From Patescibacteria group bacterium (lineage in GTDB: Bacteria; Patescibacteriota; Minisyncoccia; Phycocordibacterales; WO2-35-19), in the NCBI GenBank assembly GCA_038065655.1, contig JBBTQO010000015.1, forward strand, positions 1 through 48,010: a stretch of DNA of 48,010 nucleotides. The letters are read 5' to 3'. A program made the position numbers and the translations under genes. The first letter of the stretch is position 1, and every line of letters begins with the position of its first letter. The notes under the pieces were generated by a model that saw only the letters and a list, made by a program, of their open reading frames with translations, was not told where the DNA came from and made no database searches. This document shows positions 1 to 48,010 of this stretch, piece by piece.

Positions 1-2
1 AA

Positions 3-524
3 GAAAAAACCAAAGAAGTTTTTAAGGAACTCAAAGAAAAATTGGGACTTAAAAATATTATGCAGGCGCCAAAAATTTTGAAAGTGGTAGTCAATTCGGG
101 CGTTGGCTCTTTAAGTGATAAGAAAAAAATAGATATTGTAATTGATCGATTAGCTAAAATTACCGGCCAAAAGCCAATCAAAAGGGGCGCTAAAAAATCA
201 GTGGCTTCATTTAAATCTAGAGAGGGAGATATCGTCGGGGTGCAAATCACTTTGCGAGGCGAAAAGATGTGGAGTTTTTTGGATAGACTCTTAAATGTTG
301 CTCTACCAAGAACCAAAGACTTCAGAGGTATTTCTATAAATGCAATTGACGAGATGGGCAACTACACTCTTTCAATAAAAGAACACACTGTATTTTCCGA
401 AACTGCCGATGAAGATTTGAAAGATGTTTTTGGTTTTTCCGCCACTATTGTCACTTCCCTCAAATCCAAATCCGACACTTTGGAATTTTTCAAAGCTCTC
501 GGCTTTCCGTTCAAGAAGAAGTAA
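3..524 (+). CDS. rplE: 50S ribosomal protein L5 (5'-truncated by window edge)
   Basis: L5 motifs PKILKVVVNSGVG, ITGQKP, AKKSVASFK, VTLRG-like ITLRG, ALPRTKDFRG, GNYTL; frame is open back to base 3. Confidence 0.97.
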   Translation, partial: EKTKEVFKELKEKLGLKNIMQAPKILKVVVNSGVGSLSDKKKIDIVIDRLAKITGQKPIKRGAKKSVASFKSREGDIVGVQITLRGEKMWSFLDRLLNVALPRTKDFRGISINAIDEMGNYTLSIKEHTVFSETADEDLKDVFGFSATIVTSLKSKSDTLEFFKALGFPFKKK

Positions 525-561
525 TTGTTGCAAAAATTTTAGATTTGCTATAATGGGGCGT

Positions 562-807
562 ATGAAAATAAAAAAAGAGAGCACTGATGAAAAGATTGAT
601 AATTTGGCAATAATGGTTGCCAAAGGTTTTGATGATGTGCACAAAGAAATTAAACAACTAAAAGGAGGTTTTAATGGACTAAGGGAAAATTTTGATGGGC
701 TGAGAGAGGACGTAAATAGATCGCTTGAAAATCATGTTAGAAATGTAAGAACAGATTATGATAGTCTCACCGGTAGAGTTAAACAACTGGAAATAGCGCA
801 AAAATAA
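562..807 (+). CDS. small coiled-coil hypothetical protein
   Basis: MKIKKES..IDNLAIMVAKGFDDV..; extended -10 TGCTATAAT at 546-554 sits just before ATG562, so the ORF-track start at 424 (overlapping rplE) is unlikely. Confidence 0.7.
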   Translation: MKIKKESTDEKIDNLAIMVAKGFDDVHKEIKQLKGGFNGLRENFDGLREDVNRSLENHVRNVRTDYDSLTGRVKQLEIAQK

Positions 808-898
808 TAAAAGAAATTATAATTCTATCAATCAGAAATTGGATAAAGCACTTGCGCGCAGAGTTTCAGTTATTGAAAGAAAAGTAATGTATTAATAC

Positions 899-1414
899 AT
901 GAAAACAATTATCTACATGGGCATATCTGTTAATGGTTATATTGCCAAAGAAAATGGTAGTTCGGAGTTTACTTCACAGGAGGATCTTCAGGGATTTTAT
1001 GAACATTCTAAATTAGCAGGAAATATAATAATGGGAAAGAACACATATATTGAAGCTTACAAATACGGGTACTTCCCATTTCCTGAGGCTTTAAACATAG
1101 TAGTATCCAATCAAGATATGGAAAATAAATGGGGGAATAATGTTCTGATTACGAAAGAATCACCCAAAAACATCTTAAATACTTTAGAAGCAAAAAATTT
1201 TAAGATAGCATTTTTGGCTGGTGGGGGCCAATTAAACAGTTCTTTTTTAAAAGAAAATCTTGTAGATGAAATCTATCTGGATGTTGAGCCGCTAGTATTT
1301 GGCAAAGGAATAAAAGTTTTTGCAGACAACGATTTTGAGTATAATTTGGAACTTATGGAGGTTAAAAATCTCAATAAAAATACTGTGCAGTTGCATTATA
1401 AGGTTTTAAAATAG
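899..1414 (+). CDS. dihydrofolate reductase-like / RibD C-terminal domain protein
   Basis: MGISVNGYIA, IIMGKNTY, FLAGGGQLNSSFLKENLVDEIYLDVEPLVFGKG. Confidence 0.9.
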   Translation: MKTIIYMGISVNGYIAKENGSSEFTSQEDLQGFYEHSKLAGNIIMGKNTYIEAYKYGYFPFPEALNIVVSNQDMENKWGNNVLITKESPKNILNTLEAKNFKIAFLAGGGQLNSSFLKENLVDEIYLDVEPLVFGKGIKVFADNDFEYNLELMEVKNLNKNTVQLHYKVLK

Positions 1415-1472
1415 ATTTCAACATAAATAGAAACAAAGATGACCATTGTATCAGAGACAAGTGTGGTGTAAT

Positions 1473-2171
1473 TTAATGCGCTATAAAAAGGCCGATGACG
1501 CGTTTGGCGTCGGAGGCGAGGAGGGCGCGGCGAGCTTCGGCGAGAGAAGCGCCGGTGGTATAGACATCATCTAAAACTATAACTACGCGATTTTTTATTT
1601 TTGTTTCTTTACTCAAAGTCAGACTTTGGGCTGAATCAGAAATAGCCATACTATTTTCAACATTTTTTATTCTTTTTTCTCGGCTCAATTTTGTTTGTCT
1701 TTCTGTCTCTCTTATCTTTTTTAAAGTATTGTAAGAAACCTCTATATTATTCTCTCCAATTTTTTTTATTTCTCTTACCAATTCTTCGCATTGATTAAAG
1801 CCTCGACTTCTCTTTTCTTTTTTACTCATTGGCATTGGTACTAAAAGTGGTGGCGCTCCTTCAAAAAGGGCAATTTCTGAAGCAATATCTAATAATTCTT
1901 CGTAAAGGTATTCAGCAACGCGTTTTCTTAAACTGGCATTGTTTTTATATTTTATTGATTTAACGATTAGTCGGACAATTTTGTTTTGATAATCAAAAAG
2001 AACAAAAATGTCTTTAGAATAAACTGGGGATTTGGGTAAAAGGTCTCGCATCAATCCTACCGGAAGGTTGTTTAGGAGTTTTTTGATTTTAAAATCCTCC
2101 GGGGCTAAAACATCTTCAATAAAAGAAACACCCTTTTCCACCCATTTTTTAAATGACTTCAATATAGACAT
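1473..2171 (-). CDS. comF: ComF-family competence phosphoribosyltransferase-like protein
   Basis: VPMPMS..RSRGFNQCEEL, RQTKLSR..R..N, VIVLDDVYTTGASL; start taken at MSILK (2171) to avoid overlap with pilM. Confidence 0.9.
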   Translation of the reverse strand: MSILKSFKKWVEKGVSFIEDVLAPEDFKIKKLLNNLPVGLMRDLLPKSPVYSKDIFVLFDYQNKIVRLIVKSIKYKNNASLRKRVAEYLYEELLDIASEIALFEGAPPLLVPMPMSKKEKRSRGFNQCEELVREIKKIGENNIEVSYNTLKKIRETERQTKLSREKRIKNVENSMAISDSAQSLTLSKETKIKNRVVIVLDDVYTTGASLAEARRALLASDAKRVIGLFIAH

Positions 2172-2190
2172 TGTGTTATAATAATACATT

Positions 2191-3294
2191 ATGAGTTTCA
2201 TTTCCGATATTTTCAAAAAGAAGAGCACTAGTGTTCTAGGGATTGATATTGGTTCTTCTTCTATAAAGGTAGTGCAACTTAAAAAGAAAGGGGATAAGGC
2301 GATTTTGGAAACATACGGAGAATTATCTTTGGGGCCCTATGCTGATGTTTCTGTCGGCCAATCTACTAACTTGCCAACAAGCAAGATTATTCAGGCAGTA
2401 AATGATTTACTAGCTGAAAAAGAAGTAGCGATTACCACCAGAATTTGCGGTTTGGCTATTCCCTTTAAGGCATCATTACTTTCTATTATAGAAATGCCAA
2501 AAACCGGGGAGAGAGAATTGGCTGGGATGATCAATATAGAAGCCCGGAAATATATACCAGTATCAATTTCTGAAGTTACCATTGATTGGTCAATTATTCC
2601 AAAATCAGAAATTGAAGAAGATATTCCAGAATCAAAAAGTAACAAAATTAAAATGGTTGATATCCTTTTAGTGGCTATTCATAATAATATAATTAATCAA
2701 TATAAAGAAATAGTTTCTAAAACTGGACTTGACGCGAAATTTTTTGAAATAGAAGTCTTTAGCTCTATGAGAGCAGTATTGGAAGGGGTGCAAGGGCCCC
2801 TTATGATTTTTGATATGGGGGCATCAACTACTAAGCTTTATATCGTAGAACGAGGTTTGGTGCATAATTCACATACCATAAATGGCGGTTCTCAAGATAT
2901 TACAGCCAATATTGCCAGAATTTTAAACATTTCTATAGAAGAAGCGGAGGTTATCAAAAGATCTGTTGGTGCCGGTAAGACAATAGACGGTGTTGATTTA
3001 TCAGAAGCGGTTTCGGTCATCTCTGAGCGCATTTTTTCTGAAGCCAATAGATTTTTGTTTGATTTTCAAAAAAAGAGAAATCAAAACATAAAATCTGTAT
3101 TTCTTACTGGTGGCGGCTCGGCTCTCAAAGGTTTTAGAGACTTAGCCGCTCAAAATTTTAAAGTAGAAGTGGTTTCCGGCAATCCCTTTGAAAAAGTAGA
3201 AGTACCAGCTTTCTTGGAAGAAATCCTCAAAGTGACTGGTCCCGAATTTACTGTTGCCACCGGTGCCGCCCTCCGTTGCTTGCAGGAGATCTAA
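2191..3294 (+). CDS. pilM: type IV pilus assembly protein PilM
   Basis: Actin-like motifs LGIDIGSSSIKVV, FDMGASTT, FLTGGGS; first gene of the pil locus. Confidence 0.95.
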   Translation: MSFISDIFKKKSTSVLGIDIGSSSIKVVQLKKKGDKAILETYGELSLGPYADVSVGQSTNLPTSKIIQAVNDLLAEKEVAITTRICGLAIPFKASLLSIIEMPKTGERELAGMINIEARKYIPVSISEVTIDWSIIPKSEIEEDIPESKSNKIKMVDILLVAIHNNIINQYKEIVSKTGLDAKFFEIEVFSSMRAVLEGVQGPLMIFDMGASTTKLYIVERGLVHNSHTINGGSQDITANIARILNISIEEAEVIKRSVGAGKTIDGVDLSEAVSVISERIFSEANRFLFDFQKKRNQNIKSVFLTGGGSALKGFRDLAAQNFKVEVVSGNPFEKVEVPAFLEEILKVTGPEFTVATGAALRCLQEI

Positions 3295-3349
3295 CGACCC
3301 CACCCCGTTTTCCTTGCGGAAAACTCCCCTCACCTTGCGAAGGTGTGGG
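3295..3349 (+). repeat. ~55-bp two-hairpin REP-like element, copy 1
   Basis: CGACCCCACCCCGTTTTCCTTGCGGAAAACTCCCCTCACCTTGCGAAGGTGTGGG; near-identical inverted copy at 31931-31986. Confidence 0.85.
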
Positions 3350-3405
3350 GAGAGATAAATTTGACTTAATTTAGTAGCTAATTATACTGAGGATAGGAGG
3401 CCATC

Positions 3406-3636
3406 ATGAGTGAAGGCAATAGCTATGGAGTTAAGAGGTCTGCTCTTGAAGAGCTGAAACTTCGGGGCGAAAAAGAGAGATCTGAAACTGAGAAAGCACT
3501 AGCTGATGTGATGCAATTTTTGTCACATGACACATCACCCACAAGACTTCAATTGGCGTTGGCTCTTCGTCAGCGAGCGGAGGTGATTGAAGCTGAAGCG
3601 GGGTTGGACAGATTTGTGTGTGACTACGGCGGATAA
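3406..3636 (+). CDS. hypothetical protein (stand-alone cassette)
   Basis: Preceded by TTGACT..TATACT and an AGGAGG RBS; followed by a terminator. Confidence 0.65.
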   Translation: MSEGNSYGVKRSALEELKLRGEKERSETEKALADVMQFLSHDTSPTRLQLALALRQRAEVIEAEAGLDRFVCDYGG

Positions 3637-3648
3637 CAATAAGACTTA

Positions 3649-3681
3649 GCGGCCCAAAAATGCGTTTGGGCCGCATTTTTT
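3649..3681 (+). terminator. intrinsic terminator
   Basis: GCGGCCCAAA/TTTGGGCCGC stem followed by a T-run. Confidence 0.8.
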
Positions 3682-3730
3682 ACATTAATGTTTTAAATAT
3701 TATAAATAAAAAGTAATCAACAGTGACTAA

Positions 3731-3764
3731 TTGACAAAGTGGCTACTTTGGCTATAATGGCTAT
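3731..3764 (+). promoter_or_regulatory. sigma70 promoter of the TA operon with three TGGCTA direct repeats (putative operator)
   Basis: TTGACA 3731-3736, TATAAT 3753-3758; TGGCTA at 9-bp period overlaps the promoter. Confidence 0.75.
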
Positions 3765-3765
3765 T

Positions 3766-4020
3766 ATGACTCAAATCACTTTTACAGCTAAAGAAGCAAA
3801 AAATAATTTTGGCAGGCTTTTAGACGAAGCTCGTCGCTCGCCTGTGGCTATAAATAAAAATGGCAGAAAAGTAGCTTTTGTGGTTTCTTATGAGGATTAT
3901 TCTCATTTTGAAGATGTTGTAGATGCTTATTGGGGTAGAAAAGCTATGGCAGCAATTAAAGAAGGTACTATTGGTTTAACCAAAAGTAAAAAACTTCTTA
4001 ACTCTCTTTTGAATGCTTAA
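3766..4020 (+). CDS. Phd/YefM-family antitoxin
   Basis: TAKEAKNNFGRLLDEARRSPVAINKNGRKVAFVVS. Confidence 0.92.
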   Translation: MTQITFTAKEAKNNFGRLLDEARRSPVAINKNGRKVAFVVSYEDYSHFEDVVDAYWGRKAMAAIKEGTIGLTKSKKLLNSLLNA

Positions 4021-4288
4021 GATTGAATTTACAAAACAATCTGACAAATTTTTAAAAAAGCTTTTACCAAAGCACAAAAGGCAAGTTTCTAGAAAGATTC
4101 AAAATCTTTTGGAAAATCCTTTTCCTAATGATAGTAGATTACTTAAAGGGACCCCTGGATTTTATAGAGTTGATATAGGAGAATATAGGATTTGTTATGC
4201 TGTTTCTGCAGATGTTTTAATTATCGGTCTTGTTGGTAAAAGAAATGATGATGAAGTCTACAGAAAATTTAAAAGACTTTTGAACTAA
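4013..4288 (+). CDS. RelE/ParE-family toxin
   Basis: IEFTKQSDKFLKKL, LLENPFP, FYRVDIGEYRICY, VGKRNDDEVY; overlaps the antitoxin stop. Confidence 0.92.
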   Translation: MLKIEFTKQSDKFLKKLLPKHKRQVSRKIQNLLENPFPNDSRLLKGTPGFYRVDIGEYRICYAVSADVLIIGLVGKRNDDEVYRKFKRLLN

Positions 4289-4351
4289 AAAGTAATCAAC
4301 ATTATTTGTTTACACTTGCTTTCTTTTTTGGAGTATAATTACTTGTATATT

Positions 4352-4921
4352 ATGGCACCAAATTTTCAATCATCATTTATCCCAAAAGAGTCAGTAACCG
4401 AAGAAGTTTTTAAAAAGAAAAAGGCTGGGATGTTTGGTGTTTTAGTTGTTTCTTTATTTATTTTTTCTATCATTCTTTCAATAGGCATGTTTGTTTATAA
4501 GGGGATAATAAAAAGTGATATCCAAAACTTACAGAATCAGCTTGTAGAAGAAGAAAAAAATATAGACAAAGAGACTATCAGCGAAATATCTCAATTTAGT
4601 AAAAAACTGAGTATGGCCAAATCGATTGTTTTCAAACATAAAGTAGTTTCTAACTTCCTAAAAACTCTAGCTTCTTCAACTGTTAGTTCGGTTCGGTTTG
4701 TTGACTTCGGGTATGACAATATGAAAGAAAATGATTTAGCAATTACCTTAAAAGGCAAAGCAGTTGATTATGCCAGTATTGCATTGCAAGAGAATATTTT
4801 TTCTAAAGTTAATTATTTTAAATCAGTTACGTTTTCAAACTTATCTTTAGGAGAAGGGGGCTTGGTCTCTTTTGATTTAAAAATTTCTGTTGATCCTAAA
4901 ATTTCTGTTTATTTACCTTAA
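4352..4921 (+). CDS. pilN: PilN-like pilus alignment protein
   Basis: N-terminal FQSSFIPK, one TM helix, coiled coil, ferredoxin-like C-terminus; position in the locus. Confidence 0.75.
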   Translation: MAPNFQSSFIPKESVTEEVFKKKKAGMFGVLVVSLFIFSIILSIGMFVYKGIIKSDIQNLQNQLVEEEKNIDKETISEISQFSKKLSMAKSIVFKHKVVSNFLKTLASSTVSSVRFVDFGYDNMKENDLAITLKGKAVDYASIALQENIFSKVNYFKSVTFSNLSLGEGGLVSFDLKISVDPKISVYLP

Positions 4922-4937
4922 TTCATAATATTTTAAA

Positions 4938-5480
4938 ATGAGCAATACTACGATACTTTTTTATGTCATCCTCACCCTTTCCATCGGGTACGCTTTTATT
5001 TATCCAACAGCGGGAGATCTGAGCGCTTTAATGGATGAAAGGCAGAAACAGGAAAATTATTTAGAGATGATAAGTAAAATAGAAGTCAAGAAAAATGAAT
5101 TATTAACTGAATATAATAATATCTCTGTTGATGATAAAAAATATATAGGAACAATCCTACCTGATTCTTTTGATTTTGTAAGATTGATTTCTCAAATCGA
5201 TGCCGTTGGTTCTAAATATGGGTTGTCCATAGACAAAACTTCTTTCAAAGAAATCAACGCTTCTTCTGGAGACTCAATAAGTGAAGCCGGACCCCCAAAA
5301 ACTTATCAATCGGCAACCATCAGTTTTTCTTTTGATGCTTCCTACAGTCAATTTAATAGTTTTATGGACGATTTAGGAAAAAGTTTGCGGATTTTAGATA
5401 TAAAATCTATGAAATTAAGCGCAAAAGAAACTGGAGTTTATTCCTATGATGTTGAATTTGAAGTCTATTGGCTTAAATAA
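4938..5480 (+). CDS. pilO: PilO-like protein
   Basis: TM, coiled coil, ILPD, SYSQFNSFMDDLGKSLRILDI. Confidence 0.85.
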   Translation: MSNTTILFYVILTLSIGYAFIYPTAGDLSALMDERQKQENYLEMISKIEVKKNELLTEYNNISVDDKKYIGTILPDSFDFVRLISQIDAVGSKYGLSIDKTSFKEINASSGDSISEAGPPKTYQSATISFSFDASYSQFNSFMDDLGKSLRILDIKSMKLSAKETGVYSYDVEFEVYWLK

Positions 5481-5482
5481 CT

Positions 5483-5785
5483 ATGAAAAATTCAAAAAAC
5501 AAAAGAACAATGATTTTAGCGGCAATATTGGCAGGTCTTTTAGTGGTTGGCTATAAAATTATGTTTATGTCATCTAACGAAGATATTCTAATAGACCCTA
5601 CTGATTCTAGTTTAATGGTCGGCGAAAAAATATCTAAAATATTAGAAGAGGTCGAAAGTATAGATTTTGATACAAGCGTAACGGAAGACCCAAAATTTAA
5701 ATCTCTCAGAAGTATAGAGACTCCACTCATATCTTTACCAGTTGGTAAAATCAATCCGTTTTCTGCAAATTTTGGTTCAAATTAA
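5483..5785 (+). CDS. pilus-associated membrane protein (PilP-position)
   Basis: N-terminal TM and C-terminal GKINPF motif; lies between pilO and pilB. Confidence 0.6.
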   Translation: MKNSKNKRTMILAAILAGLLVVGYKIMFMSSNEDILIDPTDSSLMVGEKISKILEEVESIDFDTSVTEDPKFKSLRSIETPLISLPVGKINPFSANFGSN

Positions 5786-5796
5786 TATTTCAAATT

Positions 5797-7572
5797 ATGA
5801 GTATTTTGGATGTTCTTGTAAAACGAGGAGTTATTGAAGCCAAAGACATTTCTTCAATAAAAGAAAAAACTGAAACTTCTGGAAATGATATTGAAGAAAA
5901 TTTAGTATCTTTGGGTGTTAGTGAAGAAGATATTCTTGCCGCTAAGGCGGAATATTATGCTATGCCTGTAAAAAAGGTAGACACCTCTTTGATTACAAGT
6001 AGAATTATTGAGTATATCCCAGAGGAAGCAGCTGTTTATTATCAATTTGTTCCCATTGGAGAAACTAACGGAGTTTTAGAAGTTGGGGTGATAAATCCCG
6101 ATAATATTTCAGCTCGTGACGCTCTTAATTTTATATCGTCCAAGGTAAATTTGCCGTTTAAAACTTTTATTATATCCCAAAATGATTTTGATAAGGTTAT
6201 AAATTTATATAAAGGGCTTTCGGGTGAAGTGACCAAAGCTTTATCTGAGTTGGAGACCGAGTTTATTACTGAGTCTAAGGGAGATGAGGAAGATTCGGGA
6301 AAAAAACCCAAAAGAAGTTTAATAGAAAGTGATAGTGATAGTGATAGTGATAACGATCTAAGTAATCCAGAAAGCAAAGATGCCAAAATAATTGAGAATG
6401 CTCCAGTAACCAAAATTGTGGCTACTATTTTAAGATATGCCATTGATGGTCGGGCTTCTGACATACATATTGAACCGACCACTTCTAATGTTCGGATTCG
6501 TTTTCGCGTTGATGGCATTATGAATACAAGTATAGTTTTGCCTTCAAGAGTTCACAGCGCGGTGGTGGCTAGAATCAAGATTATGTCCAATATGAGACTC
6601 GATGAAAAAAGGAAACCTCAAGACGGCAGATTTTCTGCAAGATTAGACGACCGAAAAGTAGATTTTAGAGTTTCAACTTTTCCGACCTCTTTTGGAGAAA
6701 AAGTGGTTATTCGTATTTTAGACCAGGAAAAAGGTATTCGTCGGCTGAGTGAGCTTGGTTTGAGCAAGAAAAATTTGGAAAAAATAATGAATGCCATCAA
6801 CGCGCCCTATGGTCTTATTTTGATATCTGGGCCAACTGGTTCAGGTAAGTCTACTACTCTGTACGCCATGATGAATGAGGTTGATAAGGAACACAAAAAC
6901 GTTTTATCTTTGGAAGATCCTATTGAATATAATATGGAAGGCATGAGTCAGTCTCAGGTTATGCCAGAGATAGGTTATACATTCGCTTCTGGTCTTCGTA
7001 CTACTCTTCGACAAGACCCCGATATTATAATGGTGGGCGAGATAAGAGACAAAGAAACGGCACAGCTGGCTATCCAAGCGGCTCTTACCGGACACTTAGT
7101 CTTTTCCACTATTCACACCAATAACGCCATTGGGGTTATTCCGCGCTTGATTGATATGGGTATAGACCCGTATCTTATTGCTCCTACTCTGGTGTTAACT
7201 ATTGCTCAACGACTGGCTAGATCATTTTGTCCGGGAGCTGGCAAACCAGTTAAAGTTGATGCCGGTATAAAAGTTATGATAGAAAAACAATTTGCAGATT
7301 TGCCAGAAATTTATAAAGAAGAAATCACTTTCGGGAAAGAGGTTTATGAAATCTCACCTGCGCCTGATTGCCCAAGCGGTATTAAAGGCCGGGTGGCTGT
7401 TATGGAATTGTTTGAAGTAGATAAAGAAATGGAACAAATTATTTTAAAAAATCCAACCGAACAAGAAATCTGGAAACATGTCAGATCCAAAGGTATGTTA
7501 ACAATGAAAGACGATGCCATTATTAAAGCTTTTGACCGAGTTATTCCTTTTGAAGAAGTAAATATGTTGTAA
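5797..7572 (+). CDS. pilB: type IV pilus assembly ATPase PilB (GspE/PulE family)
   Basis: ASDIHIEP, PQDGRF, GPTGSGKSTT, LRQDPDIIMVGEIRD, TGHLVFSTIHTN. Confidence 0.96.
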   Translation: MSILDVLVKRGVIEAKDISSIKEKTETSGNDIEENLVSLGVSEEDILAAKAEYYAMPVKKVDTSLITSRIIEYIPEEAAVYYQFVPIGETNGVLEVGVINPDNISARDALNFISSKVNLPFKTFIISQNDFDKVINLYKGLSGEVTKALSELETEFITESKGDEEDSGKKPKRSLIESDSDSDSDNDLSNPESKDAKIIENAPVTKIVATILRYAIDGRASDIHIEPTTSNVRIRFRVDGIMNTSIVLPSRVHSAVVARIKIMSNMRLDEKRKPQDGRFSARLDDRKVDFRVSTFPTSFGEKVVIRILDQEKGIRRLSELGLSKKNLEKIMNAINAPYGLILISGPTGSGKSTTLYAMMNEVDKEHKNVLSLEDPIEYNMEGMSQSQVMPEIGYTFASGLRTTLRQDPDIIMVGEIRDKETAQLAIQAALTGHLVFSTIHTNNAIGVIPRLIDMGIDPYLIAPTLVLTIAQRLARSFCPGAGKPVKVDAGIKVMIEKQFADLPEIYKEEITFGKEVYEISPAPDCPSGIKGRVAVMELFEVDKEMEQIILKNPTEQEIWKHVRSKGMLTMKDDAIIKAFDRVIPFEEVNML

Positions 7573-7609
7573 AATAGTAAAGAGGGCTGTTTAAATGTAT
7601 AATATCAAT

Positions 7610-8002
7610 ATGGCAGAAGAAGGAAAAAATAAAATAATAATAGTGGATGACGACGATTTTTTAGTCAATATGTATGCTACTAAGTTTAATAGTAGCAATA
7701 TTTTGGTTGAGGCCTGTAAATCAGGAGAAGATTTTTTAGAAAAATTAAAAACAGCAACAGACATTGATTTAATTTTGTTGGATATTATAATGCCGGGTAT
7801 GAGTGGGATAGATATCTTAAACGAAATGCGTAATAATAAATTAGGAGAAAATATTCCAGTAATGATTCTAACTAACCAGAGTGATGAAAAAGATATAAAT
7901 GAAGCAAAAAAGCTCGGTGTTGCAGGTTATATAGTTAAATCGGCTGCTACTCCGTCTGAAGTGGTAAATGAAGTAATAAATATAATAAAAAAAAGTAAAT
8001 AA
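7610..8002 (+). CDS. single-domain response regulator (receiver)
   Basis: IIIVDDD, LLDIIMPGMSG, ILTN, YIVKS; TATAAT 7598-7603 favours ATG7610. Confidence 0.9.
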   Translation: MAEEGKNKIIIVDDDDFLVNMYATKFNSSNILVEACKSGEDFLEKLKTATDIDLILLDIIMPGMSGIDILNEMRNNKLGENIPVMILTNQSDEKDINEAKKLGVAGYIVKSAATPSEVVNEVINIIKKSK

Positions 8003-8003
8003 T

Positions 8004-9053
8004 ATGAATGATTTAGACACACTTATAGAGTTGATAATAAAAGAAGGCGCTTCAGATTTGCATATTTCTGAAGAAAGAAATCCCTATCTCCGAATTTCCG
8101 GCCAACTGGTACCTCTTACTAAATATCAGAAATTTACCAAGGTTATGATGGATAAAATTGTAAGTGAGACCTTGTCCGACTTGAAAAAAGAAACATTCAA
8201 AACTTCTCAAAGCGCTGATTTTGCTTACAGTCATAAAGGAGAGAGATTTAGGGCCCATGTTTTTTTGGATCAGCGAAAAATTTGTATGACCCTGCGTCAT
8301 ATTTCTAAAAAAATACCATCACTGGCCGAATTAAATTTGCCAGAAAGTTTGGAGTATTTTGCCAGATTGAAATCAGGTTTCTTTTTAGTTGTGGGTCCAA
8401 CCGGTCACGGCAAATCAACCACCTTGGCTTCTTTGGTGGAAAGTATAAATAATGAAAGATTAGAAAATATAATTACTATAGAAGATCCGATAGAATATTT
8501 ATTTACTGCTCAAAAATCTGTTATTCACCAAAGAGAAATCGGTATTGATACCCCAAATTTTGCCTCAGCCTTACATGATTCTTTTAGAGCTGATGTTAAT
8601 GTGATTATGGTTGGAGAAATGAGAGATCCAGATACCATATCTACCGCAGTCTCTGCTGCCGAAACTGGTCACTTAGTTTTTTCTACTTTACACACCAACA
8701 ATGCCGCTCAAACGGTTGATCGTATTATAGACTCTTTTAGTTCTAGTCAGCAAAATCAAATTCGTCTTCAATTGGCCGCTTCCTTATCAGGTATCTTTTC
8801 CCAAAGATTGGTTCCTAAAATATCAGGCGGTTTGGTTCCAGCGTATGAACTTTTGATAAACAATACAGCCGTTTCAAACCTCATCAGAGATAGACGTACT
8901 CATGAAATAAACACGGTAATTGAAACCGGATCTGGAGAGGGGATGATTGATTTCAACAGATGTCTAGCAGAAAAAGTAAACAAAGGAGAAATTAGTATTG
9001 AAAATGCTTATCTTTATTCCACTAATCCACGATCGCTAGAAAAATTGTTATAG
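8004..9053 (+). CDS. pilT: type IV pilus retraction ATPase PilT
   Basis: ASDLHI, GPTGHGKSTTLAS, TIEDPIEY, HQREIG, AETGHLVFSTLHTN, AVSNLIRD. Confidence 0.95.
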   Translation: MNDLDTLIELIIKEGASDLHISEERNPYLRISGQLVPLTKYQKFTKVMMDKIVSETLSDLKKETFKTSQSADFAYSHKGERFRAHVFLDQRKICMTLRHISKKIPSLAELNLPESLEYFARLKSGFFLVVGPTGHGKSTTLASLVESINNERLENIITIEDPIEYLFTAQKSVIHQREIGIDTPNFASALHDSFRADVNVIMVGEMRDPDTISTAVSAAETGHLVFSTLHTNNAAQTVDRIIDSFSSSQQNQIRLQLAASLSGIFSQRLVPKISGGLVPAYELLINNTAVSNLIRDRRTHEINTVIETGSGEGMIDFNRCLAEKVNKGEISIENAYLYSTNPRSLEKLL

Positions 9054-9057
9054 TATT

Positions 9058-10272
9058 ATGCTTTTTTCATACAAAACAATCAATAAAGGGGGAGAAAGAG
9101 AAGAAGGTACTATAGAAGCTTTTAGTATGGATGTAGCCATTGCTTCTTTGCAAAGAAAAAGTTTAGTTGTAACCTCTATCAAACCCAAAGATGAATTTGA
9201 TGACGGAGATATTCTTAAAAAGATTCCATTTTTTAATAAAGTTTCCAATAGAGAAATAGTTATTCTTTCAAGACAAATGTCTACTCTTTTTGAAGCGCAA
9301 GTTTCGGCTTTGAAAATTTTTAAACTAATTGGAGCGGAAACAGAAAATGTTGCTTTAAGAAAACATATGATAGAGGTTGTTGATGATTTACAAGGAGGTT
9401 CATCAATATCGGGAGCTCTTTCCAAACACCCGGACATTTTTTCAGATTTTTATGTCAATATGATAAGAGCTGGAGAAGAATCTGGGCACATAGACCAATC
9501 TTTTGCCTATTTGGCAGATTATTTGGACCGTAATTATGAAATTTCATCTAAAGCAAAAAATGCTTTAATTTACCCAGCTTTTGTTATTTTCACTTTTATA
9601 TCGGTTATGGTATTGATGTTTACGGTGATAGTGCCTAAAATTGGCGTGATTATAAAGGAGTCAACCCAAAAAATACCTTTTTATACTAAAATTGTCTTTG
9701 CTGTCAGTGATTTTTTTGTTAATAATTGGGCCTTTTTGATATTTGCTCTGATTGCTTCGATTGGAGGTTTGATTTGGTATGGTAGCACCAAAGAGGGTAA
9801 AAGATGGATTTCAAACACCAGACTTTATATTCCTTATCTCGGCGATCTTTATCAAAAACTTTATCTCTCTCGATTTTCAGACAATATGAGCACGATGGTT
9901 CTTTCTGGTATACCAATGCTTAAAGCGATTGAAGTGACTTCTTCGGTTATAGATAATGAAATATATAAAGAAGTTTTAGATGAAGCCTTGGTAAAAGTTA
10001 AAGCCGGTCAAGCTCTCTCGGTCGCTCTCAGTGGTAGAGAAGAAATACCAAATGTTTTGATTCAAATGATAAAAGCGGGAGAAGAATCCGGGGAACTCGG
10101 AAAGATTTTGAAAACAATGTCCAAATTTTATCAAAGAGAAGTAATGGCCGCAGTGGATACTTTGGTCAGTATGATTGAACCGGTTATGATTGTGGCCCTA
10201 GGTATTGGCGTCGGTATTTTATTAGCTTCGGTTTTAATGCCAATATACAATATCGCCGGGTCTGTGTCATAA
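9058..10272 (+). CDS. pilC: type IV pilus platform protein PilC (GspF family)
   Basis: Two GspF repeats (MIRAGEESG / MIKAGEESG), ALIYPAF, MIEP..LMPIY. Confidence 0.95.
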   Translation: MLFSYKTINKGGEREEGTIEAFSMDVAIASLQRKSLVVTSIKPKDEFDDGDILKKIPFFNKVSNREIVILSRQMSTLFEAQVSALKIFKLIGAETENVALRKHMIEVVDDLQGGSSISGALSKHPDIFSDFYVNMIRAGEESGHIDQSFAYLADYLDRNYEISSKAKNALIYPAFVIFTFISVMVLMFTVIVPKIGVIIKESTQKIPFYTKIVFAVSDFFVNNWAFLIFALIASIGGLIWYGSTKEGKRWISNTRLYIPYLGDLYQKLYLSRFSDNMSTMVLSGIPMLKAIEVTSSVIDNEIYKEVLDEALVKVKAGQALSVALSGREEIPNVLIQMIKAGEESGELGKILKTMSKFYQREVMAAVDTLVSMIEPVMIVALGIGVGILLASVLMPIYNIAGSVS

Positions 10273-10279
10273 TAAAAGT

Positions 10280-10726
10280 ATGAAAAAAAGTCTAGGTTTT
10301 TCTTTAGTTGAATTATTGATAGTCATCACTATTATAGGGATTTTATCAACTATTATTTTAAATAGTCTTTCAAACTCAAGAGCCAAAGCTTATGATTCAA
10401 AGGTTAAACAACAGCTTAGCGGTTTTAGAACAGCCACGGAAATATATTTTGCCAATCAGTCACCCAATGGTTATGGTCCGGCCACTATTGGATGTGATGG
10501 AGGGATATTTAATAATGTTGATGCTCCAAACGGAACTCCAGGTTTGTATATAGCGGATGGTAATCTTCCGGATTTTGTAGATATCAAATGTAGTTCTACC
10601 GATTCAGCTTATGCGGTGAAAGCTACCTTATATTCTGGTAATGAATACTGGTGTGTAGATAACAAGGGCACTTCCAGGATGATTTCTGGACCCATAGGGG
10701 GTCCCGAAACTATGTGTAGTTTCTAA
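10280..10726 (+). CDS. type IV pilin
   Basis: G|FSLVELLIVITIIGILS prepilin motif; C-terminal cysteines (YWCVD). Confidence 0.92.
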   Translation: MKKSLGFSLVELLIVITIIGILSTIILNSLSNSRAKAYDSKVKQQLSGFRTATEIYFANQSPNGYGPATIGCDGGIFNNVDAPNGTPGLYIADGNLPDFVDIKCSSTDSAYAVKATLYSGNEYWCVDNKGTSRMISGPIGGPETMCSF

Positions 10727-10742
10727 TAGTTATATCAATAAT

Positions 10743-11273
10743 ATGAATCAAGATTTTGTATCATATATTGATACTCGCGTATATAAAACTAAATATCGCA
10801 CCCATTTTATCAATATAACCAAAGATATTGAAGAAATTATAAATAAGTCTGGGGTGAAGCAGGGAACAGTCACCATTCAAACTCATCATACCACTTGTGG
10901 TGTTTGGATAAATGAAGATGAGAAAAACTTGATTGGCCCTTCTGAAGAATTGGGTTATGCCGCTGATTTAAGAAAGGTTTTGGACAATTTTGCGAGCCCT
11001 ATGTCCGAATACGGTCACAATGATGTTTGTGATGTCTGCAACCAAAAAGGCAAAAGAAATACTCATTTATGCGAGGCAGATGAAAACGGTGTTATACATG
11101 AATGTGTCAATGGCCACGCTCACGCCCAGGCTCTTATGATTCACCCAAGTCTTTCTTGTATAGTTGAAAAAGGTAAACTTTTGAAGGGCAAATGGCAGCA
11201 AATCATGCTGGTAGAGCTTGACCATGACAGAGAACGCACCATTTCTGTCTTGGTTCAGGGGACAAGAGGATAA
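10743..11273 (+). CDS. YjbQ/UPF0047 family protein
   Basis: FINIT, HTTCGVWINE, NGHAH, GKWQQIMLVELD. Confidence 0.88.
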   Translation: MNQDFVSYIDTRVYKTKYRTHFINITKDIEEIINKSGVKQGTVTIQTHHTTCGVWINEDEKNLIGPSEELGYAADLRKVLDNFASPMSEYGHNDVCDVCNQKGKRNTHLCEADENGVIHECVNGHAHAQALMIHPSLSCIVEKGKLLKGKWQQIMLVELDHDRERTISVLVQGTRG

Positions 11274-11408
11274 ATAACTTATCCACATATCCCTTACCAA
11301 AAAAATATACTTTGTTTATAATATTAATTAAGGCTTGAGAGGTAAATAAGGTCGATCATTATCAAGCTTCTCTCTCGAGAGAGAAATTAGTTAATTTCAT
11401 TCAAAAAA

Positions 11409-11888
11409 ATGTTTAAAAATAAAAAAGCGAAATCTTTAAAAGGATTCACACTTATCGAACTTCTTGTTGTTATCGCTATTATTGGTATCTTGTCATCAGT
11501 CGTCTTGGCTTCCCTTAACACTGCTAGGTCAAGGGGCAGTGATGCTGCTATAAAAGCAGATGTAGCGGGCGCAAGAGCTGCTGCTGAACTTGTTTATGAC
11601 ACACTCGGAGGATATGGCGCTCAAGCCTTTTCTTCTGCTTGTGGTGCTATTGCTGTAGCCACTCCGTCTACTCATATGTTTAACGATTCTAATGTTCAGG
11701 CTCAAATCGATGATGCTGTCGCAAAAAACGGAGGTACCGATGCTAAATGTGGTTCGACTGCTTCAACATATGTATTGGCTGTTCCTTTGAAAACCTCTGG
11801 TGCTTGGTGTATAGATCATTCCGGTAACTCCAGGGCAATGACTGCGGCTCAATTTACTGCTTTGGCGGCTATTTCAACTTGTCCTTAG
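11409..11888 (+). CDS. pilA: type IV pilin, probable major pilin
   Basis: KG|FTLIELLVVIAIIGILSSVVLASLNTAR; own promoter, UTR and terminator; strongly biased codon use (GCT/GGT). Confidence 0.88.
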   Translation: MFKNKKAKSLKGFTLIELLVVIAIIGILSSVVLASLNTARSRGSDAAIKADVAGARAAAELVYDTLGGYGAQAFSSACGAIAVATPSTHMFNDSNVQAQIDDAVAKNGGTDAKCGSTASTYVLAVPLKTSGAWCIDHSGNSRAMTAAQFTALAAISTCP

Positions 11889-11910
11889 TTGTTCTGTAAA
11901 TGTTTCTCGA

Positions 11911-11936
11911 CAAAACCCCGCTGTTGCGGGGTTTTG
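11911..11936 (+). terminator. intrinsic terminator (possibly bidirectional)
   Basis: CAAAACCCCGC-TGTT-GCGGGGTTTTG. Confidence 0.85.
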
Positions 11937-12021
11937 TGTTATTATATACACAATAAATGGCATATTTTTTCTTAACACTTATATTTTTGTTTGGCGTAGC
12001 TTTGGGAAGTTTTAAAATTTT

Positions 12022-12678
12022 CTACTCATCAAATATGTCAAAGGGCATCTTCGACACTGTCCTTTTGTAGAGTTTTGTGTTTTCATTTATAAAATTTTGT
12101 TTGCCACCAAAAACTTCGGTCAAAAATTGTTTGTGAACTATCGGATTTTTTCTATCAATGATGAAATCATTATAACTACTCCACTTAAATTCTTCTGGTT
12201 TGTCCACCAGAAAATCTTTAACTGGATTCATGTGTATGTATGAGGAAATCAACATTAATTGGGGATTTGTTTCTATTTGGGCAGATTTGAATTGGTCCTG
12301 AAAGACATGACCCACTCTTTTATATTTGATATTTATGTATTTAGAAAAGCTTGTAAATACTCTTGAAATTAGTTTTGAAATTGATTCATCTCCACATTGT
12401 TCTATTAAAAGATGTATATGATTTGGCATTAAACAAAAAACATGAAGCTTAAAATTTTTTGGCTTTAAACTGTTAATTCTTATTCTTGATTTGAGGGATT
12501 TGGTTATCTCACATTCATTCAGATCTCCTTTTTCAATACCAAGACCTAATCCTAACCTAAAAAGAAAAGCTCTGTAATCTTGCTCATCTCGGAATATTAT
12601 TTCTTTGTTATCGCCCCTGTTGTATATGTGGTGAATAGTATTTTTAGCAAAATTTTTGTAATCTCTATTTTGTCCCAT
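12022..12678 (-). mobile_element. REP-associated tyrosine (Y1/HUH) transposase, RAYT-like
   Basis: HHIYNRGDNKEIIF, FCLMPNHIHLLI (HUH), GHVFQDQF, YIHMNPV, KWSSY. Confidence 0.92.
12036..12057. repeat. RAYT-flanking REP palindrome (inside the 3' end of the RAYT CDS)
   Basis: TGTCAAAGGGCATCTTCGACAC; one mismatch to the reverse complement of 12703-12725. Confidence 0.85.
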
Positions 12679-12702
12679 ATTTATATTATATCATAAATTA
12701 AA

Positions 12703-12725
12703 GTGTCAAAGATGCCCTTTGACAC
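12703..12725. repeat. RAYT-flanking REP palindrome (upstream of RAYT)
   Basis: GTGTCAAAG-ATGCC-CTTTGACAC. Confidence 0.85.
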
Positions 12726-12776
12726 CTTTTTTTAAAATTCAGGTAAGGAATATTTTCTATGCTATTATTTAGTTTA

Positions 12777-13628
12777 ATGCAATATTTTTTCTTAACACTC
12801 ATATTTTTATTTGGCACTGGTTTAGGCAGTTTTATAATGGTTATAGCCAATAGATATAACACGGGATTACCCTGGATAAAAAGCCGGTCAATTTGTTTTT
12901 CATGCAATACCCAGCTTCAAAGGAATGATTTAGTGCCTATTTTTTCTTTTCTGCTTTTAAAAGGTAGATGCCGATATTGTCAAAGCAAAATTCCCAAAGA
13001 AACTTTTTTTGTTGAGATTTTAATGGGCATTCTCTCTGTTTTAGCTTTTATAAAATCAGGTTTTTCTATTTCTGATTTTCCTACCCTGATACTTGATGCT
13101 AGCTACTGGCTACTTTTTATTAAATATTTACTACTAACTGCTATTTTTGCCGTTATCCTCTTAATCTCTACATACGATATCAAACACTTCATCATTCCCG
13201 ACTCTTTTCTCATTGCTTTTTTCATTCTCTCCCTTTTTTACGCCCTGCTACTAGCCACTAGCTACTGGCTACTTTTTGTTAATTTGCTGGCTGGCCTTAT
13301 CCTAGTTCTACCATTCCTCCTCATTTTCCTTATTTCTAAAGGTCAATGGCTCGGTTTTGGTGATGTGAAATATATCGCTGTAATCGGTTTTTTGTTAGGG
13401 TTTGTGGGGGGGTTGTCTGCGGTCGTCCTATCTTTTTGGATAGGGGCCGCCTTTTCTTTAATTGCTTTATTTTTGAAAAAAATTACACACTTTATAAATT
13501 TGCCCATTCTAAAGAATAATCTTACAATTAAGTCTGAGATTCCTTTTGGGCCGTTTCTTTCTTTGGGTGTAATAATTAGTTTCTATTTAAGTTTAGATTT
13601 ATTCCATATAAATGAATTATTTTTGTAA
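12777..13628 (+). CDS. pilD: prepilin peptidase PilD (A24)
   Basis: GSF, RSICFSC, KGRCRYC, YDIKHFIIPD, GFGDVK, EIPFGPFL; start codon (12759 vs 12777) uncertain. Confidence 0.95.
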   Translation: MQYFFLTLIFLFGTGLGSFIMVIANRYNTGLPWIKSRSICFSCNTQLQRNDLVPIFSFLLLKGRCRYCQSKIPKETFFVEILMGILSVLAFIKSGFSISDFPTLILDASYWLLFIKYLLLTAIFAVILLISTYDIKHFIIPDSFLIAFFILSLFYALLLATSYWLLFVNLLAGLILVLPFLLIFLISKGQWLGFGDVKYIAVIGFLLGFVGGLSAVVLSFWIGAAFSLIALFLKKITHFINLPILKNNLTIKSEIPFGPFLSLGVIISFYLSLDLFHINELFL

Positions 13629-14265
13629 ATTAAAAATTAAAAATAGGGGATTTACCCGCACACCAAAATCTTTGATGTCCGGGTTTACCCTAACAGAGCT
13701 TATTGTGGTAATGGCTATTGCCACTGTCATTATGACCTCTATTGTTATTCAGCAGAGTAAGTGGAATGATCAATTAGTTGTCAGTACTCAAGCCTATGAA
13801 ATGTCTTTAATGATTCGCCAAGCCCAAATTTATGCCCTTGGGGTGAGGGAAAATGTGGCTGGAACCGGAGATAAATTTGACGTTGCTTATGGGATTAATT
13901 TTGACATTACTTCTCCTACTCAGTATGTTTTTTTTGTAGATAAAAATAAAAGTGGCAAATTAGATTCAGAAGAATCATTAGAGACTAAATCACTAACAAG
14001 AGAAGTCTATATTCAAAAAATTTGCGCTTTTATTCCACCAAAAGCAAAATGTTCGGATCTTGGCGTTCTTAGCAAAGTTTCAGTCACTTTCTTAAGACCA
14101 TCACCAAATGCTATTATAAAACTTCTTACTTCTTCTAACCAAGAAGTGGCTGCTTATGAACCTCCGGCCATTATTCATCTTTTATCACCGAAAGGGGTTA
14201 AATTTTATTTAAGAATAGAATCAAGTGGACAAATATACATTGGAACCGGTGAACCAGTACAATAA
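13612..14265 (+). CDS. minor pilin (FimT/FimU-like)
   Basis: SG|FTLTELIVVMAI, IRQAQIYAL, YGINF. Confidence 0.85.
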   Translation: MNYFCKLKIKNRGFTRTPKSLMSGFTLTELIVVMAIATVIMTSIVIQQSKWNDQLVVSTQAYEMSLMIRQAQIYALGVRENVAGTGDKFDVAYGINFDITSPTQYVFFVDKNKSGKLDSEESLETKSLTREVYIQKICAFIPPKAKCSDLGVLSKVSVTFLRPSPNAIIKLLTSSNQEVAAYEPPAIIHLLSPKGVKFYLRIESSGQIYIGTGEPVQ

Positions 14266-14266
14266 A

Positions 14267-14839
14267 ATGAAAAATAAAAGTAATAACTTAAAATTTTTTG
14301 ATGTGCATTCGCGAAGCAAGCGGGGGTTTACTTTAGTGGAGATGCTTATCGCTGTGACTTTGTTTACTATTATTGCTTTTTTTTCCATTGGAGCAATACT
14401 CAGTATTTTTGATGCCAACAGAAAGGCTCGGTCATCAAAAACAGTTATGGACAATTTTAATTTTGCAGTTGAAAATATGGTTAGAAATGTTAGGTTTGGA
14501 GATCATTATTACTGTGGAGATTCACCTGACACCTCCAGCACAAATGATTGTTCTAGCGGGGGAGAGTCATTTTCTGTCACATTTGATGGTGTTAGAATAA
14601 TTTATATGAAGAATGGTGATGCTATACAAAAAAAGGTAGGTGCGGGCAATTACGAGAATATCACTTCTCCAGATACAATAGTACAAAACTTAAAATTTTA
14701 TGTTTTTAATACTGCATCTTCTGATGACAAGCAACCCTATGTTATCATCGTTATTCAAGGTTATGTTGGTAATAAACCATCAACTCAAACTAAATTTTCT
14801 ATACAAACTTTAATATCTCAAAGAAAACTTGATTTATGA
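14267..14839 (+). CDS. minor pilin (PilW-like)
   Basis: RG|FTLVEMLIAVTLF, ENMVRNVRFG, QTLISQR. Confidence 0.85.
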   Translation: MKNKSNNLKFFDVHSRSKRGFTLVEMLIAVTLFTIIAFFSIGAILSIFDANRKARSSKTVMDNFNFAVENMVRNVRFGDHYYCGDSPDTSSTNDCSSGGESFSVTFDGVRIIYMKNGDAIQKKVGAGNYENITSPDTIVQNLKFYVFNTASSDDKQPYVIIVIQGYVGNKPSTQTKFSIQTLISQRKLDL

Positions 14840-15423
14840 TTAATAAATTAAAAATTAAAAATTTTAAATTAAAAATTCCTGCAAAGCAAGCGGGGTTTAC
14901 AGTGCTCGAATCGATTGTAGCCATTATGGTATTGTCGCTCTCAATATCTGGCGCTTTTTCGGCTGTGCAACAGAGTTTATCTCAATCAATCATAGCTAAG
15001 GACGAAATCAAAGCCTTTTATTTGGCTCAAGAGGCAATAGAAATAATCAGAAATAAAAGAGACACTAATCAGCTTTCAATAATCAGTACTGGTTCAGGAA
15101 ATTGGTTGGATGGAATATCTGCACTGGCGGGGGACTCATGCTATTTTGGTAAAACATGTCGAGCAGATGCTACTGGGCCCAATAATATTTATCTTTATTC
15201 TTGTTCTGGCAGTTGGGATTCTTGTGAAATATTGCGTCAAGATTCAACAACTTTTTTATACAATTATGATGCGAATGATCCAACTACAAATTTTAAAAGA
15301 GAGATACAAATAGAATCAATTAATGCAAATGAAGTCGCTGTTACCGTTCGTATTATTTGGACTAAAGGCCTCATCATAACAAGAGAGTTTAAAGTTAAAA
15401 CAAGTTTATTTAATTGGATATGA
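14836..15423 (+). CDS. minor pilin (PilV-like)
   Basis: AG|FTVLESIVAI, AFYLAQEAIEIIRNKRD, C-terminal LFNW. Confidence 0.85.
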   Translation: MINKLKIKNFKLKIPAKQAGFTVLESIVAIMVLSLSISGAFSAVQQSLSQSIIAKDEIKAFYLAQEAIEIIRNKRDTNQLSIISTGSGNWLDGISALAGDSCYFGKTCRADATGPNNIYLYSCSGSWDSCEILRQDSTTFLYNYDANDPTTNFKREIQIESINANEVAVTVRIIWTKGLIITREFKVKTSLFNWI

Positions 15424-15935
15424 AAAATAAGGGAATGACATTATTTATAGCTGTAAGTATAATGGGAATTTTACTTTTTATAAGTTTTGCTGTGGTTAAT
15501 ATTACTATAAAAAGTACTTTGTTTGCTTCTTCTGGACGAGATTCTCAGTTTGCCTTTTATGCAGCAGATGCCGGATTGGAATGCGCTTTATATTGGGATT
15601 CAAAGTTTGACGCTTTTTCTACCTCTTCTCATCCTCTTCTTCTTGATAATACCGTATATTGTGGAGGCAGTGGTATTATGACAAATCAAGCGCTGTATGG
15701 TACCTCTACTTTGGGAAGGATCGGTTTGGGAGGAGATGCAAATCCTACAAGTCGCTTTAGTTTTATAGTGGATTATAGACTTGGGGTTTCATCTCCTTGC
15801 TCTGTTGTGACCGTTTACAAATATTATACAGGTAGTCCGTTAGTATTGAAGACATACATAAAATCACGAGGCTATAATACCTGCGAAATGACCAATCCCA
15901 GAAGGGTAGAAAGAGGTATTGAAGTAACATATTAA
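15420..15935 (+). CDS. minor pilin (PilX-like)
   Basis: KG|MTLFI (no Glu5), SQFAFYAADAGLECALYWD, IKSRG, VERGIEVTY. Confidence 0.85.
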   Translation: MKNKGMTLFIAVSIMGILLFISFAVVNITIKSTLFASSGRDSQFAFYAADAGLECALYWDSKFDAFSTSSHPLLLDNTVYCGGSGIMTNQALYGTSTLGRIGLGGDANPTSRFSFIVDYRLGVSSPCSVVTVYKYYTGSPLVLKTYIKSRGYNTCEMTNPRRVERGIEVTY

Positions 15936-18008
<2,073 letters not shown>

Positions 18009-18028
18009 TAAAATGCTATTATTGAACC

Positions 18029-18331
18029 ATGATTTCCAAAGAAGAAATTAATAAATTGGCTGATTTGGCCAGAATAGAAATTAAAGAAGAGGAGCAAGAA
18101 AAATTGGCTTCAGAAATGGAGGCGGTACTTGATTATATTGGTCAAATAAAATCTGTAACTGGAGGGGAAATAAGTTTTTCCTCCCCTGAACAAAAGGGGG
18201 GTCATGGTGGGGTTTTTAATGTAATGCGCGAAGATGAAAATCCAAACGAATCGGGTACTTTTACTGATGATGTTTTAAGAGAAGCGCCCGATAAAGAAAA
18301 TGGTTATATAAAAGTTAAGAAGATATTATAG
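18029..18331 (+). CDS. gatC: Asp-tRNA/Glu-tRNA amidotransferase subunit C
   Basis: ISKEEINKLADLARI, NVMRED, GYIKVKKIL. Confidence 0.95.
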   Translation: MISKEEINKLADLARIEIKEEEQEKLASEMEAVLDYIGQIKSVTGGEISFSSPEQKGGHGGVFNVMREDENPNESGTFTDDVLREAPDKENGYIKVKKIL

Positions 18332-18362
18332 AGGGTGAATTATGAATCAAGAATTATGAATT

Positions 18363-19823
18363 ATGGAATTTAAAAATCTAACAATAAAAGAAGCAAGAAC
18401 ACTTTTAGATAAGAAAGAAATTTCGGCAGTTGAGCTTGCAAAATCATATTTAGAAAATATTGAAAATAAAAATAAAGAACTAAATGTTTTTTTGGAAGTT
18501 TATGATGATGTTTTAAATCAGGCAGAAATTGCTCAGAAAGTTATTGATAATAGGGAAGCAAAAGAATTAACCGGTATTCCTCTGGCCATCAAAGATAATA
18601 TTTTAATAAAAGGCAAAAAAGCTAGCTCTGCTTCTAAAATATTAGAAAATTATATAGCCATTTATACAGCTACGGCTGCTCAAAAACTGATAAACCAAAA
18701 TGTAGTTTTTTTAGGCAGGACCAATATGGACGAATTTGCTATGGGCAGTTCCACCGAAAATTCGGCCTTTGGGGTGACTAAAAACCCTCTAGACCCGTCC
18801 AGGGTGGCCGGTGGCTCAAGCGGTGGTTCAGCAGCTGCTGTAGCGGGGAATATGGCTCTTGGAGCCCTTGGATCGGATACAGGCGGTTCGGTGAGGGAGC
18901 CGGCTAGTTTTTGTGGAGTAGTGGGTCTAAAGCCAACTTATGGCAGTATTTCTAGATATGGATTAATAGCTATGGGCTCATCTTTAGATGTTATCGGCCC
19001 CATAAGCAAAACAGTTTCTGATGCTGAAATTATTTTTAATGCTATTAAAGGCAAAGATAAATATGATAGTACTTCAATAACCTCACCCCTGACCCCTCTC
19101 CTAGATGCAGGAGAAGGGAAAAGGAGGGGAAATTTGAAGATAGGTGTGCCTTATCATATTTTAGATCAAGATGGTATTGGAGAAGATACAAAGAAAAATA
19201 TAACCGAAGCGATAAATAAATTAAAAAATCTTGGTTTTGAAATACAAGACATTTCTCTACCAGATATAGATAAATCACTGGCCGTTTATTATATTGTAAT
19301 GCCGGCCGAGGTTTCTTCCAATATGGCTAGGTTTGATGGCATTAAATACGGCTTGTCAGTAGATGGCAACCCTTCGACTTCGCTCAGGGCAAGCAATCTT
19401 TTAGAAGTTTACAAAAAAAGTAGAGGAGATGGTTTTGGTAAGGAAGTCAGGAGGAGAATTATTTTAGGAACATATGTTCTTTCCTCCGGATATTATGATT
19501 CGTATTATGGTAAAGCAATGTTAGCACGAAAAATAATAACAGAAGAGTTTAATAATGCTTATAAAAAAGTAGATGCCATCCTCACTCCGACCACACCGTT
19601 TCCGGCGTGGGAAATAGGAGAGAAAAAGACTCCGTTGGAAAATTATTTGGCCGATGTCTTTACCGTGTCAGCAAATATTGTTGGCTGTCCCGCTATTTCT
19701 TTACCCTCTGGTTTTTCAAAAATAGATGGAAAAGATTTGTCGCTTGGCATACAATTAATGGCATCACATGGACAAGAAAATATTTTATTTGAAATTGGCA
19801 AATCTTTTTTAAATGAAAATTGA
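18363..19823 (+). CDS. gatA: Asp-tRNA/Glu-tRNA amidotransferase subunit A
   Basis: AIKDN, NMDEFAMGSSTE, GGSSGGS, GSDTGGS, EVRRRIILGTYVLS. Confidence 0.97.
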   Translation: MEFKNLTIKEARTLLDKKEISAVELAKSYLENIENKNKELNVFLEVYDDVLNQAEIAQKVIDNREAKELTGIPLAIKDNILIKGKKASSASKILENYIAIYTATAAQKLINQNVVFLGRTNMDEFAMGSSTENSAFGVTKNPLDPSRVAGGSSGGSAAAVAGNMALGALGSDTGGSVREPASFCGVVGLKPTYGSISRYGLIAMGSSLDVIGPISKTVSDAEIIFNAIKGKDKYDSTSITSPLTPLLDAGEGKRRGNLKIGVPYHILDQDGIGEDTKKNITEAINKLKNLGFEIQDISLPDIDKSLAVYYIVMPAEVSSNMARFDGIKYGLSVDGNPSTSLRASNLLEVYKKSRGDGFGKEVRRRIILGTYVLSSGYYDSYYGKAMLARKIITEEFNNAYKKVDAILTPTTPFPAWEIGEKKTPLENYLADVFTVSANIVGCPAISLPSGFSKIDGKDLSLGIQLMASHGQENILFEIGKSFLNEN

Positions 19824-19849
19824 AAATTAGAAATTGAAAATTTACTCAA

Positions 19850-20527
19850 ATGCCTCCAAAAGATAAAAAACCAAAAGAAAAACCAGCAGGTTGGAATTTT
19901 GATCCATTTGAAGGTCTTATTGTACTACTTTTTTTACTAGCTATTTTGGGAAGTCTCATTCCGACGATTTTGGGTTATATTATTTCTGGAGAGATTTCTT
20001 TTTTTGGCTACAAATTGTCCGGTATTTTTGATTTTTTCAAAAATAATATTCAATTTTTTAAGACTCTCGGTTTTGTGATTGCTGGCGGGGCCGCCCTTGG
20101 CACTTTTGTTTTTACTAAAAAAGCCGATGCGATTTGGCGTGCTGAAAAAGCCAAATTATACCCAGAAAATATGAAAGAACCACTTTCAAATATGAAAGCC
20201 ACAAAAAATAAAATGCTTGAGAGGTGGGAAAAGATTGTTTTAAATTCCGAATCCATCAATTCTTCCGATTGGCGTTTGGCGATTATAGAAGCCGATATTA
20301 TGCTGGATGAACTTTTAGAAAAATTACAATTACCGGGCGATACAATGGGGGAGAGATTGAAAGCGGTAGAAAAAAGCGATTTTGTGACTATAGATGAAGC
20401 TTGGGAAGCTCATAAATTTAGAAATATGATTGCCCATGAAGGGAATAATTTCCTCGTAAACCAACGCGAAATCCGCCGTATCATCTCCCTTTACGAGGCG
20501 GTCTTCAAAGAATTCTTTCTAATTTAG
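19850..20527 (+). CDS. conserved hypothetical membrane protein
   Basis: Two TM segments then WRLAIIEADIMLD..GDTMGERLK..AWEAHKFRNMIAHE (HEPN-like RxxxxH end). Confidence 0.8.
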   Translation: MPPKDKKPKEKPAGWNFDPFEGLIVLLFLLAILGSLIPTILGYIISGEISFFGYKLSGIFDFFKNNIQFFKTLGFVIAGGAALGTFVFTKKADAIWRAEKAKLYPENMKEPLSNMKATKNKMLERWEKIVLNSESINSSDWRLAIIEADIMLDELLEKLQLPGDTMGERLKAVEKSDFVTIDEAWEAHKFRNMIAHEGNNFLVNQREIRRIISLYEAVFKEFFLI

Positions 20528-20537
20528 TTTTATTGCT

Positions 20538-20812
20538 GTTACCTTGTACGACCAAACTCGCACCTTTTTCCAATGTGAATGATGTTCGCACGCTCCGCGC
20601 GCGTGGTGATGTGGATTTTTTTGTATTGTAATCGATCACCAAGCGAATAATAGAAGGAGGAACGAGAAATGTTCAAGTATTCTAATATCTTTGATTTCTT
20701 TTCCATAATATTTACCACCCCCTTTTTTCACTCTCTTCAAAACATATTCTTTGACATCTTTGGGTATGTTGTTACCAATTCTACTTTTAAAATTCTCTTT
20801 ATTATTTTCCAT
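20538..20812 (-). pseudogene. IS3-family transposase remnant (orfA start fused to orfB start)
   Basis: Minus strand MENN..IPKDVKEYVLKRVKKGG, then in another frame MEKKSKILEYLNISRSSFYY (typical IS3 orfB N-terminus); the remainder is missing. Confidence 0.5.
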
Positions 20813-20980
20813 ATGTTTCTACGGCGCTCATATTCAGCCATGTCATAGCAGAAATGCCCGAGGACTCATTCTGTATGTGCTTGACCCACCTCTCCCATTC
20901 GCGCACATTTTTTGCCGCTAAAAAGAAAAAGGGGAGCGGCAAAACTCCCTAAATTATATTTTTTATTATCCCGCGTAGCT

Positions 20981-21565
20981 TTAGCGAAGTGGGACATACA
21001 CCACTCCTTTTCCTGTTTTTCCGACTTGTCTAATTTTACCTTCTTTTTCTAGTATTTCTAAGTATCGTGTGGCGGTAGCATCAGAAACATGAAGAAGTTT
21101 CTCTACTTCGTCATTGGTGATCTTTGGGTTTTCAGAAAATAAAGTCAGAATCTCATCAATTTTCTTTATCTTCTTATTTTGCCTTGTGAGGTTGGCTTTT
21201 TCTAGATTTTCTTGCCTCTGTTCTTTTCTGTTCTTTTAATGGCTCATTTCCTGCCATTTGAGCCGTTGCGGGTTCTTGGGTGAAAGAGGTAGGAGGTGCA
21301 TAATTTCAGTTATGGTAACAGTATCGGGAGTTTTTTCGATAGTGATGTTGGGTTTTGTTGGGTCAGTTGTGATTTGTGGGATTAGTTCAGGTTGAGGGAT
21401 TTCTTGGGTTGGGGTTATTTCGATTAAGACTGGTTCAGGAGTTTTTATTTCTTCCGGCAAAACTGGTTCTGTCGATGGTGCTTCAGGAATATTTTCCAGC
21501 GTAGGAGTAGGTTCCTGCGGAACAGGATTTTCGGAAGAAGTTGGTTGTGAAGTTTCGTCTGACAT
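20981..21565 (-). pseudogene. interrupted Pro/Glu-rich + winged-HTH (DeoR-like) protein
   Basis: ORF 21236-21565 stops at TAA; the same frame resumes with ITNDEVEKLLHVSDATATRYLEILEKEGKIRQVGKTG. Confidence 0.75.
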
Positions 21566-21599
21566 AAATATATTTTAGCAAATATGATAGTATTTTTGT

Positions 21600-21986
21600 A
21601 TGAAAGATTTTGATAATTGGAACAAGGAGAAAAAGCAAGTCAACAAAAAAGAAGTCGCCTATGATTTCTTTTATCATCCTCGTGAAGTTTGGTGGTGTGC
21701 TATTGGAGTCAATGTTGGTGTAGAAGCTGATGGCAAGCATAATAATTTTGAAAGACCGATACTTGTCATAAAAAAATTTAACAAGGATCAGTTCTGGGGA
21801 GTTCCTCTTACCTCAAACGAAAAGGTTGGCGAATTTTATCAAAAGATAAAACATGATGCAGGTATCTCATGGGCATCGTTATCTCAAATTAGAGTATTCA
21901 GTTCAAAAAGACTGCTTCGTAAGATCGGTATGATATCGGAAGATGAGTTTGAGATGATTCATAACAAGTTGAAGGGCTTGCTATAA
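21600..21986 (+). CDS. PemK/MazF-like endoribonuclease toxin (no adjacent protein antitoxin)
   Basis: KDFDNWN, REVWWCAIGVNVGVEADGK, FERPILVIKKF, GVPLTS, LSQIRVFSSKRLLRKIG. Confidence 0.85.
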   Translation: MKDFDNWNKEKKQVNKKEVAYDFFYHPREVWWCAIGVNVGVEADGKHNNFERPILVIKKFNKDQFWGVPLTSNEKVGEFYQKIKHDAGISWASLSQIRVFSSKRLLRKIGMISEDEFEMIHNKLKGLL

Positions 21987-22042
21987 AAAATCGAAACCCC
22001 ACGTCTAAGGTGGAGTTTCTCGGAGCCCGAAGGCACTAATAG
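21985..22042 (-). ncRNA. candidate ~55-nt small RNA convergent on the PemK-like gene
   Basis: Minus-strand promoter; GCC-UUCG-GGC hairpin; 10-bp terminator stem with U-run. Confidence 0.6.
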
Positions 22043-22047
22043 ATTAC

Positions 22048-22075
22048 AGTATACGCGAGCCATTATGAATGTCAA
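22048..22075 (-). promoter_or_regulatory. sigma70 promoter for the candidate sRNA
   Basis: Minus strand TTGACA (22075-22070), 16 nt, TATACT (22053-22048). Confidence 0.75.
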
Positions 22076-22203
22076 ATGAAAAAGTGGGAATTGCGGATAT
22101 TCTCGTTGGACTCTATATTTGATTGAAAACTTTCCATAACCATTTATCTTATATTGGCCCGGACACCAAAATTTCTCACCAAATCAGACAAGTCACCTTC
22201 GTG

Positions 22204-22274
22204 TTGCGGAGTTTGGATTCGCACCAAAATTTTCAGGTTATGAGCCTGACGAGTTACTATTACTCTACCCCGCA
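22204..22274 (-). tRNA. tRNA-Met(CAT), initiator-like
   Basis: TGCGGGG/CTCCGCA acceptor stem, TCAGG-CTCATAA-CCTGA anticodon arm; atypical D-loop and TGCGAAT T-loop. Confidence 0.8.
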
Positions 22275-22333
22275 ATATCTAAACATTATATACTCTTTTT
22301 GTTTTTTGGCAATTATGATAAAGTGTAAAAACT

Positions 22334-22407
22334 GTCGGGATAGCTCAGTTGGTAGTAGCACGGCATTCATAAAGCCGAGGTCGTGGGTTCGAGCCCCACT
22401 CCCGACA
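22334..22407 (+). tRNA. tRNA with CAT anticodon (elongator Met, or Ile2)
   Basis: GTCGGGA/TCCCGAC stem, TTCATAA loop, GGTTCGAGCCC T-arm. Confidence 0.85.
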
Positions 22408-22419
22408 CAAAAAGCAGAA

Positions 22420-22626
22420 TTATATTCCAAAAGTATCTAGGGTGGTTGTGTAATTGCTAATAAAAGAGGGGATGACAAACATCATGGCTATGAGCGGCAA
22501 GATAATGACTGCTATCGTGATAATACCTGTCCACATAATAATCTTTCTTGTTTTTTCAACTGACACATAAATTTCATCTATTTTCTTTTCCAAACTTACC
22601 ATTTTATTTTGAACTTCTTGATCCAT
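22420..22626 (-). CDS. small membrane protein
   Basis: LEKKIDEIYVSVEKTRK followed by a TM helix. Confidence 0.75.
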   Translation of the reverse strand: MDQEVQNKMVSLEKKIDEIYVSVEKTRKIIMWTGIITIAVIILPLIAMMFVIPSFISNYTTTLDTFGI

Positions 22627-22704
22627 ATTGAGAGATTAATAATATGGTCAAATTGTAGCATTTTTTTAAAAAATCTGTTAAATTTACTTACGCAATTATA
22701 AATT

Positions 22705-22776
22705 GCGGCTGTAGCTCAACGGTAGAGCACTCGCCTGTCACGCGAGAGGTCGTGGGGTCAGCACCCATCAGCCGCG
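22705..22776 (+). tRNA. tRNA-Asp(GTC)
   Basis: GCGGCTG/CAGCCGC stem, CTCGC-CTGTCAC-GCGAG arm, G73; atypical T-loop GTCAGCA. Confidence 0.9.
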
Positions 22777-22895
22777 CAAGATTGGACAGAATTGCGAAAT
22801 TGGCTTTTCTGTCTTACATAGATTAGGTTTTTCCAGTTCCAACCGAGAAATTTCTTTCTCGACGGCTTTTCGCTTTTTTGCGATTGATTCCAGCC

Positions 22896-23303
22896 AAATA
22901 CGCCGAGTGGAAAATTTTGTTTGATAAAATAGTCCCGCTTTTGGACGAAGAAGTGATTTTTGTAGGTCATTCTTTGGGGGGTATATTTCTGGCAAAATAC
23001 CTTTCCGAAGAAAGTTGTTCGAAAAAAGTGAAAGCGGTTTTTCTTGTGTCTGCTCCGTTCAACACCGGTAGTGAATGGGACAGGAATGTTGATTTTATTC
23101 TTCCTGAAGATATGAGCGAATTATCGAACCAGGTTGAGGATATTTTTCTGTACCACAGCAAGGATGATCCGATAGTGCCATTTTCTGACTGTTTGAATTA
23201 TAAAAAAGCTCTGCCGAGGGCTCAAGTCAAAGTATTTGAAGATAGGCAACATTTCAATCAAGAGAATTTTCCTGAAATTTTAGAAGATATAAAAAATTTA
23301 TAA
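22896..23303 (+). pseudogene. N-terminally truncated YdeN/RBBP9-type alpha/beta hydrolase
   Basis: VGHSLGG, YHSKDDPIVP and QHF retained; N-terminal ~50 aa and a proper start are absent. Confidence 0.7.
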
Positions 23304-23397
23304 AAATATGGAAATAAAATCACAGTTAACAAAATTATTTTTCCAATTTTAAATTGGAAATTTTAGAAAGTTGCTTTTCCTTAGTTAAAAATGTAAT

Positions 23398-24015
23398 ATG
23401 GATACTATGAATAAATCAGGAATAATGCTTCTTACATCAACAGGTCTTTCCAGTAAAAATGTTTATGACAAATTTGTTGAGATTAAATCTTCAAAAGATC
23501 TTGAAAAGGCAGTAATGATAACTACTGCGTCTACTGACAAAGAAAACAATCAATATAACCAAATGGGCTTATCCCAACTAAAATCGGCTGGTATTGAAGT
23601 CGTTGATTTTTATGATTTTGAAAATGACGAACTGAAAGACCTGTCTTCTTATGATGTTATCTATGTTTGTGGTGGAAATACTTTTAAACTTATGAAATTT
23701 GCTAGGGAAGCAAATTTTGATAAAGACGTAAAATCTTTACTTGAAAGGGGAGGAGTTTATATTGGAGTAAGTGCTGGTAGCCTTATTGTCGGATCATCTA
23801 TTCAAATAGCCAATGAAGTTCATCCCGATAAAAACGAAGTTGCTCTTACAGATTTCAGTGGTTTCAATATCACAAACCTTATTATTTTCCCTCATTACTC
23901 ATTAGATATTGAAGAAGAAATCAAATCCTTTGAAAATACAAACAATGTCAAAATTGAGAGAGTAGGTAACTCTCAAGCAATTCTTGTTGAAAACGGAGAA
24001 AAAGCTCTGGTTTAA
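23398..24015 (+). CDS. peptidase S51 (dipeptidase E) family protein
   Basis: ITTAS, IYVCGGNTFKL, YIGVSAGS, FPHY. Confidence 0.9.
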   Translation: MDTMNKSGIMLLTSTGLSSKNVYDKFVEIKSSKDLEKAVMITTASTDKENNQYNQMGLSQLKSAGIEVVDFYDFENDELKDLSSYDVIYVCGGNTFKLMKFAREANFDKDVKSLLERGGVYIGVSAGSLIVGSSIQIANEVHPDKNEVALTDFSGFNITNLIIFPHYSLDIEEEIKSFENTNNVKIERVGNSQAILVENGEKALV

Positions 24016-24101
24016 AATTTGACTTAATCTGAAAAATGTTTACTATTGTAGTTGGTTTGTTGGGAGTTTCCCAGCTTTGACAATTATGGTCATGAAAGGA
24101 G

Positions 24102-24863
24102 ATGAGTGTGAAAAAGCGTCTTGTGTTTATTACCGACTGCTTAGATCTAGCATACAGCGAGTTGCGCGGAACGGTGTTGTCGCAACTACACAAACTGGGC
24201 AGCGACATCAATCTGGAAATTGAACCGGTTGTGCCAGTAAAGCCATTCTCAATCATCAACGGAAGCTTCGTCTTGCGATTGATGGCTGATGCATATCCGG
24301 AAGAAACAATTTTCTCAGTCATTTTGAATCCGTTGAGAGAACGCCCGGCTCGCCTTATCGGAAAAACCAAAACCAAGAAGTTTTATTTCTTGGGAGCGAA
24401 CACGGGAGTATTCGACTGGTTCCTTAATGATTTTGGGATAGACGAATTGTATGAAATTCACGATCCCGGGTTTTTCCCGTTTGGAGGTAAATATGTGCAC
24501 GCTCCGGCGGCAACACAAATTGCTTCTGGCGGGTTACTCAGTCTGATTGGAAGTAAATTTGACTCTAGTGGTTTGGTGAAGTTGGACATACCAAACGGGA
24601 CAATTCTACACATAGACAACTTTGGCCTCATGAAATTCAGGGGTGTCCTGCCCCAATTCAGCGAAGGAGACAAACTAACCGTTGAAATTTCTGGAAATCC
24701 TTTCTCTGCCGTTTATGCCAAAAGGATGATGAGCAGAGAAACCGGAGAATGGGTTGTATACCCCGGCAGTTCTCTCGGATTACCGGAGATCGGAAAAGTG
24801 CGTCAAAATGGTGCCGAAGAAATCGGAGCCAAAGTCGGAGACGTTGTCAAAATAGTTCTATGA
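24102..24863 (+). CDS. SAM-dependent halogenase / SAM hydroxide adenosyltransferase (DUF62) homolog
   Basis: FITDC.D, YPEETIF, GANTG, FGGKYVHAPAA, ILHIDNFG, YPGSS..PEIG, IGAKVGD match the DUF62 layout. Confidence 0.8.
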   Translation: MSVKKRLVFITDCLDLAYSELRGTVLSQLHKLGSDINLEIEPVVPVKPFSIINGSFVLRLMADAYPEETIFSVILNPLRERPARLIGKTKTKKFYFLGANTGVFDWFLNDFGIDELYEIHDPGFFPFGGKYVHAPAATQIASGGLLSLIGSKFDSSGLVKLDIPNGTILHIDNFGLMKFRGVLPQFSEGDKLTVEISGNPFSAVYAKRMMSRETGEWVVYPGSSLGLPEIGKVRQNGAEEIGAKVGDVVKIVL

Positions 24864-24877
24864 ATAATCAAAAAATA

Positions 24878-24915
24878 AACCCCTAGCACCTGTCGTTGGT
24901 GTTAGGGGTCTTTTT
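24878..24915. terminator. bidirectional terminator between convergent genes
   Basis: ACCCCTAGCACC / GGTGTTAGGGGT stem with A-run before and T-run after. Confidence 0.8.
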
Positions 24916-24933
24916 GTAAAATAGGAAGCATAA

Positions 24934-26061
24934 CTACGCCTCCTTGGAGAACAATTTGCTGAACATCTCTGTTCCAAATCCGCTGGTTATAAGGTGCTCT
25001 CTTTTGCTGTTTAGCAACTTTCTTGTCCAATCACAAGCACCTCCTCCTGCTAGTTGATATCTGTCGCCGGTGGCATTATGCGCCGTCAGTTTGTAACAAA
25101 GTCCGGAGTAGTAACCAATGCCGGAACATCTGGTTAAATCAAAGTAGAAATGCACTGACGGGTACTTATTTCTGAGCGGTTCAATCATCTGTTTTTCCGT
25201 GAACTGAAGCTCTCTGATATAAGTCTCCAATTCTGGATGTGCAACAGATATGTCGCGAGCGTTATCAATTTGATCTGGTAAATCAATTGAGCAGACATCG
25301 AACAGTCTGAGTGTTTTGTCTTTTGCTCTGCGAATCACTTCTTCTCTACTGATACGACCGTCTGAGATAAGTTTTTGGACAATTCTTATGTCTGAAATTG
25401 CAACAGACAAATCTTTCGCCTCATATCCTATGTCAGGTGAACGCATCAGGAAATTAATCCAGATCTCAATATGAGCCGACAAAGAATCCAGTTCAAATTT
25501 ATTGAGACCAGCAACATCTCTAGCGGCAGAAGCGAGTGCGAAAGCTCTAAAATGAGAAGTGAGCCCAGAATTCTTCGGAAAATTTTGAATCCTGAGCGCG
25601 CGGTGACTTGTCGCCAAATGGACTTCCGAACTTTCTTTAGTGGTCCTTATCAGTCTTCTCCTGTGGGCGCATTCTACGGCCAGAGCCATACTCGAATCGC
25701 CAATCACTTCCACATTCCTTATTGTAGGCAGTACTACTTTTGGATTGAGTGTCGTAAGAGCCGAGTTGGCCCCGACTGGATTTACCGGGGATAATTCTAT
25801 TGCTGAAAAATAATCGGGAACAACTTCGTAAAGCAATCCATCAATCCCGATCATTTTCCTTTGGTCAGATTCGGCAACTGTGCTGAAGCGATTTTCTTTG
25901 TAGTTTTGCATCACATCAGCGGGACCGATATCTTCAATCCTTTTTTCAAAGATTTGAAGGAGCAAAGTGTGAAAATTTGCCCAGTTTAGATTTTTAGACG
26001 ACAACGCCTCGACAATATTTTCTATGCCGATGGCAGCAAGAATCCTGTCTACACCTTTCAT
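24934..26061 (-). CDS. class II aminoacyl-tRNA synthetase-like (HisRS/HisZ-like) catalytic-domain protein
   Basis: FDLTRCSGIGYYSGL, LAGGGACD and SGFGTE resemble the HisRS C-terminal catalytic motifs; no anticodon-binding domain. Confidence 0.6.
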   Translation of the reverse strand: MKGVDRILAAIGIENIVEALSSKNLNWANFHTLLLQIFEKRIEDIGPADVMQNYKENRFSTVAESDQRKMIGIDGLLYEVVPDYFSAIELSPVNPVGANSALTTLNPKVVLPTIRNVEVIGDSSMALAVECAHRRRLIRTTKESSEVHLATSHRALRIQNFPKNSGLTSHFRAFALASAARDVAGLNKFELDSLSAHIEIWINFLMRSPDIGYEAKDLSVAISDIRIVQKLISDGRISREEVIRRAKDKTLRLFDVCSIDLPDQIDNARDISVAHPELETYIRELQFTEKQMIEPLRNKYPSVHFYFDLTRCSGIGYYSGLCYKLTAHNATGDRYQLAGGGACDWTRKLLNSKREHLITSGFGTEMFSKLFSKEA

Positions 26062-26650
26062 TTTCCCATCTCCTCATTAAGTTGTAAATTTGCAGATTTC
26101 TGATTGTTATAATACATTTATTATTAACACTAGTCAAGATAACAAGGTAATGTCTAAAAACTTTATAAAGTTAGGCAAATATCAAAAAGTTTATAAAGTT
26201 GGCAAAGCTGTCATTTCGGCCCTACTTTTATTAAAATCTGGTATATAAAGGGCACTATTTTGGGACCTAATTGCAGTTCCAACGTCCGTGACCACGCCGC
26301 GCAAATAAAACCGCCGAAAGGCGTGTTTTTATTTGCGCGGCTGAGCAAGCCAACTGCTTGGCTTGCGTATGGGTGCTGACGGGCGCAGCCTTATTTTTGT
26401 AGCAACAAAAATGGGCGAGCCGGGGTCGCGGAAATTTTGTTTTGACGAAAACAAAATTATCTGTGACCAGCACTTCACCCATCAGCCGCGCATTGAAAAA
26501 GAACCATATTTCTGTGGTTCTTTTAGGTCTGCTGAAAGAGCGGTCATTATTAAAGCAATAACAAAATTTCCCACTAAAGCCACCTAACTATGATAGTCAA
26601 TTTTAATATTCATTCTTATATTATGATTTGTATAGAGTTATAATACAATT

Positions 26651-26936
26651 ATGGATGACTACACAAGGTTTAATCTATACGAAGCTATTTTTTGGATATT
26701 AGTTGGTATTGCTTGTTACTTTATTAATAAATATCTACCAGCTAAATACAAAAATATATCTTTATCTGCTTCCTTTGTTTTTATTTTCTTTGGTATTTCT
26801 GATTTTGTAGAGATAAAAACCCAAGGTTTTTTTTAGTCCAATTATATGGTGGTTGTTGATATGGAAGATTGTTTGCGTAGTTGCACTGATATTGATAATT
26901 ATCTGGTATCTTAAATTAAGATTAAAAAGTAACTAA
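26651..26936 (+). pseudogene. small membrane protein frameshifted at a T8 tract
   Basis: T8 at 26827-26834 gives TAG; T7 would continue SPIIWWLLIWKIVCVVALILIIIWYLKLRLKSN*. Confidence 0.7.
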
Positions 26937-27105
26937 TATGTTAGGATATAGATTGTTGTATCGTTTTTCCTTTCAAATTCAATTCTACTTCGATAAGCTC
27001 AGTATCCACAAACACCCCAGACGGGGTGTGGAGTGTTTCGGCTCTTTGCTTTTTCTAAATTTTTGATGGTATTATTTAGGTATTAATTAAAAATAATTTA
27101 AAAAT

Positions 27106-27597
27106 ATGTCTGAGTCATTTGATGATACACCACCCAAAAAACCGCCTCAGAGCGAAAAATCTAAAATTCGTTCTGAAAAAAGTGGTTCAGATGAAGATGA
27201 GATGATAAAAAATGAGATAGATAAGATAGAAGAAGATTATCTTAAATCTAAGAACGCGGAAATAGAAAATGATTACAAAGAAGAGATGGGAAAAATAAAA
27301 AATACAAGAGACAAAATAGAAAGAATCACCGCCTATATTGATGCTTATATTGGTAAACACCCAAATAAGGCTGACAAAAAAATGTCTCTGGATGAGTTTA
27401 CTGATATTGCAAACAATGAGAGCGATTTCAATACTTCAATTAGAGATTTAATAAACAAGTGGTTAGATGATCATGGGGGTAAAATTAATTTAGAAAAATC
27501 ACTCGGATTTTTTTTGAGATCTATTTGGGAAGAATGGATGGAATGTCAAAAATTGTTAGACCCAGGGCCAGAAGAACCAGGGGAAAATAAAGAATAA
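27106..27597 (+). CDS. hypothetical protein
   Basis: 163-aa charged ORF with host-like composition. Confidence 0.6.
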   Translation: MSESFDDTPPKKPPQSEKSKIRSEKSGSDEDEMIKNEIDKIEEDYLKSKNAEIENDYKEEMGKIKNTRDKIERITAYIDAYIGKHPNKADKKMSLDEFTDIANNESDFNTSIRDLINKWLDDHGGKINLEKSLGFFLRSIWEEWMECQKLLDPGPEEPGENKE

Positions 27598-27618
27598 TAT
27601 TATCAACTAATAAATTTT

Positions 27619-28020
27619 ATGCTTAGAGAATTTAAACAATTTTTGCTCCGCGGTAATGTCGTCGACCTAGCGGTCGGTGTCGTTATTGGTGCCGCTTTCG
27701 GAACCATCGTTTCAGCGCTGGTCTCTGATTTGCTTACTCCATTTATTGGGGCAATTGCCAAAGTACCTGATTTTGGAGGACTTTCGTTTACCATAAATGA
27801 CAGCCAGTTTATGTATGGACACTTTATAAATGCGTTGATATCTTTTGTATTAGTGGCCGCTGCTATATTTTTCTTTATTATTAAACCAATGAACCTCTTG
27901 ATTGCCAAATCACGCAAGGAACCACCAGCTGATCCCACTACCAAAAAATGTCATGAATGCATGAGTGAGATTCCAATAAACGCCAAAAGATGCGCCCATT
28001 GTGCCCAGGTCGTTTCTTAA
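27619..28020 (+). CDS. mscL: large-conductance mechanosensitive channel
   Basis: EFKQFLLRGNVVDLAVGVVIGAAFGTIV, YGHFINALISF; C-terminal CxxC..CxxC extension. Confidence 0.96.
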   Translation: MLREFKQFLLRGNVVDLAVGVVIGAAFGTIVSALVSDLLTPFIGAIAKVPDFGGLSFTINDSQFMYGHFINALISFVLVAAAIFFFIIKPMNLLIAKSRKEPPADPTTKKCHECMSEIPINAKRCAHCAQVVS

Positions 28021-28032
28021 ATATATTTTAAA

Positions 28033-28248
28033 TTACAGTTTGGAAATCTCCTTAAGGTCGTGATCAGGGAGATAGAGAAGTACTGCACCAAGAATTATTC
28101 CACCCAATCCAGTAAAAAGATGACTACTACCAAATACATAAATATCTATTCCATCTAAAACATACCAAATACCTCGCCAAATCAAAACTAAGCCGATGAC
28201 TATGTAAATATTTTTGGCGAAATAGACAATCAATTTTGCTGTTTTCAT
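28033..28248 (-). CDS. small two-TM membrane protein
   Basis: IGLVLIWRGIWYVLD..LLYLPDHDLKEI. Confidence 0.75.
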   Translation of the reverse strand: MKTAKLIVYFAKNIYIVIGLVLIWRGIWYVLDGIDIYVFGSSHLFTGLGGIILGAVLLYLPDHDLKEISKL

Positions 28249-28268
28249 ATGCTACTATTATAGCAAGT

Positions 28269-29183
28269 ATGAAGAAGTTACTGCAATATATTCTACTTTT
28301 TGGTTTGATTGCCACATCGGGTTATTTTATATATCAAGAAACTCTAAGTCCATGCGATAAAACACTGGAATATAGCATTGGCCGATTTGATACAGAGTTT
28401 GGGATTTCGGAGAGTGAATTTAAGTCATATATTTCTGATTCAGAAAAAGTTTGGGAAAAAGCTTTAGGTAGGCAAGTCTTTGTTTATAAACCAGAGGCAG
28501 AATTTAAGATAAATTTAATTTATGACGAAAGGCAATTGTCGACTACCCAAAAGCAAAAAACAGAATTTGGTTTATCGGCTGTAGAATATACTTTCAGGAA
28601 ACTTGATGCCGAGTTTAGCGTTTTCAAAAATAAATATGAAAGTGAGGTTGCTTCTTATGAAAGAGAGCTCTCAATATATAAAGAAAGGAAGGCTACTTAT
28701 GATGCGACGGTGTCATTTTGGAATAAAAAAGGGGGAGCACCAGCAAACGAATATCAAGCTTTAGAAACCGAGAGGAATTATTTGAATAGCGAAACTCAAA
28801 ATTTAAATAACCAAACTGCTTCAATCAATGCAATGGCCAGAGAGTTAAATACTCTTCTTCTAGAACGCAATATAAAAGCGGCTGAGTATAATAAGGTAGC
28901 TCAAAATTATAATAAAAAATACAGTGATGGTTTGGAATTTAATCAGGCCGAATACAAAAGCAGTTCGTCTTTTGGTGGGAGAGGTGAAATAAATGTCTAT
29001 CAATTTGGTAATAAAAAAGATTTAATTTTGGCTCTTTCTCATGAGCTTGGTCACGCTCTGGGTATGGGTCACACCGAAAATCCCAAATCTATAATGTATT
29101 ATTTGACCGGCATCAACACCGAAACTACCCCCACTTTATCAGCTGAGGATTTAGCTGAATTGAAAAGAGCTTGTGAAATATGA
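28269..29183 (+). CDS. matrixin-like (M10) zinc metalloprotease with coiled-coil insert
   Basis: N-terminal anchor, HELGHALGMGH zinc motif, SIMY Met-turn. Confidence 0.88.
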   Translation: MKKLLQYILLFGLIATSGYFIYQETLSPCDKTLEYSIGRFDTEFGISESEFKSYISDSEKVWEKALGRQVFVYKPEAEFKINLIYDERQLSTTQKQKTEFGLSAVEYTFRKLDAEFSVFKNKYESEVASYERELSIYKERKATYDATVSFWNKKGGAPANEYQALETERNYLNSETQNLNNQTASINAMARELNTLLLERNIKAAEYNKVAQNYNKKYSDGLEFNQAEYKSSSSFGGRGEINVYQFGNKKDLILALSHELGHALGMGHTENPKSIMYYLTGINTETTPTLSAEDLAELKRACEI

Positions 29184-29200
29184 TACCATCTCTCAAGTAA

Positions 29201-29273
29201 GCCGTTGTAGCTCAGTTGGTAGAGCACGTCATTGGTAATGACGAGGTCAGCAGTTCAATCCTGCTCAACGGCT
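29201..29273 (+). tRNA. tRNA-Thr(GGT)
   Basis: GCCGTTG/CAACGGC stem, CGTCA-TTGGTAA-TGACG arm. Confidence 0.95.
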
Positions 29274-29393
29274 CCGCTATCAGAATGAAGGGTTTTTTGG
29301 CGGGATTTTGGCGGGCAGAGATGATACTTCTATTTCAAAACGAGGTGATGATGAGTTTGATGATTAACTAAAATAGTTTAAGATTGGAATATC

Positions 29394-29466
29394 GCCGACT
29401 TAGCTCATCTGGTAGAGCAGCGGTATCGTAAACCGCAGGTGGTCGGTTCAAGTCCGACAGTCGGCC
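29394..29466 (+). tRNA. tRNA-Thr(CGT)
   Basis: GCCGACT/AGTCGGC stem, GCGGT-ATCGTAA-ACCGC arm. Confidence 0.93.
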
Positions 29467-29629
29467 CCTTTATTTATTTTATGGTATACTCATTCTAGGC
29501 CATGAGAATTGACAACTCTCAGTAGAGACCTTTGTCAACCGTGGGGAGAGGCAAGGTGGATTCGTGGCGAGCGAATCCGAGACCCTTGTTTCTCCAGCGG
29601 TTTTTTGTTTGTTTTGGTATACTCATATT

Positions 29630-30547
29630 ATGGATAGTGAAAAGGTAAATATAGAGCAAAAAATTGAGGAACTTGAAAAACAGATGATAGAACCTGATTT
29701 TTGGGCTGACAAAGATAGAGCTCAAGCAGTCATCAAAGAAATTCAAAAATTAAAAGGGTGGGCCGGAGGCGAAGCCGAAGGGTATGATAAAGGGGATGCG
29801 GTGATGACCATTTTTTCTGGCGCTGGCGGTGATGACTCCGAAGATTTTTCGGCCATGCTCCTCCGGATGTATTTTAAATATTTTGAAAATAAGGGTTGGG
29901 GCTATTCTATTTTGCATGAAAATCAAAATGATCATGGGGGATATAGGAATATAACAGTTGAAATCTTAGGCAATCCCTCGACAGGCTCGGGACTAAGTGG
30001 TCCTTACGGCACACTTCGAAATGAGTCTGGGGTACACAGATTAGTGCGCATTTCTCCTTTTAATGCCAATGCCAAGAGGCACACTTCTTTTTCAATGGTG
30101 GAGGTGATTCCTAAGTTTGATAAAAATAATTTGAATGATATTGAATTGGATGAAAGCGAATTAAAAATTGAGTTATCGAGATCGAGTGGCCCAGGTGGGC
30201 AAAATGTAAATAAGAGAGAAACAGCTGTTAGAATTGTTCATATACCAACCAATATTTCGGCTCAAGCTGATGGCGAAAGAAGTCAGGCTCAAAATAAAGA
30301 AAAAGCGCTAGCTGTTTTGAAGGGTAAAATTTTTAAAGCTCTAGAAGAAAAAAGGATTGAAAAGCAAGAAAATATGTATATCAGCAAAACTACTGAAGTG
30401 GCCTGGGGCAACCAGATTCGCTCTTACGTTTTGCATCCTTACAAAATGGTCAAAGACCACCGCACCAATATTGAGACCAGCGATATCTCCGGTGTTTTGG
30501 AAGAAGGAAAGTTGGATGAGTTTATTTCAGCTGAGCAAAAACTTTAG
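29630..30547 (+). CDS. prfB: peptide chain release factor 2 (short domain 1)
   Basis: GVHRLVRISPF (SPF), GPGGQNVNK, WGNQIRSYVLHPY; TATACT just before ATG29630. Confidence 0.93.
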   Translation: MDSEKVNIEQKIEELEKQMIEPDFWADKDRAQAVIKEIQKLKGWAGGEAEGYDKGDAVMTIFSGAGGDDSEDFSAMLLRMYFKYFENKGWGYSILHENQNDHGGYRNITVEILGNPSTGSGLSGPYGTLRNESGVHRLVRISPFNANAKRHTSFSMVEVIPKFDKNNLNDIELDESELKIELSRSSGPGGQNVNKRETAVRIVHIPTNISAQADGERSQAQNKEKALAVLKGKIFKALEEKRIEKQENMYISKTTEVAWGNQIRSYVLHPYKMVKDHRTNIETSDISGVLEEGKLDEFISAEQKL

Positions 30548-30567
30548 AAATATGGTATAATAGAAAT

Positions 30568-30846
30568 ATGACTATCCATGAATTTATAAAAGAAAGGCCT
30601 TATCTTGTTTGGTATGTGGGCAAAAAAGACCTAGACCGACTTGATGAACCATCCATTGTTGAGCATGTTTTGAATTACGGCAATTGGGATAATGTGCAAA
30701 AAATGATTAAAATTTTAGGTTTAAAAAAGACTGCTGAAATTTTTTACAAAAAATCTACACCTGATAAATTTGGCAGACAAAATTATCGTCCGGAAATTAA
30801 ACATTATTTTCAGTTGTATTTTAATAAGCATATTCAAAATGCATAA
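30568..30846 (+). CDS. putative antitoxin partner of AbiEii-type toxin
   Basis: YLVWYV..IVEHVLNYGNWD; translationally coupled to the AbiEii-like remnant. Confidence 0.65.
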   Translation: MTIHEFIKERPYLVWYVGKKDLDRLDEPSIVEHVLNYGNWDNVQKMIKILGLKKTAEIFYKKSTPDKFGRQNYRPEIKHYFQLYFNKHIQNA

Positions 30847-31196
30847 AGAAATTCTTACTGATGCACAAAATAAATTATTCAAAAAGTTTTGGCTATAGAA
30901 TAAAAATACCAAACCTCTTAACTCTAGCGGCTATGAAAGCCTTTGCTTTAGGGCAGCGAGCCAAGTGGAAAGATTATGTTGATTTGTACTTTATTATTAA
31001 AGACCATTTTTCGATTAGTCAAATTTCCCAAAAAAGCCAAGAAATTTTTGGGCCTGTGTTTAATGAAAAACTTTTCAGAAGCCAACTGGCTTATTTTGAT
31101 GGTATAAATTACGAAGAAGTTGTGAATTTTTTACCTGGCTTTGAAGTGACAGACGAAATAATCAAGCAAAAACTGATTGATTTTAGTTTGGAATAA
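30839..31196 (+). pseudogene. AbiEii/AbiGii nucleotidyltransferase toxin with internal deletion and frameshift
   Basis: Starts MHKEILTDAQ at 30839 and stops after 19 codons; another frame carries LAAMKAFALGQRAKWKDYVDLYFI; the N-terminal catalytic part (GGTAL-type motif) is missing. Confidence 0.75.
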
Positions 31197-31201
31197 GCTA
31201 T

Positions 31202-31230
31202 TGACAAAGTAGGGTGTTTGGGTGTATAAT
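31202..31230 (+). promoter_or_regulatory. consensus sigma70 promoter
   Basis: TTGACA 31202-31207, 17 nt, TATAAT 31225-31230; AGGAGG RBS downstream. Confidence 0.85.
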
Positions 31231-31250
31231 ATAGGTAGGAGGCGTTAGAA

Positions 31251-31853
31251 ATGAAGATTCTGACTCTTGTTTTTGTTTTTTTGTCGTTCTTGCTTCCCGC
31301 AGACGGCCAAACTGTTATTTTCGGTATGGACACATCGATATCGGCCGGCATGTCCTACAAAAATCCAGCCATCGGTGGTTTCGCTGATGTTCGCTTGGTA
31401 AAAGGCAGGTTAATCAGCATTAACATGATTGAACTGGCCAATGACCAAAAGGTGTTTGAGCCAAACGGCTCAACACTGCGTGGCAGAACCGAAGTTGGTG
31501 TTTTTATCACCCCGACGATCGTAGTGACTGGATTTGGCAGTTTTGCTCAACAAACGAATGTGGACTACACCAAAACGGCAGTGAATCCCGGAGTGGGTTT
31601 GCGTAAGTATTTTGGCAAAGGTCTTCAGGCCTATGCCAGATACGCACTCTCCGATGCTACTAGTCCCAACAAAATTAGTAGCATCGGGGGGGGGGTGGAG
31701 CAGTTTGTTCCATCAAGAAGGAGAATCGGTTTGTATTGGGGAGTATTCGAATCATTCACAACATTCATCCAACCAAACGAACCAGACCGATCTTTGCACG
31801 GATTCAACGTCTCGGGGCAAATCGGCATCTGGTTTTCCCGCTCAAAGGAGTAA
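31251..31853 (+). CDS. secreted beta-strand-rich (beta-barrel-like) protein
   Basis: Signal peptide ending ADG|Q; alternating strands; near-terminal GQIGIWF. Confidence 0.7.
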   Translation: MKILTLVFVFLSFLLPADGQTVIFGMDTSISAGMSYKNPAIGGFADVRLVKGRLISINMIELANDQKVFEPNGSTLRGRTEVGVFITPTIVVTGFGSFAQQTNVDYTKTAVNPGVGLRKYFGKGLQAYARYALSDATSPNKISSIGGGVEQFVPSRRRIGLYWGVFESFTTFIQPNEPDRSLHGFNVSGQIGIWFSRSKE

Positions 31854-31872
31854 TTTCCTCAGCTCCGCAACA

Positions 31873-31908
31873 GAAAAAGCCCCGCGCTTGCTGTTGCGGG
31901 GCTTTTTC
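31873..31908 (+). terminator. intrinsic terminator
   Basis: GAAAAAGCCCCGC / GCGGGGCTTTTTC. Confidence 0.85.
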
Positions 31909-31930
31909 GTTGGGTGGTTTTGTATGTAGC

Positions 31931-31986
31931 CCCTCACTTTCGCAAGGTGAGGGGCAGTTTTCCGTAAGGAAAACAGGGTGGGGTCG
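31931..31986 (-). repeat. ~55-bp REP-like element, copy 2
   Basis: Reverse complement matches 3295-3349 with about 4 substitutions and 1 indel. Confidence 0.85.
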
Positions 31987-31995
31987 AGGAACTTT

Positions 31996-32035
31996 GAGGG
32001 TGACCCTTTGGGCAGGGTCTTCAAGGGTCACCCTC
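31996..32035. repeat. REP doublet related to the ligA insert
   Basis: GAGGGTGACCCTT / AAGGGTCACCCTC around loop TGGGCAGGGTCTTC (ligA loop AGGGGCAAGGGTCTTC). Confidence 0.8.
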
Positions 32036-32071
32036 TGGGACAGGAAATTTCAAATCTGATATAATAAACTT

Positions 32072-32755
32072 ATGTCTATCATCTTTGATAATGTTTCAAA
32101 AAAATATAGCGATAACTGTCTCGCCTTAGACCAAGTTTCTTTTGTTATCAAACCAAATGAATTTGTTTCATTTGTTGGGCCATCAGGGGCGGGTAAAACC
32201 ACGCTATTAAAAATGCTTTTGGCAGAAGAGAAACCAACTAATGGCAAAGTGATGCTCCACGATATGGATATCAATTTTCTTTCCAGTAAAGATATAAATT
32301 TTATGAGGAGGAAAATTGGAGCAGTTTTTCAAGATTTTCGTCTTTTGCCTCAAAAAAATGTTTATGAAAATATTGCTTTCGCTATGGAAGCGGCTGGCCG
32401 ACCAGACGAGGAGATAGAGTCTGATGTGCCCCACGTTTTGGAATTGGTAGATTTGGGCAATAAAATTTGGAATTTTCCCAAAGAACTTTCGGGTGGGGAA
32501 AAACAGCGGGTGGCTATTGCTCGAGCAATCGTCAACCAACCTGATATAATTATTGCAGATGAGCCGACTGGCAATTTAGATCCGGCCAATACTTATGATA
32601 TTGTTCAGATTTTAAAGAAAATAAATGATCTGGGTACGACAGTAATCCTGACTACTCACAACAAAGGAGTGATAGACTCAATTGACAGGCGAGTAATTAC
32701 TATGCAGGAAGGTAGGGTTATAAGAGATGATATGACGGGGAAATATATATTATAA
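32072..32755 (+). CDS. ftsE: cell division ABC ATPase FtsE
   Basis: [40 protein letters not shown]. Confidence 0.95.
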
Positions 32756-32756
32756 A

Positions 32757-33695
32757 ATGGAAAAAACAGAATTTAAAACAAAATTAAGAAGAATTACCAA
32801 AGCGGGTTTTTTTAATTTTTGGCGCAGTGGCTATGTTTCACTTGCTTCAGTGTTGGTGATGGTGGTTACTTTGTCAGTCATCGGCTCAGTTATTTTTGTC
32901 AGCGCTGTTTTGAATATCACAATGGAAGAATTGCGTAACAAAGTTGATATAAATGTGTACTTTATTACTACTAGTTTAGAAAAAGACATTCTTTCCTTAA
33001 AAACAAAAATTGAGTCTTTGCCGGAAGTTTCCAGTGTGAAATATGTCAGCCGAGAAACTGCCTTAGAAAACTTTAGATTAAGACATGAAAACGACCAGAT
33101 TACTCTTCAAGCTCTAGATGAATTGGGGGACAACCCTCTCGGAGCAACTCTAAACATAAAGGCACTGGAGCCTTCCCAATACGAGGGCATCGCCAACTTT
33201 TTAAATGAAGAAAATATTCTTTCTTCGGAGGGCGAAAAAATAATTGATAAAATTAATTATTTTGAAAATAAGATAGCTATAAACAAACTTTCCCGAATTA
33301 TAAATTCAGCTGAACGTTTGGGGCTAGTGCTTTCTTTGGCTTTGATCGTTGTGTCGATTGTCATTACTTTAAATACTATTCGACTGACGATATATATTTC
33401 TCGAGAGGAAATTTCGGTGATGCAGTTGGTAGGAGCTAGCAAGAATTATGTGAAAGGGCCTTTCGTGGTAACTGGAATATTGGTTGGTCTGATTTCCGGA
33501 CTGATTACAATGCTTCTGTTTTTTCCTATATCTTATTGGCTCGGCGGAATGACCGAGAATTTTTTCATTGGATTTAATATTTTTAGTTATTATTTAGGTA
33601 ATTTTTTCCAGATTCTTTTTATTGTTGTTGGATCGGGGGTGGCTATCGGAGCGGTGTCAAGTTTCTTGGCAGTTCGTAAGTATTTGAAATTGTAA
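32757..33695 (+). CDS. ftsX: cell division permease FtsX
   Basis: NPL, NTIRLTIY..REEISVMQLVGAS..VKGPF, VRKYL. Confidence 0.93.
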   Translation: MEKTEFKTKLRRITKAGFFNFWRSGYVSLASVLVMVVTLSVIGSVIFVSAVLNITMEELRNKVDINVYFITTSLEKDILSLKTKIESLPEVSSVKYVSRETALENFRLRHENDQITLQALDELGDNPLGATLNIKALEPSQYEGIANFLNEENILSSEGEKIIDKINYFENKIAINKLSRIINSAERLGLVLSLALIVVSIVITLNTIRLTIYISREEISVMQLVGASKNYVKGPFVVTGILVGLISGLITMLLFFPISYWLGGMTENFFIGFNIFSYYLGNFFQILFIVVGSGVAIGAVSSFLAVRKYLKL

Positions 33696-33708
33696 GATCT
33701 TTAACGGA

Positions 33709-35409
33709 ATGAAAAAGAAAAATCATAAATACATATTTGTAGTGGGGGGAGTTATGTCTGGAGTCGGCAAGGGTATTGCCTCATCATCTATTGGTAAAAT
33801 TCTTCAATCTAAAGGTTTTCGGGTGAACCCCATCAAGGTTGACCCTTATTTAAATGTGGATGCTGGCAATATGAATCCAACCGAACATGGTGAAGTTTTT
33901 GTGCTTGATTCTGGTTTAGAGACTGACCAGGATTTAGGAAATTATGAAAGATTTTTGGAAATAAACCTCTCCGATGATGACTATATGACCTCGGGGATGA
34001 TTTATAAACACGTGATAGAAAAAGAGAGAAGTTTAGGATATAGAGGCAAATGTGTAGAAGCCATCCCTCATATCACCGAAGAGATTATCCGTAGATGGAA
34101 AAAAGCAGCCGATAATCATGAATCAGACGTTTCTCTTATTGAGATTGGTGGTACCATTGGCGATTACCAAAATATTCTTTTTATTGAAGCCGCCAGAACT
34201 CTCAAAATAAAATACTCTCAAGATGTGATGTTTGTGATGGTCTCATATTTGCCGGTGCCGGGCTCATTGGGAGAGATGAAAACTCGTCCAACTCAAAATG
34301 CAGTCCGTCAATTAAATTCTTATGGCGTCCAGCCAGATATAATTATTGCTCGTGGAGTGCAACCTCTTGATATTAGAAGAAAAGAAAAGATCGCTATGGC
34401 CTGCGCCCTGCCGGTAGAAAATATTATTTCTGCTCCGGATATTAAGAGTGTCTACGATGTGCCGTTAAATTTTGAAAAAGATAAAATTGGTTCGGTTATT
34501 TTAAAAGCGCTTCATATGCGTACCAAATCTCACAATGGCGATTTAGAGGAATGGAAAAAATTTGTTCAAAAATCAAAAAATAGTAAAAAAGAATTAGAGA
34601 TAGCGGTAGTTGGTAAATATTTTGATACAGGTGATTTTGTGCTTTCTGATGCTTATGTTTCTGTCATTGAAGCTATCAAATTTTCTTCCTATTGGGCCGG
34701 GGCGCAAGTTAAACTAACCTGGATAAATTCAAAAGAATATGAAATTAACACCAGGAAAATTTCAGAGCTTAAAAATTATGATGGGATAATTGTGCCAGGT
34801 GGTTTTGGTGAAAGTGGAGTAGAAGGAGTGCTCGTGGCCATAGAATATGCTCGCAAAAATAAGATTCCATACCTGGGACTTTGTTATGGAATGCAATTGG
34901 CGGTTATAGAATTTTGCCGAAATGTTTTGGGTTGGGAAGACGCCCACACCGCCGAAATAAATCCAAAATCCTCTAAGGTGGTGATAGATATTATGCCGGA
35001 ACAAAAGAAACTGCTAGCCGAAAATAAATATGGCGCGACTATGCGACTAGGCAGCTACCCAGCTGTATTAAAAAAGGGGACTTTAGCTTATGAAGCATAC
35101 TTGTCCGCCGAAGTTTTAAAGAAGGAAGATGATAAAAATGAAATTTCTGAAAGACATCGTCATCGTTATGAAGTTAATCCAGAATATATCACCGACATAG
35201 AAAATGCAGGGATGATTTTTTCGGGAACATCACCAGATAACAGACTTATGGAAATTGCCGAATTACCAAAATCTGTTCATCCATTTTTCCTTGGCACCCA
35301 ATTTCATCCCGAATTTAAGGCCAGACCAATTCATCCGCACCCACTTTTTTCAGCATTTGTGGAGGCTTGTTTAGATGATAAAAAAAGAAAAGATACTTTG
35401 TTTAATTAG
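33709..35409 (+). CDS. pyrG: CTP synthase
   Basis: GGVMSGVGKG, DPYLNVDAG, PGGFG, GLCYGMQ, ERHRHRYE, QFHPE. Confidence 0.98.
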   Translation: MKKKNHKYIFVVGGVMSGVGKGIASSSIGKILQSKGFRVNPIKVDPYLNVDAGNMNPTEHGEVFVLDSGLETDQDLGNYERFLEINLSDDDYMTSGMIYKHVIEKERSLGYRGKCVEAIPHITEEIIRRWKKAADNHESDVSLIEIGGTIGDYQNILFIEAARTLKIKYSQDVMFVMVSYLPVPGSLGEMKTRPTQNAVRQLNSYGVQPDIIIARGVQPLDIRRKEKIAMACALPVENIISAPDIKSVYDVPLNFEKDKIGSVILKALHMRTKSHNGDLEEWKKFVQKSKNSKKELEIAVVGKYFDTGDFVLSDAYVSVIEAIKFSSYWAGAQVKLTWINSKEYEINTRKISELKNYDGIIVPGGFGESGVEGVLVAIEYARKNKIPYLGLCYGMQLAVIEFCRNVLGWEDAHTAEINPKSSKVVIDIMPEQKKLLAENKYGATMRLGSYPAVLKKGTLAYEAYLSAEVLKKEDDKNEISERHRHRYEVNPEYITDIENAGMIFSGTSPDNRLMEIAELPKSVHPFFLGTQFHPEFKARPIHPHPLFSAFVEACLDDKKRKDTLFN

Positions 35410-35486
35410 ACGCCTATTTTCCTCCTCTGAGAAAGGCGACGCTTTTTTATTGTAAAAAAGAGATTTTTTTGGTACTTTTAGCACAT

Positions 35487-35557
35487 TGGGAGATCGTCTA
35501 ACGGTAGGACAGCGGACTCTGAATCCGCTAATCTAGGTTCGAGCCCTAGTCTCCCAG
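35487..35557 (+). tRNA. tRNA-Gln(CTG)
   Basis: TGGGAGA/TCTCCCA stem, GCGGA-CTCTGAA-TCCGC arm. Confidence 0.95.
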
Positions 35558-35598
35558 CCCGAATAAAACAAGTTTTATTATTTGTATATATTAAACTA

Positions 35599-35700
35599 TA
35601 GACAGAAACCAGCTTCACTTATGCGATGCGGCCAAGTGGGCCTGGAGCCTCTGTTCAGTTGACTTTGGGCGCCTCACCTCCGGGTGGCGCGCCCTTTTTT
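35599..35700 (+). ncRNA. candidate ~100-nt structured small RNA
   Basis: GC-rich interrupted hairpin 35602-35654, then terminator 35667-35700; -10-like TATATT at 35587-35592. Confidence 0.45.
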
Positions 35701-35751
35701 ATGCATAAAATTAAATTTGGGTTTAAAAATTAAAAATGCTAGAATAGTCAA

Positions 35752-36378
35752 ATGAAAACTTTTATTTGGATAGGGGGAATCATAATAATATTAATAGCCC
35801 TAATGGTTTGGGGAGTGGGGGGGACAAGTGTTAGCACTTCTTTTGAAGTAGGGGCTGTTAATCTAATAGATAATGTGAAAGGCAATGCTAGCTCAAGTGT
35901 AGTCATAATTGAATACAGTGATTTCCAATGCCCAGCTTGTCGCACCTACTACTCAATAACAAGGCAACTTATGGCTGAGTTTGGTGGAGAGGTTGCCTTT
36001 GTTTACAGACATTTTCCCCTTACTGGTATTCACGCCAATGCAGAGTTAGCGGCAAGAGCGGCGCAGGCCGCTGGCAAACAAGGCAAATTTTGGGAAATGC
36101 ATGACCTTTTATTTGAGAAACAAGATGAGTGGTCTAAAATGGCCAATATCCAACCCATTTTTGAATCCTATGCCACTCTTCTAGGAATATCAGTTGAACA
36201 ATTTAAGATTGACTGGGCTTCACAAGAAGTTAAAGATTTTGTTAGGGCTCAGAGAAATAATGCCATAAAATTAGGCCTGCAAGGCACACCAACATTTTTT
36301 GTAAATGGTAAGCAAATTCAAAACCCTACCTCAGTTGAAGAATTTAGGTCAATTATTCAGAAAGCATTACAAAATTAA
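35752..36378 (+). CDS. DsbA-family thiol-disulfide oxidoreductase
   Basis: EYSDFQCPAC, YRHFPL, QGKFWEMHD, GTPTFFVNG. Confidence 0.93.
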   Translation: MKTFIWIGGIIIILIALMVWGVGGTSVSTSFEVGAVNLIDNVKGNASSSVVIIEYSDFQCPACRTYYSITRQLMAEFGGEVAFVYRHFPLTGIHANAELAARAAQAAGKQGKFWEMHDLLFEKQDEWSKMANIQPIFESYATLLGISVEQFKIDWASQEVKDFVRAQRNNAIKLGLQGTPTFFVNGKQIQNPTSVEEFRSIIQKALQN

Positions 36379-36438
36379 GCGAATTATTTATTAACAGCTT
36401 TAACTTGGCTATATCTTACATAGTTGTAAAATATAGGT

Positions 36439-36741
36439 ATGAGTTATTCTGATATTTATCTTGCCGTTGCTTCAGTCGCCACTATTACGGTGGCCGGGCT
36501 TTTAATTTTAGGCTTGATGTATGTCCTGGCTATTCTTTATGATGTCAAAAAACTTTCCAAACTGGCCAGAAAAGAAGCCGAATTTATTGCTCGAAGTTTT
36601 GCCAAAGGGGCTAGTATTTTAGGTAGCGAACTCTCTAGTGAAGCATCTGGCTTTGTTAGAACTATTTTTACTTTACTTATTTCTCAATTTGCTAAACCAA
36701 AAAGTTTTAAATCTAGAAAAAGAAAAATCTTAAATTCTTAA
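36439..36741 (+). CDS. hypothetical membrane protein
   Basis: N-terminal TM helix, basic C-terminus. Confidence 0.7.
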   Translation: MSYSDIYLAVASVATITVAGLLILGLMYVLAILYDVKKLSKLARKEAEFIARSFAKGASILGSELSSEASGFVRTIFTLLISQFAKPKSFKSRKRKILNS

Positions 36742-36747
36742 TTAAAT

Positions 36748-37251
36748 ATGTCAAAAATATTAAAATCTTTTTTATATATTGCTATCTGTGCCTTTGCTTT
36801 CGTAATAATAATGAAAGCTTATAGTTCTTCATTTGCCTCTAAAACAGCCACTGTTTTTGAATGGGAGAAAGAGGTTAGTATTTATTTGAGCAATAGCAAA
36901 ATGGGCTCAAGTGATGATTGTACCTTGGTCTTTTCAGTCACTCGTAAAATTTTAAATGCTGAAACTTTTGGCCCAGGCGCTCTAGAGGCATTACTCAAAG
37001 GCCCAACTTTGGAGGATAAGGAAAATGGATACACAACATCAATAAACGATAATGTTTTAATTCAAAGATTTGAAATTTTAGACAATGTAGCCTATGTTGA
37101 TTTTAATTCTCGTTTTAATGAAAGGATGGGCGGTTCCTGTCGAGTTCAAGCAATTAAATCTCAAATAGAAAATACTTTAAACGCTCTGTCCGATATTGAT
37201 TCGGTGGTTATTTCAGTAAATGGCGAGACCGAAGGCATTTTAGAGCCGTAA
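36748..37251 (+). CDS. GerMN-domain protein
   Basis: ALEALLKGPT, AYVDFN, GGSCRV..I..QIENTL, VVISVNG. Confidence 0.85.
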   Translation: MSKILKSFLYIAICAFAFVIIMKAYSSSFASKTATVFEWEKEVSIYLSNSKMGSSDDCTLVFSVTRKILNAETFGPGALEALLKGPTLEDKENGYTTSINDNVLIQRFEILDNVAYVDFNSRFNERMGGSCRVQAIKSQIENTLNALSDIDSVVISVNGETEGILEP

Positions 37252-37258
37252 AATGAGG

Positions 37259-37285
37259 TGACCCCGGTCTTTTGAACCGGGGTCA
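37259..37285. terminator. hairpin terminator between convergent units
   Basis: TGACCCCGGT / ACCGGGGTCA. Confidence 0.75.
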
Positions 37286-37432
37286 TTTGTCTTGTTCCTC
37301 CTTTGGAACATTATTCCCTAGAGTGGGACTGTCATGACCCTCCTCTTTCGGATCCTTTTTTTCTCTTTTTATTGGAACATTTCCCCACTTGGGGCTGACT
37401 CCAACAATCTTAAAGAGCTTTTCTGGTAGCAT
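37283..37432 (-). CDS. candidate 49-aa small protein (below ORF-track cutoff)
   Basis: MLPEKLFKIVGVSPKWGNVPIKREKKDPKEEGHDSPTLGNNVPKEEQDK*; minus-strand TTGACT/TATAAT upstream; ends in the terminator. Confidence 0.4.
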   Translation of the reverse strand: MLPEKLFKIVGVSPKWGNVPIKREKKDPKEEGHDSPTLGNNVPKEEQDK

Positions 37433-37576
37433 ACTCATATATTATAATAATTATTAAAAATAGTCAATTACATTGTCGCCGCAAGACCTCCTCGGCTATC
37501 TTGCTCAGAATTATAGACCTCCTCCTGCAAGCTTAAAATATCATGATTAGCAAAATTTTTGTGTTCTCTGACAATC

Positions 37577-38089
37577 TCAGCAATTTCTTCTGCTGTTGGT
37601 GGAGAACTTTTCACTTTTTATCCCTCTTGAATCTATATTAAATCTTCCAGTAACCAAATCTTCTCTTACTTGACCAAAAATTTCGGACATTTTACTACTC
37701 GATCTAATGTAATCTAAAAATTTTTTACCTAGTTGCCTTATAACATTGTCCATATCACTTTCTGTGAGATTAATACATCTCTCTACCAAAATATTTTCAA
37801 CCTCAGCAAATTTAATGACACTACTGCCTTGTGTTTTTGCTACGACAGCTTGAAATATTTTATCTAACAGATTTCTATCTTCTAATATGCTTTTTCTTGC
37901 TTCTGTTAGCAATTCATCATATTCACTTCTTTTTATATTGTTGAGATTGACTGGTATCTCCAAATCTTTCACTTCTTCCTTATGACCCGGAAATTTACCA
38001 GCCTTGGTATGAGCGTCTTTTTCCAACAACGATATTCTTGGCCTAGATGGCGGGGTTGGAGTTGGGCCGTTTTCAATTTGCATTTTCAT
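37577..38089 (-). CDS. hypothetical protein
   Basis: 170-aa ORF directly downstream of the MFS gene. Confidence 0.6.
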   Translation of the reverse strand: MKMQIENGPTPTPPSRPRISLLEKDAHTKAGKFPGHKEEVKDLEIPVNLNNIKRSEYDELLTEARKSILEDRNLLDKIFQAVVAKTQGSSVIKFAEVENILVERCINLTESDMDNVIRQLGKKFLDYIRSSSKMSEIFGQVREDLVTGRFNIDSRGIKSEKFSTNSRRNC

Positions 38090-38094
38090 ATTAT

Positions 38095-39249
38095 TTATTT
38101 TGTATCAACTTTAGGAATAAAAAGCAAACCAAGGAGGGTGAAGGTGGCTAGGAAGTAGAATGAGGCAGAATATGAGAAAAAGTAAACAATTGGCCAAGCG
38201 ATAAGCGGGGCCAAAACATAGGCAAATGAGCGAACCATACGGAAGACACTTATTTCACTCACATCTTTTTCCTTAACATGTTTGAAAAAATAAGTTTCGC
38301 TGGCTATTTCTACCAAACTAGCGCCGACACGAGTAGCAAAAAGGACGATTGCCCAAATCCAAAAGACAGGAGCAGAAATGGTTGGAATCAAAAAAGTAGT
38401 GACAGACATTATTATAAATCCTACTATTAAAATTTCTTTCTCGCCAATTTTTTTATCAGCTAAAAAGCCAGCTGGCCACTGGAAAAGCAAAAACGGCAAA
38501 AGCATTATGGTGAGCATTAAACCGATTTTATCCCAGCCGAAACCTATTTGTTTGCTCAATAGTAGTGGGAGATAAATAACCATCCAAGAATAAAAAAAGT
38601 TGAGAACAAACTGAACGAGTGCGATTCTGAGTTGGTCTTTGACTTTCCACAAAAGTTTAAAACCAGAAAATATTTTGATTTTAGCTGGGTCGGTATTTTT
38701 CATATTTTTAAATGATAGGCCAACTATCGGCAACAAAATAATCATGGCTAACCCTGCCAAAAGATACACTTGGCTAAAATCATTTTGGATTATGAGTATA
38801 GTTAATGCCAAGGGAGATATAATCCAAGCGATATTTGAAAAAGTTAAGAGTGCACCTCGTTTATTACCAGTGGTGCTTTCAATCTTTGTCTCCTGTTCGA
38901 GACAGAGATCAAGCCAAAAATATAATACCGAAGCGAAAGCTAATTGAATAATAAAAAAGAGGATAATGAGCGGGGCGGAATTCAAAAATCCCATTCCCAT
39001 AATCGCCAGTATTTCAATCACAATAAAAAAAAGAAAAGACGAAATATTGCCGTAGCGTCTTAAAAGAAAAGGTGCTAAAAGAAGCAGGCAAATATCTAAG
39101 AGAGAACCGACGATATATAAAACATTTAATGTTCCTATACTGACAAATTGCCCTAAAAGCGAAGAGTTAACATAAGAGATTAAGGCAAAATGGGCGGACA
39201 TCAAAAATCCCATTAAATAAACAGTCCTCAATCTCCCTTTTGAATTCAT
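38095..39249 (-). CDS. MFS transporter
   Basis: About 12 TM segments; GFLADKKIGEK loop motif. Confidence 0.9.
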   Translation of the reverse strand: MNSKGRLRTVYLMGFLMSAHFALISYVNSSLLGQFVSIGTLNVLYIVGSLLDICLLLLAPFLLRRYGNISSFLFFIVIEILAIMGMGFLNSAPLIILFFIIQLAFASVLYFWLDLCLEQETKIESTTGNKRGALLTFSNIAWIISPLALTILIIQNDFSQVYLLAGLAMIILLPIVGLSFKNMKNTDPAKIKIFSGFKLLWKVKDQLRIALVQFVLNFFYSWMVIYLPLLLSKQIGFGWDKIGLMLTIMLLPFLLFQWPAGFLADKKIGEKEILIVGFIIMSVTTFLIPTISAPVFWIWAIVLFATRVGASLVEIASETYFFKHVKEKDVSEISVFRMVRSFAYVLAPLIAWPIVYFFSYSASFYFLATFTLLGLLFIPKVDTK

Positions 39250-39286
39250 ATCTTTATTCTACCTGAAAATACTTAAATTCCAAATG

Positions 39287-39311
39287 AAAAGCCGCTGGTG
39301 AGGCGGCTTTT
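39287..39311 (-). terminator. intrinsic terminator
   Basis: AAAAGCCGC / GCGGCTTTT. Confidence 0.8.
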
Positions 39312-39325
39312 GGTGGGTGAGATTG

Positions 39326-39901
39326 CTAGCGCGTAAATCGAAGCGCCTCTTCTCTTGCCGTGTTTAGCTCAATCATCCTTTCGTGACTACCTCCACGGTC
39401 TGGATGGCTATACATCGCAAGTCTCTTAAACTCTCTCTCTACCATTTCCTTAGTGACTCTCCCTGAGCCACTAAATCCGAAGATCTCTCTCCACGTCTTT
39501 TTCTTTTCTTGACGCGGTGGTGGAGGGGGTGGGGGCGGAGGCGACGACCATCGTGGGCGAAACCTAGTTCTCTGTTGCCGTGGCTCACGGTTTCTTTCGC
39601 GATGGACTCTGCTTTTTAATAGCTCTGCCTCCATCGCCACATAGTCGATCTGGTAGACCCAGGTTGCTATTCTAAGGACTTGAGACATATTTTCGACAAA
39701 GTACAAAACGTCTCCAAGTTTTGGAAATGTTGTCTCGTGCTCCATAACAAAAATGATGTCATCGTTTTCGTTTATATAAAGGCCGCCGTAGTCATTGAAG
39801 TGAAAGAAGTATTGAAACCTAGTTCTCTCATCTTCCACGAATCCGAACCTTCTTTGGTGGTTTATGTTTACCACCCTACCCTGCTTGTACTGCTGATGCA
39901 T
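39326..39901 (-). CDS. cold-shock-like OB domain + poly-Pro linker + J-domain-like protein
   Basis: GRVVNINHQRRFGFV..YFFHFND; SSP9R linker; FKRLAMYSHPDRGGS..MIELNTAR. Confidence 0.75.
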   Translation of the reverse strand: MHQQYKQGRVVNINHQRRFGFVEDERTRFQYFFHFNDYGGLYINENDDIIFVMEHETTFPKLGDVLYFVENMSQVLRIATWVYQIDYVAMEAELLKSRVHRERNREPRQQRTRFRPRWSSPPPPPPPPPRQEKKKTWREIFGFSGSGRVTKEMVEREFKRLAMYSHPDRGGSHERMIELNTAREEALRFTR

Positions 39902-39979
39902 TGATTTCTCTTTCTCCTGTCTACAACCGGCGACAGGCTACCGTGTCTATTTGCATTATAGCAAATTACAATGCTTTTG

Positions 39980-41896
39980 TCAAACCCCTAAGATTACTGG
40001 GATGACGATGGGACGTTTGGCAGTTTTTTGGAAGAGGAAACGGGCGACAGTATCGGTGACATTGTTTTTGATGAAATCAAAATTGATTGGGCGCATACCT
40101 CGAGTATCATCCTCAATTGATTTTTTGATAATAAGACGGGTCTGCCCTAACAATTCCTGAGATTCTCGTAAGTAAACAAAACCGCGAGAAATAAGATCTG
40201 GAGATTTTTTTAATTTACCATTTTTTAAATCAATAATAGCAACAATAACAAACATACCGTCATCAGCAAGCATCTTTCTGTCTCGCATCACTACCTCTTG
40301 GACATCAGAGACGGCAAAACCATCTACCATAACCGGTGAAGATGGAGCAGTTTGTTTTAAGAGAACAATTTTTTCGCCTTTATCCTGAATTTCTATAATG
40401 CTGCCGTTGTCGGGGACGATGATATTTTTTTCAGGCATACCAATAGTCTGAGCCAGTTCCTCGTGCACTCGAAGCATATAATGATTACCATGTATCGGAA
40501 TAAAAAATTTTGGTTTTATTTTTTTGTGAAGCCATTCCAACTCACCACGATTGCCGTGGCCGGTAGAGTGGATGTAAACATCAGAAGTACGGTAGTGAAT
40601 TATTTTAGCTCCTTGTCTGGCTAAATTATCTTTTAATTTTTGGACGGCTCTTTCGTTGCCGGGGATAATAGAAGAAGAAAGCAAAACAGTATCTCTTTTA
40701 CCAATTTTTATATATTTATGACTTTTGTTGGAGATACGCATAAGAGCCGCAAATTCATCACCTTGGGCGCCGGTCGCTAATATAACCACTCTGTCAGGCG
40801 GATAAATATCCATATTTTCTACCGTTACAATGGTATCTTTTTTCACTTTCAATCGGCCCAGTGACATTACTATTTCAATGTTTTGCTTCATACTTCTGCC
40901 TTCTACTACCACCTTTTTGCCACACCTCTCCGCCGCTTCAATAATGGCGATTACTCTCTCTAATTGGGAAGCGAAGGTACCGATAATAAGTCGGCGCTTG
41001 GTGTTTCTTATAATTTCTTCTAAGTTTTGGCAGACCAGCTTTTCGGGAGTGGAAAATCCGGGGTTGTCCACGTTGGTTGAATCCATCATAAGTAAAAGCA
41101 CTTTTTCTTTTTCAAATCTTTTGTATTCCTCTACCTCTCTTTCGGTTGGGATACCGTTTTCGTGTTCAAGCTTAATATCTCCCGGAGTGACGATGTCACC
41201 ATAAGGAGTTTCTATGATAATACCCATCGCATCAGGAATAGTGTGAGTAACATTGAAAAATCTAATTTTTAATTTACCCAAAACAATTACATCCTCTTTT
41301 TCTACAACTTTTATATCAAGGGGGGGCAAGTGAGGAAATTCTTCCTGCCTCTTTTTTATCATAATGGTAGTTAAAGCTCTAGAGTAAATTGGGGGGTTAC
41401 CAATACGGTACATTATGTAAGGAATTCCACCAATATGGTCTAAGTGTCCGTGAGTGATAACTACGCCTCTTATTTTTTCTTTTCTCTCTTCAAGATATTT
41501 GGTATTAGGTAAAATATAATCTACTCCTGGAGTATCCTCATCTTTAAATTGAAAACCAGCATCAATTATTAAAATATCATCACCAATTTCAATTGCTGTC
41601 ATATTTTTACCAATTTCTTCTACGCCCCCGAGAGGAATAATTCTTATGTTTTCAAGAACCTTTGGTAAAGAAAGAGTTTCAGTAGTTTTCTTGGCCACTT
41701 TTTGATTTTCGGCGTGACCAAATCTGGAATTTGAATTTATAAAACGCTTACGAGAAAACAACCCAGCGCTTTTTTGAGGTTTTGATGTTGAAGAACGATT
41801 TAAAGAAAGCCTCGCTGAATTTATCTCCGTTCTCAGTTTTTCTGGGGCATGGAAGCTCCTTATCCTATTTCTATTTTTATTTTGTTCAATCATCAT
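39980..41896 (-). CDS. rnj: ribonuclease J
   Basis: IPLGGVEEIGKN, THGHLDHIGG, HTIPD, DSTN, HSTGH, PIHG. Confidence 0.97.
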   Translation of the reverse strand: MMIEQNKNRNRIRSFHAPEKLRTEINSARLSLNRSSTSKPQKSAGLFSRKRFINSNSRFGHAENQKVAKKTTETLSLPKVLENIRIIPLGGVEEIGKNMTAIEIGDDILIIDAGFQFKDEDTPGVDYILPNTKYLEERKEKIRGVVITHGHLDHIGGIPYIMYRIGNPPIYSRALTTIMIKKRQEEFPHLPPLDIKVVEKEDVIVLGKLKIRFFNVTHTIPDAMGIIIETPYGDIVTPGDIKLEHENGIPTEREVEEYKRFEKEKVLLLMMDSTNVDNPGFSTPEKLVCQNLEEIIRNTKRRLIIGTFASQLERVIAIIEAAERCGKKVVVEGRSMKQNIEIVMSLGRLKVKKDTIVTVENMDIYPPDRVVILATGAQGDEFAALMRISNKSHKYIKIGKRDTVLLSSSIIPGNERAVQKLKDNLARQGAKIIHYRTSDVYIHSTGHGNRGELEWLHKKIKPKFFIPIHGNHYMLRVHEELAQTIGMPEKNIIVPDNGSIIEIQDKGEKIVLLKQTAPSSPVMVDGFAVSDVQEVVMRDRKMLADDGMFVIVAIIDLKNGKLKKSPDLISRGFVYLRESQELLGQTRLIIKKSIEDDTRGMRPINFDFIKNNVTDTVARFLFQKTAKRPIVIPVILGV

Positions 41897-41898
41897 AT

Positions 41899-43647
41899 TT
41901 AATTAGCAAAAATTTTCCAAACTTTGTCTGTTTCTATAAACCATTTATCAACAAAGAGAAATCTCTCGTTTTGGAAAGCCACATCTTTTGATAATATATT
42001 TTTCACTTTAGGAGCTGACGTATATAAGGAATAAGGTGAAAATAAAAAGATAGCCGGAATATCCTTTTTAATTTCAACTAAAATAGTTTCTTTTTTTTGG
42101 TTCTTCTCTCCATCAGATATTTCTTTTTGAATTTCTTCCAACATTTTATCAACGGTTATATTGGTGTAAAGTGAAATATTAAGACCGGGGTCGTTTCTTT
42201 CTGAGGAATGCCAAAATGGGTAAAGATCGCTATCAGCTCCGACTACTTCTCCAAAAAGAAGAGCATCATATTTTCTTGATTTTATTATATTTTGACTTAA
42301 ATCACCGGCTTCAAAAATTTTTATTTCAATATCCGCTCCAATCTGACCCCAGCTTTCTTTCAAAATTTCAGCGGTTTTTTTGAGCTCTGGTGTGTCAGAA
42401 GTGGTAATAGAAAAGCGCAGGAGGGTGGTGCCAGTCTTCGTCTTTTTTTCCAAAATACCACTTTCATTTTCCTTCCAACCGTCATTTAGTAAAATGGATC
42501 TGGCTTCTTCAATATTCCCGTTTGCTTTTTTTGTATCGGTTTCGATTGAACTTGGGGTTGGTCCATTAATTACTCTACCAAAACCTGAAAGAACTTCATC
42601 TACAATTCTTTTTTTAGGAGTAGCCATATCAAGAGCCTCTCTGACTCCTTTATTTAGAAATACCGGAGCTAAGTTTTGGTTAAAGAATACTCCAAAAACT
42701 CTTGGTAATGCTGTCTGCATTACCAAATTTTTATCATCAATTATGTGCTTAGCGGCTATTTGACTTAGGCCGGCAACGCTATCAACTTCTTGATTGTTAT
42801 AAGCTTTGAGAAGAGCTGTCTCGTTTTGAAAAAATTTGAAGGAGATTGATTTTATTTTTGGTCGGCCGAGAGTATACTTATTCCAAGAAATAAGAGTAAT
42901 AGTTGTCGGTATCCCTCCGGAATTTCTAACAATTTTATCTACTTTATAAGGACCAGAACCAATAGGATTTATGTTGAATTCACTAAAAGGAAATTCTTCA
43001 GATGAAGCGTTTTCCCAAATATGTTTTGGTAATATGCCGATAGTCAAAGCGTTAAGAAAGGGGACATAAGGCTTACTCAAAGTAAATCTGATTTCTTTGT
43101 CACTTATTTTTTCTACCAAAACCCCTTCCCAGTTTGATTTCTTTGGACTTTTAATAACAGGATCCAATATTTTCCCAATCGTAAAAATAACATCGTCTGC
43201 AGTTATCGTTTTGTTGTCATGAAAATAGGCGTTATCTTTTATTATTATATTATAAATAGTACCATTACTGATTTCATAAGAACTAGCTAAATCTGGTTCA
43301 AAACTGCCGTTTTCTCCATTTTTCAAAAGACCGGAATATATAAGGGAAGAAAGGTCTTTATCAGTATCTGAAATTGCCAAGATTGGGTTTATAAAACGAG
43401 GAGAACCAACGAGTCCCTCTGTAAAGCTACCTCCAAAACTTGGTATTTCTACCAAAAATGAATTATTAAGATTAAATAAAAGGGTTAAACCGCTAATAAC
43501 AAAAACCAAAGATATAAGATAGAAAAATATTTTTTCTGAAATATTCATTCTGGCCACTATCTTCTCAATTTTTGTGATTAAATTAAAATGTCGAAAATCT
43601 ACAAAAAGAGTACTAAAAAAGGATACTATTTTGTTTTTAGGTTTCAT
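41899..43647 (-). CDS. peptide ABC transporter substrate-binding protein (family 5)
   Basis: GSPRFINP, LIYSGL, PDLA, ITADDVIFT, PIGSGPY, YPFWHSS. Confidence 0.9.
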   Translation of the reverse strand: MKPKNKIVSFFSTLFVDFRHFNLITKIEKIVARMNISEKIFFYLISLVFVISGLTLLFNLNNSFLVEIPSFGGSFTEGLVGSPRFINPILAISDTDKDLSSLIYSGLLKNGENGSFEPDLASSYEISNGTIYNIIIKDNAYFHDNKTITADDVIFTIGKILDPVIKSPKKSNWEGVLVEKISDKEIRFTLSKPYVPFLNALTIGILPKHIWENASSEEFPFSEFNINPIGSGPYKVDKIVRNSGGIPTTITLISWNKYTLGRPKIKSISFKFFQNETALLKAYNNQEVDSVAGLSQIAAKHIIDDKNLVMQTALPRVFGVFFNQNLAPVFLNKGVREALDMATPKKRIVDEVLSGFGRVINGPTPSSIETDTKKANGNIEEARSILLNDGWKENESGILEKKTKTGTTLLRFSITTSDTPELKKTAEILKESWGQIGADIEIKIFEAGDLSQNIIKSRKYDALLFGEVVGADSDLYPFWHSSERNDPGLNISLYTNITVDKMLEEIQKEISDGEKNQKKETILVEIKKDIPAIFLFSPYSLYTSAPKVKNILSKDVAFQNERFLFVDKWFIETDKVWKIFAN

Positions 43648-43712
43648 TAATTTTTAGGAACGGATAATATTAGAAAACTCAACCAAGATTATTTTAGAAT
43701 TTTATTTAAATT

Positions 43713-43925
43713 TTAGTATACCAAATTTATGAGAGTAGAAGCAACAAAAAGGCAAGCGATGATGATGGTTCCTCTAAAAATCCAAAGCTCTGGTCCGCGT
43801 CTAGTTCGGGAAGCGCTATCCATACCACTACCACCAAAAGCGGCGCCCAAAGAGCCTTCAGATTGCTGAACCAATATTAGCGCGCCCAACAAAACAGCTA
43901 GGATTATTTGGATATAGGACAACAT
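43713..43925 (-). CDS. secG: preprotein translocase subunit SecG
   Basis: ILVQQSEGSLGAAFGG..TRRG.E; two TM segments. Confidence 0.93.
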   Translation of the reverse strand: MLSYIQIILAVLLGALILVQQSEGSLGAAFGGSGMDSASRTRRGPELWIFRGTIIIACLFVASTLINLVY

Positions 43926-44058
43926 TACTTTATTGAAAATAAGTATAACATATCTGAAATTTCATGCAAATCATCATGGCTATCCAAAACTCTTGCAAAA
44001 ATACTAAAATATACTATAATGCTGGAGCTTTATTAAACAGTAATAATTTCATTAAAAT

Positions 44059-44424
44059 ATGAAAAAAACTATGAAAAAGAAGGCAAAAATCGTTAAGAAA
44101 AGTAAAAAAGTAAGCCCGAAGTCGGACTTCGGGATAAAGCCGTTGGGCGATAGGATTTTATTAAAACCAATTTCTGCTGATGAAATGAACACTACCTCTT
44201 CAGGTATTATTATTCCCGAAACTGTCAGTAAAGAAAAACCAGAACAAGGCATCGTTATTGCTGTCGGTGATGGCAAATGGGATGATAGCGTTAAAGTACC
44301 GATGTCAGTAAAAGTGGGTGATAAAGTGGTTTTTTCAAGATATGGCTATGATGAAGTTAAATTAGATGGAGAGGAATATTATATTTTAAAAGAAGAAAAC
44401 ATATTAGCAGTAATAAAGAACTAA
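44059..44424 (+). CDS. groES: co-chaperonin GroES (Lys-rich N-terminal extension)
   Basis: IKPLGDRIL, SGIIIPET..KEKP, VKVGDKV, ILAVI. Confidence 0.96.
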   Translation: MKKTMKKKAKIVKKSKKVSPKSDFGIKPLGDRILLKPISADEMNTTSSGIIIPETVSKEKPEQGIVIAVGDGKWDDSVKVPMSVKVGDKVVFSRYGYDEVKLDGEEYYILKEENILAVIKN

Positions 44425-46074
<1,650 letters not shown>

Positions 46075-46083
46075 ATAATAACG

Positions 46084-46160
46084 CCCCCCAAACCCCCTCT
46101 TAAATTAAGAGGGGGGCTTCCGGAAACCCTCTCTTGTTGTAAGAGAGGGTAGGGTGAGTT
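46084..46160. repeat. tandem CCCTCT..AGAGGG hairpins (REP-like; may also terminate groEL)
   Basis: CCCCCTCTTAA-A-TTAAGAGGGGG and ACCCTCTCTT..AAGAGAGGGT; related to the gatA insert at 19081-19129. Confidence 0.75.
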
Positions 46161-46232
46161 ATTTCCCATTTCCAAAAAATGGCTCTACAAAGCCATTTTT
46201 TGACATATAAAAAAAGAAAATGCAAAAAAGGG

Positions 46233-46260
46233 TTGACAGATTCTGCAGGTTTGCTATAAT
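46233..46260 (+). promoter_or_regulatory. strong sigma70 promoter
   Basis: TTGACA 46233-46238, 16 nt, extended TGCTATAAT ending at 46260. Confidence 0.85.
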
Positions 46261-46266
46261 GTATAT

Positions 46267-46616
46267 CAGATTAACGCGTTGATCGCATCGCGACAGGTGG
46301 GCGAATGTTCCATCTGTGTCACCAAACCAAACTCAAACCAAAAGAATGAGGGTGAGCAGTTCGAGATCGCAATCGAAATGTCAGTTGTGGACTGTCTGCG
46401 ATGCTGTTGTGTGATGCTGACAAGGAGTTTTCCGCCAATTGAGCAGAGAAACAGTAGAGTTCTGTTCAAAAGGAAAGGAAGATAATCCTTCTCGTCGGCG
46501 CGAGCGCCGGCCGCCGGGGGCTACCATCACGCCCCCGACGCGCTGGTCAGTGTAGATAGACCGCGTTCCAACCGACCGCCAGCATAGCCTCAGAGGCAGT
46601 GGCGGTCTTTCTTTTT
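46267..46616 (+). ncRNA. candidate ~345-nt structured ncRNA of unknown class
   Basis: Promoter, multiple helices, paired ends and terminator 46574-46616; GC-rich; no convincing ORF. Confidence 0.6.
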
Positions 46617-46658
46617 ATAAGATATAATATCATTAATTAGTAATAACTTTAAAATCAT

Positions 46659-47213
46659 ATGACATTTTCAATAGTTATTTTGGTATTAGTGGTGGTGGCT
46701 GTACTTTGGTTTATTTTTGCTTATAACAAATTTATTCGTCTTATTACTCGGGCCAAAGAAGCCTGGAGTGATATTGAAGTGCAAATGAAGCGTCGTTATG
46801 ACCTTATTCCAAATTTAGTAAATACAGTTAAAGGTTATGCCACTCACGAATCAACCGCTTTTGAAAACGTAACTAAAGCTCGGGCTATGGCGATGGGTGC
46901 TGGCACTTTAGATGAAAAAGCCGGAGCGGAAAATATGCTCAGCAACGCTTTAAAATCTCTTTTTGCAGTTGCTGAAGCTTATCCAGATTTGAAAGCTAAC
47001 CAAAATTTTTTGGAATTACAAAGAGAACTTTCTGATACTGAAAACAAAATCCAAGCCGCTCGCCGATTTTACAATACCAACGTTCGCGATTTGAATATTG
47101 CCACCGACACCTTTCCCTCAAACTTTGTGGCCAAAACATTTAATTTTTCTAAAATGGAATTTTTTGGTTTAGATAATGAAGTCGCTCGCGAACCAGTTAA
47201 GGTACAGTTTTAA
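46659..47213 (+). CDS. lemA: LemA family protein
   Basis: AWSDIEVQMKRRYDLIPNLV, AEAYPDLKANQNF, ENKIQAARRFYN. Confidence 0.96.
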   Translation: MTFSIVILVLVVVAVLWFIFAYNKFIRLITRAKEAWSDIEVQMKRRYDLIPNLVNTVKGYATHESTAFENVTKARAMAMGAGTLDEKAGAENMLSNALKSLFAVAEAYPDLKANQNFLELQRELSDTENKIQAARRFYNTNVRDLNIATDTFPSNFVAKTFNFSKMEFFGLDNEVAREPVKVQF

Positions 47214-47218
47214 AAAAT

Positions 47219-47455
47219 ATGGATAAAAAAGTAATTATATATTCAACGCCGACTTGTCACTTTTGCCACTTAGCCAAAGATTTTTTTAATGAAAAGGGGA
47301 TTGCTTACACCGAATATGATGTTTTAGCCGACATGGATAAAAGGAAGGAAATGTTTGATAAGACTGGTCAGATGGGTGTGCCAGTTATTATGATTGATGG
47401 GCAAACTATTGTTGGTTTTGACCAACCGCAAATTTCTTCACTTTTAGGGATATAA
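47219..47455 (+). CDS. glutaredoxin-like (NrdH/YruB type)
   Basis: IYSTPTCHFC, GQMGVPVI, VGFD. Confidence 0.93.
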   Translation: MDKKVIIYSTPTCHFCHLAKDFFNEKGIAYTEYDVLADMDKRKEMFDKTGQMGVPVIMIDGQTIVGFDQPQISSLLGI

Positions 47456-47533
47456 AAAGAAAGAAGCTATTTCATTCTTTCTTTTCCATTTCTTCTTGCG
47501 GGAGGGAACTGGAATGAGTTATAATACTCACAT

Positions 47534-47785
47534 ATGCAACCGGAAGAAAAAGAAATGCTCAAAAAGACTCTTGAACTCGCCCAAGAGAACAATAAAATGT
47601 TGCACGCTCTCAGGCGTTCAATGTTTTGGGGTAGGGTAATGAGAGGGGTTTATTGGGTTATTATATTAGGTGTGGCTGTTGGGATTTATTACTACATAGA
47701 GCCATATCTTGATAGCGCCGTTAACGCTTATGGTAATGTTAAAGGAGATTTAAAGAGCTTTAGTGACCTGTTCAAACCGAATTGA
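47534..47785 (+). CDS. hypothetical membrane protein
   Basis: ENNKMLHALRR followed by a TM helix and IEPY. Confidence 0.75.
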   Translation: MQPEEKEMLKKTLELAQENNKMLHALRRSMFWGRVMRGVYWVIILGVAVGIYYYIEPYLDSAVNAYGNVKGDLKSFSDLFKPN

Positions 47786-47825
47786 AAAATTAAAAATTTA
47801 GTGTAGGATTTAAGAAGTTCATACT

Positions 47826-47901
47826 GCCTAGGTAGCTCAGTTGGTAGAGCATTCCCCTGAAGAGGGAAGGGTCGGCGGTTCGAGCCCGCCCCTAGGCACC
47901 A
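47826..47901 (+). tRNA. tRNA-Phe(GAA) with encoded CCA
   Basis: GCCTAGG/CCTAGGC stem, TTCCC-CTGAAGA-GGGAA arm, ACCA end. Confidence 0.95.
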
Positions 47902-48010
47902 CAATCAAACTTTCGGGAATTTTGCCGATTGATTCGGCCGCGCGAAGCGCGGCAGAGAACGGAAACACTGGCTCGCCACGCACGGCGCGGCTCGCCAAGC
48001 GCAGGTTCGA

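Follow-up and report, generated by a model that had tools for sequence, protein, structure and literature searches.

A MazF/PemK-family toxin gene of Patescibacteria is accompanied by a convergent small RNA gene, a candidate antisense antitoxin

RESULTS

A MazF-family gene and the small RNA gene facing it

The window analyzed here is a stretch of 48,010 nucleotides (contig JBBTQO010000015.1) from a Patescibacteria group bacterium. It carries a gene for a predicted MazF/PemK-family toxin and, directly downstream and pointing toward it, a gene for a small structured RNA. Comparison of homologous loci indicates that the two are co-inherited across a phylum whose genomes are ultra-small, and in unrelated contexts. 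We tentatively propose that they form a two-gene module in which the RNA replaces MazE as the antitoxin and would act as a type I-like antisense RNA on the 3′ end of the toxin mRNA, a reading on which our judgment is nearly balanced, with a slight lean to doubt.

The toxin gene (21600-21986, plus strand), taken from the ORF list, encodes 128 amino acids. Its product matched the Pfam model PemK_toxin (PF02452) with an E value of 5.5e-12 and 46.3 bits, for a cut-off of 23.1, and did not reach the NCBIfam MazF equivalog threshold (12.6 bits vs 120). With an AlphaFold model of the protein (pLDDT 81.1) as a Foldseek query, the best PDB matches were all MazF chains (probability 1.00, TM 0.6-0.67), MazF-mt1 being found at an E value of 1.7e-6. 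Likewise, a profile of the toxin family retrieved B. subtilis MazF/EndoA from the PDB at an E value of 7e-8, and the profile alignment placed the family-invariant R52 and the conserved T/S71 opposite Arg25 and Thr48 of EndoA, which we take to be catalytic residues of that enzyme. The Pfam match, the predicted fold, and the aligned Arg/Thr identify the 128-aa ORF as a predicted MazF/PemK endoribonuclease. To the MazF core is added an N-terminal helix, and residues W7 and K11 are invariant across the family.

In public records, homologs of this protein are labelled "type II toxin-antitoxin system PemK/MazF family toxin." The sequence-only reading of this DNA had held that there was no room upstream for a MazE-type antitoxin, and this was borne out: the divergent upstream ORF starts at 21565, with 34 bp between the two starts, and no MazE-like or other protein neighbor was conserved among homologs. 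Among neighbor ORFs of at least 70 aa, no family was common to more than 3/61 loci, and with the size limit lowered to 35 aa and the distance kept within 350 nt, no family exceeded 5/74. A candidate toxin promoter, CTGACA-18-TATGAT (21559-21599, plus strand; 10/12), ends 11 nt before the ATG, upstream of which there is no Shine-Dalgarno sequence. By inspection, many toxin homologs showed a TGnTAnAAT-like box 5-12 nt before the start codon. We infer that the toxin mRNA would be leaderless or near-leaderless, made from a promoter abutting the ATG.

Downstream of the toxin, on the minus strand, lies a compact unit, and the positions given earlier for toxin, promoter, hairpins, and U-run were all recovered in the sequence. 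The putative promoter (22048-22075; score 11/12) consists of TTGACA (22075-22070), a 16-nt spacer, and TATACT (22053-22048). After a short single-stranded 5′ tail come a hairpin, GCC-UUCG-GGC (22025-22034), visible both in the sequence and in the fold, then a 10-bp stem, GAAACUCCAC/GUGGGGUUUC, with a 7-nt loop (22019-21993), and a U-run (21990-21985) that overlaps the TAA stop codon of the toxin (21984-21986) by 2 nt. The terminator scan described this second hairpin and the U-run (21985-22019, minus strand) as 10 pairs with a loop of 7 and the tail GATTTTTTAT, and it is the predicted intrinsic terminator of the small RNA. The RNA itself (21985-22041, minus strand) would be ~57 nt long, with a start inferred ~7 nt past the −10 box and a 3′ end in the U-run. 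It is antisense to the toxin, has its own predicted promoter and terminator, and is complementary to the 3′ end of the toxin gene. The 57-nt RNA folded at −18.3 kcal/mol (z −2.29) on the minus strand vs −15.1 (z −1.73) on the plus strand, which, taken alone, is a modest signal. A G-U pair of the stem on the minus strand becomes a C-A mismatch on the plus strand. This asymmetry, together with tetraloops that occur only on the antisense strand in homologs, upheld the earlier choice of the minus strand as the RNA strand.

Upstream of the small RNA unit, we found a tRNA-Met gene (22274-22203, minus strand) with its promoter (22312-22285, minus strand), which had been overlooked in the sequence-only reading. 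No other terminator lies between tRNA-Met and the unit, and the tRNA-Met transcript may read through into the terminator of the small RNA and end there. In one RNA run (share 0.05), only the tRNA-Met region 22203-22277 was covered, by contigs from other organisms, and this run was uninformative on the small RNA.

We then considered what else the element might be. Searched against Rfam, the small RNA of the window had as its best match rnk_pseudo at 28.5 bits, the gathering score being 55, and at none of 20 homolog loci and 4 loci of Campylobacterota was the element covered by an Rfam family. A dispersed hairpin repeat was rejected: BLAST found no second copy of the element in its own genome, strong matches to the RNA model R2 in this genome lay only beside two toxin paralogs (both of them R2 seeds), and the remaining R2 matches, at or below 23.4 bits, resembled generic terminators. 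The window RNA scored 69.2 bits with R2, of which it was itself a seed. A conserved small ORF on the RNA was likewise discarded, as 10/55 RNAs lacked a start codon within their first 16 nt. In the others, the ORFs were 2 to 39 aa long or had no stop, and hairpin lengths varied among RNAs by non-multiples of 3.

Conservation of the small RNA unit among toxin homologs

By inspection, a unit made of a promoter and two hairpins was present downstream of 72/74 near-full-length toxin homologs. The promoter count, made in a 105-nt window past the toxin end of these 74 homologs, gave an antisense promoter of at least 10/12 at 62/74 loci, compared with 3/74 loci for the sense strand and 1/74 for shuffles. 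RNAs from 55 loci were studied by single-sequence folds and a model-based alignment. All 55 showed the two-hairpin layout, so that the promoter, hairpin, and terminator proposed from the window alone recur in homologs. GNRA or UNCG tetraloops closed 61/107 hairpin loops on the antisense strand (35 GNRA, 26 UNCG) and 0/96 on the sense strand. In the stems, 98.4% of cells were paired and two-sided changes occurred in 6/9 pairs, a level reached by 0/500 shuffles, although these covariation figures lean toward structure because the pairing alignment was fitted to the model. The middle base pair of the first hairpin, for instance, had changed from GC to CG in 14/35 distinct sequences. RNAalifold run on a plain MAFFT alignment of the 55 RNAs predicted no pairs, the alignment having misplaced stems that differ in length. 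Sequence conservation in the RNA was highest in the 5′ tail with the first hairpin, the consensus after the −10 box being N5 tA.AAaTgGc.

The closest ortholog (genome G025) illustrates the same trend. Its RNA was identical to that of the window at 52/57 positions, vs 74/104 in the adjacent coding sequence, and the 3 substitutions between the two RNAs all fell in the stem with pairing kept. Both promoter hexamers were retained in this ortholog, whereas the spacer and the DNA beyond had diverged. A compensatory stem change was seen in the terminator hairpin in comparison with the ortholog L012. Moreover, the unit lay beside the toxin in contexts without a tRNA gene, including two other places in its own genome, and its recurrence downstream of homologs in other genomic contexts points to more than chance.

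Some variation was noted. At 15 loci, the stretch of 75 nt that follows the second hairpin and spans the stop codon of the toxin folded at −17.6 kcal/mol or better. Two loci, L066 and L050, carried two tandem RNA units. The RNA was absent beside two toxin homologs, L062, which is apparently intact, and L104, which is fused to a Nudix-like domain, and no unit was evident beside the distant Bacillota and Bacteroidota homologs L110-L112.

Linkage to the toxin and persistence beside decayed copies

Searches with the RNA models tied the RNA to the toxin. Across 39 family genomes, 24/29 matches to model R1, and 15/19 matches to R2 of at least 28 bits, lay directly downstream of a toxin match and convergent with it. 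A sample of 151 genomes from the phylum yielded two R1 matches, each abutting a toxin gene, and none fell in the 131 genomes of this sample that were free of toxin matches. Toxin copies with premature stops had kept their RNA at L002, L040, L045, and L046, and toxin remnants with a retained RNA were found at L087, L088, and L090, and more weakly at L089. No remnant was seen beside 3/7 checked "orphan" matches of the RNA models, namely L086, L091, and L092, the last at a contig end. Retention of the RNA by decayed toxins was thus far commoner than its absence beside intact toxins, which is the asymmetry that would be expected of a toxin-antitoxin pair. The genome also encodes RNase III (143.8 bits).

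Distribution and relatives in Campylobacterota

The toxin subfamily comprised 547 clusters at 50% identity for E ≤ 1e-30 and 2043 for E ≤ 1e-10. It was found in 54/401 sampled genomes of the phylum and in 31/39 genomes of the family. Homologs with a comparable layout were encoded on plasmids and prophages of Campylobacter, Helicobacter, and Nitratiruptor. The homolog on pVir of C. jejuni (pVir 30634-31038) was 41% identical to the window toxin over residues 28-104 (E 3e-8), matched PemK_toxin with an E value of 8.2e-8, had the same N-terminal motif, and was followed by two hairpins on the antisense strand. The downstream sequence of pVir could not be aligned with the window RNA, and models R1 and R2 had no matches at the L071-L073 loci. 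Among the remaining ORFs of pVir, Pfam searches did not recognize the reported type II pair. The N-terminal extension, with its invariant residues W7 and K11, co-occurred with the RNA both in Patescibacteria-like genomes and in Campylobacterota, while the one canonical short MazF checked, that of Bernardetia (L112), had a small ORF upstream and no such RNA.

These relatives bear on the claim that the system is new, which we could not support: the toxin subfamily also occurs on Campylobacter plasmids with a similar downstream layout, and a type I system, cjrA/cjpT, composed of an antisense RNA antitoxin and a protein toxin, has been reported for C. jejuni pVir (Shen et al. 2016, Mol Microbiol 101:909, as cited in PMC10470494 and PMC7826846). 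It may be a precedent, the identity of CjpT with the PemK-like gene being a lead only, given that the system is known here through these citing articles. Literature searches on PemK/MazF with an RNA antitoxin, on orphan MazF, and on MazF of Patescibacteria returned no description of the RNA studied here.

DISCUSSION

An antisense antitoxin could work as follows. An abundant small RNA would base-pair with the toxin mRNA at its complementary 3′ end. Because no toxin terminator precedes the RNA gene in the window, the toxin transcript should include the full ~55-nt complement as part of its 3′ UTR; many relatives would instead have a bidirectional terminator hairpin, spanning the toxin stop codon, that serves both transcripts. 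RNase III would cut the resulting duplex, the toxin mRNA would lose its protective 3′ end, and little toxin would be made, until loss of the module or of its RNA released the toxin. The 3′-overlapping type I systems of Bacillus work by such an antisense-duplex mechanism. Pairing in trans with the 5′ end of the toxin mRNA was also considered and rejected: the whole RNA was predicted to pair no better with cognate than with non-cognate 5′ ends (−10.37 vs −10.76 kcal/mol, p 0.66), and the 5′ tail alone gave an equally null result (−4.31 vs −4.33). Pure antisense action leaves the conservation of the 5′ tail and first hairpin unexplained. In the three-hairpin layout, neither falls within the overlap if the toxin mRNA ends at the terminator common to both transcripts, and GNRA and UUCG tetraloops are poor start sites for RNA-RNA pairing.

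A possibility, though on balance a doubtful one, is that the small RNA neutralizes the toxin protein by binding it, in a type III-like manner, as a structured decoy or pseudo-substrate. The 5′ tail would then lie in the RNA groove of the MazF dimer, the first hairpin would serve as an anchor, and the N-terminal W/K helix would be an added RNA-binding surface. Such binding fits the sequence of the 5′ tail and first hairpin being kept, outside any coding overlap, across toxins only 35-45% identical, as well as the stable tetraloops, which are typical of protein-recognized or scaffold RNAs and not of kissing loops. It also fits the W7/K11 extension occurring with the RNA while the canonical short MazF of Bernardetia has no such RNA, and the tandem units at two loci; RNAs beside dead toxins could, moreover, protect against paralogous toxins. 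Yet tandem repeats and a co-transcribed array upstream, features of every described type III family, are missing here, and the toxin is MazF proper and not ToxN, AbiQ, CptN, or TenpN, having no PADLOC match and only MazF chains as top folds. Near-identical RNAs of distant paralogs would, in addition, presumably cross-react, which toxin-antitoxin pairs usually avoid. We would therefore rate it rather improbable that a phylum-wide MazF family is neutralized by an RNA of 55-95 nt that is transcribed on its own as a single, non-repeated unit and binds the toxin directly, its 5′ tail and tetraloop hairpin being read by the W/K helix.

It is unlikely, in our view, that the toxin-linked RNA is no antitoxin at all and is instead a regulator of other targets, a substrate of the MazF-like enzyme, or an insulating promoter/terminator cassette. 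Linkage and conservation alone are silent on the function of the RNA, two toxin loci without it indicate that the toxin gene can persist alone, and insulation would be useful to a module found in so many unrelated contexts. Against this, a catalytically equipped MazF without any other conserved partner would need some control, absence of the RNA beside intact toxins is far rarer than its retention beside decayed ones, and conservation of the 5′ tail and first hairpin would be needless in a mere insulator. We regard as highly improbable that the hairpin and U-run are an ordinary terminator of the tRNA-Met transcript and/or the toxin gene, with promoter hexamers present by chance. The tRNA gene and its promoter do lie upstream on the same strand with no terminator between, and promoter-like sites abound in DNA as AT-rich as this (17 in 3 kb vs 8.7 expected). 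This reading appears already contradicted by the comparative data, as the unit travels with the toxin into tRNA-free contexts, two of them in its own genome, keeps its hexamers while the spacer diverges, shows its promoter on the antisense strand at most loci and almost never on the sense strand, and has, besides the terminator, another hairpin whose pairs covary.

Textbooks present MazF as the toxin of type II systems, in which the antitoxin is a protein. Our data indicate a sizeable MazF subfamily that has no protein partner and is constantly accompanied by a gene for a small structured RNA that has no match in Rfam. If that RNA indeed serves as antitoxin, "orphan" MazF genes of ultra-small, host-dependent bacteria would be complete addiction or defense modules of ~0.55 kb, which surveys looking only for protein pairs miss. 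The module would also offer a simple system to study how a single toxin fold can change from a protein to an RNA antitoxin or back, and a link between uncultivated Patescibacteria-like genomes and mobile elements of Campylobacter and Helicobacter. Should direct binding prove true instead, the module would represent a protein-binding RNA antitoxin of new architecture, and a switch of antitoxin chemistry would be shown for MazF.

Among known systems, the antisense reading brings the module closest to type I pairs with convergent, 3′-overlapping RNA antitoxins, such as txpA/RatA and bsrG/SR4 of B. subtilis and RNA I/RNA II of E. faecalis par. In its anatomy the locus resembles them, with a separately promoted RNA directed toward the toxin, a predicted 3′ overlap or bidirectional terminator common to both transcripts, the lack of a protein antitoxin, and the availability of RNase III. 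The toxins of txpA/RatA, bsrG/SR4, and par are membrane peptides under about 60 aa, whereas the toxin here is a 128-aa soluble MazF-fold protein and not a small hydrophobic peptide like the toxins of most described type I families, and the most conserved part of its RNA, which carries the tetraloops, lies outside the overlap. In type III systems (ToxIN, AbiQ/antiQ, CptIN, TenpIN), the toxin is an endoribonuclease of the wider Kid/MazF-like fold, kept in check by a small structured RNA; this RNA comes from an array of tandem repeats that precedes the toxin gene in the same transcript and is processed by the toxin. The present locus has a single unit, convergent, downstream, and separately promoted, and shows neither tandem nor direct repeats around the gene; its toxin matches MazF by fold and profile and no PADLOC model. 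With the type II systems mazEF and pemIK, it shares the toxin family (PF02452), the MazF fold, and the aligned Arg/Thr, but it has no MazE/PemI or other conserved protein neighbor, and its toxin gene lies 34 bp from a divergent gene, with an apparent promoter of its own at the ATG and an extra N-terminal helix in the product. As for cjrA/cjpT, pVir carries a homolog of the window toxin with two antisense hairpins downstream, and the match of CjpT to that gene is, on the citing articles, a lead only. The E. faecalis mazEF/txpA locus (PMC3074167), where a type II pair lies next to a type I peptide gene, is a different arrangement.

A MazF toxin gene and its convergent small-RNA unit

The toxin gene (21600-21986, plus strand) encodes 128 amino acids that match Pfam PemK_toxin (E 5.5e-12, 46.3 bits for a cut-off of 23.1). 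A structure model built from 25 family members (pLDDT 81.1) had solved MazF toxins as its closest matches in Foldseek, MazF-mt1 first (E 1.7e-6), then the S. aureus, E. coli, and B. subtilis proteins. The family profile likewise retrieved B. subtilis MazF/EndoA (E 7e-8), whose Arg25 and Thr48, which we take to be catalytic, aligned with the family-invariant R52 and the conserved T71 of the toxin. The family has an added N-terminal helix, in which W7 and K11 are invariant.

Directly downstream, on the minus strand, lies a promoter (TTGACA, 16-nt spacer, TATACT; 22075-22048, score 11/12), followed by a first hairpin, GCC-UUCG-GGC (22034-22025), a second hairpin with a 10-bp stem (22019-21993), and a U-run (21990-21985) sharing 2 nt with the stop codon of the toxin. 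The predicted 57-nt RNA folded at -18.3 kcal/mol (z -2.29) on the minus strand versus -15.1 (z -1.73) on the other. Rfam gave no family for it in the window, the best match, rnk_pseudo, reaching 28.5 bits where the gathering score is 55. Upstream of the unit is a minus-strand tRNA-Met (CAT; 22274-22203) with its own promoter, TTGCCA-16-TATAAT (22312-22285), and divergent from it a second tRNA-Met (CAT; 22334-22408, plus strand). Since no other terminator was found between the minus-strand tRNA-Met and the small-RNA terminator, about 180 nt further on, the latter could serve this tRNA too.

On its other side, the toxin gene in the window leaves no room for an upstream antitoxin: 34 bp separate its start from the divergent upstream ORF. 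A promoter-like site lies upstream, its end 11 nt from the ATG, and there is no Shine-Dalgarno sequence. Inspection of the 60-70 nt upstream at about 70 loci revealed many homologs that likewise lack a Shine-Dalgarno sequence and carry a TGnTAnAAT-like box, 5-12 nt ahead of the start codon, which suggests that their toxin mRNAs are leaderless. The divergent upstream gene (20983-21565, minus strand) starts as a 109-aa Pro/Glu/Thr-rich ORF ending with a TAA. The frame continues past this codon into a winged helix-turn-helix domain (HTH_24, E 3.8e-7), for which there is no separate ATG, GTG, or TTG start; the interruption could be due to a nonsense mutation or a sequencing error, or the codon may be read through. 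The peptide RLKWQEMS, at the end of this ORF (21240-21265, minus strand), recurs just upstream of the toxin of another homolog locus, L017, in the orientation of the toxin.

The pair is conserved across the family and the phylum

The toxin was present in 31/39 genomes of the same family, in one to four copies each, and in 54/401 sampled genomes of the phylum. By inspection, 72 of the 74 loci with a near-full-length toxin homolog carried the small-RNA unit. The two exceptions were L062, whose toxin is apparently intact with an atypical C-terminus, and L104 (G015:C49:10122 onward), whose toxin is fused in frame within an open frame of 294 aa. The fusion partner of the latter displays, by eye, a Nudix-box-like motif. 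A sigma-70-like promoter scoring at least 10/12, in the 105 nt starting 20 nt past the toxin end, occurred on the antisense strand in 62/74 loci, on the sense strand in 3/74, and in shuffled sequence in 1/74. TG preceded the -10 box in 37 of 67 promoters, and after the box the consensus was five variable bases then tA.AAaTgGc, a region corresponding to the 5' tail of the RNA and the 5' arm of the first hairpin.

Compared with the closest ortholog (toxin 79% identical), the window RNA was identical at 52/57 positions versus 74/104 in the adjacent codons. The RNA carries three substitutions, all in the stem: a compensatory double change and a single change from G-U to G-C. The promoter hexamers were both kept, and the spacer and everything beyond had diverged. 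At two loci, L066 (G202:C1) and L050 (G388:C11), two tandem units lie downstream of a single toxin gene, the second unit of L050 resembling the tail of a lost toxin copy. At L052, in another genome, a LOOT RNA (Rfam RF03000, 74.3 bits; 2153-2270, plus strand) and two tRNAs lie less than 1 kb from the toxin/RNA module.

No protein partner emerged from the flanks. Stop-to-stop ORFs of 70 aa or more, taken within 1.2 kb, included no family common to more than 3/61 loci, and ORFs of 35 aa or more, taken within 350 nt, none common to more than 5/74; the most shared of these shorter ORFs were frames over the conserved DNA of the RNA, or a TrmB-like regulator (5 loci). No tandem or direct repeats were found near the toxin gene. 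With flanks otherwise unrelated, toxin and RNA move as one module.

Structure of the RNA and layouts of the 3' overlap

Folded singly, each of 55 RNAs consisted of a short 5' tail then two hairpins, and 40 of them folded better on the antisense strand. Antisense hairpin loops were GNRA in 35/107 cases and UNCG in 26/107, versus 0/96 of either on the sense strand. Two layouts were found. In one, seen in the window and in some relatives, the RNA terminates at the stop codon of the toxin with its second hairpin and U-run, and the toxin transcript itself lacks a terminator ahead of the RNA gene. In the other, seen in many relatives, an A-rich stretch comes after the second hairpin and leads to a third, long hairpin, made of the toxin's last codons and bases past the stop, with U-runs on both strands; it is predicted to act as a bidirectional terminator. 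The 75 nt past the second hairpin folded at -17.6 kcal/mol or better in 15 loci.

We built two covariance models, R1 (8 seeds, three-hairpin type) and R2 (7 seeds, window type). In the alignment of 36 R1 matches, which is fitted to R1 and hence biased towards the structure, 98.4% of cells were paired and 6/9 pairs showed two-sided changes; the single-sequence folds are independent of that alignment. The covariation signal was reached by none of 500 shuffles and was lost on sliding the partners.

The RNA is linked to the toxin and can outlive it

In the 39 family genomes, 24/29 R1 hits (E ≤ 1e-3) and 15/19 R2 hits (at least 28 bits) lay just downstream of a toxin match, in convergent orientation; weaker R2 hits, often on both strands, looked like generic terminators. 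In a sample of 151 phylum genomes, where its sensitivity is clearly low, R1 under strict filters gave two hits, both adjoining toxin genes, and none in the 131 without a toxin match. Of seven hits that seemed orphan, three lay beside toxin remnants at E ≤ 1e-3, consisting of the N-terminal 17-27 residues only or of both termini with the middle deleted, one lay beside a weaker remnant (E 0.012), and three, one of them at a contig end, had none. Moreover, four homologs with premature stop codons (L002, L040, L045, L046) kept the RNA. Dead toxins with a live RNA were thus commoner than live toxins without one, the pattern expected of a toxin-antitoxin pair.

One such case is in the window's own genome (603 kb, 21 contigs, 100% complete by marker genes), which has two further toxin homologs, on contigs C1 and C17, neither with a tRNA found nearby. 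The C1 paralog (G000:C1:2333-2763, that is, L002 1501-1965), 45% identical to the window toxin, is interrupted by an in-frame TAG, which falls on the second Trp of the conserved WW motif, and lacks a stop codon at the usual end. Downstream of it is an intact small-RNA unit (60.8 bits with R2, of which it is a seed), its DNA conserved though read in a different frame. Relative to the window, the middle pair of the small hairpin is flipped and the -10 and -35 hexamers, on the opposite strand, are kept. The C17 paralog is 35% identical. Its RNA differs in sequence but not in plan: a TTGACA-16-TACACT promoter, again convergent, precedes two hairpins, whose loops are AUUA and GAAA.

How the RNA may act

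On this evidence, the small RNA is probably the antitoxin of the toxin. Either layout would give the two transcripts a complementary stretch of roughly 35-55 nt. The anatomy matches that of 3'-overlapping type I toxin-antitoxin systems, and the genome encodes an RNase III; on these grounds we favour, if the RNA is the antitoxin, antisense action on the 3' end of the toxin mRNA. We found no cognate-specific pairing of the RNA with the 5' end of that mRNA. Antisense action has one main weakness: the most conserved part of the RNA, which carries the tetraloops, lies outside the overlap. This fits better with recognition of the RNA by a protein, and leaves room for a type III-like alternative.

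Relation to known systems and relatives beyond the phylum

The sequences point to a pairing, conserved across the phylum, of a MazF toxin with its own convergent small RNA. Rfam had no family matching the RNA in 20 homolog loci or 4 Campylobacterota loci, PADLOC no model matching the toxin, and we found no description of this RNA in the literature on PemK/MazF RNA antitoxins or Patescibacteria toxin-antitoxin systems. On C. jejuni pVir, cjrA/cjpT is reported as a type I system (PMC10470494, PMC7826846). A PemK homolog, which may be CjpT, is the sole annotated toxin-antitoxin family gene of pVir, and a MazF toxin with a convergent small RNA may have a precedent in Campylobacter.

Homologs sharing the N-terminal motif of the family were found in prophages and plasmids of Campylobacter and on plasmids of Helicobacter and Nitratiruptor. 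Downstream of the toxin there are two hairpins on the opposite strand with a convergent extended -10 box in Nitratiruptor, three hairpins with such a box in H. suis, and two hairpins on the opposite strand for pVir and CJIE4. The Nitratiruptor plasmid also has, downstream of the toxin, a 62-aa ORF (L071 1910-2098, plus strand), ribbon-helix-helix-like by eye, whose start falls within the promoter region of the small RNA; in this lineage it could encode a protein antitoxin that supplements the RNA or takes its place. Three more distant homologs from Bacillota and Bacteroidota had no evident small-RNA unit. A profile search of 1.84 billion representatives returned 547 clusters at E ≤ 1e-30 and 2043 at E ≤ 1e-10.
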